Virus record (IMG/VR): IMGVR_UViG_3300034053_000018
Span: 1-62,801 of that record
DNA length: 62,801 bases
Strand: one strand, 5' to 3'
From: a virus
Taxonomy: Duplodnaviria > Caudoviricetes
Shown here: in pieces, positions 1 through 62,801 of the stretch
Position numbering within the stretch: position 1 is the first letter of the stretch
Layout: every line of letters starts with the position of its first letter
The notes under the pieces: model-generated
The model's database searches: none
The model's input: only the letters and a program-made list of their open reading frames with translations
Told to the model about the DNA's origin: nothing
Made by a program: the position numbers and the translations under genes

Positions 1-164
1 CATAAATAGCCGACTGCTTTTTCCGCAGTTCAGGGTAAGCATCAAACAACTCAGGGTGGTTTAACCCTTTATCCAAGTCACCGCTGGCTGATATTTCCCC
101 AGATTTCCCTTGGTGTGAAAGGTTCGTTTTTGCGGAGTTGTCCGGTATCTCAAACCGCCATTGA
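1..164. repeat. Terminal direct repeat (copy 1); circular overlap
   Basis: 1-164 matches 62638-62801 except A38 vs G62675. Confidence 0.97.
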
Positions 165-481
165 CCATCGGGGCCGATCCCCCACCCCTCTTCGCGCCAG
201 ACTTTCGCAGGATCAGTGCCGTGAGCTAACCGTCGTTCAGCGATTGCTTTCTTAGCCAGATTTGCTGTCTTAGCCCCAGCACCCGCGAATACGCCCAACG
301 CCTTCAACGGTGCCATCTCAATACCGGGGATAGCGGAGAGAATATCTAAAATGCCACGGGCATTCTCTTGACGGGCCTCGTCCTCTAGGTCACGACCTTT
401 ATCTGTGACTGACTTGGAGAAATCACGCCCCTTGTACATCGCAAGGGGAGACCTCCAAGTAGGGGATGACGCACCGGCCAT
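1..481 (-). CDS. 5' part of LPD23-like (large polyvalent protein-associated domain) protein spanning the contig junction, about 339 aa in total
   Basis: ATG at 481 with GGAG upstream; hand translation MAGASSP...VFAGAGAKTA...WREEGWGIGPDGQWRFEI continues in frame into 62099-62713. Confidence 0.8.
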   Translation of the reverse strand, partial: MAGASSPTWRSPLAMYKGRDFSKSVTDKGRDLEDEARQENARGILDILSAIPGIEMAPLKALGVFAGAGAKTANLAKKAIAERRLAHGTDPAKVWREEGWGIGPDGQWRFEIPDNSAKTNLSHQGKSGEISASGDLDKGLNHPELFDAYPELRKKQSAIY

Positions 482-525
482 AGTCGGCTCCGACCAAAAT
501 GTCAGCCGATCATATCATTAAACTA

Positions 526-3500
526 TTACGCTGTATAGGGGTTAGCGTAGGTCAGTCGCGTCGGCTGTGAGTAGTCCCGCTCGTACGGCTCCTCGTCGGG
601 TTCTGCCTTCTGCATCTCAAGCAGCTTGTTGTCGCGCACGAACAGCATGGCTCGGGTCATGGTGTCGATCAGACCCGTCTCGGTGTCGTTAGGGAACCGG
701 TCACACTGCTCCAACAGGGGTCGTGACCAGCTAATCGGCTGGCCTGCGGCCTTGGACGAGGGCATGACATAGACCGCCCCCATGTCGAATATGGGCGCGC
801 TCTGATGTACCCGCTCGATCAGGTCAATGTCACCGTTCTTGTAGTTCGGCACACCAATGTTAGCCCCGCGCAGGTCAAGCACCAGCGAGTCACCGGCCCC
901 CTCGGAGCCGATCAGCACTGTGTCGGCCTTATACACCCGCGCACCCTTGGTTGGGTTGCCATACTCGGCGTGCCAGTCCCTGATGATCTTCTGCCGCAGC
1001 GCCGTGTAGGTCATCTTCTCTGTCCAAGCGTCGAGCAGCAGCATGACCCGATCCCCCTTGTACTCACACACGCCCCACACCGTACCCGCCGTGGCGTCGT
1101 TGCTCGTCTTCTCAGTGTAGGCACCGTGGTAAGACTGGATCACGTTGTCGAGCACCGGGATGTCACCGCTCCACACCCTGAACTGGTCAGAGGTGAGCAG
1201 GCCGCTCCCGACAGGGTACGCTAGGCTGATCGCCAGTGCGTCGCCGCAATTTTCAACGAGGATACCGTTTGCGTAATAGACGTTATCCTCGGTAAGTGTC
1301 AGGTTATATGTTTCTGTCTTTGTTTGCGAGCTTACCTGAACAGAGACGAGAACAACATTTTTTAGGCTTAATCCGACGACACTCAAACAGCGATCCGCAA
1401 ACAACACAAGATTTTTCAACAAACTCGGGTTTGATGTTTGGGGCTTGGGCGCACTTGTGACTACAGTACATTCGAGTTGTGTATTTATGATGAACGAATT
1501 CTTTGTTGCAGGTTTTGCAAACAGACACTTCGCTTTTGTTCCTACGATACGCTGAAGCCTGCATACAGTTGTTTGAACAGAATTTCGTACGATCTGGGAA
1601 ATACGTTTCATACGTCTTCCCGCAGTATTCACAAGGTTCAGGAGCGGGTACAGGTTGTCGATCTTCCCATGTGTTCTTTCCGTGTTCAGAGTGCCATGCT
1701 CGACCTTCGTCACTACCGTGCCACGCTGGGGCTGCTTCTCTGGCTTTAACGAGTCCTTCCCATTGGTTTGTTGATCGTTCCTTGTCTGCCATACATTCGA
1801 CCATGTGGGCGCTGATGTGATCCCTACCGAAGACACACTCAAGGTTTTCAATCCGATTGTCTGTCCAATCGCCGTTTTTATGGTGGATATGGTGTTCTTC
1901 AGGAATCTCCCCAAAATGCTCGATCCAAATTCGACGATGAAGAAGTCTTTCCGCGACAGTGGTTCTCCCTGACTGATAGTATCGACCTGATGTTTGAAGC
2001 CAGAATGGCTCACTCTTGTAAATGATTTTGCTAGGAATCTCCACAGTAACCTCCTAATAAATGAGTCGAGTTCTATACCATTGGACATTGCCAATGCGTT
2101 AAGTCTAACCCAACCTTTATCGAAAGTAAATACCCTGTGGCTTCCTTTCCCTGATAACACGCGACCATCTGAAAACGTAACTGTCGTGATCGACTCCACA
2201 ACGGTCTCATGCACCATCAATACCCGTGAAGCGCCAAACGGTGTTGTCACCAGATCACCCACTCGTACCTGCTCAATGGGGATTCGTCCATGAGGTGTGG
2301 TGATCAACGTACCAGCTACGAAGCAGTCCGGTGACGGTATCCCGCGCTTCTTCATGTCCCCCTTACTCTCCAACTGTATGCTGCCGTTAGAGGACGTCTT
2401 GTACTGAGGCGCGCACAGGTCGGCCTTAAGCGCCTTGTTGTCTGCTGCTGGGTTGTCACCCATGCTGCCGATGGTGGCGGTGCGTAGCCAGTCGCGCATT
2501 GTCCCCCACATCTCACTGCGCTTGTTAAAGTAGGCGATGGGGTTGTCTGCCCTGCTGCCGAAAGACACCCCACGCACCTTGTAGTTCTGCTCGACCAGCC
2601 GGTCAAGTACCCCGGCACCCAGACCACCCTCGTCGACGATAGTCAGGTCCGGCTTCCAGACCTTAATCGCCTCGATCACCTTGCCAACGAGCGCCATTGT
2701 GTCAAGCCCGTGGTAGCGGATCATCCGCAACAGTGTGCGTCCCCGACGTATCGCCAATATGGACGCGTCGTTGCCGAACCGCGCCACGTCGACCCCCATG
2801 ACGGTGGGTGCGTTAGGCTCTGGAGACGGCTCGCGCTCCATCGCCTCGTCGACCAGTTTGGGTGATATGAACTGGTTGTCGCCCACGGAGGGGAACTGAC
2901 CATACACCTCGACCTTAGCCTCATCTGAGTCCTCACCATACCGAGCGATGATGTTCTCAAACGGTGTGTGGTTAATCCCCTCGACCGTGCGACTGTCGAT
3001 CTGACGTGTCCGCCACATGGACTTGTTACGGTGGAAACAGTCGAAGAACGCCCCGGTGTTCTGTCGCGGGTTACTGAACGTGAGCCAGAACCGGTCAGGG
3101 ATGTTCTCGGTAAAAACCCCCTCCTGCACCGTCCATATGTTCTCGGGTATGGAGCTGGCCTCGTCAAAGATGGCCAACTCACCGTCGAAGTTGTGCGCTC
3201 CGGCAAACGCGTCCGGGTTCTCCTCAGACCATAGCTGACCAGCAATGTAATAGTAGCGCGTGGACTTACTGAGACCCTGTGGACTCTCAATAAACTCCTT
3301 AAACCACTTGGACGGCGTGATAGCGGTGGAGGCGATGTCGAAAAACTCGCTGTTAATCCCCCGCGCCACCCACTTGGCAATCTCAGGGAACGTCTTGGCG
3401 CGCAACTGAGGCTCACCGTTCGCCGCTACCCATGTGCTGGACCCAATCCGGGTGCTCATGAACCAATGGCTGATCATCCCAATGAACGCCGACTTCCCCG

Positions 3501-3756
3501 GACCACGACCCGAGGCCATCGCCATGCGGAAAAAGTCAGGTAAGGTGTTGGTGATGGTCTTCTGCTGGGTCGCTTGTCGCAGATACTGTTCCATCTCCAC
3601 CATCACCTCGCGTTGCCATTTGCGAGGCCCATCAAATTCCTTCAAATCACCAGTTTTCCACTCATAAGCCCATAACGCGAACTTCAACGGTGAAAAATAG
3701 AAGTCGCTGGAGAGCATTCTCTCCAATATGGCGCTATTCTTGGGTGAAATCGCCAT
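526..3756 (-). CDS. terL: Terminase large subunit, intein-containing, with an extra degenerate C-terminal nuclease domain
   Basis: Walker A ASGRGPGKS, Walker B AIFDEAS, FSNP motif, nuclease GVDVARFGND ... SPD/CGDALA; start taken at MAISPK. Confidence 0.95.
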   Translation of the reverse strand: MAISPKNSAILERMLSSDFYFSPLKFALWAYEWKTGDLKEFDGPRKWQREVMVEMEQYLRQATQQKTITNTLPDFFRMAMASGRGPGKSAFIGMISHWFMSTRIGSSTWVAANGEPQLRAKTFPEIAKWVARGINSEFFDIASTAITPSKWFKEFIESPQGLSKSTRYYYIAGQLWSEENPDAFAGAHNFDGELAIFDEASSIPENIWTVQEGVFTENIPDRFWLTFSNPRQNTGAFFDCFHRNKSMWRTRQIDSRTVEGINHTPFENIIARYGEDSDEAKVEVYGQFPSVGDNQFISPKLVDEAMEREPSPEPNAPTVMGVDVARFGNDASILAIRRGRTLLRMIRYHGLDTMALVGKVIEAIKVWKPDLTIVDEGGLGAGVLDRLVEQNYKVRGVSFGSRADNPIAYFNKRSEMWGTMRDWLRTATIGSMGDNPAADNKALKADLCAPQYKTSSNGSIQLESKGDMKKRGIPSPDCFVAGTLITTPHGRIPIEQVRVGDLVTTPFGASRVLMVHETVVESITTVTFSDGRVLSGKGSHRVFTFDKGWVRLNALAMSNGIELDSFIRRLLWRFLAKSFTRVSHSGFKHQVDTISQGEPLSRKDFFIVEFGSSILGRFLKNTISTIKTAIGQTIGLKTLSVSSVGITSAPTWSNVWQTRNDQQTNGKDSLKPEKQPQRGTVVTKVEHGTLNTERTHGKIDNLYPLLNLVNTAGRRMKRISQIVRNSVQTTVCRLQRIVGTKAKCLFAKPATKNSFIINTQLECTVVTSAPKPQTSNPSLLKNLVLFADRCLSVVGLSLKNVVLVSVQVSSQTKTETYNLTLTEDNVYYANGILVENCGDALAISLAYPVGSGLLTSDQFRVWSGDIPVLDNVIQSYHGAYTEKTSNDATAGTVWGVCEYKGDRVMLLLDAWTEKMTYTALRQKIIRDWHAEYGNPTKGARVYKADTVLIGSEGAGDSLVLDLRGANIGVPNYKNGDIDLIERVHQSAPIFDMGAVYVMPSSKAAGQPISWSRPLLEQCDRFPNDTETGLIDTMTRAMLFVRDNKLLEMQKAEPDEEPYERDYSQPTRLTYANPYTA
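1304..2044 (-). CDS. HNH homing endonuclease with C-terminal zinc-ribbon repeats, nested out of frame inside the intein
   Basis: LHRRIWIEHFGEIPEEHHIHHKNGDWTDNRIENLECV (HNH_3-like); three CxxC..CxxxC units; AGGAGG 5 nt before the GTG. Confidence 0.9.
   Translation of the reverse strand: MEIPSKIIYKSEPFWLQTSGRYYQSGRTTVAERLLHRRIWIEHFGEIPEEHHIHHKNGDWTDNRIENLECVFGRDHISAHMVECMADKERSTNQWEGLVKAREAAPAWHGSDEGRAWHSEHGKNTWEDRQPVPAPEPCEYCGKTYETYFPDRTKFCSNNCMQASAYRRNKSEVSVCKTCNKEFVHHKYTTRMYCSHKCAQAPNIKPEFVEKSCVVCGSLFECRRIKPKKCCSRLCSGKLANKDRNI
2050..2055 (-). promoter_or_regulatory. Shine-Dalgarno site of the nested HNH gene
   Basis: Minus strand reads AGGAGG-ttact-GTG. Confidence 0.85.
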
Positions 3757-4360
3757 CGATAGTGACCCCTCCAAGTGCGCTGATCTGCTGCTCGCGCTTG
3801 TCCAGCAGCGCCCTGACGTCAATATTGACGTTCGTGGTCAAATCCACCTGCTTGGACTCACCATAGCGTCGCTTGTTGTGCGACTGCACCTTGAACTTGT
3901 ACTGAGCCAGACGGAGCTTGCTGCGATCAATGTCCTCCATCTCGTTATCTGTGCCATCTGCTATGCGATCCATCTTCTCTAACAGTGCTTCAGTACCAAT
4001 TTCCTGTGCTTCCTCGTATCGTTGAACGCGAGTCGGGTCTTTCTTGATCCAACGCATGAACCGACCATAGTTGATATTGCGGGGGTCGTTGTCAATGTAG
4101 CTGGTGACGCTACCACCCTCGACCAAAATGTCCAGTACCGGCTCGAACGCTGCCTCGAACGTGATCATCTCGTTATGAACCTGATCTGCGGTGACGGGGA
4201 ACCGGGGCAGGGCGGTCTGTTGAGCCGGTGTTGGGGCAGATGATAACCAATCAGGTAAGGTAGCAGGGATTCTGTCCATAGGAGTGACCCTCCGTTCCGA
4301 ACGTGGCACATAGTACGGCATCGATGCGATAGGGACACCAATGTCGGGGACTTGTGTCAT
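3734..4360 (-). CDS. terS: Terminase small subunit (Sf6 gp1-like)
   Basis: Adjacent to and overlapping terL; RFMRWIKKD..YEEAQE..IAD..DIDRSKLR..RRYGE pattern; start uncertain (4360 or 4399). Confidence 0.85.
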   Translation of the reverse strand: MTQVPDIGVPIASMPYYVPRSERRVTPMDRIPATLPDWLSSAPTPAQQTALPRFPVTADQVHNEMITFEAAFEPVLDILVEGGSVTSYIDNDPRNINYGRFMRWIKKDPTRVQRYEEAQEIGTEALLEKMDRIADGTDNEMEDIDRSKLRLAQYKFKVQSHNKRRYGESKQVDLTTNVNIDVRALLDKREQQISALGGVTIDGDFTQE

Positions 4361-4502
4361 GGGGTAGCGATGAGGTTGTTGTGAGGACTGTTGTGTCATT
4401 TGACCATTTTGGGGCAGATGGCACACATTGTCAATTGGATGTCTGTTGGGGCTGTGGGGGTTTGGTTCTATGGGTCTGGGAGTAACCCGAATCTCAAAAA
4501 TC

Positions 4503-4560
4503 AAAAAAATTAAAAATTGGGGGCGTTGTGAATTTTTGAAAAAATTAAAAATTGGGGGCG
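4503..4560. repeat. Duplicated 22-bp A-tract motif AAAAAATTAAAAATTGGGGGCG upstream of terS
   Basis: Two copies at about 4504-4525 and 4539-4560. Confidence 0.85.
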
Positions 4561-4624
4561 CGGGGATCGGGGATGCATTAGCCCCAATTAACCACAGGCA
4601 ATGGGGTGCGGGGGCATCGACGCA

Positions 4625-4652
4625 ATGACAGCAGCATCTATGCTGCTGTCAT
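4625..4652. repeat. Inverted repeat with 13-bp arms, among CTATGACA repeats
   Basis: ATGACAGCAGCAT-CT-ATGCTGCTGTCAT. Confidence 0.85.
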
Positions 4653-5244
4653 ACTATGACACCTAGATGCTATGACACTGTCATACTATGTCAGTATCAT
4701 GTATGACAGCAGCATATATGCTACTGGGATGCTATGACATCTAGATGCTTTAGGTCTGAATGATTCAGTACTAATGCTTCAAGGTTCAATGGTTCAAGCC
4801 TCGACGATCAGGCGAGCGAGGCCAGGTACTCTATGACACTGGCATCAAGCATCAGTAGGCGATGCCGTGATGCTCAGGCATCATGGGTCTGATTGTCGCA
4901 ACAATGCACCGATACCGCGCGCTGAGTGAAACAATCCAATGTTTCACGGGCGCATCGTATCAGCGCATCGGGCGCAAACCCTTGCCTAGCATGGTTCTAT
5001 GATGCAAGCATATTACCAATGCATAATATGTTAGTGGTTACTCTCGCGCCGAGCCGCGTGAAACATTTACCAATATGACAAATGAAACCATGTTTCACGG
5101 GCGTTTCACGGGGTTTTGAGCGGTTTTGGGTTTTGACATAGGCGCAGCTATGTCGCAAACCCTGATCGCCGATTCTGGCGCATATTAGGATTTGCTTATA
5201 TTAGACTTCACTTTAACGTGAAACATTATCGTGAAACATAGAAT

Positions 5245-5690
5245 TCGGCACACATGGCACACATAGACAAAGCTGTCACACATTAGCCGATTCTAATATT
5301 CGCGACTATTGGTGCGGATGGCGCACATAGACAAAGCTGTCACACATGGTGCAGATAGATAAATCCGGCACACATGGCACACATAGCAGACTAAACTACT
5401 GTATAGATATACAGTAAAACGAGTCTATCTGTTCTATCTGCACCAAGCCAATTTTGACCCTTTTTGACCCATGCAGAAAAATAAAACCCTTATAAATCAG
5501 TAACTTAACTTTTTGAAAGTCGGCTATGTGTGACATATGTTCCTTTCCGATGAGGGTCAAAAACACTTTTTTATGTATCTGTGACAAACGCACCAAACCA
5601 AAAAGTCAAAAGGTAAAAACGGGTGCACGCCCCTGCGCACTTGTCACACATAGCACCAAGCCCCCTATCGGTACACTTGTCACAGATAGG
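5245..5690. repeat. Iteron-like (TGT/GG)CACACAT(A/G)G repeats, direct and inverted
   Basis: CATAGACAAAGCTGTCACACAT x2, CGGCACACATGGCACACATAG x2, inverted copies near 5525 and 5576, further copies near 5641 and 5678. Confidence 0.75.
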
Positions 5691-5692
5691 CG

Positions 5693-5721
5693 TTGACACC
5701 TGTTGCGACACCTTATACAAT
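5693..5721 (+). promoter_or_regulatory. Sigma70-type early promoter
   Basis: TTGACA-17 bp-TACAAT upstream of the first early gene. Confidence 0.85.
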
Positions 5722-5784
5722 ATGGTTTGCTGCATTGTTCTGTTTGTCCTGATAAACCTGTTCCCTACTCTGAGGTCTACCGCC

Positions 5785-6675
5785 ATGAAACTGAAAACCT
5801 TTCGCACCAAAGCCCCGACCTATCGCCGCCTGCAACATCTCGCAATGGTTATACAAACAGCGGACCGCGACACCATTGCCGCGACTATTGCCGCTGCCGC
5901 ATCTGATCCGCTGCTATCCGGCAAGACAATGCAGGCTATGCTCGCCAAGCTTGCGACGCTAGTCGCGACTAACGCACCACAATATGAGATTTTCCGGCAA
6001 GGTAATGGCAAGTTGCCATTTCTGGCTTTCAGCACATTACCTGCCGTAACGTGCAATGGCGCAGGCGATTGTCTGAACTTTTGCTATTCGTTCCAAGCTT
6101 GGCGTTTTGCCCATGCATTCGGCAGAATGGCTCAGAATGCCTATCTGATGCGGTTCAATCCTGAATCGATTCTCGCCGAGCTTGATCAAAAGGTATCCGC
6201 GTTGGCAGAGAAAACCAAAGGCGCGCCCGTTGATTTGCGAATCAACGTGGACGGCGACTTTTCGTCAGTCGCCGATGTTTCGTTCTGGTTTGGTGCCTTA
6301 TTGGCTCGCCCGTGGATAGCCGCCTACGGCTACTCGAAAAGCTATGCCGAGATTCTCGCCTATCGTGGCGACTATCCTACCAATTACCGTTTAAACCTTA
6401 GCAGCGGTCATTGCCACGATGCTGCGACTGTTGCCGCTGTTGCCGCCTTGCCTATCGTTCGCGGTGAGTTTATCGCCGTGGATATCGGCTATAAAGCCAC
6501 AGGCGCAGCATGGGGGACCAAAGCCCTAAGCGACGCCACCAGAGCCGCAGCAAAGCGGCAAGGTCATTCAAAAGCTTTTGCCTGTCCGGGCCGCTGTGGT
6601 GCCTGCACGACAAAAGGCCATGCCTGCGGCTCTAACAGCTTCAGGGGTATCGTTATCGCGATCCCGTTTCACTAA
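5785..6675 (+). CDS. GP88-like protein (Cys-rich, radical-SAM-like)
   Basis: GNGKL..FSTLPAVTCNGAGDCLNFCY; RINVDGDF; YGYSKS; C-terminal CPGRCGAC..HACG; GAGG RBS. Confidence 0.7.
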   Translation: MKLKTFRTKAPTYRRLQHLAMVIQTADRDTIAATIAAAASDPLLSGKTMQAMLAKLATLVATNAPQYEIFRQGNGKLPFLAFSTLPAVTCNGAGDCLNFCYSFQAWRFAHAFGRMAQNAYLMRFNPESILAELDQKVSALAEKTKGAPVDLRINVDGDFSSVADVSFWFGALLARPWIAAYGYSKSYAEILAYRGDYPTNYRLNLSSGHCHDAATVAAVAALPIVRGEFIAVDIGYKATGAAWGTKALSDATRAAAKRQGHSKAFACPGRCGACTTKGHACGSNSFRGIVIAIPFH

Positions 6676-6758
6676 TCGCCTGATTCGCAGGTATAGCTCA
6701 TGGGGGACCGTGAGCTATACCGGTGCAATCCGCATCGATTACAACGAGGTAAACCGCC

Positions 6759-7229
6759 ATGTCCAAAACACCCCTAATCGCTAATCTCAAAGCCGAGTCT
6801 ACTGGCTTTCAATCGCCCATCGCCATACTCTGGAATGATGAGAATCATCGTTACCATTTTTGGATATCCGATTACAACTCGGACCCGTTTGACTTTGTGG
6901 TCTATCGTAACAAGCTTGACCTGACTGCGCAGTCGAATACTCGCAAGCTAGAATCCTCACGCGGCTATTGCGCCACCGTGTTGCCGTTGATTCTGCCGCA
7001 GTTGCATGACCTGATTGCTGCCGATGGTGCACGCCTTGCCACCGAGCGCGACGCCGCTATGGTCCGCGCCAACGAGGCCAAAGCCGCCGCAATGATCCGC
7101 GACGCCGCGCCTCAATTGCTGGCGGCTTTGGAGCGGATTATCCGCGCTAGTAATGAAGGGGCTATTTATCAGTCCGATGCGTGCCTGATCGCGGCACGTA
7201 AGGCCATTGCTGCCGCTAAGGGGGAATAA
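6759..7229 (+). CDS. Hypothetical early protein
   Basis: 156-aa ORF with GAGG RBS; C-terminal AAPQLLAALE..ARKAIAAAKGE motif common in phage early proteins. Confidence 0.75.
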   Translation: MSKTPLIANLKAESTGFQSPIAILWNDENHRYHFWISDYNSDPFDFVVYRNKLDLTAQSNTRKLESSRGYCATVLPLILPQLHDLIAADGARLATERDAAMVRANEAKAAAMIRDAAPQLLAALERIIRASNEGAIYQSDACLIAARKAIAAAKGE

Positions 7230-7343
7230 CCATGGCCGATCTAATTAGCCGCATCGCGGCACGGTATAACGCTGGCTTAATCTCGGCGTCCGAGGCATAT
7301 CACGCGATCTGCGCCCTACACCTTTACTTGAAAGGCTAACATC

Positions 7344-7571
7344 ATGACGAAACACGACCGATTGGCTTTACTCTTGAACGTGGATTTAGCCGCCATGCGT
7401 GGCGATCAAATTGGCAAGATTCTAACGGCGAGCCGACAAGCCGCTAATCTCGAATCCTTGCGCGATGAAATAGACAAAATCCACAATCTCTATTGGCGCT
7501 TGGAATGTGATCGCGAAGATCGATTCAGAAAAGAATACGACAGCACGCTACCGATAAACGGTTGCGATTAA
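7344..7571 (+). CDS. Hypothetical protein
   Basis: 75-aa ORF with GAAAGG upstream. Confidence 0.6.
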   Translation: MTKHDRLALLLNVDLAAMRGDQIGKILTASRQAANLESLRDEIDKIHNLYWRLECDREDRFRKEYDSTLPINGCD

Positions 7572-7645
7572 TCGCGGGTTTCACGCTATGGCCCTGCGAT
7601 GCGGGGCTATAACGGGCAGTCCGCCCTTACTTGAGGTACACCGTC

Positions 7646-9142
7646 ATGACCCAAAACAAATCGATCCCTGCGGCTATTGCTGCCGCCTATCCGGACCGCA
7701 CATGGTCAGCTTATCAGGCCGACATCTTCGCCGCTATCGCGGACCCTGCGAGCGGCAACAGAATCATTCGAGCCGTCGCAGGCTCTGGCAAATCCACCAC
7801 CATCGTCGCCGGACTGCTCGCCGCTCCTGCTGCAGATACGCCTGTTTTCTTGGCGTTCAATAAGAGCATAGCCGAGGAACTTAAGGCCAAAGGGGTCAAC
7901 GCTCGCACGTTTCATTCAATTTGTTATACACCGGTCACCCGTGCGTTTCAGCAACGGACAGTCGACACCAAAAAGCTGCAAACCCTACTTAAGGCACCCT
8001 CATGGCCCCAGCACGTACGAATGAATTACGGCAACGCTATCCAGCGATTGGTCGGACTGGCGCGCAATGATGGCATTGGCTGTTTGGTGCCTGATGCGGA
8101 GAGCTTCTGGTATAGCCTAGCAGAGCGGCACGATATAAGCCCTGACACCGAGTCCGGCTCTGATGCCGAGATGATCGCCTATGCTCGGCGATTACTCGCC
8201 GAGTGTAACGCCTCGCCGTTGCTTGACTTCGACGACTTACTTTATCGTGCTGTTCGCGACAATATCCCCCTGCCCCGTTTCAGCTTGGTGCTAGTCGACG
8301 AGGCTCAGGATACTAACGCGATCCAGCGCGCCATCTTGCGAAAGGTCATGACCCCGAAGGCGAGGCTGATCGCTGTTGGCGATGAGGCGCAAGCCATTTA
8401 TGGTTTCAGGGGCGCGGATAGCGACTCTATGCAGCGCATCGCCGACGAGTTCAACGCCTCACCTATGCCCCTGAGCATCACCTATCGCTGCGCCAGTGCA
8501 GTGGTCAAGTATGCTCGCCAATGGGCTGCGATTGAGGCCGCACCTGATGCTGCTGAGGGTACAGTGAACAGTCTTGGTTCAGAGTGGCGCGAGCGGGACT
8601 TTGGCGCGAATGATCTGGTCGTTTGCCGCACCAATGCCCCCTTGTTGGCGCTCGCCTATCGCCTGATTCGCTCGCGGGTGCCTTGTCATGTAATGGGCAA
8701 GGATATCGGCAAGGGTCTCACCTCGTTGATCGAGCGGCTACAAGGTAAGGGTATCGACGGGCTACTGGTCAAGCTTGGTGACTGGCAGGACCGTGAGACC
8801 GCTAAGGCTAACGCTCGCGACAACGACGCGCTGGCGGCATCAATCGCCGATAAGGCTGACTCTATCAGGGTATTGATCGAGGGGCTGACCGAGAACGAGC
8901 GCACGGTCCCCGCCCTGTGCCGCCTCATCGATGAGATGTTCAGCGGCACCGATGGGGTTCGACTGGCGAGCATACACAAGGCCAAGGGACTCGAGGCCGG
9001 TGTCGTATGGTGGCTTAACCGCGCCGCCTGCCCGAGCAAATGGGCCAAGCAGGCATGGCAGCAGCAGTCAGAGATCAATTTGTGCTACGTTGCTGCGACC
9101 CGCGCCAAGCATACCTTGAACCTGATCGAGATGGGAGACTGA
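7646..9142 (+). CDS. UvrD/Rep-family superfamily 1 helicase
   Basis: AVAGSGKSTT, LVDEAQD, VGDEAQAIYGFRGAD, SIHKAKGLEA, YVAATRAK. Confidence 0.93.
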   Translation: MTQNKSIPAAIAAAYPDRTWSAYQADIFAAIADPASGNRIIRAVAGSGKSTTIVAGLLAAPAADTPVFLAFNKSIAEELKAKGVNARTFHSICYTPVTRAFQQRTVDTKKLQTLLKAPSWPQHVRMNYGNAIQRLVGLARNDGIGCLVPDAESFWYSLAERHDISPDTESGSDAEMIAYARRLLAECNASPLLDFDDLLYRAVRDNIPLPRFSLVLVDEAQDTNAIQRAILRKVMTPKARLIAVGDEAQAIYGFRGADSDSMQRIADEFNASPMPLSITYRCASAVVKYARQWAAIEAAPDAAEGTVNSLGSEWRERDFGANDLVVCRTNAPLLALAYRLIRSRVPCHVMGKDIGKGLTSLIERLQGKGIDGLLVKLGDWQDRETAKANARDNDALAASIADKADSIRVLIEGLTENERTVPALCRLIDEMFSGTDGVRLASIHKAKGLEAGVVWWLNRAACPSKWAKQAWQQQSEINLCYVAATRAKHTLNLIEMGD

Positions 9143-9185
9143 TACAACCGAGGGGTAATCATCAGGCGATCTGATGGTTACCTGC

Positions 9186-9213
9186 TTGACATCGTCAAGC
9201 GACAGACTAGAAT
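9186..9213 (+). promoter_or_regulatory. Sigma70-type promoter with a palindrome over the -35 box
   Basis: TTGACA-16 bp-TAGAAT; GCTTGAC-ATC-GTCAAGC at 9184-9200. Confidence 0.7.
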
Positions 9214-9264
9214 AGTACTTGTAGCACCTGACTGACCGACTGATAACCTGAAAGGAACACTGCC

Positions 9265-9576
9265 ATGCTGAACACTAACACCCTGCCTGCCCTTGTCGAC
9301 GAGTTGACTGACCTGAGCACCCAGATCGCTGCCCTCACTGCCCGTGCTGACGAGATCAAGGCGACACTGGTCAAGACTGGCCTTAACGAGGTCTGCGGCC
9401 TCAATACCCGCGCCGTTATCAGCACCGTCGCCGATGGTGTCACGACCGACTACAAGGCCGCGATCACCGCCCTGCTGCCCAACGCCGACCTGACCGCGTT
9501 CGCCAAGAAGCGCTCGGGCTACACCAAGGTCGAGATCAAGGGCTACAACGCTCGCAACCTTCGCAAGGTGGCCTGA
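9265..9576 (+). CDS. Hypothetical protein
   Basis: 103-aa ORF with AAGGA RBS. Confidence 0.75.
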   Translation: MLNTNTLPALVDELTDLSTQIAALTARADEIKATLVKTGLNEVCGLNTRAVISTVADGVTTDYKAAITALLPNADLTAFAKKRSGYTKVEIKGYNARNLRKVA

Positions 9577-9578
9577 TC

Positions 9579-9854
9579 ATGACCACCAAGACAACCCCGA
9601 AGGGTTTCCCCACTACCAAGGGCGCGCTTAACCGTGCGCTCCGCAAGGACATCTTCGAGTCAATGAAGCGATTGGGGAATTGCGAGAAGCATGACCGGTA
9701 TTTCCCCAATGTCCTCGATGTGAAGCATCGGGTGCTGATCGAGGCGCAAGGCCCGTTGCTCACCGTGAATGAGGACGGTGAGGTGAGCAGTCGCGACCTT
9801 ACCGACTGGTACGTCGACAAGTTCTGCCGTCTTAACCATCTGAAGGGAGCATGA
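9579..9854 (+). CDS. Hypothetical protein
   Basis: 91-aa ORF in a tight operon. Confidence 0.7.
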   Translation: MTTKTTPKGFPTTKGALNRALRKDIFESMKRLGNCEKHDRYFPNVLDVKHRVLIEAQGPLLTVNEDGEVSSRDLTDWYVDKFCRLNHLKGA

Positions 9855-10138
9855 CCATGACCTACACTGATTCCGACCGTTTAGCTTGGATTCTCGCCAA
9901 GGTCGACTACCTTGAGCATGAGCAGAAAATCTACCGTCTCAATGCCGGTGGTTACTGGCCCCAGAAGGAGGATGATACGGCGCACATCGACGACCTCGTC
10001 GGCCTCTCACTGGTCGAGTACATCGACGCCATGATCGAGGCATCCTGCCCCCGCTGCAAGGGTACGGGCGACACTGGCTCGGGCTACCTCGACTGCCCTG
10101 ACTGCGACGCTGCCGAGCGTAAGGCAGGTGTAGCATGA
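9851..10138 (+). CDS. Hypothetical protein with a CxxCxGxG zinc finger
   Basis: CPRCKGTG..CPDC; ATGA overlap with the upstream gene. Confidence 0.7.
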   Translation: MTMTYTDSDRLAWILAKVDYLEHEQKIYRLNAGGYWPQKEDDTAHIDDLVGLSLVEYIDAMIEASCPRCKGTGDTGSGYLDCPDCDAAERKAGVA

Positions 10139-10455
10139 AGACGATCCTGATCCTGCGCGACGGTGTCAAGCTCGCCGAACACCACCTTGAGCGACTGCCT
10201 GATCTGTGCCTGACCCTTGCCGGTGGTGGCTACACTGATGCACAGACCATCAAGGCAATGACCCTCATGGCACAGATCGACCGCACCGGCAGTGCCTCGG
10301 TGCGTCGCGAGGGCAAGAAGTACACACTGGTGGTCGTCGACCCCGAGGAGATCGTCGCCGAGGCGCAGGCAGCAGCACTGGCTGAGATGACTATCCACAA
10401 GGCCAAGCACGGTCACCCGATGATCAAGTCAATCAAATGGGAACAAGACAAATGA
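10135..10455 (+). CDS. Hypothetical protein
   Basis: 106-aa ORF with ATGA overlap. Confidence 0.7.
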   Translation: MKTILILRDGVKLAEHHLERLPDLCLTLAGGGYTDAQTIKAMTLMAQIDRTGSASVRREGKKYTLVVVDPEEIVAEAQAAALAEMTIHKAKHGHPMIKSIKWEQDK

Positions 10456-10817
10456 AAATCACAATTGAAAAGCGTATTGAGATGGAGCGCAAGATCGTGC
10501 GTCACCTGATCCGCGAGGCCAAGCAGGCCGGATGGATAGTGATGGCGGTCGACGATGGTGGCGATGAGCCGGAGAAGGTTTTCAACGAGACTGAGACAAT
10601 GGATGCTGTTTTCGCGGTCGATGAGGCGCAGGTTTACTTTCAGAAGACCCCGAAGGACGGCAAGCGCCGCACCCGCTCGGCACTGATTGTCCTTGGCAAC
10701 TATGGTTGGGACTGCATCGCAGACCACTCAGCCCCCGATAATGAGGTCAGCTTCGGGTGGAATGAGATGATGGATCGCGTCTCCGAGTACGCTGACAAGT
10801 TGGGAGAATCGCTATGA
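10452..10817 (+). CDS. Hypothetical protein
   Basis: ORF starting MKITIEKR with ATGA overlap. Confidence 0.7.
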   Translation: MKITIEKRIEMERKIVRHLIREAKQAGWIVMAVDDGGDEPEKVFNETETMDAVFAVDEAQVYFQKTPKDGKRRTRSALIVLGNYGWDCIADHSAPDNEVSFGWNEMMDRVSEYADKLGESL

Positions 10818-10873
10818 TCTCCTTCTTCATCGGACTGGCTATCGTGTTCCTGCTGATGATCTTTTTCGAGTAG
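10814..10873 (+). CDS. Putative 19-aa membrane peptide
   Basis: MISFFIGLAIVFLLMIFFE; ATGA overlap and GGAG RBS. Confidence 0.45.
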   Translation: MISFFIGLAIVFLLMIFFE

Positions 10874-10910
10874 AATTAAATCCTCCTCTCCTGCTCTCCC
10901 CGAGCAGTTA

Positions 10911-10989
10911 GCCCCGGATCGTAGCGTTCGCGCTCTCCGGGGCATCTTTTTGTCTGCTTGAAACCCGATATCGGAATTCCGGTATCGGG
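10911..10989. terminator. Hairpins between convergent genes (probable terminator)
   Basis: GCCCCGGA..TCCGGGGC followed by a T-run; near-palindrome CCCGATATCGGAATTCCGGTATCGGG at 10964-10989. Confidence 0.6.
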
Positions 10990-11008
10990 GGAATATCAAG
11001 CACTTACG

Positions 11009-13588
11009 TCACTCGTCGTCGTTCTCCCCCTCGACAAACCCCTTGACGATGTAGCGCGGCGCTCGCCCTTCACTCTTGGCATGGATCAGGTCATAGCGCA
11101 GTTGCTTGGCGGCAATGACTGCCTGTCGATGTTCCTTGTAGTGGTCTGCCAATCGAGGGTCGATGAACCATTGGGTGCTCTTGTTATCCTGTCGAGCGAT
11201 CTTGACCCAGCCAGCCTTCTCCAGCACATCCATCGCATCCTTGACCGCATACTCCTGAGCGGACGTCGTCATGCCCTCAAGGCGTCGCCTCATGCTGCGC
11301 CGCAGATCCGATAGGCTGACCATTTCAGTCTCACCGGAGTGCTGTAGGACGTACTCGGTGACATAGTGGTCGATGCTGTCAGTATGCACACCACCGACTT
11401 CACCGAAGGCATAGCGCAGGGCATTGACGAGGTAGGTCTTGACGAACTCGATGGCGCGCTCGGCAGTGTCCAGACTGACATGGGTGCTGTTGGGGTCGTC
11501 GAACAGGTGCCAGAACAGGATGATGCGTCCGCAGGTGCCTTCGATCTTACCGAGTGCTGTCATGTACGCATGGTCAGCATTCAGAAGCTTCTCGCTCGAC
11601 TTCAGTTCATGATACCAATCTTGGAAATTCCGAAACGCCTGATGCGCCTCTGGACTCATCTTGTATCGGGTCTCACCTTGAGCATGAATGCGCCGGATAG
11701 CCTGCTCATACAACGAGTGACTGGTCAGTTCCTTGGGGATCGGGTTACCCTTCTTGGTGCTGTACCTGTCGCGCAGGATGGCAGGCAGGAACCGCTGGAT
11801 CAACCCGTCTTCTGCCATCAGCTTCCAATTGGCCTTGAGGACTGCCGGTTGCATATTGCCGTAGATTGACACGGCAAAGTTGTCAGCGAGGACGTTGTTC
11901 TCCGACGCATTGTTACCCGTGCCAACCCGATCCAGAGTTGCTGGGTCACACTCATAGGACTGCACCCAGTGAGAACGACTCTCTTGTGAGGATGACTGGT
12001 TGCAGAGTTTCTTGATCCACGAGTTCATCTCGTCGAGGTGGCAGAGCAGACCTTGGGGACGCTCGGCGCACATACGGACAAGCTTCTGACTGGTGATGTC
12101 CGACACAACGATCCGCAAGGGATGGGGAACGATTGGTTCCGAGGGCATGATCGACAGGTCGATGTCGCCCTGTTGAGACAACCCACTATGACCCTGCTCC
12201 AGTTGAGCATGGGTGTCGAGCGCCGATGTCATCAGTTCCTTCTTGGCCTTCTCGTATTGTGCTGCTTGGATCTCGTAGAGTAGTTTGCGTGTTTTGTAGT
12301 GTGGGGCATCCTCTTTCTCCAGTGACTTGAGCACCCCGAGCATCGGTCTGGCAGCAGGGGTTTTCTTGTCGGCAGGGTGTCCGATGGTACAGAGCCACAA
12401 GATCGGCGGCACCGAGAATTCATGCATCAGTTCAAGACGGGTACGGGCATCGACGACACCAGCAGCAGCACCGAGGCCAGCCCATGCCGCCACCAGAGGG
12501 TCACATCCGATTGACTGCCCGACTTCAATGGCTCGGGCAGCAAGCACCTTGGGGAGCAGGTCGAGATTCAACTCAGGTGGTGGTACGTGCAGTGCGTCGA
12601 TTAACGACTTTGGGGAGACTGTTTCCTCCACGGGTATAGCGCCGAAGAGGGAGGTGATATCGGGCAGGGGACGCACCCAGCCACCATCATGGGCGAACTT
12701 GAACAGGGAGCCAAGGGTGACACCGCCGTCGGGCTTGAACCCTCGCCATGAGTTCAGGATGTCCTTCTGTCCCTTGTACTTGGTCGCCGACTGGCTTGAC
12801 CACTCATCTGCCAGTGCCAACGCCTCGTCGAGTTTATTGGTGACCGTGCCTGCGTGGTGCAGGGCCATCAGTGTCGTTATCCAGTGGTCGCGGTCACAGT
12901 CTGGCGAGATGAAGCACAGCGCCTGTTTGATCTCGTCCCATGATGCACTGACTGATGACCCTTGGACATTAATGGTGCGCTTGGTCTCGGCGTCGATGAT
13001 CGCTCGCCAGTAGGCCATCAGTTCCGGTGGCAGCAGTGGCAGGTTGGTGTAATGGCCGTTGCCTGACCATTGGTAAGGTCGACCGGTAGTAGGATGGATC
13101 AGGGCCGATGGCAACACATCTTGGACTGTCAGACCATCGGCTGTCGCACATCTAAAATCAATCCAATTGCGTTTGATACCCTGCTGATCGGTATGGATAC
13201 ACTTCTTTGATGGGAGCACCAGACCGAACGGCATCCGGTAGAGTAGCTTGGCATGACCGGGGTTTCCTGAGTTGATCGAGACACTGTCAGGTGCGTCGAA
13301 CAGTCCCTGCAGGTTGATGCCGACGAACCCCAAGGTTGTTGAGGCCATCGACCAGTCGTCGATGTCAATGGCGCAGGTGCCACTGTAGGCATGGGCGATA
13401 CCGACCCCGACGTTCTCAGGTATCTGCGACGAGTCGCGAATGCAGTTTTCTTCTCTGTTCCAGTTGCTGTGTTTCGGACCTTTACTTCCCTGCACTATGG
13501 GAACCAAGGCAAAGCCTGTGTCGATGTAGCTTTTGTATGCAGTGTGCATAAGCGAAATTGGTTGTTGTAGTTGTGGAACAGCACTCAT
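11009..13588 (-). CDS. Bifunctional primase-polymerase / PriCT-2 / DUF3987 helicase fusion
   Basis: N-terminal LVPI..SKGP..AIDID..VLPS..HP..G.PYQW; WDEIKQAL..WS..KY..W.GF..VTLGSLF; GHPADKKTPA, HLDEM, GLIQRFL. Confidence 0.85.
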   Translation of the reverse strand: MSAVPQLQQPISLMHTAYKSYIDTGFALVPIVQGSKGPKHSNWNREENCIRDSSQIPENVGVGIAHAYSGTCAIDIDDWSMASTTLGFVGINLQGLFDAPDSVSINSGNPGHAKLLYRMPFGLVLPSKKCIHTDQQGIKRNWIDFRCATADGLTVQDVLPSALIHPTTGRPYQWSGNGHYTNLPLLPPELMAYWRAIIDAETKRTINVQGSSVSASWDEIKQALCFISPDCDRDHWITTLMALHHAGTVTNKLDEALALADEWSSQSATKYKGQKDILNSWRGFKPDGGVTLGSLFKFAHDGGWVRPLPDITSLFGAIPVEETVSPKSLIDALHVPPPELNLDLLPKVLAARAIEVGQSIGCDPLVAAWAGLGAAAGVVDARTRLELMHEFSVPPILWLCTIGHPADKKTPAARPMLGVLKSLEKEDAPHYKTRKLLYEIQAAQYEKAKKELMTSALDTHAQLEQGHSGLSQQGDIDLSIMPSEPIVPHPLRIVVSDITSQKLVRMCAERPQGLLCHLDEMNSWIKKLCNQSSSQESRSHWVQSYECDPATLDRVGTGNNASENNVLADNFAVSIYGNMQPAVLKANWKLMAEDGLIQRFLPAILRDRYSTKKGNPIPKELTSHSLYEQAIRRIHAQGETRYKMSPEAHQAFRNFQDWYHELKSSEKLLNADHAYMTALGKIEGTCGRIILFWHLFDDPNSTHVSLDTAERAIEFVKTYLVNALRYAFGEVGGVHTDSIDHYVTEYVLQHSGETEMVSLSDLRRSMRRRLEGMTTSAQEYAVKDAMDVLEKAGWVKIARQDNKSTQWFIDPRLADHYKEHRQAVIAAKQLRYDLIHAKSEGRAPRYIVKGFVEGENDDE

Positions 13589-13624
13589 AAGGTAACCCCT
13601 CAAAAATTATTTTTCACAAACCGC

Positions 13625-13654
13625 TTGACACATTCTACACAACGCGCCCATAAT
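13625..13654 (+). promoter_or_regulatory. Sigma70-type promoter, divergent from the primase gene
   Basis: TTGACA-18 bp-CATAAT. Confidence 0.65.
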
Positions 13655-13684
13655 GTAAAGCATATTTCAACCAAGGAGAAAAAA

Positions 13685-13867
13685 GTGGCGCAACGACTAG
13701 ATGCACAGCTTGCACTACGGCTGGCCCCCGATGTTCGCAAAGCATTCATCAACAAGGCCGCGCCGTTCGGCGGGTACTCGAAAGTTCTGCGGGAACTCGC
13801 TACAGCATGGATCGAAGACCGTCTCACTATCACCCCACCTGCCCACATCAAGGAGCTATACAAATGA
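13685..13867 (+). CDS. Small ribbon-helix-helix-like DNA-binding protein
   Basis: AAGGAG RBS and GTG start; QLALRLAPDVRKAF...YSKVLRELATAWI. Confidence 0.6.
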   Translation: MAQRLDAQLALRLAPDVRKAFINKAAPFGGYSKVLRELATAWIEDRLTITPPAHIKELYK

Positions 13868-14385
13868 ATGACCAACTTGTCCTGACTATTGCTGAAACCA
13901 TCCTCGCGAATACCAAACTGCTGCAATCTCTGGTTGATACCCTGCCCAAAGCGACTGTCGCCAAGATCACCGAGAAAGTCGAAAAGGTCACCAAGGCTAC
14001 GCCTGTTGCCGCACCGGTTCAAGTCACTGAAACTGCTACCCCTGCTGTAGTAGAAACTGCTGCTGCGCCTGTAGTAGAAACTATTACACCGCCTGTAGTG
14101 GGAAACGCTACACCTCCGGTCGCAGTCGTTACCCCTATTGCTCCTGCTCCTGCACCTGCTCCGGTGTTTGTTGCCGTTGCTGCTACTCCTGCCGCTGCTC
14201 CTACGGTGCCGTTCACCGACCATCCGGGGTTGCTCAAGTGGATCATGGACAGCTATCAGAAACTCGGTGCTGAGAAGGGCGCGCAGATCCAGACGGTACT
14301 CGGCAGCATCGGTGTCCGTAACATCAACGATGTGAAGCCTGATCAGTGGGCTGCACTGGTCGCTGGCGTGAGTGCGTTGGGTTGA
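13864..14385 (+). CDS. Ala/Pro-rich hypothetical protein of the replication module
   Basis: AAGGAG RBS; position upstream of DUF2800 is typical. Confidence 0.75.
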   Translation: MNDQLVLTIAETILANTKLLQSLVDTLPKATVAKITEKVEKVTKATPVAAPVQVTETATPAVVETAAAPVVETITPPVVGNATPPVAVVTPIAPAPAPAPVFVAVAATPAAAPTVPFTDHPGLLKWIMDSYQKLGAEKGAQIQTVLGSIGVRNINDVKPDQWAALVAGVSALG

Positions 14386-14387
14386 TC

Positions 14388-15701
14388 ATGAGTACCCATG
14401 CCAAACTAAGCCCGTCGAAGCGAGACCGCTGGAGCCGATGCCCCGGCAGTCTGCGTGAAGAGAGTCGTTACCCCGAGGAAGACCGAGCAGCGAATCAAGC
14501 CGCCATACAGGGAACCCACACTCACACCCTACTCGCTCACTGCATCAACAACAACGTCGATGCGTTGGAGATGATCGGCATCAAGTTGTCCGATGAGGAT
14601 GGCGAGTTTGTCGTCGACTCTGAACGTGCTGAACGTGTCGAGGTGGCGCTGAAGTACATCGACCTGCGGATGCGGTCACTCAAGAACCCGAAGCTGTACT
14701 CCGAGGTCAAGCTGGATCTGTCTCCGGTGTTCGGGCGCAAGGATATGAACGGCACCAGTGACGTCGTGATTGTCTCGGACGAGGTGCTTGAGATTGCCGA
14801 CTACAAGGACGGGCGCGGATCGGTGGATGTGATCGACAACCTCCAGCTTGAGCAGTACGCTTGGGGTGTTCTCGCTCAGATGGGTGTCGACACTATCAAG
14901 CAGCATGAACTGCGGATGACCATCATTCAACCGAAGATGCGTAGCGCGAACACTGGCAACGACGGTGTCACCTACATCAGCACCACGATTGAGGAGTTCC
15001 TGAAGGGTAAGGATCGCCTCGCTGCTCAAGCTGCTGCCACCGACGCACCTGATGCACCGCTGATCCCCGGCGAGAAGCAGTGCCAGTGGTGTCGGCACAA
15101 GGGTGCCTGTGTTGCGCTGAATCAGCAGAACATGGCGACGCTTGGCATCGACTTGTCAATGATGAACGTGGCTCAGGATGCGGCTGACAAGGATCCGACG
15201 AGCATGACGGATCAGCAGTTGCGGGAGATGATCGAAGCGGCACCGCTGATTCGCAAGATGCTTGAAGCTGCCGAGGAAGAGGCGCTGGCTCGACTGAAAG
15301 CCGGACGAGATGTTGAAGGTCTCAAGTTGGTCTATGGCAACGGCAGGCGCGGATGGGCTTATCCCGATGAAGAGATGGATGCGAAGCTGACCAAGCTGGG
15401 TATCCCCAAGGATGTTCGTTGGGAAACCAAGCTGATTTCTCCGGCGAAAGCTGAGAAAGTTGTCTGGAAAAAGCGGGACGGCACACTCAAGCAACTGACC
15501 GATAAGCAACTCAAAGTTCTTCACGAGGAATACATAACGAAGTCTGATGGAAAACTTACCGTAGCCTCTGCCTCTGACAGTCGGCCTGCTGTATCATTGT
15601 CGATAGCAGGAATGTTTTCTCCTGTGACATCTGACAAACCTGCTGCACCTGCATTACCTGATTTTCTCTTACCACTACCTGACTTCCTGAAAGGAAATTG
15701 A
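14388..15701 (+). CDS. DUF2800 family PD-(D/E)XK (Cas4-like) nuclease
   Basis: HAKLSPS..RW.RCPGS; GTHTH; GTSD..IADYKDG; QLEQYA; PGEKQCQWCRHK..C. Confidence 0.88.
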   Translation: MSTHAKLSPSKRDRWSRCPGSLREESRYPEEDRAANQAAIQGTHTHTLLAHCINNNVDALEMIGIKLSDEDGEFVVDSERAERVEVALKYIDLRMRSLKNPKLYSEVKLDLSPVFGRKDMNGTSDVVIVSDEVLEIADYKDGRGSVDVIDNLQLEQYAWGVLAQMGVDTIKQHELRMTIIQPKMRSANTGNDGVTYISTTIEEFLKGKDRLAAQAAATDAPDAPLIPGEKQCQWCRHKGACVALNQQNMATLGIDLSMMNVAQDAADKDPTSMTDQQLREMIEAAPLIRKMLEAAEEEALARLKAGRDVEGLKLVYGNGRRGWAYPDEEMDAKLTKLGIPKDVRWETKLISPAKAEKVVWKKRDGTLKQLTDKQLKVLHEEYITKSDGKLTVASASDSRPAVSLSIAGMFSPVTSDKPAAPALPDFLLPLPDFLKGN

Positions 15702-15702
15702 A

Positions 15703-16410
15703 ATGACTGCTACAAACAATGGTTTGATTTACGTTACTGCCCGTATCTCGTTCCCCAACATCGTCGACCCGCAGGTCACGACCAACGAGAAAGGTGAGAC
15801 CCGCACCAGCTACAACTGCGACCTCATCATGGCCCCCAACGACCCCGGCTTCCAGAAGTTCATGCAACTCTACCAGTCTATGGCTGTGGAGAAGTGGAAA
15901 GAGAACGCTGGTCAGGCGATGCAGATGATCCAAGCGGATCGCAAGTCGCGCTGCTACGGTGCCGGTGAGGAGAAGGTCAGCAAGAAGACCTTTGCCATCC
16001 ATCAGGGTTATGCCGGTAACGTCTTCATCACGGCTCGCTCGGAGCGTCAGCCCAAGATCGTCGACGAGAAGGGTGCCGAGATCCCCGTCGCCAACACCAT
16101 GCAGGTGCGTAACTACGCGTCGCGCATCGAGGGTGGTGTGATCGTCAATGCCGTGATCAAGCCGTGGCTCCAGCAGAACGCTCACGGTGCCGGTGTTCGT
16201 TGTGATCTGGTGGCGCTCCAGTTCGCCAAGGACGATGGCACTCGGTTCGCTGCTGCCGCTATCGACACTTCCGGTATGTTCGGTGCTGTCGAGGGTGCTG
16301 CTCCCGCCGCGCCTGCTATGCCGGGATTTGCACCCGTTGCTCCGATGCCTACGGCACCGTTCCCTGCCGCTGCTCCCATCGGCTTGCCTGCGTTCATGAC
16401 GCAAGGTTGA
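15703..16410 (+). CDS. DUF2815 family ssDNA-binding protein
   Basis: ARISFPNI..; GVRCDLVALQFAKDDG..F; synteny with DUF2800. Confidence 0.85.
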   Translation: MTATNNGLIYVTARISFPNIVDPQVTTNEKGETRTSYNCDLIMAPNDPGFQKFMQLYQSMAVEKWKENAGQAMQMIQADRKSRCYGAGEEKVSKKTFAIHQGYAGNVFITARSERQPKIVDEKGAEIPVANTMQVRNYASRIEGGVIVNAVIKPWLQQNAHGAGVRCDLVALQFAKDDGTRFAAAAIDTSGMFGAVEGAAPAAPAMPGFAPVAPMPTAPFPAAAPIGLPAFMTQG

Positions 16411-16450
16411 TCCTTGGGTTGTTGATCCTTTTACCCCTCTCACGAGGGGC

Positions 16451-16576
16451 ATTTGGTGAGGGGTAGTCAGGTGAAAACCCTGCGGCACTGTTTAAGCTTC
16501 GTGCGGTGCGTTCATGGTGCACAAGGTTCCTAGCAGTGTGCAAAATCTGGTCACGACTCCAGATCCCTCACCAAAT
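16451..16576 (+). ncRNA. Candidate structured (cloverleaf-like) ncRNA
   Basis: 12-bp closing stem ATTTGGTGAGGG/CCCTCACCAAAT; internal hairpins CAGG-TGAAAAC-CCTG and ATCTGG-TCACGACT-CCAGAT. Confidence 0.5.
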
Positions 16577-16594
16577 CAACCAAGGGACAAACAA

Positions 16595-16747
16595 ATGACT
16601 GAATCGCCATGTCAAGGGTGCAAGTACCTCCAGCGTTCATTCCGCAGGGGTAATGCTGCTGTGGTGCGCTGGATCTGCGGTAAGCCGGGGAATGGTAAGT
16701 GCCTCGCTGTTGCGAAGTGCGTCGACTATGTGGAGCGTGGTTTGTGA
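16595..16747 (+). CDS. Small Cys-rich protein
   Basis: CQGC..C..C..C; overlaps the polymerase start. Confidence 0.55.
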   Translation: MTESPCQGCKYLQRSFRRGNAAVVRWICGKPGNGKCLAVAKCVDYVERGL

Positions 16748-18615
16748 ATCTTGAAAACGCTTGGGTGTATGACTTGGAGACGTACCCAAACTGCTTCACA
16801 TTCGCAGCAGAGCAGGCGCATGGTCCCATGACCGTGATGTACGAGATCAGTGACTTCCACGACGACTCTCAAGCGATCATCGACTTCTGTCGTACCCTTG
16901 AGGCGCGGGGTTCGACCATGATTGGTTTCAACAACGTCGGGTTCGACTACCCCGTGCTGCACCTGCTGTTGAGGATGGGTAAGGGTACGGCTCAGGTGCT
17001 GTACGACAAGGCGATGTCGATCATCCGGTCGCAGGACGAGGACAAGTTCGCCAACATGATCTACCCGTCCGACCGCATCGTGAAGCAGTTGGATCTGTTT
17101 CGCCTCAAGCACTACAACAACAAGGCTCGCACCACATCACTCAAGGCGCTCGAGTTCGCGATGCGGATGGACAACATCAGTGACCTCCCGTTCCCTGTTG
17201 GCACAACGCTGAACCCCGAGCAGATCAAGATGCTGAAGACGTACAACCAGCACGATGTGAGCGCGACCAAGCGGTTCTATCACCAGTGCAAGGACGAGAT
17301 TCAACTCCGCGTCGATCTGATCCCGAAGCTCGGTGAGGACGTCATCAACGCCGACGACACCAAGATTGGCGCGATGATTTTCCAGAAGGAACTTGAGGCG
17401 GCTGGTATCGATTTGTACGAGTACGGTCCCTTTGGTCGCAAGATGCGGCAAACGCCCCGTGACATCATTCACCTGCGTGAGTGCATCCCTGACTTCATTC
17501 GGTTCAACAACCCCGAGTTTCAGCGGATCAAGGAGTGGTTCGCTGCTCAGTCGATCACAGAAACCAAAGGGTCGATCAAGGACGTGACCGCTCGTGTGGG
17601 TGGCATCGACTATGTGTTCGGCACCGGAGGTATGCACGCCTCTGTTGAGAATGAACACTTCGTTGCTAACGATGAGTGGATGATCTACGACATTGATGTC
17701 CAAGGGCTATACCCCTCCATTGCTATCACCCGAGGCTACTACCCTGAGCATCTGGGTCCGATCTTCGTCAAGATCTACAAGGAGAAGGTTGTCGACGAGC
17801 GCGCCAAGTACAAGAAGGGTACGCCGCTGAACGCCGCCTACAAGCTCGCTGGCAATGGTGCCTACGGTAAAAGCAACGACAAGTACAGTATCTTCTACGA
17901 CCCGCGCTTCACCATGCAGATCACCATATCCGGTCAGATGATGATCGTGATGCTCGCCGAGTGGCTGTTGCAGGTGACTGGTCTGCGGATTATCCAGTGC
18001 AATACAGACGGCATCACCATGTGGATGCGTCGTAGTGATCTTGATCGCGTCAAGGGTGTCTGCAAGGACTGGGAGAAGCTCACCGGTCTGGTGCTTGAGG
18101 ATGTCGAGTATCAGCGTATGGTCATCGCTGATGTCAATTCCTACCTCGCACAGAAGCTCGACGGCAAGACGAAGCTGAAGGGGCGCTACGACTGGGTCAA
18201 GGAGACCGGTGGCGTCAAGGACTGGCACAAGGACAGTTCCTTCCTCGTCATTGCCAAGGTAGCCGAGCAGGTGCTGATCCACGGCAAACCGATACGCGAG
18301 ACGCTGGAGGCATGGTCCGACAAGATGGACTTCATGGGTCGCTTGAAAGTCCCCCGTGGATCCAAGCTGGTGATCCATGAGAACGGCGTGGATCGGGAGC
18401 TTGAGAACACGCAGCGGTACTACGTCTCGACCGAGGGTGGTCAGTTGTTCAAGATCATGCCACCGCTTGCCAAGAAGCCCGGAGTGTGGCGTCGCATTGG
18501 TGTTGAGAGTGGGTGGTCGGTGTGTCCTTGTAATCGGATCGAGGACGCTACATTGCCGATTGACTACTCGTATTACCAGCAGGAGATAGAGAAATTGGTG
18601 TTGTGCTTACTTTAA
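16744..18615 (+). CDS. DNA polymerase, family-B-like, with N-terminal 3'-5' exonuclease
   Basis: Exonuclease YDLETY, GFNNVGFD, YNQHD; polymerase DIDVQGLYPS, KLAGNGAYGK, NTDG. Confidence 0.9.
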   Translation: MNLENAWVYDLETYPNCFTFAAEQAHGPMTVMYEISDFHDDSQAIIDFCRTLEARGSTMIGFNNVGFDYPVLHLLLRMGKGTAQVLYDKAMSIIRSQDEDKFANMIYPSDRIVKQLDLFRLKHYNNKARTTSLKALEFAMRMDNISDLPFPVGTTLNPEQIKMLKTYNQHDVSATKRFYHQCKDEIQLRVDLIPKLGEDVINADDTKIGAMIFQKELEAAGIDLYEYGPFGRKMRQTPRDIIHLRECIPDFIRFNNPEFQRIKEWFAAQSITETKGSIKDVTARVGGIDYVFGTGGMHASVENEHFVANDEWMIYDIDVQGLYPSIAITRGYYPEHLGPIFVKIYKEKVVDERAKYKKGTPLNAAYKLAGNGAYGKSNDKYSIFYDPRFTMQITISGQMMIVMLAEWLLQVTGLRIIQCNTDGITMWMRRSDLDRVKGVCKDWEKLTGLVLEDVEYQRMVIADVNSYLAQKLDGKTKLKGRYDWVKETGGVKDWHKDSSFLVIAKVAEQVLIHGKPIRETLEAWSDKMDFMGRLKVPRGSKLVIHENGVDRELENTQRYYVSTEGGQLFKIMPPLAKKPGVWRRIGVESGWSVCPCNRIEDATLPIDYSYYQQEIEKLVLCLL

Positions 18616-18634
18616 GGGAGGTTTGAAACCTCTC

Positions 18635-18663
18635 TTGACGCTGTGACTTTTCGTTGTTAATAT
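18635..18663 (+). promoter_or_regulatory. Sigma70-type promoter of the Rha gene
   Basis: TTGACG-17 bp-TAATAT. Confidence 0.5.
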
Positions 18664-18694
18664 TCATCCTGTTATCTCACAAACAGGTGTCAAA

Positions 18695-19408
18695 ATGAAA
18701 AATGAAACTAAAGAAATCGTAGTAGCTATGAAGGCAATGGGTGACGGACAACGTGTTTCATCAAGGTTCATTGCTGAGAAGTTTGGTAAATCGCATAAGA
18801 ACGTGATTCAGAGTATCGAGAACATTGATTGTTCTGAGGAATTTTCACGGCTGAATTTTCAGCCGTCAGATTTTGAAGCAACGCGAGGTAAGTTCTTTAA
18901 AGAGTACTTGATAACCCGTGACGGTTTTTCGTTCCTCTGCATGGGTTTCACAGGTAAGGAAGCTGCTCGATGGAAAGAGCGGTTCATTGAAGCGTTCAAC
19001 GCGATGGAGCGTGAGCTTCTGAAGCAGAACGATAAATTGGAATGGAAAGCAGCGAGGCTCCAGATCAAAGCGGTTCGTCACAGTTTCACTGACACGATCA
19101 AAGACTTCGTTGAGTACGCAACAGCACAAGGTAGTGAGTCAGCGCATCGCTACTACACCTCACTGACCAAGATGGAATATGCAGCATTGGGTCTGGTTGA
19201 GTACGGTAGCAAAGTGCCTGATGGATTCAGGGACTCCCTTGACCTAATGGGTCTTGGTTTCCTTACTGCCGCTGAACAGATTGCTCGTCGCGCTATTGCT
19301 GAAGGTATGAATCGCCAGATGCACTACAAAGACATTTACCAGTTCGCCAAAGGTGAAGTGATGCGGTACGCCGAGGCGATTAAGTTACCGATGATCGAGG
19401 AGAAGTGA
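18695..19408 (+). CDS. rha: Rha family phage regulatory protein
   Basis: SSRFIAEKFGKSHKNVIQSI...YLITRDGFSFLCMGFTGKEAARWKERFIEAFNAME. Confidence 0.9.
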   Translation: MKNETKEIVVAMKAMGDGQRVSSRFIAEKFGKSHKNVIQSIENIDCSEEFSRLNFQPSDFEATRGKFFKEYLITRDGFSFLCMGFTGKEAARWKERFIEAFNAMERELLKQNDKLEWKAARLQIKAVRHSFTDTIKDFVEYATAQGSESAHRYYTSLTKMEYAALGLVEYGSKVPDGFRDSLDLMGLGFLTAAEQIARRAIAEGMNRQMHYKDIYQFAKGEVMRYAEAIKLPMIEEK

Positions 19409-19410
19409 AA

Positions 19411-19557
19411 ATGGAACTACCAGACGTAGAGTTTGACGTGGAGCGATACAAACAGATGATTCGCGAACTCTGCAAGATCGTCCAATCCGAGTATCCCGAG
19501 TCCGATGAACGGTACGAGTTCGCAGGTAACTGTTTAACTGATGTGGGAGAAGAGTGA
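19411..19557 (+). CDS. Hypothetical 48-aa protein
   Basis: Hand-read ORF MELPDVEF... fills the gap; GAGGAG upstream. Confidence 0.5.
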   Translation: MELPDVEFDVERYKQMIRELCKIVQSEYPESDERYEFAGNCLTDVGEE

Positions 19558-19817
19558 TGAGCATCATCCTGACAAAATCTGTGGCTACTCTACTTGATGT
19601 GAAAGAATCAGCACTTGGCATCCAGATTGCAGGAGAACATTACAAAACACTCGTGATCCAACCGGTCGAGTTCATCACCAAGAACAAGCTCACGTTCTTG
19701 GAGGGTTGTGTTATCAAACGTGTCTGCCGTCACCGCATGAAGAACGGCAAAGAGGATCTGCTCAAAGCGATCCATGAGTTGCAGTTGCTGATCGAACTGG
19801 AGTATCCCGATGCTTAA
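19554..19817 (+). CDS. DUF3310 domain protein
   Basis: QIAGEHY..IQPVEFI..FLEGCVIK..R..KNGKEDLLKA. Confidence 0.88.
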   Translation: MMSIILTKSVATLLDVKESALGIQIAGEHYKTLVIQPVEFITKNKLTFLEGCVIKRVCRHRMKNGKEDLLKAIHELQLLIELEYPDA

Positions 19818-20103
19818 CCCCTTGGAGAAAGAAATCGAAAAAGCGGTCAAGCGGTACGCCGAGTCGAAAGGGTGGCTCACTCGCAAGTGGTCGTCCCCCG
19901 GACACTCGTTTGTCCCTGACCAGATCTTCATCGCCCCGTGGGGGAAGATCATCTTCGTCGAGTTCAAACGACTGGGCAAGAAACCTGAAATACCGCAAGA
20001 GCGCGAGCATCACAAACTGAGACAAAACAAAGCTGAAGTCTGGGTAATTGACAACATTGAATCTGGTAAGGAGATGATTGACCACTATGACACTGGGGTG
20101 TAA
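19810..20103 (+). CDS. VRR-NUC domain nuclease
   Basis: LEKEIE..KWSSPG..VPD..FVEFKRLGKKP..Q. Confidence 0.88.
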   Translation: MLNPLEKEIEKAVKRYAESKGWLTRKWSSPGHSFVPDQIFIAPWGKIIFVEFKRLGKKPEIPQEREHHKLRQNKAEVWVIDNIESGKEMIDHYDTGV

Positions 20104-20105
20104 TA

Positions 20106-20609
20106 ATGAATGAAGAATGGCGAGATATTCCTGAGTGGGATATGTACGAAGTCAGTAACTTAGGACGAGTTAGACGAAAAGCTCAAATACTGTCCGGTGG
20201 TGCTATCCCATCTGGACATCTCACTGTTGCGTTAAGCAAAGGTAGAGGTTTGGGTAAACCCAAGAGTATGTATATTCATAGATTGGTGGCTAGTGCGTTT
20301 ATAGAAAATCCTAACAATCTACCGATAATCAATCATAAAAACAGCAACCCTAAAGACAATCGAGTTGAAAACTTAGAGTGGTGTACTTATGGTGAAAACA
20401 TAGCCCACGGGTATAGACATAATGGTAGAAGAGTACCTTATGAAATAAAGGTGATGGCTGTTGATGACAATGGGGAAGTCGTAATGTCATTCAGAAGTAT
20501 GGTGGATGCTGCGAAACTGTTGAACGTAACACCCGGAGCAATAGTATCTGCTGTAAGACGTAGTGGTAAGTCAGCAGGGTATAGGTGGATTAAATATGAG
20601 AACAACTGA
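20106..20609 (+). CDS. Free-standing NUMOD4-HNH homing endonuclease
   Basis: EEWRDIP..YEVSNLGRVR; HRLVASAFI..INHKNSNPKDNRVENLEW. Confidence 0.9.
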   Translation: MNEEWRDIPEWDMYEVSNLGRVRRKAQILSGGAIPSGHLTVALSKGRGLGKPKSMYIHRLVASAFIENPNNLPIINHKNSNPKDNRVENLEWCTYGENIAHGYRHNGRRVPYEIKVMAVDDNGEVVMSFRSMVDAAKLLNVTPGAIVSAVRRSGKSAGYRWIKYENN

Positions 20610-22014
20610 TGATCTCCACGACTATCAACGTCGAGCCGTCAACTTCCAATGCACCAATCCTTATACGGCATTGTGGTTAGATCCGGGTCTTGGTAAGACC
20701 GCTACTACTCTGACCAGCATCAATCATCTGCTGAATGTTGGTTTTCTGAATGCCGTACTCATCGTTGCGCCGATCCGTGTATGTCGTCTTGTTTGGCGGC
20801 AGGAGGCCCTCAAATGGCAAGAGTTCAAGCACCTGACATTCAACATGGTCATGGGAACCAAGGATCAACGGGTTCGGGCATTATTGAAACCTGCGAATAT
20901 TTTTGTAACGAATTACGAAAACCTAAAATGGCTATCGGAAACACTTCAGACTTACTACATCAGTAAGGGTAAGCCGCTACCATTTAACGGGGTAGTATTC
21001 GACGAAATTAGTAAGTGTAAGAACAGCACCACTGACCGAGTTAAAGCCTTGATGAAGGTGTTACCCCACACCATTTGGCGCACAGGACTTACTGGATCAC
21101 CCGCTTCTAATGGTTACCGTGATCTACATGGTCAGTTTCTTGTGCTCGACGGTGGTGAGCGACTCGGTAAGAGCAAGACTGAGTTTGAGCGCAGGTTCTA
21201 TAAAAAAGCAGGTCCATATAAGATAGTGGCGCTACCTGAGACCGAGGACACAATCAAGAACCTTATTGGTGACATCACTATCACCATGTCAGCAGAAGAC
21301 TACAACAAGCTCCCTGACATGATTGTGAACGATGTCGAGGTAGAGTTACCTGAAGACATTCGTATCAAGTATGAACAACTTGAAAATGACTTCTTTACTC
21401 AGTTAGATAGTGGTACAGAGAAGGAAGTGTTCAACCAAGCGTCGCTTACTAACTCTCTCTTGCAAGTTAGCAATGGTGCAATTTATCCCATTGCAGGGAT
21501 GCCGCTGTGGGAGCCATTACATGACGCAAAGTTGGACGCTCTGGAGGACATTATCGAGGAGAGTGGTGGACAACCTATCTTCCTATCATATGCTTATCGG
21601 AGCGATGCTGCCCGGATCATGGAGCGATTCTCCAAACCGGAGTATCAACTGAACCCAATAAATTTGACCGAATGTAAAAGTGAATCATCTTTGAACAACG
21701 CTATGTATCGGTGGCAAAACGGAGACTGTCGATTGTTGATTGCCCACCCCGCCAGTGCCGGACATGGTATTGATGGAATCCAAAATTCAGGAAATGTGTT
21801 GGTATGGTTCGGACTCAACTGGAGCTTGGAACTTTATGACCAATTCAACGCTCGCCTACGTCGCCAAGGTCAAGGTAAACCCGTAATCTGTCACCGAATA
21901 CTCGGTGCAGACACAATGGACCAAGCTCAGGCACAGGCGCTGGATGATAAGGCGAACAATCAACAATCCCTGAGAAACGCGATTAAATCTTATAGGTCAA
22001 AACGCGGAAAGTGA
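20596..22014 (+). CDS. SNF2-family helicase
   Basis: LDPGLGKT, VFDEISK, LTGSP, HPASAGHGID, QFNARLRRQGQ. Confidence 0.92.
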   Translation: MRTTDDLHDYQRRAVNFQCTNPYTALWLDPGLGKTATTLTSINHLLNVGFLNAVLIVAPIRVCRLVWRQEALKWQEFKHLTFNMVMGTKDQRVRALLKPANIFVTNYENLKWLSETLQTYYISKGKPLPFNGVVFDEISKCKNSTTDRVKALMKVLPHTIWRTGLTGSPASNGYRDLHGQFLVLDGGERLGKSKTEFERRFYKKAGPYKIVALPETEDTIKNLIGDITITMSAEDYNKLPDMIVNDVEVELPEDIRIKYEQLENDFFTQLDSGTEKEVFNQASLTNSLLQVSNGAIYPIAGMPLWEPLHDAKLDALEDIIEESGGQPIFLSYAYRSDAARIMERFSKPEYQLNPINLTECKSESSLNNAMYRWQNGDCRLLIAHPASAGHGIDGIQNSGNVLVWFGLNWSLELYDQFNARLRRQGQGKPVICHRILGADTMDQAQAQALDDKANNQQSLRNAIKSYRSKRGK

Positions 22015-22043
22015 TTGACAAGTCACAGGGGAAGTTTGACAAT
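22015..22043 (+). promoter_or_regulatory. Sigma70-type promoter
   Basis: TTGACA-17 bp-GACAAT, followed by GGAGG RBS. Confidence 0.65.
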
Positions 22044-22062
22044 AGGGTCACTGGAGGTTGTT

Positions 22063-22260
22063 ATGAAAACCATGAATGAAGTAGTTCTGACAGACATGAA
22101 TTCTCTTGATGAGATTCTCCCCGAGCTTCGGGAAGATCAGGTCAGGGAGTTGCTGATGTGGGAAACGATGCACCAGAATCGCGAAGAGATCGTCAACGTT
22201 CTGCATTCCCGTGTGAGTGAGTTGCAGTACGCTCGCCGCCATGCTGGGGACTGTCTATGA
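22063..22260 (+). CDS. Hypothetical protein
   Basis: GGAGG RBS; first gene of a small-ORF operon. Confidence 0.65.
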   Translation: MKTMNEVVLTDMNSLDEILPELREDQVRELLMWETMHQNREEIVNVLHSRVSELQYARRHAGDCL

Positions 22261-22439
22261 CCACTAAGAGTGAAACCATCTTGATGCTTGCTAAGATGTT
22301 AGTTGCTGCCGAGAGGAACGGTGACAGGGAAGCAGCACATCGTTATATCACCACGATTGGTGAAGGGTTGAATAAGATCGTTATGGAGTCCAACGCATGG
22401 GTCAAAAAACCTGTCGAAGAAACGGAGTTCCCCAAGTGA
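22257..22439 (+). CDS. Hypothetical protein
   Basis: ATGA overlap. Confidence 0.6.
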   Translation: MTTKSETILMLAKMLVAAERNGDREAAHRYITTIGEGLNKIVMESNAWVKKPVEETEFPK

Positions 22440-22612
22440 ACCAACTCGACTACTACCTGACCAAGGTCTGCCTGTGGTTCGCCCACTTTACTTACGTCGT
22501 GGCAAACAGCACGGGGTGCAACCCGACCTACGTCAAGCTGTACTACAACGAGTGGCAAGAGTGGGTTCGCTACTTTGAACTGTTGGAGATTCACAGGCGA
22601 GGTGTGAAATGA
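22436..22612 (+). CDS. Hypothetical protein
   Basis: GTGA overlap. Confidence 0.55.
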   Translation: MNQLDYYLTKVCLWFAHFTYVVANSTGCNPTYVKLYYNEWQEWVRYFELLEIHRRGVK

Positions 22613-22776
22613 ACGACCTCCAAATTTGGAAAGATCAACTTAAACAGATTATTGACGACCACTACGGGTTGAACCCAGATCATCCGGGAGAGTTCTTCGA
22701 CTACGAAGCTGCTGAGTGGGTCAAGATCCCCGACTTCACCGGTTGCTCGCTGTTTAAGGAAGGAGACTTACCATGA
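22609..22776 (+). CDS. Hypothetical protein
   Basis: Hand-read 55-aa ORF MNDLQIWK...; overlaps on both sides. Confidence 0.55.
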   Translation: MNDLQIWKDQLKQIIDDHYGLNPDHPGEFFDYEAAEWVKIPDFTGCSLFKEGDLP

Positions 22777-23060
22777 CCCTCGACGATCAGATCGAAATCC
22801 TCCAAGCCGCCAAGCGCGGGGAGGAGATTCAATGCAGACCAAAGTATCCAACTGGTAAAGCGGATTGGTATGAGGGTCTACCGGGAGGATTCAACTTCGC
22901 TACCTACGAGTACCGCGTCAAGCCGAAAGACATCAAGGTGCAACTGTTCCTCTGCTCCCCCAAACATAAGTATGATCACGCAAGTGTCAGCACTTACCGA
23001 ACTAACTGCGAAGCGACGTTCAACAAGGAAGGCGAACTCATCAAGGTGGAGTTGATATGA
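22773..23060 (+). CDS. Hypothetical protein
   Basis: GGAG RBS; AAKRGEEIQ..F....YRVKP pattern. Confidence 0.7.
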   Translation: MTLDDQIEILQAAKRGEEIQCRPKYPTGKADWYEGLPGGFNFATYEYRVKPKDIKVQLFLCSPKHKYDHASVSTYRTNCEATFNKEGELIKVELI

Positions 23061-23440
23061 CCATCGAATTCAGCGAAGCAAACGATCCGAACAACTGGGC
23101 GGCAGAGCAAACCAAGAACTTCGATCACATCTTCTTGATGTGGGACTCCGAAGCGGAGGCTAAAGCGTCTGCCAAGACAATGCGAGCTATGATTGACTGG
23201 GTCAAGAAACAAGGTGTTGATGTCTATGTGCGGAGAATGATAACCCTTGGCGCTGACCGTGACTTCGAGAAGGATGCGGTCATTCACACCACTTCTTTCC
23301 GTGGAGCCTTGTTACCTAGCGATACCCCACAAGGTCGTGAGATTCGGACTGATGACAAACCCCTTATCGGAGAGTTCCTGCACCGCTACGAGTACACCCA
23401 ACTGACTGCCGAGGACATCATTAAGGGGGTCAAGAAATGA
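23057..23440 (+). CDS. Hypothetical protein
   Basis: 127-aa ORF with ATGA overlap. Confidence 0.7.
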   Translation: MTIEFSEANDPNNWAAEQTKNFDHIFLMWDSEAEAKASAKTMRAMIDWVKKQGVDVYVRRMITLGADRDFEKDAVIHTTSFRGALLPSDTPQGREIRTDDKPLIGEFLHRYEYTQLTAEDIIKGVKK

Positions 23441-23655
23441 TTTCCGCCGACCAGTGGGTTTTCCTCGTCGCCTTCGGTGGCGGTGTGTTCTTCATGGGCT
23501 ACGAACTCGGTGAAGCCAAACCCCTGCCGCCTGTGGCGAAGGTCTGCCCCGCCGTCGAAGGGCAGCAAGTTATCAGCAGCAGTTCGACCAAGGATGGGGA
23601 GTACTGCACCTATGCGAATGCGTATGGAAAACAACTGAGACTGAAACGAGTCTGA
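23437..23655 (+). CDS. Hypothetical membrane-anchored protein
   Basis: N-terminal hydrophobic segment. Confidence 0.6.
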   Translation: MISADQWVFLVAFGGGVFFMGYELGEAKPLPPVAKVCPAVEGQQVISSSSTKDGEYCTYANAYGKQLRLKRV

Positions 23656-23754
23656 CGATCAATGCCACCCCCATTTTTCTTAACGCAACTAGGAAGGTGA
23701 TGAGAAGAAGCAGCGTGTCCACGCGGGGGTGGCTCCCAATGAAGGAGATGTGAG

Positions 23755-23964
23755 ATGAACAAGCAAATGTCTATCGAGAAAGACCTGCACAAATTCAAAG
23801 CCTATCTGGAAGCTAACGGCGTGCGCGTCCTTGCAGCAACACTAATGGTTGAGATCAAAGGACGTACTAAGGTGTGCGTCGTTGGCAACAACGAGATGGT
23901 TAGCGAAATGGCGATCTGCACCATTGCTGGCATGAATGGTTTGACGACGGTGAGGGATGTATGA
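23755..23964 (+). CDS. Hypothetical protein
   Basis: AAGGAG RBS. Confidence 0.6.
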   Translation: MNKQMSIEKDLHKFKAYLEANGVRVLAATLMVEIKGRTKVCVVGNNEMVSEMAICTIAGMNGLTTVRDV

Positions 23965-24149
23965 CAAACGAAATGAGGCAGCTACTAGTAACCTGCCACG
24001 TCCACTTGAACTCAATCGAAAAGTTTTTGGAGGTAGCGCAGCCAGTCAAAGCAGAGTTCCGCGCCCGTGAGTTGAGCGAGAACGCGAAGTTGCTGGCGAA
24101 TGCGTTGTATAGGGCGGGGCGCGTGTCGGGGGAGGTTACGAAATCATGA
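23961..24149 (+). CDS. Hypothetical protein
   Basis: ATGA overlap. Confidence 0.55.
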   Translation: MTNEMRQLLVTCHVHLNSIEKFLEVAQPVKAEFRARELSENAKLLANALYRAGRVSGEVTKS

Positions 24150-24391
24150 CCAATTACGAGATTCTTATGATGGCAGAGAAAGCCGGGATCACTTTCGTGG
24201 TTCAGCAAGGCGTTGCATCTGCTACCGAGGAATGGCTAACAAACTTCGCCAGACTCATTGCCAAGCGGCAGCGGGAGATTGATGCCGGGATTTGTGAGCG
24301 ACGTGCGGGTTTTGGAAGTTACGCCGAGTCAATGGGCGCACACCGGATACTTACCTCATGTGCCGCCGCAATCTTGGCGCAGGAGGATTGA
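24146..24391 (+). CDS. Hypothetical protein
   Basis: GGAGG RBS and ATGA overlap. Confidence 0.6.
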   Translation: MTNYEILMMAEKAGITFVVQQGVASATEEWLTNFARLIAKRQREIDAGICERRAGFGSYAESMGAHRILTSCAAAILAQED

Positions 24392-24392
24392 G

Positions 24393-24596
24393 ATGAAACT
24401 CACACCGTGGTTCCAAATTGGAACAGATGGGCCTCCAGTAAGGTCAGGGATGTATGAGTTTGAGATATGGCTCAAGGATGATTTTGTGTTCCACCTTCAT
24501 GCGGTGTTTACCCGTGGATCGAACTACATCATCACAGATGACGGGCGGATTATCAGTCTGACCTATGAGGATCATTGGAGAGGAGTATTGAAATGA
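24393..24596 (+). CDS. Hypothetical protein
   Basis: AGGAGG RBS; MKLTPWF..PVRSGMYE..WRG. Confidence 0.65.
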   Translation: MKLTPWFQIGTDGPPVRSGMYEFEIWLKDDFVFHLHAVFTRGSNYIITDDGRIISLTYEDHWRGVLK

Positions 24597-24799
24597 CTGA
24601 CATCGTAGCGAGACTGCGGCAACCGAGTGCCAGTGCTATGCGCCTTGAAGCAGCAGATGAGATTGAACGCCTACGCCAAGTCTGCCGTGACGCCTATGAA
24701 GTCTATGCCGGTAGCGAAGGCATACCCATGCCAGAGACAGCAGCCGAGGCGTATCTGTACCAGTTGTTGAAGATATGGGCATTGGATACGGAGAATTGA
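24593..24799 (+). CDS. Hypothetical protein
   Basis: MTDIVARLR..EAADEIERLR motif common in phage proteins. Confidence 0.65.
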   Translation: MTDIVARLRQPSASAMRLEAADEIERLRQVCRDAYEVYAGSEGIPMPETAAEAYLYQLLKIWALDTEN

Positions 24800-24800
24800 C

Positions 24801-25133
24801 ATGAACGCATGGACACTCGCCCTCACCAATCTAATCGACAAACCCAAACCGCCCCCGTCGTCCGGCATCGCACCGAAGGTATGCCCTGCGTGTGGCAAGA
24901 CATTCACCCCATTAACCAACCATCGCTCGACAACATACTGCACCAAGAAGTGCATGGGGTCAGCCAAGGCGGGGAGGGAGAAAGCGAAGCGTCATGCAAG
25001 GGGGTTAAAGAAAACAGGTGGGCCGCGCAAGATCGTAAGTGGCGTACCAAAGAATCAGAAGGTAAATATGAAGCGCACTTGGCAGCAAGTGTTCGCAAAG
25101 CCCGTCGCTATTGACGATCAACAGTGGTGTTAA
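24801..25133 (+). CDS. Zinc-ribbon protein
   Basis: CPACGKTF..YCTKKC. Confidence 0.6.
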   Translation: MNAWTLALTNLIDKPKPPPSSGIAPKVCPACGKTFTPLTNHRSTTYCTKKCMGSAKAGREKAKRHARGLKKTGGPRKIVSGVPKNQKVNMKRTWQQVFAKPVAIDDQQWC

Positions 25134-25145
25134 TTGGAGAAGCAA

Positions 25146-25328
25146 ATGAAAAAGAAAGACTTGAAGCGGCGCGTTAAGCACTTGGAAGCCGGTCTGTATG
25201 TCGCATACTTCGCCCTGCACGAACGGGTCGAATTGCTTGAGCAACAGACTAAAAACTTCAACAGCTACTTCGACGAGCAGGCCGAATGGAATCTCGAAGT
25301 GCAAGGCGCATTGGAGGGTAAGGAATGA
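25146..25328 (+). CDS. Hypothetical coiled-coil protein
   Basis: GGAG RBS; overlaps dcd. Confidence 0.55.
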   Translation: MKKKDLKRRVKHLEAGLYVAYFALHERVELLEQQTKNFNSYFDEQAEWNLEVQGALEGKE

Positions 25329-25861
25329 GCCTCTTATCGTACAACGAACTATGTCGCTTGGTTGAGGGCGGTGTGATTACCAACGTCAACCCGAAAGACA
25401 TCAACGCCACGTCCATCGACGTGCATCTGGGTGACAAGATCATCATCGAGTCGGAGAGTAACAACCTTGTGGACATTGCCAAACGCAGCATGTGGGCAAA
25501 CATTGGGCTGAACATCGCGGACTACTATTACGACTTGCGCCCCGGTGAGTTCGTCCTTGCGTCGACGCGGGAGACGTTCAACCTGCCCAACGACATCTCG
25601 GCTGAGTTTCGGCTCAAGTCCAGTGGTGCGCGGTCTGGGTTGAACAACTTGTTCGCTTGCCACTGCGATCCGGGTTGGAACGGCAGTGCGCTGACCCTTG
25701 AGTTGAAGAACGAGCTACAGCACCACCACATTCGACTGACTGACGGTATGCCCATTGGACAGATACTATTCCATCGGGTGAAGCCAGTGCCGAATGAACG
25801 AAGCTACGCCACTATCGGGCGGTACAATGGTGACACGGGGGCGCAGGTTGTGAAGGGTTAG
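25325..25861 (+). CDS. dcd: dCTP deaminase / dUTPase-family protein
   Basis: INATSIDVHLG, LRPGEFVLAST, KSSGARSGL, DPGWNG..LTLEL, IGQILF, GRY. Confidence 0.9.
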   Translation: MSLLSYNELCRLVEGGVITNVNPKDINATSIDVHLGDKIIIESESNNLVDIAKRSMWANIGLNIADYYYDLRPGEFVLASTRETFNLPNDISAEFRLKSSGARSGLNNLFACHCDPGWNGSALTLELKNELQHHHIRLTDGMPIGQILFHRVKPVPNERSYATIGRYNGDTGAQVVKG

Positions 25862-28497
25862 TCTTTGTTCTCTGGCTGGGCAGCGGAGATTATGCCGACC
25901 AGAGTGGGGTTGCTCAGAATGTATTTGCGGAACTGTTCTGGGCTTTTCCCCTTGTACTGGAACAGCGCCTGCGCTATCTTGGGGTCGCGGAATGCGGCCT
26001 CAGTAAGCGCCGCAGCGACGGTACGATCCCCAAACAAAGCGTCCTGCACACGCATCAGCATACCAGCTTCTCGACCCATAGCGCCGTAGAGGAATTGCTT
26101 TTCCCCCACCGAGGCGGATCTGGCGTAACCTTCTGGGTTTAGACCCCGACGCACTGAGTCCTCTACATCCCGCAGGGAGTTGCGAAGGTCGTCAATTACG
26201 CCGGAGGGAGCGCCTGCTCTACGCAGAGCGTCAGCGTAGCGATCCATGATCCGCTGAGAATTCGGAGCCGACCCGAAAGAGGATCCCCCAGTCAGCATAC
26301 TGTTCATCTCACGCTGAAAGGCTGCAACTATTCCTTGGTAGGCATCATCCAACTTACCCGCCTTGCGCGCCGAGTTGATGAGTCGATTCACATCTGCGGT
26401 TGAATGGGGGTCGCGCATCATCCTGCTGAAATCATCCAACGGTACGTCCGTTCCGGCAAACCGCGCTTCGGGCGTAGCCGCTACGTCACGTTGTGCTTGG
26501 CGCAGAGCAGCGTCGCGCTCAGACGCTGCGGCACCTACCACACGAGAAGTCTCAGACACACCAGCCTTCTCGGCTTGGAGTGCAGCGTCCCGTGCTGCTT
26601 GCTGCGCCGCCTGTATTTGATACTGCTGTTGGAGACTACTTTCCAGAGATGTACCATACTTGGCGTCGTAGGCGCGGAGGAACGGGCCATACCCCTTGTC
26701 AGATAGTATTTTGTTGATACCACCAGCCAGATCCCCCGTCTTGGTGGCATCCAGTAACTGACGTTGAATCCACTCCTCGACGAGGGGCTGCACATTCGCC
26801 GTCGTACCTGCCCGAGTGTGGGCTGCTACCAACTTGTCTAGCTCATCAACCGCTTCTTTACCTGTGAGGCCGGAGGGGATCAGCTTCTCTGCGGCGGCGG
26901 AAGGTGGGGCATCTTTACCCAAAACCTTCTTGGTCACTCCGGCATTCAGCGGAGCAGCAGTGGTGCTGTACGCCTCGTCACCCATGCGTTTCATCAGCAC
27001 ACGCGCATCAGGGGTGGCGTCGAAAGCATCATTCACCGACTTCCGTACCGGTTGGAACAGTGTATTCAACTGCTTGGCAGCAGTCTTGTCACTCTTACTT
27101 AACGTGTCGATGGTGGAGTCAAGTTCTACACGGATCTGGTTCAGCACACGAGCGTTCGTCGGGCGAAGCACCATGTTCCCTTGGTCGTCCAGCATGTATA
27201 GCTTGTTGAGTTGAGCGTCCAAGAATGAGGACGGGTTCGACGCCCCAGAAGCACGATTCCTCAGAAGTTCTCGCTGAATACCCTCGATTGCCTTCGCCAC
27301 CCCCTGCACCTCCGACGGTGGGATGCGGACATTCTCCCATGCAGCGCCGTACAGCGGATCAGTCACATTCTGCTTCAATGACTCTTTTGCCCCCGCCGCT
27401 TCACTGTGGAGAGCAGAGCCGATTTCCTCGCCGGGGCGAATCCTACCCGGGGCGCGGAGTTGCTGCTCCAAAGCAAGTGCGTCGGCCTCTGCCTGCCGAG
27501 CGGCTTGGACTCGTGCCGCCTGAGCGGCTTGAGCCTGCTGCTCTACGGTAGAGTACTGGCTAGTGGCGGCTGACTCACGGGAAGCAAGATCGTCAGCGGC
27601 AGACTGCCCCCACGCCGGTTGTGCAGCACGAAGCGGATCGCGGCCAGCGACAGTATCCTCGACCCCCTTGACGACGTTGGCGCGAGTGGTGGGTCGGAAA
27701 TCTTTCTTCAACATCTCCGCCACATGGGGAACCGCCCGTTCAAACTCAGGTGTTCCCGGTGTGATATCGCGAAGGGGCTTCTTCGTACTGAGGGCGCGTT
27801 CCTTCGCGAGTATGTTGACTCCGCCGAGCGTAGGTGCCACGGCGAAAGACCCTAGTATCTCAGCCACCGTGCGCCCAGTGTCGGAGTCAATTCCGACTTT
27901 AGGAGCTATCCTTGCACCAGCCTCACCCACTGTGGGGGCTGAAGCTGCCGTCAGTCCTGCCAGTTTCTTCGGCATACCTAACGCAAGCCCACTGGTGAGC
28001 ATAGGCGTGCCACGCTCCGCCGTAACTTTCGCCAATGCACCTACCGGAGTGTCCGCTTCGTAATCGGGTGGGATGGCCCCCATCGAAGTGAGCGTTTCCA
28101 ACACCCCCTCACTGGTGTGGGGGCGCATGTACTCGTTGAACTGAGTTGGCTCAGTCTTCCGAATCAGGTCACGAATTGCTGTCTTCCTTGACTCGGAGAT
28201 ATCCAGAGCGTCACCCAACCACCCTAGCCCGCGAAACGCCAGAGATGGGATATTGGGGAGTGCAGCGGCAACATCCGGTACGAACATGGATCCACGCGCC
28301 GCCGCTACGGATGCAGTACGCCCGAGCTTCTGCTCATCCGACAGCTTCGGAGGCTTCGGGGGAGGCTCAACCTTCGGCGTCGACTCGGCTATGAAGTCAG
28401 GTGCTGGCGGCTCCGCAACAGGTGTGTTGGCGGATGATGCCAAGAAGCTGCCTACAAAGTCGGGGGCGTCATCTTTCCTACGAGCAGGTTCAGCCAT
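25858..28497 (-). CDS. Large internal virion (ejection-type) protein
   Basis: About 879 aa, Ala-rich and helical; last gene of the virion operon. Confidence 0.7.
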   Translation of the reverse strand: MAEPARRKDDAPDFVGSFLASSANTPVAEPPAPDFIAESTPKVEPPPKPPKLSDEQKLGRTASVAAARGSMFVPDVAAALPNIPSLAFRGLGWLGDALDISESRKTAIRDLIRKTEPTQFNEYMRPHTSEGVLETLTSMGAIPPDYEADTPVGALAKVTAERGTPMLTSGLALGMPKKLAGLTAASAPTVGEAGARIAPKVGIDSDTGRTVAEILGSFAVAPTLGGVNILAKERALSTKKPLRDITPGTPEFERAVPHVAEMLKKDFRPTTRANVVKGVEDTVAGRDPLRAAQPAWGQSAADDLASRESAATSQYSTVEQQAQAAQAARVQAARQAEADALALEQQLRAPGRIRPGEEIGSALHSEAAGAKESLKQNVTDPLYGAAWENVRIPPSEVQGVAKAIEGIQRELLRNRASGASNPSSFLDAQLNKLYMLDDQGNMVLRPTNARVLNQIRVELDSTIDTLSKSDKTAAKQLNTLFQPVRKSVNDAFDATPDARVLMKRMGDEAYSTTAAPLNAGVTKKVLGKDAPPSAAAEKLIPSGLTGKEAVDELDKLVAAHTRAGTTANVQPLVEEWIQRQLLDATKTGDLAGGINKILSDKGYGPFLRAYDAKYGTSLESSLQQQYQIQAAQQAARDAALQAEKAGVSETSRVVGAAASERDAALRQAQRDVAATPEARFAGTDVPLDDFSRMMRDPHSTADVNRLINSARKAGKLDDAYQGIVAAFQREMNSMLTGGSSFGSAPNSQRIMDRYADALRRAGAPSGVIDDLRNSLRDVEDSVRRGLNPEGYARSASVGEKQFLYGAMGREAGMLMRVQDALFGDRTVAAALTEAAFRDPKIAQALFQYKGKSPEQFRKYILSNPTLVGIISAAQPENKD

Positions 28498-30323
28498 TAT
28501 TTCGTCTCCGACGCATTGGTCTTGGTGGCAGGTAACTTGTTCCAATTCACGAGGGCTGCGCGGTCAGCGTTACCCTCGAACCCATTCTCCTGCGCCTTGG
28601 TCTTGTAGAGATTCAGGTATTCGGACAGGCCCATGTAACCGCGACCGTTGACGTATTTTACGGAACTATCCGGCTTAACGCCGTCAGAGCCGACCATGAA
28701 CACCGAACTTCGCCACGGTTTGTCGTGGCCTACCAAACTACCTGTGGATTCCCTGTGGGTATCCGCCGCCTGTTTCTTGAGAGATTGCTGCTGATACGTC
28801 TCTTTGATGTACGCTGCCATCCACTCATTAGCATCTGCAGACTTGCCGACGTTGACTACCTGCGTCTTGGCGCGGTCAGCATCACCCTCGGTCTGCACAC
28901 CCTTGGCGGCTTGGAGAATAGCCTGCACCATCGAAGCTGAGAGTTGATCTGCGGTCTGCGCGGTGACGATGTTCTTGTAGAGAGGACTATCCTTGGGGGC
29001 CAGCATCGCCGCCCAGCTACCGACTGGTCCCGCAAGAATCTCCATCCCCTTGCCGGACTTCTCAGCCGCTGTCGCTTTCGACATAATATCCATGAAGTTT
29101 TTGGTGGTGTTATGGAGAGAGTTGGCAGCTTGGTACGGGGTGTTAATGTTAGCCTCATAGTCGGTCTTAGCCAGATCCACTGCGGCTTTGGCGTCAGCTT
29201 CCCCACCAGCAATCTTGACTTTCTGGTTTAGTTCGCTTCCGTACTTCGTAGTACCTGTTGCGGATGGGGTCGATGCCTGTGGTACAGCAACCGTTGGGTT
29301 GGTCTCCGGCATGGGGACGAATCCCTGCTGACCGGTCGAGACGATAGACTCACGCCCCTTGGGGAACTTATCAGCCATCACCGTTGACAATGCTGCGTGA
29401 AGTTTCTTGTCACCACTGCGAGCCGCGCCGGTCAAGGCATCTCGCAGTGCGGAGAACGATGCTGCGTCGTTACCCAGTTCTACGGCAAACGGAGTACCGC
29501 CATCGGTAGTCGGGCGAGGTGCCGAGGGTGGGTGGAACCCAGCGGCTTCGCGCCGAGCCAGATTGTTGAGCAGTTCCGTGTATGTCTGGTCATCCATGCC
29601 CCCTGCGGCAGATGCCGCGTGGACGGAGCGCATGAATTGATCTTTGTAGCTCTTGGAGAACAGTTCGTCGCGTTGTGCGGCATCCATGTTTCCACCGAGA
29701 TCCTTCAACTGCTGCATCGCAAACTGCGTCGCCGCACTGTCTAGGTTCTTCGCCAACGCCGCTGATTTGCCACTACGCGCCTGAGCCGCTTGGAGTTTAG
29801 TCGCCGCGTCCATCTGTGTCTTGAGGTTCGCCTGATCTTCATCCAACAGAGCCTTCGACTTCGCCTGCTCCGTTGCATTGAACTTCTGCCGACCCGCTGC
29901 CGAAGCGCCACCGAGTTGAGCCAGAGCCATGCCGAGGTTGCCTTGCTGCATCATCTCCGGCTTCAGAGTACCTGCTGCCATCGCGAAGTTGTCGATGGGG
30001 GAGAATTCCTCCGGAGCCATAGACGCCTCAAACCGCTTGCGAGAAGCCTCCATTGCCGCTTGAGCCGATGGGAGTCCCTTCTGGACGTTGTTCTGCAACC
30101 ACGACATGAAGTTCATCGGTTGGTTGTTAGGGATGGCAGGTTGGGCAGCAGTGTTGATAGTATCTATGGCCTCATCCAGACCATCGCTGGCCGTCGCCGC
30201 ACCGGTACTCTGACGCATCATGTCCAGAGGACTACTTGCAGGTGGTCCTCCTGCGGGAGCACCAGATGGTAATCCACCGCGAGGTTGCGTCGCCATCTGC
30301 ATTGCTTGACTCATTCCCGGCAT
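28497..30323 (-). CDS. Internal virion (ejection-type) protein
   Basis: 608 aa, Ala/Gln-rich; KGVQTEGDADRA motif; position. Confidence 0.7.
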   Translation of the reverse strand: MPGMSQAMQMATQPRGGLPSGAPAGGPPASSPLDMMRQSTGAATASDGLDEAIDTINTAAQPAIPNNQPMNFMSWLQNNVQKGLPSAQAAMEASRKRFEASMAPEEFSPIDNFAMAAGTLKPEMMQQGNLGMALAQLGGASAAGRQKFNATEQAKSKALLDEDQANLKTQMDAATKLQAAQARSGKSAALAKNLDSAATQFAMQQLKDLGGNMDAAQRDELFSKSYKDQFMRSVHAASAAGGMDDQTYTELLNNLARREAAGFHPPSAPRPTTDGGTPFAVELGNDAASFSALRDALTGAARSGDKKLHAALSTVMADKFPKGRESIVSTGQQGFVPMPETNPTVAVPQASTPSATGTTKYGSELNQKVKIAGGEADAKAAVDLAKTDYEANINTPYQAANSLHNTTKNFMDIMSKATAAEKSGKGMEILAGPVGSWAAMLAPKDSPLYKNIVTAQTADQLSASMVQAILQAAKGVQTEGDADRAKTQVVNVGKSADANEWMAAYIKETYQQQSLKKQAADTHRESTGSLVGHDKPWRSSVFMVGSDGVKPDSSVKYVNGRGYMGLSEYLNLYKTKAQENGFEGNADRAALVNWNKLPATKTNASETK

Positions 30324-30332
30324 GATTGTTCC

Positions 30333-31265
30333 TTACGCAGGTTTCGGCGTTGCGAACGCACTGTTGACCATCGACGCACCGCCGACACCACCCATACCGG
30401 CAGCGAGCCACGGGTTGGTGACATTCGGCTGCTGCACGTTGGAGCCGTAGGTCGGGATCGGGTTGCCTTGAACAGCACCAGTCCAGCGACCCATCTGCTG
30501 CCACGGGAAGGCTTGCTGATCCATGAAGTCTTGGTAGCCAAGGTTCAGGTTCTGCTGGTTCATGTTCTGCTGCTGAGTACCCATGTTCATCAGCGCACCG
30601 GCATCCTGCTGTGCGTAGTTCTGGGCCGTCTGCCCGAAGTTCATCAGGTCAGTCCCCATGCGCGCTTGGTTGCCAGCATAGTTCCCCATCTGACTACCCA
30701 TCGCGCCTTCCTGCTTGGCCCAATTAAGGTAGTCACCCATCGCGTTCTGGCGACCCGTCATCATGACGTTGGCCTTCTGCTGCTCGATCTGAGACTGCGC
30801 GTTGGCGGCAGCATCCTGACCAAGGATCTGGTGGCGACCGGAGCCAAACTGACCTGTACCGGCGAAGTTGTCATTCAACCCTTTGAGTGTGGTGTTCTGG
30901 AAGTTGCGCTGACCGATCTGGTCGATGGCGTTCTGCATCCCCTGAACGGCGGGGCTGTAGTTGTCCCAGAACACATTCTCGTAGGTGGGGTCGTTGTACG
31001 TTCCAGCGCGTTGCGTCATCTGCGCCATCGTGTTCAGACCACCCTGACCGGAGGCCAAAGCGTCCTGCGCTTGGTCGGCATAGGGACGCCACATGTCCAG
31101 CGAGTCACGGGTGCGAGCAAACGCAGCCTGCTGATCAGGTGTGAATTCGGCAATGCGTGGACCCTCGTATGGGGCGTATTCCTCCTGAGCCAGTGCCTTA
31201 CCGCTCTCGGCAATTTCACGCAGATAGTCGTTGTACCAATCGGGAGCTTGTCCTGTGAATGCCAT
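30333..31265 (-). CDS. Internal virion / DNA pilot-like protein
   Basis: PYEGPRIAEFTPDQQAAF; GQFGSGR; Gln/Gly-rich. Confidence 0.7.
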   Translation of the reverse strand: MAFTGQAPDWYNDYLREIAESGKALAQEEYAPYEGPRIAEFTPDQQAAFARTRDSLDMWRPYADQAQDALASGQGGLNTMAQMTQRAGTYNDPTYENVFWDNYSPAVQGMQNAIDQIGQRNFQNTTLKGLNDNFAGTGQFGSGRHQILGQDAAANAQSQIEQQKANVMMTGRQNAMGDYLNWAKQEGAMGSQMGNYAGNQARMGTDLMNFGQTAQNYAQQDAGALMNMGTQQQNMNQQNLNLGYQDFMDQQAFPWQQMGRWTGAVQGNPIPTYGSNVQQPNVTNPWLAAGMGGVGGASMVNSAFATPKPA

Positions 31266-31267
31266 GA

Positions 31268-32824
31268 TTATTTCCCTTTCAAGTATTGCTCAGGAGCCTT
31301 GGCCTTCGGGGGGATCTTCTTGTGTGATACCCCGCGCTTGTGCTTCCTGACATTCTCGCGCATTTTATCCAACCGGCGCGCACCCTCGTCTGAATTCCCA
31401 TCACCGAGTGAGGCTACCACATCGGCATCCATCACATACTCACCATCCGACAACATGGCAGGGACGTTGTCCTGCTGACCACCAGCACGACCACCCTTGA
31501 CGTAGCGTTGGATGACGGGGTCGGCTTGGATGCTGGACAGGCCACCATTCACCGCTCCACCCTTGGCTTTCGGTTGGGCGTTGTTAAGAAATTCATTCAA
31601 CGGATTCACCCCGACCCAACCGTTCGGTGCGGCTCGCTCAAACAACCTCTTTTGGGGACCATGACCGTAGGTGTAGTAATCTCGCTGACTCTGTGGAGTG
31701 CTAGGCATCCCGAACGTGGGCAACCCATTCTGTTGGGCGTAGCGCGTAGCGGCTTCGTACATGGCAGTAACTTCACCGGGGTTTAGCCCGTATTGGTTCG
31801 CCAGATTGGACAATGTCTCACCGCGCTTGGCAGCTTCTTGGAAGATACCATAGAGTTGTTCCACAGATTGGTTAGACCCTTGGATCAACGTGTCGCGCCA
31901 ATTCTGACCAGATGAGGGGCTGTTGGTCTGGAACGAGTCGAAGTTCGACTTGAGTGGTGGAAGTGCTCCTGCTTGACTCAACCCACCAGCGAAAGAATCC
32001 GGAGACGTGGGTTGTTGAGGCTGCGTCGGCTGCGGGGTGAATACGGAGGGCCATGCTTTGGGCTGCTGCACTGTCGGGGAACCGCCAACAACCGCACCAC
32101 CCGGAACTGACGGTGAAGGGGTTGCCGAAGGTTGTCCTGCCGGACTCACATATCCGTACAGCGGGTTGCTGCCGACCTCTTGTGGGCGTCCCGCACCTAC
32201 CCCGTCAGAGTAGGTGACGTACCCATACCCCATGTTGCCGAGGTCAGCTTGTGATTGCTTTTCAAACTTGGAGATGATGCTCTCGGGTGAGTAGTACGCG
32301 CCCGTTTGCTGCTGCAACTGCTGAGATATTTGAGTGGGGTCGTACCCAGCGATTCGCTGCTGATTGTAGAAGTTCTGCCAGTCAGCATCGGTGTAGTTCG
32401 CGTAAGGATCCGCAGCAGGTACAGGTGCAGGTGCAGGTGCAGGTGCAGGTGCAGGTGCAGGTGCAGGTGCAGGTGCAGGTGCAGGTGCAGGTGCAGGTGC
32501 TGCCTGTTGAAGCGGTGAGGGTTCCGGTGCGGGTGCTGAGTATCCACCACCGAATTTGGCGTCGATGCTTTCCGGCGAATAGTAAGCGCCGGTCTGCTGC
32601 TGAACCAACTGCGAGATAGTGTTGGCATCAGCGCCACCAGCTACCTGCTGATTGTAGAAGTTCTGCCAATCGGCGTCGGTATAGTTGGCGTAAGTATCAG
32701 TGGGAGCAGGTGCAGGGGTAGGCGCACTATAGGTCGGCTCCGGAGATGCTGCGGGAGCAGGTGCGGCTTCAGCAGTGCCGTCATCGTAATACTGACCGGT
32801 GAACGGGTTGAATCGTTGTACCAT
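31268..32824 (-). CDS. Virion-associated protein with Pro-Ala repeat and conserved C-terminal domain
   Basis: (PA)n tract, internal duplication, C-terminal GGQQDNVPAMLSDGEYVMDADVVASLGDGNSDEGARRL. Confidence 0.75.
   Translation of the reverse strand: MVQRFNPFTGQYYDDGTAEAAPAPAASPEPTYSAPTPAPAPTDTYANYTDADWQNFYNQQVAGGADANTISQLVQQQTGAYYSPESIDAKFGGGYSAPAPEPSPLQQAAPAPAPAPAPAPAPAPAPAPAPAPAPVPAADPYANYTDADWQNFYNQQRIAGYDPTQISQQLQQQTGAYYSPESIISKFEKQSQADLGNMGYGYVTYSDGVGAGRPQEVGSNPLYGYVSPAGQPSATPSPSVPGGAVVGGSPTVQQPKAWPSVFTPQPTQPQQPTSPDSFAGGLSQAGALPPLKSNFDSFQTNSPSSGQNWRDTLIQGSNQSVEQLYGIFQEAAKRGETLSNLANQYGLNPGEVTAMYEAATRYAQQNGLPTFGMPSTPQSQRDYYTYGHGPQKRLFERAAPNGWVGVNPLNEFLNNAQPKAKGGAVNGGLSSIQADPVIQRYVKGGRAGGQQDNVPAMLSDGEYVMDADVVASLGDGNSDEGARRLDKMRENVRKHKRGVSHKKIPPKAKAPEQYLKGK
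32415..32500. repeat. Hexamer tandem repeat (GCAGGT), about 14 units, encoding (Ala-Pro)n
   Basis: Directly visible. Confidence 0.95.
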
Positions 32825-32830
32825 AACCTA

Positions 32831-33643
32831 TTACCTCCGCACCTGATTCAAGCCACCAGCGTTGCGCGTCGCCATTGGGCCGATGTTCCGCAGGGGGCGA
32901 TTAACCCAGTCTTCCTTGGCGCGCTGACGCTCATAGTCAGCTTCGAGCCGAGCGTTACGCGCCTTGGCGTCTTGGTAGGAGGCGACACCCAGACCGCCAC
33001 CGATGAGGAGTTTGAGAAGGTTTTGGTTGGCCTTGTCACCAGCCCAATCACCAAGCGTACCTAGCTTCTCCTTCAACGCATTTACAAAGTCGAACGATCC
33101 CGGTTTCGGGATGTCAGCCGAGTCTTTGTTGAGCCACCCCATCGGAGACTGCTCAATTGTTTGTCCGGGTAATGACTTGTCGCCGTAGTTGACCGCATCA
33201 GCACCGTCGCGAACCGCATCGCTCGGCCTCGTCATGTAGAGGTTTTCCCACCCACGGTCATTGTAGCCAGTAGGTGCGGGGGATCGTAGTGCGTCAGCCC
33301 ATGCTGTCGACGGCTCTTCAGACACCGTGGGTGCAGCTAGAGTCTGCTCTACGCGCTGCCAAATTGGCGACACCTCACTAGATTGACTTTGCAAACCATC
33401 AAGGACATGAGCTAGTCCGGGGAAAGCAGCGGCTAAATCCTGTAGATTAGGTTGTGGGGCATCACTACCCCCACCACCCAACGAAAACACCGGATTTTCA
33501 CCATTGAACACCGGTCGATTGTCACCACCAACTCCCGTAATCTCATCGCGTATGCGTTGCGCCAACTCGGGGTCATGGTCGTAATTGCTACCTATGATCT
33601 CATTAACTATGGGATCATCGAAACTGTAAGTTTCATTGCTCAT
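32831..33643 (-). CDS. Hypothetical virion-associated protein
   Basis: 270-aa ORF in the operon. Confidence 0.7.
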   Translation of the reverse strand: MSNETYSFDDPIVNEIIGSNYDHDPELAQRIRDEITGVGGDNRPVFNGENPVFSLGGGGSDAPQPNLQDLAAAFPGLAHVLDGLQSQSSEVSPIWQRVEQTLAAPTVSEEPSTAWADALRSPAPTGYNDRGWENLYMTRPSDAVRDGADAVNYGDKSLPGQTIEQSPMGWLNKDSADIPKPGSFDFVNALKEKLGTLGDWAGDKANQNLLKLLIGGGLGVASYQDAKARNARLEADYERQRAKEDWVNRPLRNIGPMATRNAGGLNQVRR

Positions 33644-34824
33644 GTGAAGTACCCCTTTTTATTTCCTAGTGCACTGCCGAACTGTTCATAGTTCTGCTGA
33701 CCACCGCCAGAACGCCAGTATTGATTAGTGTTACCGCCACCGGAAGGTTGGCGCTGATTGTTGGCAACTTGGGTCAAGCCGGACTGACGGTCTGGACGAT
33801 TAGCCAGTGCCACCGCTGTTGAGACAGGTATTCCTGTTGTTGAGTCAATCCACTGCCCAGCAGCATTCTGAATCAGTTTGTCGAAGTCTACACCTTGACC
33901 GGAAGCGACTCCTTTGGCAGCAGTGGCTCCGACGTTCGCCAAGAGTTTTGCTCCTGTTGGGCCAAGCGCCTCTTGAAGCGCAGTGGGTGGGAGTGGCCCC
34001 ATAGCGCCAACTGTACTCGGGTTGATATAGTTAGAGGCCGCACCACCGATACCACCCAATCCTCCGCCTACAACCGAGTTTTTAACGATGTCACCGAAGT
34101 CGCCCCCGCGTAGTGCGGTACTCAACCCACTGGTCATAGCACCAGCACCGATACCAGTAGCAACAGCCCCAGAAGCGCCAAGAGCGGAACCTATTGACCC
34201 AGCCAACCCCTGCATTCCGGGGATAAACATCATCCCGATGGGAAGTGCCATGCTTAAAAAGCCACCGAACCCATCGTCTTCGTCACTCTTGGCATCATGG
34301 TACTGCGATGCTTGCTCCCGAAGCTGGGTACTGGCTTTACTGTATGCGTCCAAATCCGGGGAAGCCTGAAACTTGGCGAGCGCACCCGGATCAGCGCGCT
34401 GCATGATTTCCTGAGCGATGGCTATCGGGTCAGAGTTGTGCTGATACCCCGTACCGTACTTCTTAATGTGGTTTTGCAGTGTTTGATAGGCAGCGTCATC
34501 TAACTTGTCTCGACCAATACCAGAAGCATACTTACCAAGTACTGACTCAACAAGCTGCTGACTGTGGGGACTAAAATCCGTAGAGTATCCTTGATACTTG
34601 AGTACAAGGGGGCCGTACTCCGGGTCATTGTCGCCATATCCCCCAAGCTGGGGTCGCTGGATGTTACCGTAAGCACCATACATTTGGTTACGGTCAAACG
34701 TAATACCGTCTATGACGCGATTAGCAGCGTCGTCGTAGCGTGAGGTTACTTGACTCAGACCACCGCTTGCCTCCGGGGCAGGGGGTACGCGCTGCTCAAG
34801 GTAGGGGTTACGGGCGACGGTCAT
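33640..34824 (-). CDS. Gly-rich virion-associated (ejection-type) protein
   Basis: Gly/Ala-rich hydrophobic central segment. Confidence 0.7.
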   Translation of the reverse strand: MTVARNPYLEQRVPPAPEASGGLSQVTSRYDDAANRVIDGITFDRNQMYGAYGNIQRPQLGGYGDNDPEYGPLVLKYQGYSTDFSPHSQQLVESVLGKYASGIGRDKLDDAAYQTLQNHIKKYGTGYQHNSDPIAIAQEIMQRADPGALAKFQASPDLDAYSKASTQLREQASQYHDAKSDEDDGFGGFLSMALPIGMMFIPGMQGLAGSIGSALGASGAVATGIGAGAMTSGLSTALRGGDFGDIVKNSVVGGGLGGIGGAASNYINPSTVGAMGPLPPTALQEALGPTGAKLLANVGATAAKGVASGQGVDFDKLIQNAAGQWIDSTTGIPVSTAVALANRPDRQSGLTQVANNQRQPSGGGNTNQYWRSGGGQQNYEQFGSALGNKKGYFT

Positions 34825-36629
34825 GACCGGATATCTCCCGGCTCGGTGTGCAGGATAACCCGCCCCATCTCGTAGAAGCCATCAACCTCGTTGGACTCAA
34901 ACTTGAGACGGATCATGCGGCGTTGCTCACGCATGTCAATCTTGGTCGCTGTCGAACCAAAGGTGTAGGAAGTCTCGCGGGGAGCGCCGTCTTGTGCGAA
35001 CTCGTTGCCGATTACCGTCAGTGTCATGTCGCCAGTCTGTACGAAATCCGGTTCTACACGAATCAGTCGCGTAAAGTAATCCTGTCCAGTGGGCTTCTCG
35101 CCATCCGCCCCACCCGTCGGGAAGCCAAAGTCATTGGTCTCAACATAGCTTTGAATAGCTACTTCTTGCCCAGCTTCAACCTTATTATACCCCACCTCGT
35201 GTGCGTAGGCAATATATCGCGGGGTATCATATGCAGTTACCGTATGTGTACCACTCTGTACTCCGGTTGTGGTAATCGTGGGGCCATCTTCAGTCGCAGA
35301 TATGGTGAAGGTGTTGTTGGTCAGATTCTGGGAGATGTAGTAATCAGTTAATGCATTCAATCCGGTGGGTAACGCACCGGTTGTAGTGAACCGGATACGC
35401 TGACCAACTTGCAATCCACTATTGGCCCAAGTAACGACGCAGGGGGAAGCAATGGTCAAGGTAACAATGGACGAGATGTTTTCGGTACTTCCCGGAACAT
35501 TACCTGTGAGTACCGGATAGCGGAGCGTCTGGACTGAAGCACCGCAACCCCTAGATATCCGAGTGTCGTACCAGCATTTCTCTCGGATGTTGTAGATCAC
35601 AGTACGGTTGCACTCGGTGGCATCCGACCCGAATGGGAAGTGCCAGCAGACTTCACCCCACCGTGGGACGACCACTGCCCAGACTTTCTGCCGCTGGTTG
35701 AAGTTGAGATTGTCAAAAACCCAGTTGATATTGGTCTGATTGGGGAGTTCCTGCACCCGACCGTCGTAGACGTAGAACCGATCTAGCCCCATCCAGAAGA
35801 ACAGCCCGTCCAACTCCACCACACCATTCGACGACATGATGGTGGACGCGCCCACAGGGTCATACCGGAACACCGCTCCACCACCTACATAACTGACTTT
35901 GATGAGTGTGTCCAGCGACCAAAATAGACCAGAAGGCGACTGACCGCCACCACGCATCGGCAGACCCTTGACGATCTTGGTATAGGCTACATTGACCTCA
36001 TTGGCGTCGTTACCTACACCAATGATCCAGTCATTCGGCTTGTTCAGGTTGGAGTTCTTGATGAATCCATCATTGCCGTAGGCGAAGACGTAAGGTTGCA
36101 AGACCACCACACCACCAGAAACACTGACCGTTCCACCACTACCATCGTCAACCGCTTGGAATAGTGAAGTACTGTCTCCTGCTGTAGAGTAGTACAGAGG
36201 ATAGTCAGTTGAGGATGAGATGTCCAAAAGGTTGTTTGCTGGATGGGCGACTAGGATGTTATCCCCACCACCCGTAGCGTCGTAAATACCTGCACTCTGC
36301 CACTGGAACTCAACATTCGGTGCAAAACCCGTAGGCGAAACATCGAAAGTCTGCGTACCTGTAAGGTTGTTGTCCGTCTGGAATACTGAAATTCCGCCGC
36401 TATGGAACAGGTAGACGCTGTTGGTATTATTCTTGGCGAACGTGAAGATGCCGCGAGGAATGTAGCTCAAGTCCTCAACGATGGCGCGGTAGCCGCCCAT
36501 CTTCCGAGGGCGCTTGCGGTAAAAGCGAACATGTTGACCGTCGACAAAGCCGTTGGCGTCAAGGGTAGTGCCGTCCCGCTGAATTCCGGGCTGACTATTA
36601 ACTTGAAATATCGGGCGGGGATCTGGCAT
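34821..36629 (-). CDS. Tail tube / packaged-DNA stabilisation protein (P22 gp10 / T7 tubular B-like)
   Basis: PGIQRDGT..VRF..PRKMGG; FFWMG..FYVYDG.V..LP; EVCWHFP..ECNR.VIYN..E..W. Confidence 0.75.
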   Translation of the reverse strand: MPDPRPIFQVNSQPGIQRDGTTLDANGFVDGQHVRFYRKRPRKMGGYRAIVEDLSYIPRGIFTFAKNNTNSVYLFHSGGISVFQTDNNLTGTQTFDVSPTGFAPNVEFQWQSAGIYDATGGGDNILVAHPANNLLDISSSTDYPLYYSTAGDSTSLFQAVDDGSGGTVSVSGGVVVLQPYVFAYGNDGFIKNSNLNKPNDWIIGVGNDANEVNVAYTKIVKGLPMRGGGQSPSGLFWSLDTLIKVSYVGGGAVFRYDPVGASTIMSSNGVVELDGLFFWMGLDRFYVYDGRVQELPNQTNINWVFDNLNFNQRQKVWAVVVPRWGEVCWHFPFGSDATECNRTVIYNIREKCWYDTRISRGCGASVQTLRYPVLTGNVPGSTENISSIVTLTIASPCVVTWANSGLQVGQRIRFTTTGALPTGLNALTDYYISQNLTNNTFTISATEDGPTITTTGVQSGTHTVTAYDTPRYIAYAHEVGYNKVEAGQEVAIQSYVETNDFGFPTGGADGEKPTGQDYFTRLIRVEPDFVQTGDMTLTVIGNEFAQDGAPRETSYTFGSTATKIDMREQRRMIRLKFESNEVDGFYEMGRVILHTEPGDIRS

Positions 36630-36630
36630 A

Positions 36631-37491
36631 TTAGTTCTTCATCACGATGATAGAAAAGGAGGCGTCCAGTTTGTTACCTGCGGGGGTTCCTCCCGGTATG
36701 GCGCTGACCTTTATAACGCAGTTCGAAGGAATCTCCCGATACTCAAGCGCCCCTGTGGCATCCTGCCCGGAAGCCAGAAACCAGCGATCGAGGAAGTGAT
36801 ACACCGTACTCAGGGTATTGTCATCCGCAAACACCAAAGCCCTGAGGCGAGTGTCCATTGTGTTTGAAATCGCCGCTACATCCCAGTGAACCAGATGCCC
36901 GTGACAATCCGAAGGAACCTTGTACCTCCCAGACAAACTCCTGTTACCACCAGCCTTGATGTACTCAAACGTCGTAGCAACGGTAGCCGCTCCGTTCGTG
37001 CTGCTGATTGATAGATTCCCTACGGAAACCTCACTTGTACCGACACTCGCAACTTCCATCCATTGGATGAAGGAATACCCCGATCCGATGTTAACTGGAG
37101 TCGTCCCATTCAATGTATCCGTCCTGACTTGCTGCAATCCATTAGTGTCCAGATATACCGTCCTGACAGTCCGCGCTCCGACGCCAGCCGCCGCATCACT
37201 GGCGCTGGTACTGACCAGATACAGTGTCTGCCCCGTTGTCGGAGTATTCATTAAGGCTTGGGAGGTATCGAGATACTCACAAGCGTCCCCAAAAGCTGAA
37301 GTGCTTGTCCACCCGAGAGTTCGCGCACCCATAATGTGGAACAGCTTGGCTTCCACACCGCCAAGCATTCCCGTGTGCTGCACCTCATACTCGACAGGGT
37401 GAGCGTATGTTACAACCGGAGAGGCTCGCAGCTCGGCGTCCGTCAAAGGGCCGGAGACAGGCAACGGATTCGGGATGGGAATGTAGCTCAT
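36631..37491 (-). CDS. Virion structural protein
   Basis: VSTSASD...GARTV...LD..TLNGTTPV motif; beta-rich. Confidence 0.65.
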   Translation of the reverse strand: MSYIPIPNPLPVSGPLTDAELRASPVVTYAHPVEYEVQHTGMLGGVEAKLFHIMGARTLGWTSTSAFGDACEYLDTSQALMNTPTTGQTLYLVSTSASDAAAGVGARTVRTVYLDTNGLQQVRTDTLNGTTPVNIGSGYSFIQWMEVASVGTSEVSVGNLSISSTNGAATVATTFEYIKAGGNRSLSGRYKVPSDCHGHLVHWDVAAISNTMDTRLRALVFADDNTLSTVYHFLDRWFLASGQDATGALEYREIPSNCVIKVSAIPGGTPAGNKLDASFSIIVMKN

Positions 37492-37871
37492 ATAACGATC
37501 CAGTTGTTAGCCGTGTCAGCCTTGAGGTGCAGACTCGTCCATTGTACCGTGACCACGATGTCGGTAGTACCGAGGACGGTATCAGGGGCGGTAGGCACGA
37601 TGGTCAGGGTGGCACCGGCAACGATCAGAGTGATGTGGTATTCCTTCCCCTTGGCAGCAGGAGGGAGTGTCACGGTGCAGGTCTGAGCGACACTAATCTG
37701 CTCGTCGAACGCCGTCAGTTGGTAGGTGGCCGAGGTTATCGGCTTGACGGGAGATGCTTCTTCCAGTTGAGCCTGTGATGCTTGGTCAAGCGGAATCAGC
37801 GGGTGCTTGTGGATATAGCACTCCGCTTGGTTAGTCAGTTGTCCGAATTGGTATTCGTCTAGCTGGTTCAT
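37488..37871 (-). CDS. Small tail-associated beta protein
   Basis: TVTLPPAA.G.EY..W motif. Confidence 0.6.
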   Translation of the reverse strand: MNQLDEYQFGQLTNQAECYIHKHPLIPLDQASQAQLEEASPVKPITSATYQLTAFDEQISVAQTCTVTLPPAAKGKEYHITLIVAGATLTIVPTAPDTVLGTTDIVVTVQWTSLHLKADTANNWIVI

Positions 37872-38608
37872 ACAAGATTGACGATCAGCATTATTGCTGC
37901 AACCAGAGCTACAGCAATCACCACCATGTTGCTGTCTGATCTTTCTTCAGCTACTGGTTGAGCCGGTACTGCAACCTTCGGCACATTAGTTTCTTGCAAT
38001 ACCACATTCAAGTGCTTGTCCGTCTCAAGCACAGCATATGGAATCAGGGCACAACCGTTGTCACCGTACTCTGGCCCGTAGCTGTTAGCGCAGATATACC
38101 CGACATCGTTATACCCAACGACCAGAACTGCATGGACTCCGGTGCGAGGACGATTCAGATAGCCATCAAACTGCGCCGCATGAGTATCCATCACCCCAGT
38201 GATTTCCTTGAACCCTTCCCGCACATAGAGTCCAGCAATCACAGGAATGGACTGGTTCAAGAAGTCCTTGATCTGAGCGATGGGGCAGTAGCGAGCCATC
38301 GTCACTCGACACTTCCCTGCTTCATCCTTGACGTACTGCGGCGGCTCTCGGTTGATGTGCGCTGCATCCCAAGGCCAAGTCACTTCGGGAGGGCAGCCAT
38401 GAACTTGCAATGCTGAGATGATTTTGTCCATCGTGACCGAATCAACATTGTCATGCGTGTCCCGCATCATGTAATACAGGTACGAACGGGAACGCTCAAC
38501 ACCATCACCCAATAAGACCTCAAGCGCAGACGTAGCCGCGTGAGCAGTACAGGAGTTAGTTCTCCCTTGCGCTTCGATGTCTATCAGGCGATGACGGAGG
38601 TCGATCAT
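37868..38608 (-). CDS. Papain-like (C1) cysteine peptidase with C-terminal transmembrane helix
   Basis: QGRTNSCTAHA (Cys), HAVLVVGY (His), ANSYG (Asn); C-terminus VVIAVALVAAIMLIVNLV. Confidence 0.85.
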   Translation of the reverse strand: MIDLRHRLIDIEAQGRTNSCTAHAATSALEVLLGDGVERSRSYLYYMMRDTHDNVDSVTMDKIISALQVHGCPPEVTWPWDAAHINREPPQYVKDEAGKCRVTMARYCPIAQIKDFLNQSIPVIAGLYVREGFKEITGVMDTHAAQFDGYLNRPRTGVHAVLVVGYNDVGYICANSYGPEYGDNGCALIPYAVLETDKHLNVVLQETNVPKVAVPAQPVAEERSDSNMVVIAVALVAAIMLIVNLV

Positions 38609-38817
38609 TACCAGCCAGCCGCCTGAATATAAGCCGCCGCGCCTTCAACTTCTGCGATGAACTCATCTTTCTGTTCGATGCCATAAGCCTTGCGGTGATA
38701 CTGCTCAGAGATCACTTCGCCGTCACGGAGTATCTGGTCTGAATGCTGTACTTCTATAGCCTGTTGAGTAGGCTTGACGGTTACTGCTTTGAGGATGCGC
38801 TGTTCAGTTAGTGCCAT
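38608..38817 (-). CDS. Small tail-fibre-associated protein
   Basis: MALTE..IEV..ILRDGEVISEQYHR; follows the fibre gene. Confidence 0.65.
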   Translation of the reverse strand: MALTEQRILKAVTVKPTQQAIEVQHSDQILRDGEVISEQYHRKAYGIEQKDEFIAEVEGAAAYIQAAGW

Positions 38818-38829
38818 GTTTGATTCTCC

Positions 38830-41800
38830 TTAAACGTAGTAAGTGCCTGACACGATTACGTAATTCTTATCCGCTGTGGTTGTTAAAACCAAGTCCGTTG
38901 TTGCCAGCGTGGTCGAATCTGCTGTAGACCCAGTTCGGTAGTAGAGATTGATAAGACTGCTAGTTGTGGCAAGAGCAGATTCAGGGCGATTGGTTGCAAA
39001 TGACTCGCTGTACCCTACGTCCATCGGCGTATTCACAGCCGGTGTAAACGGAAGTCCTGAGATACGTACTGTCCCTGTTGCAGTTCCTACAGGTAAATCA
39101 TCTGTACGGATAACACCTAAGATGTTTACCGTCCTACCAATCTTTGTATATGACCCAAACCTAAGCGCATCGTAAGTAATCGTGCCGAACGCGCCAGATG
39201 AAGAAACATATGTAGGCGTCCACGTCCCCTCCTCATAATCGTCCAACGTATTCGCATCAGCACTGGCATTCTGCGTAGCTGGGAACTTGATCTGACCGGC
39301 TGTGGATGCGGAGATATCAAGGAGTTTCTGGGGGGCTACGGTTTGCAGGTAATCAAGTCGCAGTGCTTCTGTCTGCACACCTGACCCATTGTCGGTGAAG
39401 AGCGACAATCCAATCTGCGACGAGTTATTGCCTCTGTAGTGGCCTATTGATCCGTACCTAGCAGAGCTGTCCGAAATAAACGCAATCTGCGGAGTTCCTA
39501 CGTTTGATGTAGTGACGTTAGATAGAAATGCTGCATCCATAACAGGGGCAGTAAAATTTGCAGTAGCGCGACTGAACGATGAAGTTCCAGCTTGGACGGT
39601 AAATTGATCGTTTAGTAGCGCTGTACCTACCCCAACCTTTCCACCGAAGTAATTGCTTGCAGTCCCGTTAGCGTAGAAGTTCCACCGGCCTGTACCAGAA
39701 GCGATGTTGCTGAAGAAGCCGTAGTTGTTGGTTGCTCCGGTGAGGGCGGACGATACATTGAATCCGTAACTGTTCGTACCTGTACCTGTGGAGTTGTTAT
39801 ATACAGACTGAGTGGAGTCAATTCGCAGCGCCTCAGTCGGGCTACTAGCTCCATCACGGGTAGTAGAGAACACCAACCGTCCCGGCATATCATTGGTTCC
39901 GGGTGTGCCGTCTACTTCCCCGAGTATCGTTGCGGCTACTCTATTAGCAGAACCATCGTACCCCTGAAAACTAATAGTGCCAATATCGTCATCTGCTGCA
40001 ACAATAGTTGGAACTGCTACGCTGCCACGTGCCTTCCTTAACTGATATGAAGCCCCTGTTGCATTCGTAGAGAATTGGCTTGAAACAATAGCTGTGGTTG
40101 ATGTCCCTTCAACGAATATCGTGGCGTAAGTCCCATCAGTAACAAGAACCTTCTGCGCTTTACCAAGGTAGTCTGGGGTTCCCCCGATACCTACCGCACC
40201 GCCGTTATCCACCACAAACGGAGTCGAATCCGTACTCGCAGAGTCTTCAACTACGAAACTATTCCCTGAGCCGGTGTTCGTTATGGTGAAGGCTGCGTTT
40301 GCTGTCGAGTTATCGACTTGAACGTAGCCGGTCGTTGTGTGCTTACCGTCGCTTGCGATTCTGTAGCGTTCAGTAGGAGAGGCCGATCCATCGGGAGTGG
40401 TGGAGAATACCAACCGTCCCGGCATGTCGTTAGTACCGGGAGTACCGTCTACATATGCTTGGATTGCTGCACTATATACCCAATTTGCCCCGTCATCACC
40501 ATAAAATAAAACTTGCCCTAGCGCATCACCAGACTGAACCGCAGCGCGCGACCCAACCGCTGCCCCTCTTGACTTTACCTGCACCATCCCACCAGCGCCA
40601 GCGCCATTTGAATATCTGGCTAATTGGTAAAAAGAATCCACCCCAGTGCCTTCAACAGCAACCTTCGCCCCAAAAACTGCTGTGGCTGTTGTGGCACCTA
40701 TTATCAAATCGCCAGCGTTCGTAACCACCAAGGGGCTAGAATCCGTACTCGCACTATCCTCAACAACAAAACTATTACCTGAGCCAGTGTTCGTCACCGT
40801 CAGCGCAGCACTGGCACTGTTCGACAGGATCGTCGTAGCACCTTTGATCGAGTGGGTGTCCGTGGCTTCAGCGTCCCCTAAAGCTGCGTTGCCTGTGCTT
40901 GTCAGTGTGGTGAAGGTGCCTGCTGCCGGTGTGGTTGCGCCTACGGTTCCGTTATGCGGCCCGGAGAACTGGGTGCTTGCAGTAATCGTCGTCCCCGTAA
41001 TCGCAGCAGCACTAGTCCCGCCAATCACTGTGCCATCAATCGTACCGCCGTTAATGTCGATGGTCGTGACCGTACCCCCGTTGGCTGTTGCCCCACTGTA
41101 AGACGGGTTAGTCAGCGTCGGGGTGGTGATAGATGGGGAGGTTCCAAATACCACAGATCCAGTACCCGTTTCGTCTGTCAATGACGCCGCCAGTTGAGCC
41201 GAGGTAATCGACCCCGACGCTGTACCGTATAGTGTCCCGCTGGTAGGAAGTGTCACACCAGTTGTGCCGGTTGCGGTCAAGGTGACTGCGAATGCCCCTA
41301 CCGTAGCCAGCGTAGAGTTATCAGCCAGAGTCAGCGTTGCACCGGTAGCTGGGGCGGTCAGGGTCAGCTTGTTGATTGTACTACTCAGAGCGACAGGGGG
41401 GACGACAGCGAACGACGTAGGACTGATCGTAGCAACCATCGAGCCGTTCGCCGTTATACCTAATGTGTTCGTCGTTACGCGATACAGACCTGTGTCATTA
41501 TCCAAGCTGAAGGTTAGTGAAGGAGACGCTGCACTACCATCATCCAATACGACAGAGGACGTTACAGCTACAGTCTGTGCGGATACTACATTCGTACCGT
41601 CACAATAGATCGTGTAACTCTGGTTAGCTGAGACAACTACCGTAGAGCCTGAGCCTGTGGTGAAGGTCAGGCCTACACCGGCACCTACCGCACCTACTCG
41701 GACGAAGTAGACGGAGGCTACAGCGGGGATGGTAACAACACGATCACCTGCTGATACGTTGTAGAAGTACCAAAGTTTATTCGCCGCTTGCGCCGAGGTG

Positions 41801-42594
41801 ATCGTGATCCCACCAGTCCCACCGATAGAAACGTCTACGTTCAATTGAGTAAACTCAAATTCAACAGAGCGCCCGTACCCCAGCGTCACCCACTCGACAC
41901 CATTGGTCAGAATGAATGCTGATTCCCCCGGCTGGATACTCTTGCTAGATTGACTGTCAATAGTTCCAAAATACGTTGCAGCATCAATTGTCAGCGTCCC
42001 AGTACCATCGTTATGGACACCAATGAAATACCCGTCCAACATAGTTGCTGGATCGGGCAAGTACCACGTTCGCGTACCACCAGAGTAGATCAGTACCTTG
42101 CTGCGGTCTGCTGCTGCGAAAGTCTTATCCGTACTCGTAGACTCTGTGGGAAATTCGGTACTCAGTTGGTTGGAGACAACTTGCAGACCCGCACCAGCAA
42201 GAGCGGAAGCATCTGCACCACTTGTCCCTGTGCCGTAAGTGAATACCGCCCATGATCCCGCAGCAGTGGAATTGTCGGTGATGTAGATGTACTTTGCTTC
42301 GCCAGCCGCTACCGTCGTGATCGCACCGTTGGCGCTATTTACGATGTCAAAACTGACCACACCGACGTTACGAACAAGAGTGTCTCGCCCTGTGCTGACT
42401 TCGTCTGCCGCAGGAAAGGTGATCACCCATGCGCCACCTGTGGCGGTCACATCCATAATGGCTGCGACAAGGTTTGTCCCCGTGGAGCTATCAGGCCACT
42501 CCAAGGTAACGTCAGCCGTCAGAGCGACTGCACGGTAGGCAAATGCACTAGGAGGAACGGTGGCGTTTCCAAATACCGTCGAATACGTTGTCAT
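38830..42594 (-). CDS. Tail fibre protein
   Basis: 1254 aa, Thr/Gly/Ser-rich; DGSAASPSLTF..DTGLYR; ANTLDDYEEGTWTP..YTKIGR.V; internal duplication. Confidence 0.88.
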   Translation of the reverse strand: MTTYSTVFGNATVPPSAFAYRAVALTADVTLEWPDSSTGTNLVAAIMDVTATGGAWVITFPAADEVSTGRDTLVRNVGVVSFDIVNSANGAITTVAAGEAKYIYITDNSTAAGSWAVFTYGTGTSGADASALAGAGLQVVSNQLSTEFPTESTSTDKTFAAADRSKVLIYSGGTRTWYLPDPATMLDGYFIGVHNDGTGTLTIDAATYFGTIDSQSSKSIQPGESAFILTNGVEWVTLGYGRSVEFEFTQLNVDVSIGGTGGITITSAQAANKLWYFYNVSAGDRVVTIPAVASVYFVRVGAVGAGVGLTFTTGSGSTVVVSANQSYTIYCDGTNVVSAQTVAVTSSVVLDDGSAASPSLTFSLDNDTGLYRVTTNTLGITANGSMVATISPTSFAVVPPVALSSTINKLTLTAPATGATLTLADNSTLATVGAFAVTLTATGTTGVTLPTSGTLYGTASGSITSAQLAASLTDETGTGSVVFGTSPSITTPTLTNPSYSGATANGGTVTTIDINGGTIDGTVIGGTSAAAITGTTITASTQFSGPHNGTVGATTPAAGTFTTLTSTGNAALGDAEATDTHSIKGATTILSNSASAALTVTNTGSGNSFVVEDSASTDSSPLVVTNAGDLIIGATTATAVFGAKVAVEGTGVDSFYQLARYSNGAGAGGMVQVKSRGAAVGSRAAVQSGDALGQVLFYGDDGANWVYSAAIQAYVDGTPGTNDMPGRLVFSTTPDGSASPTERYRIASDGKHTTTGYVQVDNSTANAAFTITNTGSGNSFVVEDSASTDSTPFVVDNGGAVGIGGTPDYLGKAQKVLVTDGTYATIFVEGTSTTAIVSSQFSTNATGASYQLRKARGSVAVPTIVAADDDIGTISFQGYDGSANRVAATILGEVDGTPGTNDMPGRLVFSTTRDGASSPTEALRIDSTQSVYNNSTGTGTNSYGFNVSSALTGATNNYGFFSNIASGTGRWNFYANGTASNYFGGKVGVGTALLNDQFTVQAGTSSFSRATANFTAPVMDAAFLSNVTTSNVGTPQIAFISDSSARYGSIGHYRGNNSSQIGLSLFTDNGSGVQTEALRLDYLQTVAPQKLLDISASTAGQIKFPATQNASADANTLDDYEEGTWTPTYVSSSGAFGTITYDALRFGSYTKIGRTVNILGVIRTDDLPVGTATGTVRISGLPFTPAVNTPMDVGYSESFATNRPESALATTSSLINLYYRTGSTADSTTLATTDLVLTTTADKNYVIVSGTYYV

Positions 42595-43223
42595 GCTTCT
42601 CTCCGCGTCTGGGTGTTGTCAGTCATCCGGCGCATGGATTCGTTTCCTAGCATTTGGAGTGATCTGTCATACAAGGCTTGAAACTGAGCGGTACGACCAT
42701 CCAACTTAAGCCACGGTTGCGCTTCCAACAGACAAGCGTAGAGCAGCGTGTCGGGGGAATATTGCGTGTACCAATTTGTGAGGTTCAGATCGCTCAAAGG
42801 TTCGGGGCGTTCGTAGTAGGTCAGTTCAAAAGCCAGATCAGCATCCGGCGTACCTGCCAAGTAGAAGTGCTCGAAGTCGTAGTCAGCATAATACCTTGGA
42901 ACCCCGACATCCGCACTATCCGGCCAGAAGGAACGGCAGTATTGGATGGATCGCGGTTGCAGGGCAATCTTCATCCCACCAACAGTGGTGATGGTGAAGC
43001 TCACATTCTCGCGCCAGCGTGACGGCTTGGCGATGATGGGGTTGCCAGTAGTCAGAGTAGATTGAACGAACTGCATCACACCGAGGCCGCGCACTTCCTT
43101 GGCAAGACGGTTCTCTGCCATCATCACGAACCGCTCCCGCTGCGCGAGGAAGGGATCGTCTTCGCGCTCGGCGTAGTTCTTGATGTCTTCCAACAGTGAG
43201 GTGTAGGTCATTGCTGCTGGCAT
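42591..43223 (-). CDS. Head-tail adaptor / tail tubular protein A-like
   Basis: MTYTSLLEDI.NY..FVMMAENRL; PDTLLYACLLEA. Confidence 0.7.
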   Translation of the reverse strand: MPAAMTYTSLLEDIKNYAEREDDPFLAQRERFVMMAENRLAKEVRGLGVMQFVQSTLTTGNPIIAKPSRWRENVSFTITTVGGMKIALQPRSIQYCRSFWPDSADVGVPRYYADYDFEHFYLAGTPDADLAFELTYYERPEPLSDLNLTNWYTQYSPDTLLYACLLEAQPWLKLDGRTAQFQALYDRSLQMLGNESMRRMTDNTQTRREA

Positions 43224-43226
43224 GTT

Positions 43227-43451
43227 CTACTCCAAATCAGTATCCGGTCGCGGATGCTGAATAGTGATGTTCTCAGTCTTACGGGCTGGCAAACGCCACG
43301 GATCTCGCAAATCACAACAATCCTTACAATACCAAGCCCCGGTGTTCACATCTTTTTGAAGGTCACCTTGGTACATTTTCATTGAACAACGATAGCATAT
43401 CGCTATCGCCATTGTGCCACCAACTGCCTTGACTGGGAGGTATCGGCTCAT
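43227..43451 (-). CDS. Small zinc-binding protein
   Basis: AICYRC..CKDCCD..DP..PRPD. Confidence 0.7.
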   Translation of the reverse strand: MSRYLPVKAVGGTMAIAICYRCSMKMYQGDLQKDVNTGAWYCKDCCDLRDPWRLPARKTENITIQHPRPDTDLE

Positions 43452-44227
43452 TTCCTACCTCGCTTCCAACCGTCGGCTTCGTACTGAGCTACATCTTCAG
43501 GCTTCACCCGAACACTGGTTCCGTCTTTGTTGAACCATTTCGTACCCAAGCACCGAAGACTAGCTGCCAATCTAAGTTCTTCACTATTGGCGTAAACTTC
43601 GGAAATCTTACGGCGTACCGCTTCTCTATTTTCCGGAACACTCATGTATGCTTTTCGCTTATCCGACATGGCTTTCCTATAGGTAGGATCTTGCCACGCC
43701 TCAGCTATCCCCTTGCTGACTTTCGCAGCATACTCTGGATCCTGCCATCGTGCTTTGGATATTTCCGAAGTCTTGCGAATCTGGGCGTCAGATTGTTTTC
43801 TACCCCTATGCGCCGCAGACACCTTCGCCCTAGTCTCGTCTGAATACCGCATCCCTATGTGCGCGATAGCTATCTTCTTGCGCCACTCTTCTGACTTCGT
43901 CTTCCCGGTCGCAGCTTCCGACATCTTTCTACGGGTATCCGCACCGATTACAGTAGTCGGTGCGCCTTCGCCCCCACTGGTGAAGTTGACCAGAGTACCT
44001 GTACCTAGATCGCGCCTACCTATCTCCGCAATCAAAAGTTCTTCAAGCTCCATGCACAACTTACGAGGAGCCGTCTCAACTACGGTGCGCGTCCAATTTG
44101 GATAGCGCATCCGGATCGCACGGTGCCAGTGGTTACGTTGCACGTTCTTCACCCGAGCAGAGTTACCTATGCCGACGTAGAACGGCACCCCATCAGGTTT
44201 GTAGTCGATGTAAACGTGGTATGTCAT
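43448..44227 (-). CDS. Free-standing GIY-YIG-like / NUMOD3 homing endonuclease
   Basis: YHVY..PFYVGIG..R; E..LI..G..L.N.TSGGEG; repeated TRRKMSEA / ETRAKVSAA. Confidence 0.8.
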   Translation of the reverse strand: MTYHVYIDYKPDGVPFYVGIGNSARVKNVQRNHWHRAIRMRYPNWTRTVVETAPRKLCMELEELLIAEIGRRDLGTGTLVNFTSGGEGAPTTVIGADTRRKMSEAATGKTKSEEWRKKIAIAHIGMRYSDETRAKVSAAHRGRKQSDAQIRKTSEISKARWQDPEYAAKVSKGIAEAWQDPTYRKAMSDKRKAYMSVPENREAVRRKISEVYANSEELRLAASLRCLGTKWFNKDGTSVRVKPEDVAQYEADGWKRGRK

Positions 44228-45201
44228 CGGGTGTAGCAGCCGATACCGGGGACAAAATACACAGGTGCATTGTCACTCTCACCCAACTCAGCCTCCATCA
44301 AAAATGCACTTGATGCTTCAACTACCTCTTTACGCCTACCGGGGTCAACACCGGGAAGTTCGTACACTAATCTGGCAGCAAGCATCCACACTACTGCCTC
44401 TAGCCAAACTTGCGGCACTTCAATCTGCTGCGTCAGCGTACCTACATCCTGCACGAACCGATGCCGCCAGACGCTCAACTGGTCAGTACCAACGGACGGT
44501 ACAGGCCAGACGGTGATGGTGGGATTGACCAACTTGTCGTAGTAGAAGTTGGTGCAGACGGAGCCAGAGAATTGCTTATTGGGTTGCTGTGTGTATTCGT
44601 CCCGATTGAACTGTGTCATCGGGATGTCACGCACGGCGGAGGCCAAGAAGAACTCGTCGAACGTCGCCGGAACCGAACTGCTCAGCCGGTAGTACGTTGC
44701 GGTCGGTGGAGGGTCAAGCTCGTACCAATACCACTCGGTGTCCCAAGTGGTAGAGGCGATACTGGTCTGGGTAGTCCAAGTCACCCCATCGTCGCTGCTC
44801 TCGAACAACATACTGCCGGTGACACCCGCCGACAACTTAAACCCCCACCGCAGCACTTGCGTACTGGAAGTCAATTCGGTTGTTATGGTGGAAGCTCCGG
44901 CAGTATCTGTCCCAGTGACCTGCGTCATCTGGCTATACATGACGTTCAGCAACCGCACCGTCCCCGCAGGGAGGTCATAGGTCGCCTGATTGGTCGTCAG
45001 CGGTATGAGGTCTTTCTCAACGCACCAGAGATTCAACCCGCGATTGGCAAGGTTGAGCAGCAACAGGTACAGGTTCTGCTGACCGATCAGCACCGTTTCG
45101 GGTGTCTGATTGGCAGCAGGAATACCGCAACGACGTATAGCGTGTTCGAGCAGAACCGCCGTGTCGAGCGTCGTTGTTGCTACAGTGCCGGAGGTTGCCA
45201 T
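44224..45201 (-). CDS. Head completion / adaptor protein
   Basis: MATSGT..; LLLNLANRGLNLW; ITVWPVP; EVPQVWLEAVVWMLA. Confidence 0.7.
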   Translation of the reverse strand: MATSGTVATTTLDTAVLLEHAIRRCGIPAANQTPETVLIGQQNLYLLLLNLANRGLNLWCVEKDLIPLTTNQATYDLPAGTVRLLNVMYSQMTQVTGTDTAGASTITTELTSSTQVLRWGFKLSAGVTGSMLFESSDDGVTWTTQTSIASTTWDTEWYWYELDPPPTATYYRLSSSVPATFDEFFLASAVRDIPMTQFNRDEYTQQPNKQFSGSVCTNFYYDKLVNPTITVWPVPSVGTDQLSVWRHRFVQDVGTLTQQIEVPQVWLEAVVWMLAARLVYELPGVDPGRRKEVVEASSAFLMEAELGESDNAPVYFVPGIGCYTR

Positions 45202-45259
45202 TAGATATGCGCCCCTCGATTAAAAGCCAGAATCAGGATGAGACAGACGAGATAGGCGG

Positions 45260-46576
45260 TCATAGCGTCAAGGCTCGCAAAGTGGCGTCGCTTAGGCGTT
45301 TGGGGTAGTAGCGCAAGCTGCGGATGTGTGAGTTATGGCAAGTTGTCGCTGCTGCGTTAAAGGAATTGCCAATACTTATCTGCGTCAGTCCGGCAAGCGG
45401 TGGGCTAACAGCAGACGAAACAATAGCCGCACCATTAAGAGAAATCGCTTTATAGCTACTAGCAAAAGCCGTCGCAGCTTTGATTGTCGTACCTAGTGCT
45501 GGCGCTCCAACCGCAGTCGGAGCAAAATCAGAACCACCTGCCACTGTCGATATGATCTGAATGAGTCCCGTTGTTGCCCTACATACAGTGAATCTATTTG
45601 ATGCCGAACCATCATTAACATCGATCATTCGTCTGGTGTTTGTTCCGTCATTTGGGCCTTGTACTGCAACCACAACAAACGTCCCCTCCGAAGCATTGAA
45701 CCAACTGGAGAAGTTCGTCCCCGTCATGCTGCACACATCGGAAGCGCGGGTTACTGATGCGGTTGTGGTGGGGATGTAGCTGGTGGGGAAGGAGCCGAGT
45801 TCGAGTTGAGGCCACTTGAGCGTGATGTCGCCTGTTGCTGCACCCACAACTCCAAGCCCAAGACGAACTTCGCAATTCCCGGAAACCGTACATGCTTTGA
45901 AAATAGTGATTCTGTCGCCAGCAACAGGTACTGCACTACCCAAAGCAGTAACCCCGTTGACTGTGTATGAAGCAGCGCCAACAGTTGATGTACCAGCAGC
46001 AATTTCAATAAATGCAGTTAGCGGAGATGCGCCAGTGTTCTGCACTACATAGCAACTTACCGTGTAAGTATTGCCTGATGTTATGGCAATCGTCTGCCCA
46101 ACCATCGGACGCTGTGCCGTCGCAACAAAACGAATCGAATTACCGGAATCAGCAAGTGCGGCGTAAGTGACTTGTCCAGTATTGGCGGGGAATATCCAAC
46201 TCGTCGGAGCAACAGCACCACTGCCTTCAGTTCCTGAAGTCCCACCTGCCCATCCACTCTGCAAACACAAATTCGCCCTACTCTCCTCAATCAACAGCCC
46301 CTTGCACACCAGAGTCGCAGGGTCGTAGTCGATTCGGGGAATGTTCGCCGCAGCAGTACGCAGCACACCTTGAGCATCGAAGTACGTCGCACAGGTCGTT
46401 GCATCGGCGCGGGTGAAGGTCACACTCGACGGCAACGGCTGCGAGAAGTCCAGCGCAAGACTGGGAACACCCGGATCGGCAGCGAGTCCTGCGTTGCCAT
46501 ACACCGATCCCATCGCTAGGGGCGACAGACGGGTGTTGAGGCCGTTGGCGACTGCGGTATTGACTGAGACAGCCAC
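45260..46576 (-). CDS. Head fibre/spike-like protein with LamG-like C-terminus
   Basis: TFTRA..PRIDYDP..KGLLIEESRAN; QLE.GSFPTSYIPTT..TRA.D. Confidence 0.75.
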   Translation of the reverse strand: MAVSVNTAVANGLNTRLSPLAMGSVYGNAGLAADPGVPSLALDFSQPLPSSVTFTRADATTCATYFDAQGVLRTAAANIPRIDYDPATLVCKGLLIEESRANLCLQSGWAGGTSGTEGSGAVAPTSWIFPANTGQVTYAALADSGNSIRFVATAQRPMVGQTIAITSGNTYTVSCYVVQNTGASPLTAFIEIAAGTSTVGAASYTVNGVTALGSAVPVAGDRITIFKACTVSGNCEVRLGLGVVGAATGDITLKWPQLELGSFPTSYIPTTTASVTRASDVCSMTGTNFSSWFNASEGTFVVVAVQGPNDGTNTRRMIDVNDGSASNRFTVCRATTGLIQIISTVAGGSDFAPTAVGAPALGTTIKAATAFASSYKAISLNGAAIVSSAVSPPLAGLTQISIGNSFNAAATTCHNSHIRSLRYYPKRLSDATLRALTL

Positions 46577-46577
46577 G

Positions 46578-46964
46578 TTAGGCTCCCATTATCAACGACG
46601 CTACAGCCCCCGTACCTGTGATCCCATTCTGTGCAATCGTTGCCCGGACATACATCCAAGTGGCGTCAGTAGCGAATCCATCCGAAACATTACCTGTAGC
46701 GGAAGGCGTACCCGACAAAGAGATTGTCCCCATTGTAATCCAACCAGCAAGGGTGGGATTACTCTCAGCCAGCGCGTCGTTGGTAACTTGAACTGTAATC
46801 GTCGCAGTAGAAGCAACCGCTCCAGAATTGCGAAGAACCCCCAAGAAGGTGCGCTTGGCATACTGTGCACCAGCACCGGGAGGGGAAGTCACCTTAATGG
46901 CTTGGCTGAATACCGCAGCAGCATCAGTAGTCGCCTTGGTAATCGCGTTGAGTAGTATCGTCAT
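46578..46964 (-). CDS. Virion structural protein
   Basis: 128-aa beta-rich ORF in the head operon. Confidence 0.65.
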   Translation of the reverse strand: MTILLNAITKATTDAAAVFSQAIKVTSPPGAGAQYAKRTFLGVLRNSGAVASTATITVQVTNDALAESNPTLAGWITMGTISLSGTPSATGNVSDGFATDATWMYVRATIAQNGITGTGAVASLIMGA

Positions 46965-47015
46965 GCTTACCCCTACTTGAAAGCGTTGGAGGCAGATCCG
47001 CTGCCCCCACCGGTA

Positions 47016-47441
47016 TTACTCAGTAATGACGTACTCAACCGTGACACGGACAGAACCAGCAGTAGGCTGACCTACCGAAGTGATCGTAGCGACCACCGTG
47101 GTATTTGTCGTGATGTTAGCCATAGCCAGAAGCTGCGCCGCCGAAAGCGTAGGAGCCTCACGCCCGTTGGACTTCACATCGACGCCAGACATGTAAGTCG
47201 TACCGCCCGAAGCCGTACCGACAGACAGCGTTGCCGAAGTTGCCGAATCGTATGCCGTCAGCGTGTCTGCGGTGATACGCAGAATCTGGCTGTTGGCGGG
47301 GAGAGTGAAGCTAATATCCTGCACCAAACCGGTCACGTTGGCGTTGATACCCGTTTGGGCGAACACCGCGTTCCCGTACTGAGTACCATACTTTGACGGA
47401 TTCGCTCCGGCTTGTACGGCTCCCTGAAAATAAGTTGCCAT
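47016..47441 (-). CDS. Capsid decoration-like protein
   Basis: TLPANSQI..ATLSVGT..TAGSVRVTVEY. Confidence 0.7.
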   Translation of the reverse strand: MATYFQGAVQAGANPSKYGTQYGNAVFAQTGINANVTGLVQDISFTLPANSQILRITADTLTAYDSATSATLSVGTASGGTTYMSGVDVKSNGREAPTLSAAQLLAMANITTNTTVVATITSVGQPTAGSVRVTVEYVITE

Positions 47442-47496
47442 GATTTGATTCTCCTATAGGTGTTCCCCTGCCGGGGTCGCAAGTCTTGCGAGGTCA

Positions 47497-48240
47497 TTAT
47501 ATAACACTATCGGGGGGAGTTGTGCAATAGTCTACGCGATCTAAATAAGCAGCCCCCAACCTAAGTCGATCCGCAGAATCCCCTGACTGACCGAGCATCG
47601 CGTTACAGGCATGACATAGAAGTCCACGAATCTTCCCTGTCTCGTGGCAGTGATCTACGGCTAAGTTTGACACTCTATTCAATCGTTTATCCACGCGGGT
47701 TTCTGGGTTACCGCAGATAGCACATACACCGTTCTGCTCCGACAGCATTTTGTTGTAGTCGACTATGGTGATCCTGTATTTCTTTCTCAGGTCGTAGTCC
47801 CTGTAGTAGTCAGGATTTGCCTCGCGTTTTTTGGCCGACCAATCCCGCATCTTATCCGCGTTGTCTCGCAACTTACCTTCGTTGGCAACTCTAATCGCCC
47901 ATCGGACATTCCCCGGCTCAAACAACCCGTTGGTATCTATGCGTTTAAGCGCGTATGCCCCGTCTGGTTTAACTCCAGCGGCTTTAACAAAGGTCGCAAA
48001 ATCCTTCCACTCGGGGCAAATCAGCCGCCCACCATCAGACTTCGTAATACTTCGCCACGCCTCATACAGCGGATGCTTAGATAGCAACACACCATCTATT
48101 GTCTTTTTACCTACCTCATCTGACGTAGTACCGTGCCGTTTTAGACGCTTGTAATGAGTTTCACATAGCCCTCTAGCCACTTGAGGTTTACCGCAACCAT
48201 GCACATCACACTTAGGTGCGGTTGGGAAATTGGTTGTCAT
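47497..48240 (-). CDS. Endonuclease VII-like free-standing homing endonuclease
   Basis: QNGVCAICG..LAVDHCHETGKIRGLLCHACNAMLG; N-terminal C..C..GLC.THY. Confidence 0.88.
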   Translation of the reverse strand: MTTNFPTAPKCDVHGCGKPQVARGLCETHYKRLKRHGTTSDEVGKKTIDGVLLSKHPLYEAWRSITKSDGGRLICPEWKDFATFVKAAGVKPDGAYALKRIDTNGLFEPGNVRWAIRVANEGKLRDNADKMRDWSAKKREANPDYYRDYDLRKKYRITIVDYNKMLSEQNGVCAICGNPETRVDKRLNRVSNLAVDHCHETGKIRGLLCHACNAMLGQSGDSADRLRLGAAYLDRVDYCTTPPDSVI

Positions 48241-48243
48241 AAA

Positions 48244-48300
48244 AATACCCCCTGTTTGTTAGACAGAGGGTATTCTGTGCTACATTGGACAGGTTGTCAA
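48244..48300 (-). promoter_or_regulatory. Promoter plus RBS-sequestering hairpin of the EndoVII gene
   Basis: TTGACA-17 bp-CAGAAT; AATACCCTCTGT..ACAGGGGGTATT just before the ATG. Confidence 0.7.
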
Positions 48301-48339
48301 GTGGTTTTCAACTTAACACCTTAGTCTGGACAGACTGTA

Positions 48340-49272
48340 CTACGTCGCAGGTGTCCCGTAAACAGCCCTCCAGTCAGTCCAGCCCGATCCGAAACGCATC
48401 GTGGACTTGTAGCGAACCGAGTCAGTCTCGAAGTCACCTTCCATAGCCTTCTCGGTCTTACGACGCCACAGAACCTTCATGCCTTCCGGCGTGTCGGTCT
48501 GTACCCACCAAGCGGTGGCGGAGGTCAGACGGGAGAGGACAGCGGTGTCGGACAACAGACCCAAAGACTTGACAGGGTTCAGGTCGTTGTTGTTCGTACC
48601 GGCACGGAGAACCGACTTGAGCAGCACTTCAGCAGTCAGCATGTTGCCCGGAGCAACGATGAGCTTCTTCGGCGTCAGGCTGATCTTCTTGCCACGCGGA
48701 TCTTCTGCTTGGCGAATCTGAATCAGCATCTGCTCCAGAGAAGTCTGGGACAGAGCAGCCGAGGTGGTCAGCAAGTTGGAGCGGGAAGCCGCACCAGCAG
48801 CACCACCGATAGCGTCGGTGTGCGCGTTGCTATTGAGGATGACACCGTCACCACCATTGTAGCCCGAAGTGAAGGCACGGTTGAAGTGGTTAGCCGTCAC
48901 CGTTTCCAGCGTCTCGATCATCGACTGAGCGAGGTGCTTGGCGTAGGTGGAGCCGAGACGAACGTGATCGCCGTCCTCAACCAGCACCTTGGTCAGCGCG
49001 AAGGCCAGACCATAGACGCTGTACGGGTAGCGTTTAACGAACAGTTGACCACCTTGGTCATACGAAACCGGCATACCGTCCGGAAGTTCCGGAGCGGAAC
49101 CGAAGCCGTAGAGCATCGGCTCTTCGTGGTAGCTACGGGCGATACCGTTGCTCTCAGCGAAGACTTGTTTGTATTCGTCTTTACGTTGGTCATAAACCCC
49201 GTCGTAGACTTGGTTTAGGATTGGTTCAACGACTGCGCGAAAATCAGTCGAGCGAAGGATAGTTCCAGCCAT
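48340..49272 (-). CDS. Major capsid protein (HK97 fold)
   Basis: EE..L.GFG.APE..DG..V.YD; GDGV.L..AH; PKKLIV; R..FGSGWTDWRAVYG. Confidence 0.88.
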   Translation of the reverse strand: MAGTILRSTDFRAVVEPILNQVYDGVYDQRKDEYKQVFAESNGIARSYHEEPMLYGFGSAPELPDGMPVSYDQGGQLFVKRYPYSVYGLAFALTKVLVEDGDHVRLGSTYAKHLAQSMIETLETVTANHFNRAFTSGYNGGDGVILNSNAHTDAIGGAAGAASRSNLLTTSAALSQTSLEQMLIQIRQAEDPRGKKISLTPKKLIVAPGNMLTAEVLLKSVLRAGTNNNDLNPVKSLGLLSDTAVLSRLTSATAWWVQTDTPEGMKVLWRRKTEKAMEGDFETDSVRYKSTMRFGSGWTDWRAVYGTPAT

Positions 49273-49296
49273 GATTTATCTCCTTTACTTGACTGA

Positions 49297-49893
49297 TTAA
49301 ACTACAGCGCCGTTAGGGGCGAACTGAAGCTGATTGATCTGAACGAGCAATTGGGGATACGGGTTGGTCGTAGCATTGTAGATTTCGTTATTAAGGAAAC
49401 CAATAATGCGAACACAAGCCGTTGCACCATTACCCACCTTGGCAGCAGTAACCGAATTGCCCGAAAGACCGGTACTGGTGTTGCCGGTTCCCGAGGCCAC
49501 ATCACACTGATCACCGATGGCGGTTTGATCGTAAGACGAGGCGTTAGCGGTGACACCAACCTTGAACACCGTAGCAGGGTCGTCATAGACATAAGCAACA
49601 ATCTGCGAACCTGAAAGAACCAGCGTGGAAGCAGGCCAATACGGGGACGAGACCGGCTTACCAGTCGGGTCGATATACTCACAACCAGCGAACACACCGA
49701 GGCAGGCGGACGAACCGTCGCTGATTTCGATAGTGCCGTTGTTGCCGGTGTCCAATTCAACCAAGTCACCTTTGTAGATGGAGGTGCCGTAACCTGTACC
49801 AGCGTTGTTCAGGATGTTGTAGCGATTTGCGCGGGATTGACCACTGGGGTGATAGTGGGGAATCATTCCATACGCTTGGGAGTTAGTACCCAT
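49297..49893 (-). CDS. Capsid decoration / cement protein
   Basis: IYKGDLV..GVFAGCEY.D..YVYDDP..F. Confidence 0.75.
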   Translation of the reverse strand: MGTNSQAYGMIPHYHPSGQSRANRYNILNNAGTGYGTSIYKGDLVELDTGNNGTIEISDGSSACLGVFAGCEYIDPTGKPVSSPYWPASTLVLSGSQIVAYVYDDPATVFKVGVTANASSYDQTAIGDQCDVASGTGNTSTGLSGNSVTAAKVGNGATACVRIIGFLNNEIYNATTNPYPQLLVQINQLQFAPNGAVV

Positions 49894-49905
49894 GATTGAT
49901 TTCCT

Positions 49906-50460
49906 TTAAGCGAATTGTGGAGAACGGGTCGCTGAACGACCCAAGTTGTTGAAGTCTCCCTCCACAGTAGCGAGGCGGCGTCCATTTGAATCGACTTCGT
50001 TACTGCTTGCGACACGTTCGTAGATGGCCTGTTCCTGCTCCAGAGGCATGTCATGATGGTAAATCGTCATGAGGTCTTGGTAGCGTTCCATAGGAATTTT
50101 GAACAGAAGCATCTCGTTGCAAGCAACGCAGCCTTCAAACTCACCAGCTTGTACTCGGTACTGACTGAACCCCGGAACCTCCGAAAGTTTCACGGGCGTA
50201 TATCCGATCTGCATACGCTTGTTGATGGGGTCGGTACTATTCGTAGTCGACACCCAGCAAAGGTGAAACCCCGGAATGGCGGGAGGGGTGGGGAGGACTT
50301 CTTGCACCCACTCTTGACGAAGCAAGCGGCGACGCTGCTCGGCTGAGAGGGTGGATCCGTCCTGTGTTACGCGATCTACATCCGCGTTATCTCGTGAGGC
50401 GCGAGCGGAAGCGCCGGAATCTTTCTTCAGACGCTCATCACCAAATTTGTCTTGACTCAT
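49906..50460 (-). CDS. Conserved head-module protein
   Basis: LPTPP..PG...WV..GY.PV..LLFKIP. Confidence 0.7.
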   Translation of the reverse strand: MSQDKFGDERLKKDSGASARASRDNADVDRVTQDGSTLSAEQRRRLLRQEWVQEVLPTPPAIPGFHLCWVSTTNSTDPINKRMQIGYTPVKLSEVPGFSQYRVQAGEFEGCVACNEMLLFKIPMERYQDLMTIYHHDMPLEQEQAIYERVASSNEVDSNGRRLATVEGDFNNLGRSATRSPQFA

Positions 50461-51416
50461 GCTCGCTGCTCCTTATCGTAAGATTGAAAACGCTTGATTG
50501 CATCTGCCCGTGCCTTGGGGTCATCCCAGATTCCTGCGTCTTTCAACGCTGAAACCCGTTCAGGCGAGAGCTTGTAAGAACCTTGGGAATTGCTGGAACT
50601 CGACTCTCGTCCGGATCCGGACACAGGTGGAGGGTTGCGTTTTCCACCATTACTCTGCGACATACTACCACGGGATGCGCGGTGAGGCAAGCGTTTTTCA
50701 ACCCTCTTACCAAGTTCCTCCCAGTACTCCGGGGTCGTCGGATCCCAACCCTCGTTGGCAAGACGCTTGTCGATGATGAGCGCGATTTCGCTGTCCTCAT
50801 CCTTACCGTCGGGGTTGTACCAAGTATTCTTGGACATCCAGTCTTGAGCGTGGTTAGCCAAGCGGGGGTCGAGCGGTTGGGGCGCTGCCTGCCGATTGCT
50901 CATGGCGCGCTTGATATTGGACACCTGTTCCGCCCGTTGGCGAGCCAGATTCATCTTCTCGGCAGCATCCGTCGCCATCGCACCGTTGGCTTGCTCAACC
51001 GCCTGCGAGTGGATGTTCTTGAAGTAGTTGTAAGCCTGAACAGCGTCCTGCTCCGCCTTCTCCAACTGCGCCATCTCGGAACCGGACGACTTGCGCTCGA
51101 CCACCGCGACACGTTGATTCAACTCGTTGATGATCCGGTCACGCGCAGCCAACTCGCGGCGAAGCGTCTCCAGCTTCTCGCGACGATGTTCTTTCGCTGC
51201 CTGACGACTTTGACGATTCCGCTCAGTCTTGGCGGCACGTTCTGCGTCCGAGTCGCTTGCGGAAATCTGCTCGTCGCCGTCAGGGGCGTCGTCAGATCCG
51301 GCAGTTAGTCGTTCGTCCTCGCCGTCGTCGTCCTGCTCAACTTGCGGCTCATCACCGATGACGGCAGAGCCATCAGCCTGCTCGTTGACCTTTAGGTCTT
51401 CGTTTTCTTCAGCCAT
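50457..51416 (-). CDS. Scaffold-like coiled-coil protein
   Basis: Acidic N-terminus, coiled coil, W.SKN.WY, EYWEEL; upstream of the major capsid gene. Confidence 0.75.
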   Translation of the reverse strand: MAEENEDLKVNEQADGSAVIGDEPQVEQDDDGEDERLTAGSDDAPDGDEQISASDSDAERAAKTERNRQSRQAAKEHRREKLETLRRELAARDRIINELNQRVAVVERKSSGSEMAQLEKAEQDAVQAYNYFKNIHSQAVEQANGAMATDAAEKMNLARQRAEQVSNIKRAMSNRQAAPQPLDPRLANHAQDWMSKNTWYNPDGKDEDSEIALIIDKRLANEGWDPTTPEYWEELGKRVEKRLPHRASRGSMSQSNGGKRNPPPVSGSGRESSSSNSQGSYKLSPERVSALKDAGIWDDPKARADAIKRFQSYDKEQRA

Positions 51417-51426
51417 TATCTATCCT

Positions 51427-51834
51427 TTATAGAATGCGGTCGAAAGATTCAAAGTGGTCAGTGATGACCATCTTGATGTCGTAGTCGTTGATGATGGCGA
51501 ATATCGCTTCATCTTCGGTGTCTGGTACGGGTATTTCAAAGCGGAAGCCACCGTAACGAGGGGCGAGAACAATATCGCCCACGTTAGCCCAAGCACCCTC
51601 TTTCCACGTTTCACCGGAAGTCCGGTCGTGGTAAGCAATCTTCCCCGCACTGACGACTCGCGCCACTTGGGTATTGCCTTGGTTGAACTCCTTGGTTTCC
51701 TGAACCAAGACGATGCTTCCAACCTTCTTCGGCACCGTCCGCAACTGGATCATGATCTGGTTGCCGGTAGGGAAAGCACCCGGATCAACCTGCGGAAAAT
51801 GCCGATCAATGTACTGCTCTTTGGTAAGTCCCAT
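51427..51834 (-). CDS. GroES-like co-chaperonin
   Basis: PTGNQIMI..GSIVL..ARVVSAG..W..VGDIV..RYGG..INDYDI. Confidence 0.82.
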   Translation of the reverse strand: MGLTKEQYIDRHFPQVDPGAFPTGNQIMIQLRTVPKKVGSIVLVQETKEFNQGNTQVARVVSAGKIAYHDRTSGETWKEGAWANVGDIVLAPRYGGFRFEIPVPDTEDEAIFAIINDYDIKMVITDHFESFDRIL

Positions 51835-51874
51835 CTATATGCTCCTTGCATAAAAGGGTGGATCTCGGCTCCAC

Positions 51875-52072
51875 CTATAGCCGTGCTTCGGTTTCCTCAG
51901 TGTCTTTCAATACGGCATCCACAATCTGGAGAGCGCGTTGCAACCCGCGCCACTCGCCAATTTGGACACCGTGATCGAAGGGTTGATCCTTCGGAAATTG
52001 CATGGATGCTTCCGCGTGCGACATCATTTCCTGTCGCAGTTGGATCAACACTTTGTGCGTTGTAGCATCCAT
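51875..52072 (-). CDS. Hypothetical protein
   Basis: 65 aa; G...GL..AL motif. Confidence 0.65.
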   Translation of the reverse strand: MDATTHKVLIQLRQEMMSHAEASMQFPKDQPFDHGVQIGEWRGLQRALQIVDAVLKDTEETEARL

Positions 52073-52173
52073 TACTTGACCTTCTTGCCGGTCAGAGGGT
52101 CATACTTCTTGACCTTATGCTTGGTCTTTACAGCAATCGGTTTCGGTGCCGGAGGCTGCGGAGTAGGGGTCAT
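52072..52173 (-). CDS. Small basic protein (33 aa)
   Basis: Hand-read MTPTPQPPAPKPIAVKTKHKVKKYDPLTGKKVK; overlaps on both sides. Confidence 0.5.
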   Translation of the reverse strand: MTPTPQPPAPKPIAVKTKHKVKKYDPLTGKKVK

Positions 52174-52343
52174 TTCTTACCCACTTTTCCGCCACACTTC
52201 TTGCCGGTCAGAGCTTCTTTCTTGACAGCCTTCTTGATCAGCGCACGATCCATTTTCTCGTCGGAATGGACGGCACCACCCTTGGCGTACATCTTGAATC
52301 CCGGCTGGGAACAGTTCGACTTGACTTTGGCTAGATTCGACAT
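52170..52343 (-). CDS. Small basic protein with YAKGG motif (57 aa)
   Basis: Hand-read MSNLAK..MYAKGGAVH..KKCGGKVGKK; AAGGAG RBS. Confidence 0.6.
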   Translation of the reverse strand: MSNLAKVKSNCSQPGFKMYAKGGAVHSDEKMDRALIKKAVKKEALTGKKCGGKVGKK

Positions 52344-52348
52344 TTCAA

Positions 52349-52579
52349 CTACTCCTTTTTGGTGGATTTGGCCTTGGGGCGATTTACCAGCTTCACTTCA
52401 AGTTCAACAGGTGCAGGTGCGACATCCGGTACAGGTGTGTCATCCACCGGAGCAACTGAGACGCATTCGCCGTCGGGCATACCCCGACCTTTACCGTAGA
52501 AATTGACAAACTGTTGGATAGTCCCACTGAAGGTAATATCCTTAACCGTACCTCGGGTGCTGGTTACTCTGAACTTCAT
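52349..52579 (-). CDS. Hypothetical protein
   Basis: GAGGAG RBS. Confidence 0.65.
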   Translation of the reverse strand: MKFRVTSTRGTVKDITFSGTIQQFVNFYGKGRGMPDGECVSVAPVDDTPVPDVAPAPVELEVKLVNRPKAKSTKKE

Positions 52580-52589
52580 ATGGAACTCC

Positions 52590-53030
52590 TCACGCTGCCA
52601 TCAGTAAAAATGCGGCAGCGCGGCGGCGAGTACGCTGACGACGTTTGTTGCGGTGATAGTCTAAGTCTATTACATTTGTCTGTTCAATTATAGCGTTGAA
52701 TACCCAAGGTGGGAGTTCTGCCAACTGATCATACGCAGTAGGACTTGCCACGACAGGGTTGAGTTTGAGCGGAGGCAGCTTCGGCTCCTCGATTCGCTCG
52801 ACAATCTTTTTGCGTTTAGTCTTGACGACAGGCACTGTCTCTGCGACAACCTCAACCGGTTTGTCCTGTTTCTTGACTTTCTTGCCTGTATTCTCCTCGT
52901 ACTGCTTGAGGGCTTCTTCCTGCATCTGGTAGAAGAACAGACGCCAGTAGCCAGAGCGAGCGGCACCGTGCAGGTACGCGGAGTTGAAGTACTGTGCCTT
53001 GAGGTAGTTCTGCCCGAAAAACTGACTCAT
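52590..53030 (-). CDS. Hypothetical protein
   Basis: 146-aa ORF in the operon. Confidence 0.65.
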   Translation of the reverse strand: MSQFFGQNYLKAQYFNSAYLHGAARSGYWRLFFYQMQEEALKQYEENTGKKVKKQDKPVEVVAETVPVVKTKRKKIVERIEEPKLPPLKLNPVVASPTAYDQLAELPPWVFNAIIEQTNVIDLDYHRNKRRQRTRRRAAAFLLMAA

Positions 53031-53461
53031 GTTGCATCCAGAGTGATCGCAGTACGATTGCCTGACGAATCCACCGTCGCCGTCACCCGATCCTTCGTGT
53101 CAGCCAGATCGCGGAAGATTTCGGTTCCACTTCCCGCTCCACTCACCTTGCCTAGCAGAATGGCGTTCTGGAGGCGGATGGATTCAGCGAGGGTAGTGGT
53201 GCCGTCTACTACAGATGCGAGGACGCCTCCTGCTGTATCAGAAATAGCTTCGTGTGCATATGTCACCGGAGACCGCCCATTATCCCAACGCAAGACAGCC
53301 GCGTTCGCGTCAAGCGTGATGTCAGCGGAGTACATCCCACTCCCCATATCGGTTGTCTGCTGCCGAATGGTGAGTGGGGTTCCAGACGAGTCAAGTTGCA
53401 CTACGCCGACAAGCGGGTTGCCAGCAGCAGCCGACCCAAAGTCAGCGTAGTAGACCGTCAT
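53027..53461 (-). CDS. Virion structural protein
   Basis: C-terminal FRDLADTKDRVTATVDSSGNRT motif. Confidence 0.65.
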   Translation of the reverse strand: MTVYYADFGSAAAGNPLVGVVQLDSSGTPLTIRQQTTDMGSGMYSADITLDANAAVLRWDNGRSPVTYAHEAISDTAGGVLASVVDGTTTLAESIRLQNAILLGKVSGAGSGTEIFRDLADTKDRVTATVDSSGNRTAITLDAT

Positions 53462-54129
53462 TACAGAGGAACTTCATTCCACAGTAAACGTGACGCAACC
53501 GAGAACGTCGTTGAAGACGTTGTGTTGAGCAACGCCAGAACACCGCCGGGAGGAACGATCAGCGAACCGTCGAAGTTCTGCACACCACCAGCGGAGGGGA
53601 TCATCGCCGTACTGGCAATCGTGGTGTAAGTCAGTCCTGTCAACGTGGAGAAATCCGCAGCCTCTTGGATGACAAGGTTATTCGATAAGCCCGTCAGTGC
53701 AACAGACGGCGTGAAAAACTTAGCCCGTGCAGAGCCAGTAATCAGCGTCCTGCGGTTCAGCGGGGCAGAACCCGTACTGATAGCCGTGTTGCCTGTGGAC
53801 ACCGCCCAGACCAACGAGCCCGGAGCCGCACCTGATGTCAGGTTGTTGGCGTACATCTGCAATGAGGCTTGCAGGATGACCAAGTTACGATCACTGGTTG
53901 CTGGATTCCAGACACCGATAATCGGCGTCGTTGTTGCCGTCAGGGTGATGGTGTTGGCGGAAAGCGCCAAGACGGTAGAGCCCCCCGAATAGAGTTCTCC
54001 CTCATTGGCAAGTTCATAGAACCGACCAGCGCCATCTGCGGTGATAGTTTGCCCAAACAGCCCCATACGGACTTCTGATTGTGCGCCATTGGAAAGAAAC
54101 CGGCGACCCACTTTACCTTCAGCTAACAT
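53461..54129 (-). CDS. Virion structural protein
   Basis: Beta-rich; NP..S..NLVI; GSLIVPPGG. Confidence 0.65.
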   Translation of the reverse strand: MLAEGKVGRRFLSNGAQSEVRMGLFGQTITADGAGRFYELANEGELYSGGSTVLALSANTITLTATTTPIIGVWNPATSDRNLVILQASLQMYANNLTSGAAPGSLVWAVSTGNTAISTGSAPLNRRTLITGSARAKFFTPSVALTGLSNNLVIQEAADFSTLTGLTYTTIASTAMIPSAGGVQNFDGSLIVPPGGVLALLNTTSSTTFSVASRLLWNEVPL

Positions 54130-54142
54130 GATTTACTCCTTT

Positions 54143-55114
54143 TTAACGAAATTCAAAACCCCGATTGGGGTCTAGTTGCTGCATGTATGCAGCTTCCTGT
54201 AACAACAAGGCACGTTCTTGCAACTGCCGCAGTTCTGTAAGGTTCACCCGCAAGTTTCCGTAGTTATCTGCTTGCAGTGCCGCTGGTTGATCGACGTTGT
54301 ATAACTGCGGTTCCCGCCGAGCCATTGCGGTCGCTACTGGATTGCCGTAGTACGGGATATTGGTTGATCCTGTGGCGCTGTTGGTGCTACTTTGCCGCCT
54401 AGCGGTGAAAGTGCTGTCCTGTGCGAAAGGCCGCATCACCTTCGAAGAATCTAACCCACTGACAACAACGGCGTGTGCATTCGAAGTCGTTCCAACATTA
54501 GCGGTATCTGTTAGCTGCGCGTCCGAAAGAACTACAGCCATGTTATTTACTCTTGGGGCTTTTGACAGCGCCAAGTAGAATTTATATCTGCCAGCGGTGG
54601 TATGTGTGGCAACAACTCGGATATGCGAACAGGGCGGTAAAGAAACATTGAAAGGCGAAGTAGCATAGCTCCGGGTTGTATTCGAGTTCCCGATAGCTAC
54701 CCCAGTTCCCTCTAATCGCCCATACACCTCTTGCCAATTAAGACCGTTATCTAACGACACCTGAATGCCAATACCGGAAGCCATTGTCGTTGTGCAATAT
54801 GCTGTTGCTGTCGCCCACCCATCCGTCGCAGGCACACTAATCGGGTACGCAGCGACGTTGGCAACAAGCGTGAAGTCGGTCTGCAAAATGACGGTATCCC
54901 CAAACGCGACTTTTGCCTCTCCGAGTGCCGTCGCCGCCTGATCGGCAGTCTGCCCCTTTGGTGTTCTGATCTGATTGAGTACCCGCCACGGCAACGAATC
55001 GTCTTGTGCGACGACAAGGGGGCCATCGCCCAAATCCTGCGTGATCTGGACTTTCCCGGTGACATCGACCGGAGTCGAATCGGTGCTTGGCGTTAATACG
55101 GGTCTAGCAGTCAT
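54143..55114 (-). CDS. Virion structural protein
   Basis: 323 aa; IQVSLDNGLNW..IRV. Confidence 0.6.
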   Translation of the reverse strand: MTARPVLTPSTDSTPVDVTGKVQITQDLGDGPLVVAQDDSLPWRVLNQIRTPKGQTADQAATALGEAKVAFGDTVILQTDFTLVANVAAYPISVPATDGWATATAYCTTTMASGIGIQVSLDNGLNWQEVYGRLEGTGVAIGNSNTTRSYATSPFNVSLPPCSHIRVVATHTTAGRYKFYLALSKAPRVNNMAVVLSDAQLTDTANVGTTSNAHAVVVSGLDSSKVMRPFAQDSTFTARRQSSTNSATGSTNIPYYGNPVATAMARREPQLYNVDQPAALQADNYGNLRVNLTELRQLQERALLLQEAAYMQQLDPNRGFEFR

Positions 55115-55629
55115 TTGCTCATCCGATCAATCAGATTCGTCTTGTCGCGTGATCCTTGGGAGCTTCCGAAAAAGTAGTTGACGACACTTCCCCATGCCGT
55201 AGCGAGTGCACCGAGCATGATGAGTAGAGCTTCGCTGGGCTTGATAGAGGCATCAGACAGCATCCACCCAAGAATCCCGAAGAAGCCACCAGTGATAAGA
55301 AACGCCAAGGCACCCGGAACCCATGACCGAGTGGCGATCTGCATATCACGCGCTGATTTTGTATTCTCAACGTCCAGTTCGTCACGCTTCACCCCCAGTT
55401 CTTCGAGCTTCAGTGCGAGTGCCTGTTCGGCGGTTTTGACGGCTACCAACTGCTCGCCGGTAAGCTGCTGACTCTGGAAAGCCTGTGCGATCTTCTCTTG
55501 CGTCGGCTCGTCAATACTGAGTGCGTCACCGAGGGCTTTGACTGCCATACCCGCGAATGGGCCAGCAAGCAGCGCCGCAGCGGTTGGGGCCAGCTTCTTC
55601 AGCGTGCCTTTCCAATCGAAGTCACTCAT
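55111..55629 (-). CDS. Holin-like membrane protein (3TM type)
   Basis: APT.A.LL.GP..G; SARDMQ; two C-terminal TM helices; VVNYFFGSS. Confidence 0.75.
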   Translation of the reverse strand: MSDFDWKGTLKKLAPTAAALLAGPFAGMAVKALGDALSIDEPTQEKIAQAFQSQQLTGEQLVAVKTAEQALALKLEELGVKRDELDVENTKSARDMQIATRSWVPGALAFLITGGFFGILGWMLSDASIKPSEALLIMLGALATAWGSVVNYFFGSSQGSRDKTNLIDRMSK

Positions 55630-55723
55630 CGTCATCTCCGTATTCTTTTGCCGCGAACGTCACGACCAGCGCGATGCAGCCGAGCATGGTCGTTACAAAG
55701 CCGATAAAGAGTAGGTCGGTCAT
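55622..55723 (-). CDS. Small membrane peptide (33 aa)
   Basis: Hand-read MTDLLFIGFVTTMLGCIALVVTFAAKEYGDDDE. Confidence 0.45.
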   Translation of the reverse strand: MTDLLFIGFVTTMLGCIALVVTFAAKEYGDDDE

Positions 55724-55932
55724 AGCAGTCTCATCGTGAGGAAGTGTCGCCAATCGCGCTTACCGGGCCAAGGGGCATCTGTCCGGAGGCGCAAGGTCTG
55801 GATGTGGTGGCGCAGGAGGGTGACACCTCGACGCTTGCTCTGGCACTTCTCCGCTTCGCGATGAGAGGCGGTGGGGAACCAACCCTGATCCTGACTGCTG
55901 ATTCGAGTAGAGGCGTGAGGGGTCATAGTCAT
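55720..55932 (-). CDS. Hypothetical protein
   Basis: 70-aa ORF fills the gap in the operon. Confidence 0.4.
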   Translation of the reverse strand: MTMTPHASTRISSQDQGWFPTASHREAEKCQSKRRGVTLLRHHIQTLRLRTDAPWPGKRDWRHFLTMRLL

Positions 55933-55935
55933 GAT

Positions 55936-56247
55936 TTACTGTGCCACCTGAAAGCGACGCTCTGCCAGCAAATAACCTTCAAGCGCCCACAGCTTCGCAA
56001 AGGCATCCTTGAAGGCTAAGTTCTGCCCGATTTCGAGATTGAAATTGCGAGCATCGACACATGCCGATTCACCGCGAACGCTGTACCCGTTTTCAAGCAC
56101 AACGTTGCAGATTGTTGTCGTGCTATTTGGCAGAACAATGTAATCCGTTTTGGTGATTCGTTTCTCAATACCATCCTTCGTTACCTTCTCAGCCGGACGT
56201 GCAGCAATCGCTGCGTCTAGTTGGTCTTGCGTCATTGTCATACTCAT
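55936..56247 (-). CDS. Phage gp49/gp66-family protein
   Basis: TICNVVLENGYSVRGESACVD..NFN.EIG..A..KLWALEGYLL. Confidence 0.85.
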   Translation of the reverse strand: MSMTMTQDQLDAAIAARPAEKVTKDGIEKRITKTDYIVLPNSTTTICNVVLENGYSVRGESACVDARNFNLEIGQNLAFKDAFAKLWALEGYLLAERRFQVAQ

Positions 56248-56297
56248 GATGTGCTCCTAGATTGCGCAGAAATAGATCGCGTTTCTGCTTCGCGTTT

Positions 56298-56453
56298 TCA
56301 TGACGGTAGCCGCCCTTCTTCAAACTCTTCGCGGCGATCCATTGAGTTGTGAATCACGATGTCATCCTCCTCATCGACAGTCGGATTGCACCAACAGGTG
56401 TCGGTCATCTCGTGCGGCTTGATGTCTTCGCAGGGGTAGATGTGCTGTTTCAC
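56298..56453 (-). CDS. Small His/Cys protein
   Basis: H.YP..D..PH..CWCNP..IHNSMDRRE. Confidence 0.6.
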   Translation of the reverse strand: MKQHIYPCEDIKPHEMTDTCWCNPTVDEEDDIVIHNSMDRREEFEEGRLPS

Positions 56454-56842
56454 GGGTATTCCTTCCAAGGAAGTTGGAAGTGAGGGCCGTCGAGAAACGT
56501 CTTCCAATCGCCGCCCCATTCAATCGGCACCCCAACTGCCTTAGCAGCTTGCTTGACCACCGCCGCGAGTTCCTTGTACTTCTTGAAGTCCCACGTTACA
56601 TCGCTACCATTCATCACCGCCAGATCAACCGCGCAGGGCATCTTGCAGGCATTTGACTCAGGCACATGACGGGATCGCATGGTCTTCGACTTCTTGGTGT
56701 CGAACAGGTATTGCTGCCGTTCGATGCTGCGCTTGCCTTCCGTGACTATGAATTCTCCGGGGTATAGCGAGTCAGCATGAAGGATCACCTTCTGCAAATC
56801 AGGATGAACCTCTTGGAGTCGGTTGAGGCAGCGGGGAGTCAC
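56450..56842 (-). CDS. Endolysin, M15 family peptidase
   Basis: VHPDL..EG.R..RQ..SKT..SRH..AVDL..WGGDW..DGPHFQL. Confidence 0.9.
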   Translation of the reverse strand: MTPRCLNRLQEVHPDLQKVILHADSLYPGEFIVTEGKRSIERQQYLFDTKKSKTMRSRHVPESNACKMPCAVDLAVMNGSDVTWDFKKYKELAAVVKQAAKAVGVPIEWGGDWKTFLDGPHFQLPWKEYP

Positions 56843-57234
56843 TGCGGCCCCTTGATGAATGCCGCCCAGAGGATGTAGCCAACCCAACTCAGGAACCCAA
56901 GAACGCCGACCTTAACCGTGTTCTTGATGACTTCCTTCTTCACATCATCTGCCCATTCACCGAATTGCTTACGGGTGAGATGGTCGTCTTTGTGACCGTT
57001 CAGGTCGGGCTTACCATCGACATGCAGGAAGGCACCGGAGCAATCCATCTTCTCAGTCCATGCTTCCAGTGACTTAATCAGCTCTGAATGCCGCTTCTCA
57101 GCAGCGAACCGCCACCCCTGAAGCTCGTCCTTGAGGGACTGGATTTCAGTGCCTTCTTCTTCCATGTGGCGGGTAAGTTCGCCGCGCATCGAATTGACGC
57201 TGGCGAGGATTTGGGTTGCGAGATCGTCAGTCAT
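56839..57234 (-). CDS. Membrane protein of the lysis module
   Basis: C-terminal TM helix; directly upstream of the endolysin. Confidence 0.65.
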   Translation of the reverse strand: MTDDLATQILASVNSMRGELTRHMEEEGTEIQSLKDELQGWRFAAEKRHSELIKSLEAWTEKMDCSGAFLHVDGKPDLNGHKDDHLTRKQFGEWADDVKKEVIKNTVKVGVLGFLSWVGYILWAAFIKGPQ

Positions 57235-57240
57235 GGTTAT

Positions 57241-58020
57241 TCAGTCTTCAATAAATTTAACGGTGAAGCCCATTACTGACTTTCGATCACCTTTGGCACA
57301 CGACCGGATATTACTGTTACTAGAACACCCAATCGCTTTGGCGCACTCGGTGATCGAGTCAAACACGCGACCATCTGACAGTTCGACTTTCTTTTGCTTG
57401 GACTTATAGTCACCGCGAGCATGACGCATCTTAGCCGCAGAACTTGCATTTTCTCGTGCGACAGGTGTCTGCCAACCTTCAGCGCGCTTAGAAATAATCC
57501 GAGTGCGATAGCCGTCATCGCTCCACAATTCTTTATGCGTAACACTGATATTCTGACGCAACTGTGGGTTCTTAATGAAAGACGCCTTGATTCTCTCAGA
57601 TTGCGCTTTAGCGTTGATCGGGTCACTGAGAAAATTGTGTGTCCGGATCGCTTGCTTTTTACACTCGTCTGGGTCTTGCCACCGAGTTGTGGCAGCCTTA
57701 GATAAGGTGTCGCGCAAAGCATCTGTCATTACGGTGTTTTCACCGCCTGACGTCAGGTTGTACCCGTTAGGTGCCTCGCACTGATAGTGATTGATCCAAA
57801 ACGACTCTTTGTATGCGAGTTGGTCATGAATCTCAGCGATGTCTATGGCGTTTACTGAAAACGACTGATCCCCGTACTTACGCACAGCTTTGCATAGAAG
57901 ACGATCAGATCCCCTGCGTGCATCGGCTAAATGACCTTTCCACCGGGAAGATACAGCGTGTTTAGTCATCCCGACGTACTTTTTACCATTCACCTGATTT
58001 TCAATCAGATAGATAAACAC
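57241..58020 (-). CDS. Free-standing GIY-YIG homing endonuclease
   Basis: FIYLIEN.VNGKKYVG.T..RW..H; E..WI..PNGYNLT.GG; C-terminal HTH-like segment. Confidence 0.88.
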   Translation of the reverse strand: MFIYLIENQVNGKKYVGMTKHAVSSRWKGHLADARRGSDRLLCKAVRKYGDQSFSVNAIDIAEIHDQLAYKESFWINHYQCEAPNGYNLTSGGENTVMTDALRDTLSKAATTRWQDPDECKKQAIRTHNFLSDPINAKAQSERIKASFIKNPQLRQNISVTHKELWSDDGYRTRIISKRAEGWQTPVARENASSAAKMRHARGDYKSKQKKVELSDGRVFDSITECAKAIGCSSNSNIRSCAKGDRKSVMGFTVKFIED

Positions 58021-58021
58021 A

Positions 58022-60748
58022 TCACACCTCTGGGGCCAAAAGTTTTGCAGCCAATTCCATCGTTCTAGTCTGATGTTGTGACTGATTTGCCAACATAGCT
58101 TTCAGTCCTTCAGTCATCGTAGCCAACGCATCGTGGGACCGGGATCGCTCAATTTCGGTAAGCATGTTCCGCAATTCCTCTAACATACCTGTGTCTTGTT
58201 GAGGAGCTTGGGCAAGACGCGAGGTTTCCTCTTTGACAGCTTCCCTCATTTTAGCCACTAAAAGGTTGGTCATGTTGTCTTGCTCGTTTTTGCGTAGCTC
58301 TGTAGAAGCCTTTTGAGCATTATCAGCGTCGTTCTTCTGCACCTCGACCTGCTGCTTGAGTCGCTCGACCGACTGACGGAATTCAGCCTCCATCATCGCC
58401 AGACGGTTCTCTTGCTCTAGCTTGATCTGATCCATCTGCTGCTGATGTTGAAGTGCTGCCTGCTTCATCTCCATCTCGGCAGCTTGCTTCATCTGCTCAC
58501 CCTGAGCCTTGGTGGTCTCCAACTGCATCTTGCCTTGGAACTCAGCCTTAGCGCGAGCATCTTCCATCTGGGCAACCTGCATTGTCGCTTGGGTCTGCGG
58601 GTCCATCGGAGGCGGAGGAGTCTTCTTCTGCACCAGTTGTTGGGCAGCGGCGAGCATCTGGAGCAACTCACCAAGGGTCTGTTGCGCGATGGTGTCCACT
58701 GCCGCCGAGCCAACGGCCTGCACCCGCTCGGGGGAAGCATCTGGCAACAAGTGTCCGGTAGCCAGTGCCATCGACTGACCTTGGGCAACCGCTTGCGGAT
58801 AGTACATGGTCAAATGTTCGCCGCAATGCGCGAGCAGTGGAGCTAGTTGCTGACCACCGTAGCCGGGACCACTACCGAAGGCCGGTGACAGGATGAACCG
58901 GAGGTGCGTCTCCATGTGGGCCAGATGATCTTGGTCAGGGAATGCCTTCAACGGAATGCCGCTCACTGCTGCCATGTTCTCGGCAACAGGCTCCATGCGC
59001 TTCGGCTTGGGCTGTTCCGGCAACAACTTGTCAGCATCCGCCACGTTCAGCAGACGCAGCATCCGGCGATGACCTTCGATCCGGTTGTACGGGATCGTCG
59101 CGTCACTCATCAACTGCATGACGGCTTGCATCTGGGCAAACCGCTGCGCTTCACTGAAGATGTTGGGGTCGCTTACCGGCGAGATGTCGTCGGTGTGGCG
59201 GAATATCTCAGGATCAATCTTCTTCCCGAGCATCCGTTCCCAGACTTCCGTCTCGGGATAGTCAGCGTTCAGGCGGCACAACACCTCCAAGGCTTTCGCC
59301 TGCGAGTGGTGCAGACGCATGTGGATGGCGCTGAATACCTTGGAGCCCTGCTCGATCATCGCCAAGGACGTACCTACCGGCATCCGGTCAGATACGTCGG
59401 AGATCTTCTCTTCGGCGGTAGCAACTACCCCCTTGCCGGTCTCGACGAGGAAGCCCATCAACTGGAACAGTACCGGATTGGGTCCGGCGAATGGGATGGG
59501 TGACACCATCTTACGGATGTCGTCAATGCCCGTCGGACCTTCGATTTCCTGAACCTGAGTTACCGCGACTTCCGTGGTTTGACCCACCAACCGTCCCGAT
59601 TTGAGCTTGAGAAGCGTCGGGGCATTGGCAGCGTGAGCAGAATCAAGCAAGGCACGAAGAGCGCCAGTGGCAGCAGCAGAAAGGCCACCAATGAGGTGAG
59701 GAAGGCCAAGCTTATACGCACCACGCCAAGGAATGAATCCCCACTCAACCAACCAGTCAAGTCGCGCAAAGTCATCGTCGCCCTCTCTCCAGTTACGGTA
59801 GAGACCTACCAGTTTCTCGGTAAATACGTCGATGTGTGCAATGTAGGGGGCGACACCCTGAACAGACTCGTCCCACTCGGTGTAATCCGAATCGACGTAT
59901 ATCTCATAGACCTCACGCAACCCATCCTCATTGTAGGCATCGTTGTCGTCCTTACCCTCGATCTTGTTGTTGGCAACATCGACAACACTGTAATCAAGAT
60001 CCTCCGCAGTCGGAGGCTTATCACCAAGGTCGATGTACAACCCGTTCTCTACCCGAGCGTCGAACTCCTGACGGGTGATGAACTGCTGATGAGTGATACG
60101 GGATGCTGAATAGAAGTTGGTGCAGTGAAACGGGAGGAACACATGGTCGATAGGGATGAACTCCACCCGCTTACGCCGACCGTCGTGCCACATCTTGAGG
60201 TACTGGGAGCCGCCCATTGGCAACTGTGACAGCAGGGACTCCTGCTCATCACGGTACTCTGGGATGAGGCGGGTCAATTGCAGGTTGAGGATGTCCCGCT
60301 TGGTTGTCGCGATCTCAAGGCGCTCGGTGTCGTCATCCGAGATAATGCTTGTGCGTACCGGCCCACCGGACGGGAACAACTCCTTGATGGCTCGTGCCTC
60401 GAAGTCCACACAGGCTTCGGCCAGCATCGGATGCACCACACGGGATGCACCGTTGAACTGAGCGCCACCGGGGGCGTCATCACCGAGGCCAGAACGCCGG
60501 AGGCCATCCTCGTACTGTTTCTGCCGCTTCTCACGGGACTCTTTGTCCCGTGTAACCGCTTCAATCAGGTCGGAACCAACCTGCAACCGATCCTGATCGG
60601 ACATCGGCTCGGCAAGGTTTTCGTCGAACGTGGATTCGGTCTCTACATCAAGAGCAGCCATGTCAATAATGGCAGAACCGTCATCCAACTCGGTGACGGC
60701 CATTTCGGGGTCTTCTTGGAAGACCTCAGACGATTCTACGGGTTCCAT
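58022..60748 (-). CDS. Portal protein
   Basis: GASRVVHPMLAEACVDF; GLPHLIGGLS.AAT.ALR.LLD; PVGT.LA.IEQG.KVFSAIH.RLH; PVSDPNIFS; coiled-coil tail. Confidence 0.9.
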   Translation of the reverse strand: MEPVESSEVFQEDPEMAVTELDDGSAIIDMAALDVETESTFDENLAEPMSDQDRLQVGSDLIEAVTRDKESREKRQKQYEDGLRRSGLGDDAPGGAQFNGASRVVHPMLAEACVDFEARAIKELFPSGGPVRTSIISDDDTERLEIATTKRDILNLQLTRLIPEYRDEQESLLSQLPMGGSQYLKMWHDGRRKRVEFIPIDHVFLPFHCTNFYSASRITHQQFITRQEFDARVENGLYIDLGDKPPTAEDLDYSVVDVANNKIEGKDDNDAYNEDGLREVYEIYVDSDYTEWDESVQGVAPYIAHIDVFTEKLVGLYRNWREGDDDFARLDWLVEWGFIPWRGAYKLGLPHLIGGLSAAATGALRALLDSAHAANAPTLLKLKSGRLVGQTTEVAVTQVQEIEGPTGIDDIRKMVSPIPFAGPNPVLFQLMGFLVETGKGVVATAEEKISDVSDRMPVGTSLAMIEQGSKVFSAIHMRLHHSQAKALEVLCRLNADYPETEVWERMLGKKIDPEIFRHTDDISPVSDPNIFSEAQRFAQMQAVMQLMSDATIPYNRIEGHRRMLRLLNVADADKLLPEQPKPKRMEPVAENMAAVSGIPLKAFPDQDHLAHMETHLRFILSPAFGSGPGYGGQQLAPLLAHCGEHLTMYYPQAVAQGQSMALATGHLLPDASPERVQAVGSAAVDTIAQQTLGELLQMLAAAQQLVQKKTPPPPMDPQTQATMQVAQMEDARAKAEFQGKMQLETTKAQGEQMKQAAEMEMKQAALQHQQQMDQIKLEQENRLAMMEAEFRQSVERLKQQVEVQKNDADNAQKASTELRKNEQDNMTNLLVAKMREAVKEETSRLAQAPQQDTGMLEELRNMLTEIERSRSHDALATMTEGLKAMLANQSQHQTRTMELAAKLLAPEV

Positions 60749-60789
60749 AGTAGCCCTCGGGCTGAATTTCAACTAATGATAGCACAAAC

Positions 60790-62109
60790 CTATCGTGAGT
60801 ATCGAGCCAATCCGCCGGTAGCCATTGGGTGCCGTGGGGGATTCCCCGTGTGCATCCGACCCTGAGGACTCATATTGGTGAATTGCGGCTTACCTTTGGC
60901 AGGCCTGCGCCCGAGAATCCTGTCAATCTCTGCGGCGATCCGCTGCATCTCGGCTTGCGGATCACGGGGACGACCCATCACGCGCACATCCTGACCAAGA
61001 GTCTCCAGTATGTCGAGGCCGGGAGCGTTGGGGTGCAACCCCTCGGGGCCACCACCACGAATCGCTGTGGGGCGCTCCGACATCGGGATGGGCGGCTGAC
61101 CGCTATCACGCCCAGTATACTGCGCCCCCCGACCCTGAAGCCGACCACGGAAGGATGTGTCAGGAGTGGGGAGTCCGTGGTTGAGAAACCCTAACTCATC
61201 CGCGCTTGCACCGGGGGCTGCTGAGTACAGGCCATCAGGACCACCACGCCCCGGTATCGGAGTTGGCATCTCTTGACGCATTCTGGACAGATCCAACTCA
61301 CCCTGCCCACGCATCGCCGTCTTCGGACGCGGCATCGACCCCATGCCGTATTCTTTAAGCATTGCATACGCCTGATCATCCGACAACTGCGTACCTGACC
61401 CCATGCCGGGGAGAGACATCTGCCTCGGATCACCACGCAGGGAGTAGGCACGGTCGGCCAACTCGCTACCGCGCGCAGATACGGCAGGGTCAGCACTACG
61501 CATCATGTTGTCAGCCGTAGTGTTCAACTTGCTTTGAACATTCATCCCGTAGGGGTTGGTGGGTTTAGCCGCAGCGATTGTAGGTTCGATGCGACTTGCC
61601 GCACTCAGACCACCCCGGCGAGAAGCCATTTGGGCAATCTTCGGCACCATTGCCGCCGCTCCGGGTATTGCCAACATCGCCAAATCCAACTCAGGGGCAA
61701 CCGACTCAACACCTTGAGGATTGAATCGGTGGTTGGTTGCGAACATCGGGTCTTCTTGAGAGTATGTCTCTGTGTGAGTGTCACCCTTCGGTGCGCGAAG
61801 AGCCTCAATCAGTGCAGCCAGATCGCTTGTGGAGCCGACCTCGGAGTCAATCGCTGCGGTCATGCGGTCAGCAGGTGCCGCCATAGAGCGCGTCGGTGCA
61901 GCGGGTGCCGCATAGTTCGCCATGCGACGCATCTGACGGTCGTCAGAGGTGTTGTCGACCCGTGGTCGCGATGGTCGGGCCATCGGCCTCGGAGCGTCAC
62001 GCGCTGCGCGCTCGGCCATTTCCTGACCAATGAGGGACTCTAACGCGTTGGTGTCGATACCACCCGACGCTTCGATGGCTGCTTTAATTGCGCTGATTCT
62101 ATCGGACAT
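60790..62109 (-). CDS. Low-complexity virion-associated protein
   Basis: 439 aa, Pro/Arg/Met-rich; ends MATGGLARYSR. Confidence 0.7.
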   Translation of the reverse strand: MSDRISAIKAAIEASGGIDTNALESLIGQEMAERAARDAPRPMARPSRPRVDNTSDDRQMRRMANYAAPAAPTRSMAAPADRMTAAIDSEVGSTSDLAALIEALRAPKGDTHTETYSQEDPMFATNHRFNPQGVESVAPELDLAMLAIPGAAAMVPKIAQMASRRGGLSAASRIEPTIAAAKPTNPYGMNVQSKLNTTADNMMRSADPAVSARGSELADRAYSLRGDPRQMSLPGMGSGTQLSDDQAYAMLKEYGMGSMPRPKTAMRGQGELDLSRMRQEMPTPIPGRGGPDGLYSAAPGASADELGFLNHGLPTPDTSFRGRLQGRGAQYTGRDSGQPPIPMSERPTAIRGGGPEGLHPNAPGLDILETLGQDVRVMGRPRDPQAEMQRIAAEIDRILGRRPAKGKPQFTNMSPQGRMHTGNPPRHPMATGGLARYSR

Positions 62110-62801
62110 TTTGGTTCCTTAATTGGACGAGACCACCGCGTTTCTCAGTTGGCTCGAAATGATGGATCAGATCGTCCACCTTCACACCTGTCGCTTTTTC
62201 AAAATATGCTGGGTCAAATGGATATTGAGCAGCCCTCTGATCTGGTGTCAAATTCATACGATGTTGAGTTAATCGGGCTTCCGCCTCACCCCCAAGTCGT
62301 TGGTACGCTTGAAACTGAGGTAACCCTTTATCTGCTTGAGCTAATATGTCGGACACACTCTCAAACTGTCGCAAAATAGGGGCGTAATCTTCACCCAAAT
62401 CATGCTTGCGTAGCATTTGTTGGGACAAGTCTTGCTGAATAGCTTTCAGCCGATTAAACGTCATAGCGTCAGGTGATCCACCCAATCCGAAATTTTCTAA
62501 CCGTTGAACACCATGTTGTACTTCATGTAGTACTGGTGATTTAGCATTCGGCCCCTGAGCTATCAACTGCGGATAAAACTCATGGTAGTCTGGCCCATCT
62601 CTACTATAGCTTCCCTGCTCGGGGACATTTTTCCCCTCATAAATAGCCGACTGCTTTTTCCGCAGTTCAGGGTAGGCATCAAACAACTCAGGGTGGTTTA
62701 ACCCTTTATCCAAGTCACCGCTGGCTGATATTTCCCCAGATTTCCCTTGGTGTGAAAGGTTCGTTTTTGCGGAGTTGTCCGGTATCTCAAACCGCCATTG
62801 A
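62099..62801 (-). CDS. 3' part of LPD23-like protein with HExxH motif
   Basis: HPELFDAYPEL, LHEVQHGVQ, YQRLGGEAEARLTQHR motifs. Confidence 0.8.
   Translation of the reverse strand, partial: QWRFEIPDNSAKTNLSHQGKSGEISASGDLDKGLNHPELFDAYPELRKKQSAIYEGKNVPEQGSYSRDGPDYHEFYPQLIAQGPNAKSPVLHEVQHGVQRLENFGLGGSPDAMTFNRLKAIQQDLSQQMLRKHDLGEDYAPILRQFESVSDILAQADKGLPQFQAYQRLGGEAEARLTQHRMNLTPDQRAAQYPFDPAYFEKATGVKVDDLIHHFEPTEKRGGLVQLRNQNVR
62638..62801. repeat. Terminal direct repeat (copy 2); circular overlap
   Basis: Identical to 1-164 except one synonymous mismatch. Confidence 0.97.

Follow-up and report, generated by a model that had tools for sequence, protein, structure and literature searches.

A putative HNH_3 homing endonuclease gene nested out of frame in the terL intein of a metagenomic phage

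Can a single stretch of DNA serve both as the interior of an intein and as a separate nuclease gene in another reading frame? The large terminase gene (terL) of a metagenomic phage, whose 62.8-kb genome is complete, raises this question. The window, meaning the whole 62,801-nucleotide stretch analyzed here, had previously received a sequence-only reading. It proposed that terL continues through a 359-aa intein without an endonuclease motif of its own, and that the DNA in the middle of this intein encodes a 246-aa HNH nuclease in a shifted frame. We consider it probable, at roughly 85%, that the locus is a composite selfish element in which a class-1 intein in terL encloses an out-of-frame HNH_3 gene; the intein would splice itself out, and the nuclease would be initiated separately and directed at intein-less terL. 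A blastn search in ‘distant’ mode found no match to positions 1100-2500 among GenBank phages, so the element has no close DNA relative in that collection.

The terL intein and the gene within it

The features of the locus are as follows.

3734..4504, minus strand: small terminase subunit, the upstream neighbor of terL (PHROG phrog_1482, E 1.3e-13)
526..3822, minus strand: terL ORF of 1098 codons, one continuous open frame that includes the intein
2326..3822, minus strand: terL N-extein, comprising the ATPase domain and the greater part of the nuclease domain (PHROG phrog_2 ‘terminase large subunit’, E 6e-33)
2325..1249, minus strand: predicted intein of 359 codons (C1 codon 2325-2323, terminal Asn codon 1251-1249, +1 Cys 1248-1246)
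2045..2325, minus strand: N-terminal splicing region of the intein, blocks A-B, with C1 and block B His63 (Hint_2, E 1.1e-8; pLDDT 84-97)
2050..2055, minus strand: AGGAGG Shine-Dalgarno (SD)-like site, followed by 5 nt and GTG at 2044-2042; Arg-Arg in the terL frame
1304..2044, minus strand: putative homing endonuclease gene of the HNH_3 / I-HmuI-like type, 246 codons and a TAA stop, enclosed by the intein over its full length and read in the +2 frame of terL (Pfam HNH_3)
1336..2044, minus strand: terL-frame reading of the HNH DNA, a stop-free linker of ~235 aa with no predicted fold and no Pfam domain
1249..1335, minus strand: C-terminal splicing region of the intein, blocks F-G, ending in ...VEN (N359 and L356 invariant; pLDDT 81-96)
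526..1248, minus strand: terL C-extein from the +1 Cys, CGDALA... (PHROG phrog_38 terminase large subunit, E 5.7e-11)

The host gene reads straight through the intein, with C1, the terminal Asn and the +1 Cys exactly where the sequence-only reading had placed them. Its longest open frame begins with TTG at 3822; the true start is likely the ATG at 3756, since homologues begin at the M23 position and the collection's own terL call is 1076 aa long. The Walker A motif ASGRGPGKS does not vary in the TerL alignment, and the C-extein is collinear with the intein-less homologue P0002, whose text runs ...SPD-CGDALAVSLAYP... SPD|CxDA, where the intein is inserted, appears to be the final conserved motif in the nuclease domain of TerL. 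This label is based on a weak PDB alignment, on a Terminase_6C match that stops immediately ahead of the intein in locus L015, and in part on what we presume to be the place of SPD-xxDA in such domains. When P0002 was compared with PDB sequences by phmmer, the terminase matches (E 0.09-0.26) aligned SPD-xxDA to large-terminase nuclease domains, too weakly to name a catalytic residue.

On its predicted structure, the insertion is a class-1 intein with a HINT fold made by its N- and C-terminal splicing regions. C1, H63, L356 and N359 are invariant across 44 aligned inteins. Class-1 inteins require C or S at position 1 and C, S or T at +1; here these positions hold C1 and the +1 Cys. The Thr of the block B TxxH motif is replaced by Lys60 and the penultimate residue, usually His, is Glu. 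Lys60 is probably tolerated in splicing, as five relatives in divergent TerL proteins share it. AlphaFold assigns the intein frame a pLDDT of 84-97 at residues 1-90 and 331-359 and of 35-63 between them; structural matches to the linker (residues 98-322, pLDDT 35-63) are generic long helices with Z<5. In contrast, the model of the intein ends matches mini-inteins in VIA-align with Z 15-18.7, led by 2lwy (Z 18.7, rmsd 1.7, 125 aligned) and the gp41-1 intein 6riz (Z 18.4, rmsd 1.8, 124 aligned), with 30 chains at Z>=8 and 31 at Z>=5.

Profile searches give different matches for the two frames. Pfam Hint_2 matches the intein frame, in which no LAGLIDADG or HNH family is found at E<=1, as the sequence-only reading had claimed. 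The nested frame matches HNH_3 (E 2.3e-14; score 53.2 bits, cut-off 24.8), the only Pfam family at E<=1, with Endonuclease_7 unmatched, and PHROG 15471 HNH endonuclease (E 1.3e-26). Its translation contains an HNH core and three CxxC...CxxxC (Cys4 zinc-ribbon-like) modules, the third of which is modeled poorly (pLDDT 44-63) and is missing in all ten homologues of one HNH alignment. Across 44 nested HNH homologues, 13 columns are invariant, catalytic and zinc residues included (among them H54, H55, N63, N67 and H76), and all 13 are intact in the window. The AlphaFold (AF2) model of this frame has a mean pLDDT of 85.9. Its closest solved structure is I-HmuI (1u3e; profile E 2.6e-4; structural Z 7.5, rmsd 7.2, 112 aligned); Foldseek against the PDB returns nothing at E<=0.001, the best match being again I-HmuI (E 0.15). 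Taken by profile and model, the nested ORF is a putative HNH (His-Me finger) homing endonuclease of the HNH_3 / I-HmuI-like type, which would cleave DNA site-specifically. The translation signals described for it are read directly in the sequence: AGGAGG stands 5 nt before the GTG as part of AGGAGGT, a 7-nt match to the anti-SD complement, and the TAA overlaps the TAT-AAC (Tyr-Asn) codons of intein block F.

The proposed mechanism is as follows. The terL mRNA would be translated straight through into a precursor whose intein contains an unfolded linker of ~235 aa. The two splicing regions would assemble as a HINT fold, excising the 359-aa intein and ligating a TerL of ~717 aa. Ribosomes would also initiate at the internal AGGAGG-N5-GTG to produce a separate 246-aa nuclease. 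In mixed infections, this nuclease may cut or nick terL alleles that lack the intein, close to the SPD/CxDA codons, and repair templated by the occupied allele would copy in the entire element.

The nested layout among relatives

The alternate frame is conserved in homologues. An IMG/VR survey retained the best 80 of at least 194 tblastn-confirmed loci. In 61 of these 80 best loci, an open frame of 363-1237 aa on the same strand covers the whole HNH match; the HNH lies in the +2 frame of the host in 56 loci and in the +1 frame in five. The +2 offset is found in 61/66 nested loci when the window is included, the IMG/VR part being the best 80 of at least 194. Intein N-block matches were found in 60 of the 61 spanning IMG/VR ORFs, again among the best 80 of at least 194, and C-block matches in 46; the N- and C-block HMMs are weak, being built from five sequences each, and the 15/65 spanning ORFs without a C-block match are not evidence of absence. 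Eight host ORFs were sampled, all with intein or Hint domains and five with Terminase_6N or Terminase_3. The arrangement also occurs in four GenBank phages: Tetrasphaera TJE1, C. difficile phiCDHM19, Rhodobacteraceae LS06-2018-MD07 and Acinetobacter Highwayman. Vibrio phage 1.245.O, which carries a relative of the window HNH, has a split form of the host gene.

The borders of the nested gene are consistent. Both could be defined at 45 loci, and in every one of these the HNH start lies 68-100 codons past C1 and the stop 10-23 codons ahead of the terminal Asn, the values for the window being 93 and 18 codons. Conservation of the individual signals, which the sequence-only reading had raised for the ribosome-binding site and the block F stop, is partial: 13 of the 45 relatives have the stop on Y-N or Y-D codons, and the ribosome-binding site is unevenly kept. 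An SD match of >=5 nt occurs in 28/66 nested loci, taking the best of several candidate starts each, versus 51/962 single start codons taken as the control, a comparison biased in favor of the nested loci.

Since the source is a metagenome-assembled virus record and in-frame HNH inteins are described (bioRxiv 10.1101/2025.01.02.630785), the layout could in principle be an artefact in which two compensating indel errors shift the middle of a canonical in-frame HNH intein. Several observations contradict this explanation. This frame offset is shared by 56 of 80 independent IMG/VR loci (the best 80 of at least 194) and by the four GenBank phages, the HNH frame has its own ribosome-binding site, start and stop, and stop-to-stop spans show that stops close the HNH frame just upstream of the start in relatives. 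In addition, gap-free contigs from four other studies cover 1171-1322, 1231-1726, 1479-1768, 1680-1959, 1922-2170 and 2039-2189, spanning both ends of the HNH gene with no indels. The sequencing runs carrying the stretch each contain only a small share of it (0.05-0.15), and the uncovered parts are uninformative. We assign the artefact a negligible probability.

A second alternative retains the nested frame and dispenses with separate initiation: ribosomes translating terL might slip into the HNH frame, giving an N-extein-IntN-HNH fusion. Internal SD-like elements and tandem AGG codons can stimulate frameshifting in E. coli, and an internal SD-like AGGAGG with tandem AGG codons does lie just upstream of the nested gene. 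However, inspection of the sequence downstream of the SD revealed no slippery heptamer. The relatives instead have ATG, GTG or TTG starts at the conserved HNH N-terminus, and in many of them a stop shuts the HNH frame a few codons upstream. Such a fusion is very improbable compared to initiation at the nested start.

Chance, selection and mobility

An open second frame of this length had been estimated to arise by chance at about 1e-5. This value is too small. With the HNH protein held fixed, the share of synonymous recodings that keep the terL frame free of stops is, by exact dynamic programming, between 0.46% with uniform codons and 3.5% with extein codon usage; codon shuffling of the HNH gene kept it open in 303 of 20000 cases. 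The comparative counts provide stronger evidence against coincidence than any such single-sequence estimate: the +1 frame is open in none of 27 free-standing relatives, which contain 1-21 stops each (mean 3.8 per 100 codons), whereas 61 of 80 IMG/VR loci (the best 80 of at least 194) are nested. Judged on these sequences, the open host frame is under selection, since no free-standing gene has it open while the third frame of nested genes holds 9.2 stops per 100 codons; the corresponding density in free-standing genes is 9.9.

Substitutions distinguish the two frames further. In all ten locus pairs compared, differences gather at HNH codon position 3 (e.g. 1/0/10 and 25/22/55), and the HNH-frame translations share a higher amino-acid identity than the host-frame translations. 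Within the window's own lineage, the differences listed from contigs of other studies are synonymous in the HNH frame in 11/15 (X1) and 14/24 (X5) cases, compared with 4/15 and 6/24 in the terL frame. By this pattern, the HNH frame is under purifying selection and the overlapped intein frame under relaxed constraint. The dual-coding proposal agrees with every test made of it: the predicted folds of both frames, the third-position substitutions and a geometry that is constant in 45/45 relatives.

The same data bear on whether the element is a relic, with a disused HNH gene, a vertically inherited intein and two open frames left over. No close intein-bearing relative of this phage shows recent transfer, which fits such a history. 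Against it, the family-invariant residues of the HNH are all intact, the near-identical environmental copies differ mostly synonymously in the HNH frame, and the strong ribosome-binding site has been retained. A relic is improbable on this evidence.

The distribution of the composite element is sporadic. The eight TerL proteins closest to that of the window (P0002-P0009) share 63-77% identity and measure 705-722 aa. The four that were aligned (P0002, P0005, P0007 and P0009) are free of an intein exactly at SPD|CGDALA, with SPD running into CGDALA, EGDSLA, IGDAIA or NSDALA. Among 80 IMG/VR terL relatives with 48-60% identity, none has an intein HMM match; the models are small (five sequences), and the result is backed by seven junctions that were read, which are SPD-AADA or SPD-MAEA. 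No HNH-profile match is present at 75 of these 80 loci, considering terL and up to 1.5 kb per side. The same intein type is found in TerL proteins that are only 38-49% identical. The sporadic distribution and precise empty sites in these sequences are as expected for a mobile element.

It has also been considered that the nested HNH serves not just intein homing but the phage itself, for example as a packaging or cos-cleavage factor or as a weapon aimed at relatives that infect the same cell. A terminase-associated HNH packaging factor is attributed to Kala et al. 2014 in PMC4422536, and that 2015 brucellaphage paper raises a functional link with the terminase. Moreover, free-standing homologues of the HNH adjoin terS, terL or portal genes in all seven GenBank phages inspected. 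Yet the domain is HNH_3 / I-HmuI-like and not of the PF01844 type. Furthermore, as the element is missing from the nearest TerL relatives and from most related loci, this terminase clade does not depend on the HNH as a partner. We regard co-option as unlikely, though it retains a small share of our confidence, and favor a homing role within the composite element.

A broader hypothesis concerns how such elements arise. Every stage by which inteins gain and lose endonucleases may survive among the present-day phage members of this HNH_3 family: free-standing beside terL; nested out of frame in a terL mini-intein, the majority state (61/80, best 80 of at least 194); and a split, ‘fractured’ terL in Vibrio phages, with stops filling the host frame between same-frame halves. 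We hold this view tentatively, at slightly less than even odds. If it is true, the overlap-phase bias (61/66) would result from the intrinsic stop density of the alternative frames of free-standing genes (3.8 vs 9.9 per 100 codons), and out-of-frame nesting would be a common and stable way to carry an endonuclease, neither a rare curiosity nor merely a brief intermediate. In a poorly resolved HNH tree made by a quick method, with 42 of 90 inner branches open and 13 starred, the free-standing and nested labels are clustered (19 changes versus a shuffled mean of 28.0), though the starred branches force only two changes.

Comparison with known systems

The sequence-only reading implied that this architecture was new. 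It is not, as the layout has been described in print since 2015, for a brucellaphage terL and, with other nucleases, in preprints of 2025-26. The window element is ordinary within its class, and it is the class that is under-annotated: gene callers output only the long terL ORF, making the nuclease invisible in most records (e.g. TJE1, phiCDHM19, Highwayman and LS06-2018-MD07). A literature search of limited scope found no experiment in which any member was shown to splice, to be initiated internally or to home. The family provides many natural cases of one DNA under two constraints, one to encode a folded enzyme and the other to ‘stay stop-free’. It can be used to study overlapping-gene evolution, how well inteins tolerate long inserts without structure, and the ‘splicing first, endonuclease later’ model for the origin of inteins.

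The nearest described case is the TerL intein of brucellaphages (Tb, Pr and others), reported with a nested out-of-frame HNH in Virol J 2015 (PMC4422536); GenBank NC_019446.1 annotates both genes. It resembles the window in its terL host, in an intein within a continuous host frame, and in a complete same-strand zinc-ribbon HNH gene in another frame. However, the brucellaphage HNH is of the PF01844 type, with N-terminal zinc ribbons and an HNH core at residues 150-189, and the Brucella phage Tb protein matches the window HNH by BLASTP at E 0.014 only. Its intein lies in the ATPase half, with the Terminase_6N match after the intein, rather than at SPD|CGDALA, and its HNH is in the +1 frame of terL rather than +2.

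According to Gosselin, Arsenault & Gogarten (bioRxiv 10.1101/2025.01.02.630785), non-canonical inteins of actinobacteriophages carry an endonuclease VII-like HEN in frame 3 (+2), on the same strand and between the splicing blocks, with a structureless in-frame middle. Four types of host protein are listed for the non-canonical inteins as a group, one being the terminase large subunit, and a free-standing HEN invading an intein is proposed as their origin. They differ from the window in their nuclease, which is Endonuclease VII-like rather than HNH_3 / I-HmuI-like. No PhagesDB-type actinophages were among the matches listed by tblastn with the window HNH and the TJE1 HNH.

Phillips, DeSimone & Gogarten (bioRxiv 10.64898/2026.09.14.751524) describe an intein in cyanobacterial dnaX that holds a LAGLIDADG gene in its +2 frame, and they trace the idea to Gorbalenya 1998. 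This intein shares with the window the +2 overlap, low dN/dS in the HE frame and a relaxed intein frame, and secondary invasion of a mini-intein is invoked. In contrast to the window, its host gene is cellular, its nuclease is LAGLIDADG and its carriers are cyanobacteria, not phages.

Two further systems are similar in part. In the fractured genes of Dassa et al. 2009 (PMC2677866), a free-standing-type endonuclease gene likewise lies between the N and C parts of split inteins. There the host is split into two ORFs joined by trans-splicing, whereas the window terL is one continuous 1098-codon ORF. Likewise, the ‘hidden’ ShiLan elements, which reside in DNA methylase genes of actinophages (Arsenault et al. 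2025, PMC11855218), include an out-of-frame HNH with a GTG start, a TAA at the very end of the insertion and an open host ORF. The ShiLan insertion is described as being without intein splicing domains, whereas the window has a predicted HINT fold and splicing residues. The window element thus shares its architecture, and not its nuclease family, with the cases described.

Architecture of the terL locus

The window spans an entire IMG/VR virus record (62,801 bp; CheckV completeness 100%) and carries a terL gene that reads through an intein, within which an HNH gene lies in another frame. The features are as follows:

3822 to 526, minus strand: terL, a single ORF of 1098 codons
2325..1249, minus strand: intein of 359 codons, with Cys first, ...VEN last and then Cys
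2055-2050, minus strand: AGGAGG, followed after a 5-nt spacer by the GTG of the HNH gene
2044..1304, minus strand: HNH ORF of 246 codons, inside the intein and offset +2 relative to terL

This arrangement had been described in the sequence-only reading. It is confirmed by ORF and Pfam analysis, and all coordinates (ORF, intein borders, RBS, start, stop) proved correct when re-read from the sequence. The N-terminal 499 residues of terL match PHROG 2 ‘terminase large subunit’ (E 6e-33), the last 240 match PHROG 38, likewise terL (E 5.7e-11), and the small terminase gene is the upstream neighbour. TTG at 3822 opens the longest ORF; the start in homologues is the ATG at 3756 (MAISPK...), from which the collection's own call is 1076 aa and the spliced product would be 717 aa, equal in length to the nearest relative (P0002). 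The C-extein (526-1248, minus strand) is ~240 aa in the window's terL clade and only ~40-70 aa in distant intein-bearing TerL proteins (P0012-P0036), so TerL in this clade is extended at its C-terminus by some 200 aa.

Over its first 37 residues, the intein matches Pfam Hint_2 (E 1.1e-8). It departs from the textbook at two residues: block B has Lys in place of Thr, and Glu precedes the terminal Asn. Relatives in divergent TerL proteins share Lys60. The HNH ORF scores 53.2 bits with Pfam HNH_3 (cut-off 24.8; E 2.3e-14), and its TAA falls across two adjacent block F codons of the intein, Tyr and Asn. In the terL frame, the AGGAGG reads as two tandem AGG (Arg) codons and the GTG-G at the HNH start as a Trp codon; aligned relatives have Trp at the same place.

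Both frames were modelled with AlphaFold2. The intein model, made with a 44-sequence alignment, is confident only at residues 1-90 and 331-359 (pLDDT 84-97; middle 35-63). Together, these ends match mini-inteins and BIL domains, with 30 chains at Z of 8 or more (Z 18.7 for 2lwy, Z 18.4 for the gp41-1 intein). Read in the HNH frame, the same DNA gives a mean pLDDT of 85.9, and 86-98 over residues 1-200. The HNH profile matches the homing endonuclease I-HmuI (1u3e, E 2.6e-4), which is also the top structural match of the model (Z 7.5, rmsd 7.2, 112 aligned). A third CxxC...CxxxC module in the window's HNH (1304-1440, minus strand; residues ~202-246) is modelled at low confidence (pLDDT 44-63) and occurs in 0/10 homologues of an HNH alignment.

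Conservation and selection of the nested gene

The nested layout is not an assembly artefact. Contigs of four other studies cover 1171-1322, 1231-1726, 1479-1768, 1680-1959, 1922-2170 and 2039-2189; these pieces span both HNH gene ends and the C-terminal intein junction, and no insertions or deletions are listed in them.

The layout is also widespread. A tblastn search of GenBank phages with the HNH found matches in four unrelated phages, each within a gene annotated as terL, and in all four the HNH is +2 of a terL frame reading through an intein. IMG/VR relatives were identified by pattern scan, and among the best 80 of at least 194 tblastn-confirmed loci, an open frame on the same strand, 363-1237 aa long, covers the whole HNH match in 61. 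An intein N-block match is present in 60 of the 61; the overlap phase is that of the window in 56 of the 61 and the other one in five. Wherever both intein borders are defined (45 loci), the HNH starts 68-100 codons past C1 (window 93) and stops 10-23 codons ahead of the terminal Asn (window 18); in 13 of these the stop is built, as in the window, from block-F Tyr-Asn or Tyr-Asp codons. In the five nested loci of the other phase (L029, L036, L038, L042, L060) the HNH is +1 of the host frame, as in Brucella phage Tb, and the HNH tree places them as two pairs (SH-aLRT 95, 92) and one separate row. Two terL ORFs, L014:640-4347 (1236 aa) and L061:826-4167 (1114 aa), have two inteins each, the additional one lying upstream of that with the HNH; in L014 this additional intein has LAGLIDADG_3 and Hom_end matches.

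Selection acts on the HNH frame. Comparison of related nested loci in ten pairs shows differences clustering at the third position of HNH codons, which is host-frame position 2, at which almost any change replaces the host amino acid; amino-acid identity is greater in the HNH frame than in the host frame in 10/10 pairs. Within the window's lineage, counting listed differences with 32 further ones outside the listing, synonymous changes number 11/15 in the HNH frame and 4/15 in the terL frame against environmental contig X1, and 14/24 and 6/24 against contig X5. Among 44 nested HNH genes, 13 columns are invariant, covering the catalytic His and Asn residues and the first of the Cys4 modules.

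The naive probability of 1e-5 previously offered for an open second frame arising by chance was too low, as judged by recoding and codon shuffling. When the HNH protein is kept constant, synonymous recoding leaves the terL frame open in 0.46% of cases with uniform codons, 3.5% with extein codon usage and 16% with the gene's own, already adapted usage; the frame is open in 303/20000 codon shuffles. Comparative evidence carries more weight than these odds. In 27 control loci that lack an open spanning frame (free-standing HNH genes and the split Vibrio case), the +1 frame is never open, with 1-21 stops, averaging 3.8 per 100 codons; the +2 frame has 9.9 per 100.

Empty sites and related arrangements

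The eight closest TerL proteins in a collection of 5.8 billion proteins, with N-exteins 63-77% identical to the window's, have lengths of 705-722 aa, against 717 aa for the spliced window product. In the four aligned, ...SPD runs directly to CGDALA, EGDSLA, IGDAIA or NSDALA, a clean empty site. An intein match is present in 0/80 IMG/VR terL relatives (48-60% identity), among which the seven junctions read are SPD-AADA or SPD-MAEA. The same intein type occupies the same site in TerL proteins only 38-49% identical, and sampled hosts of the nested element span different terminase families (Terminase_6N, Terminase_3). Many TerL relatives of the clade (P0011, P0015-P0120; 35-54% identity, 820-905 aa) have LAGLIDADG-type domains (PF14528, PF05204) and an N-extein match broken at ~58-81% of the query, which suggests further intein sites in this family.

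Free-standing HNH homologues directly adjoin terS, terL or portal genes in all seven GenBank phages inspected (L006-L012: Salmonella Shemara, Exiguobacterium vB_EauM-23, Lactobacillus CL2, Pseudomonas PAE1, Acinetobacter BP10, Sphaerotilus SN1 and Brevundimonas Poludnitsa, the last copy unannotated). Acinetobacter phages have both states, nested in a terL intein in Highwayman (L005) and free-standing upstream of terS in BP10 (L010); the two HNHs pair in the tree (SH-aLRT 91; branch not starred). Five Vibrio phage records have the HNH match flanked by a Hint CDS and a terminase CDS that are annotated separately. In the one read in detail, Vibrio phage 1.245.O (MG592610.1, 1-3476), the two terL halves share one frame, with 14 stops between them and the HNH in the gap. 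Its first terL piece ends in the intein N-region (HDDA/CSSGDTL...) and the second starts with the C-region (...VVVHN/CDT...). The Vibrio arrangement looks like a split-intein ‘fractured gene’ version, derived from the nested layout.

A probable composite element and its known counterparts

The best-supported reading is that the window element is a composite selfish element; conservation, frame-specific selection, folds and empty sites support the dual-coding mobile element first proposed from sequence. We infer that the intein would rescue TerL through protein splicing, with a stop-free linker as its sole need, and that the HNH gene would be translated by internal initiation from its own RBS. 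The nuclease would cut intein-less terL alleles, and repair would then copy the element in.

The layout of an intein with an out-of-frame nuclease gene is already known. In the literature searched, no publication was found that describes a family of HNH_3 / I-HmuI-like genes nested at the TerL nuclease motif or how frequent it is; the value of the finding is the size and uniformity of this nested HNH_3 family, and its interest is modest. The brucellaphage record (GenBank NC_019446.1; PMC4422536) annotates both a terL intein ORF and a nested HNH gene. That case differs from the window in HNH family (PF01844; BLASTP to the window's HNH E 0.014), terL insertion site and frame offset. A 2025 preprint (bioRxiv 10.1101/2025.01.02.630785) reports inteins of actinophages that hold an endonuclease VII-like gene ‘in frame 3’ and lists the terminase large subunit among hosts of non-canonical inteins. 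Another 2025 publication (PMC11855218) reports an HNH hidden inside a methylase gene, where there is no intein. A +2-frame LAGLIDADG gene in the dnaX intein is described in a 2026 preprint (bioRxiv 10.64898/2026.09.14.751524), with the same selection pattern there as in the window element.
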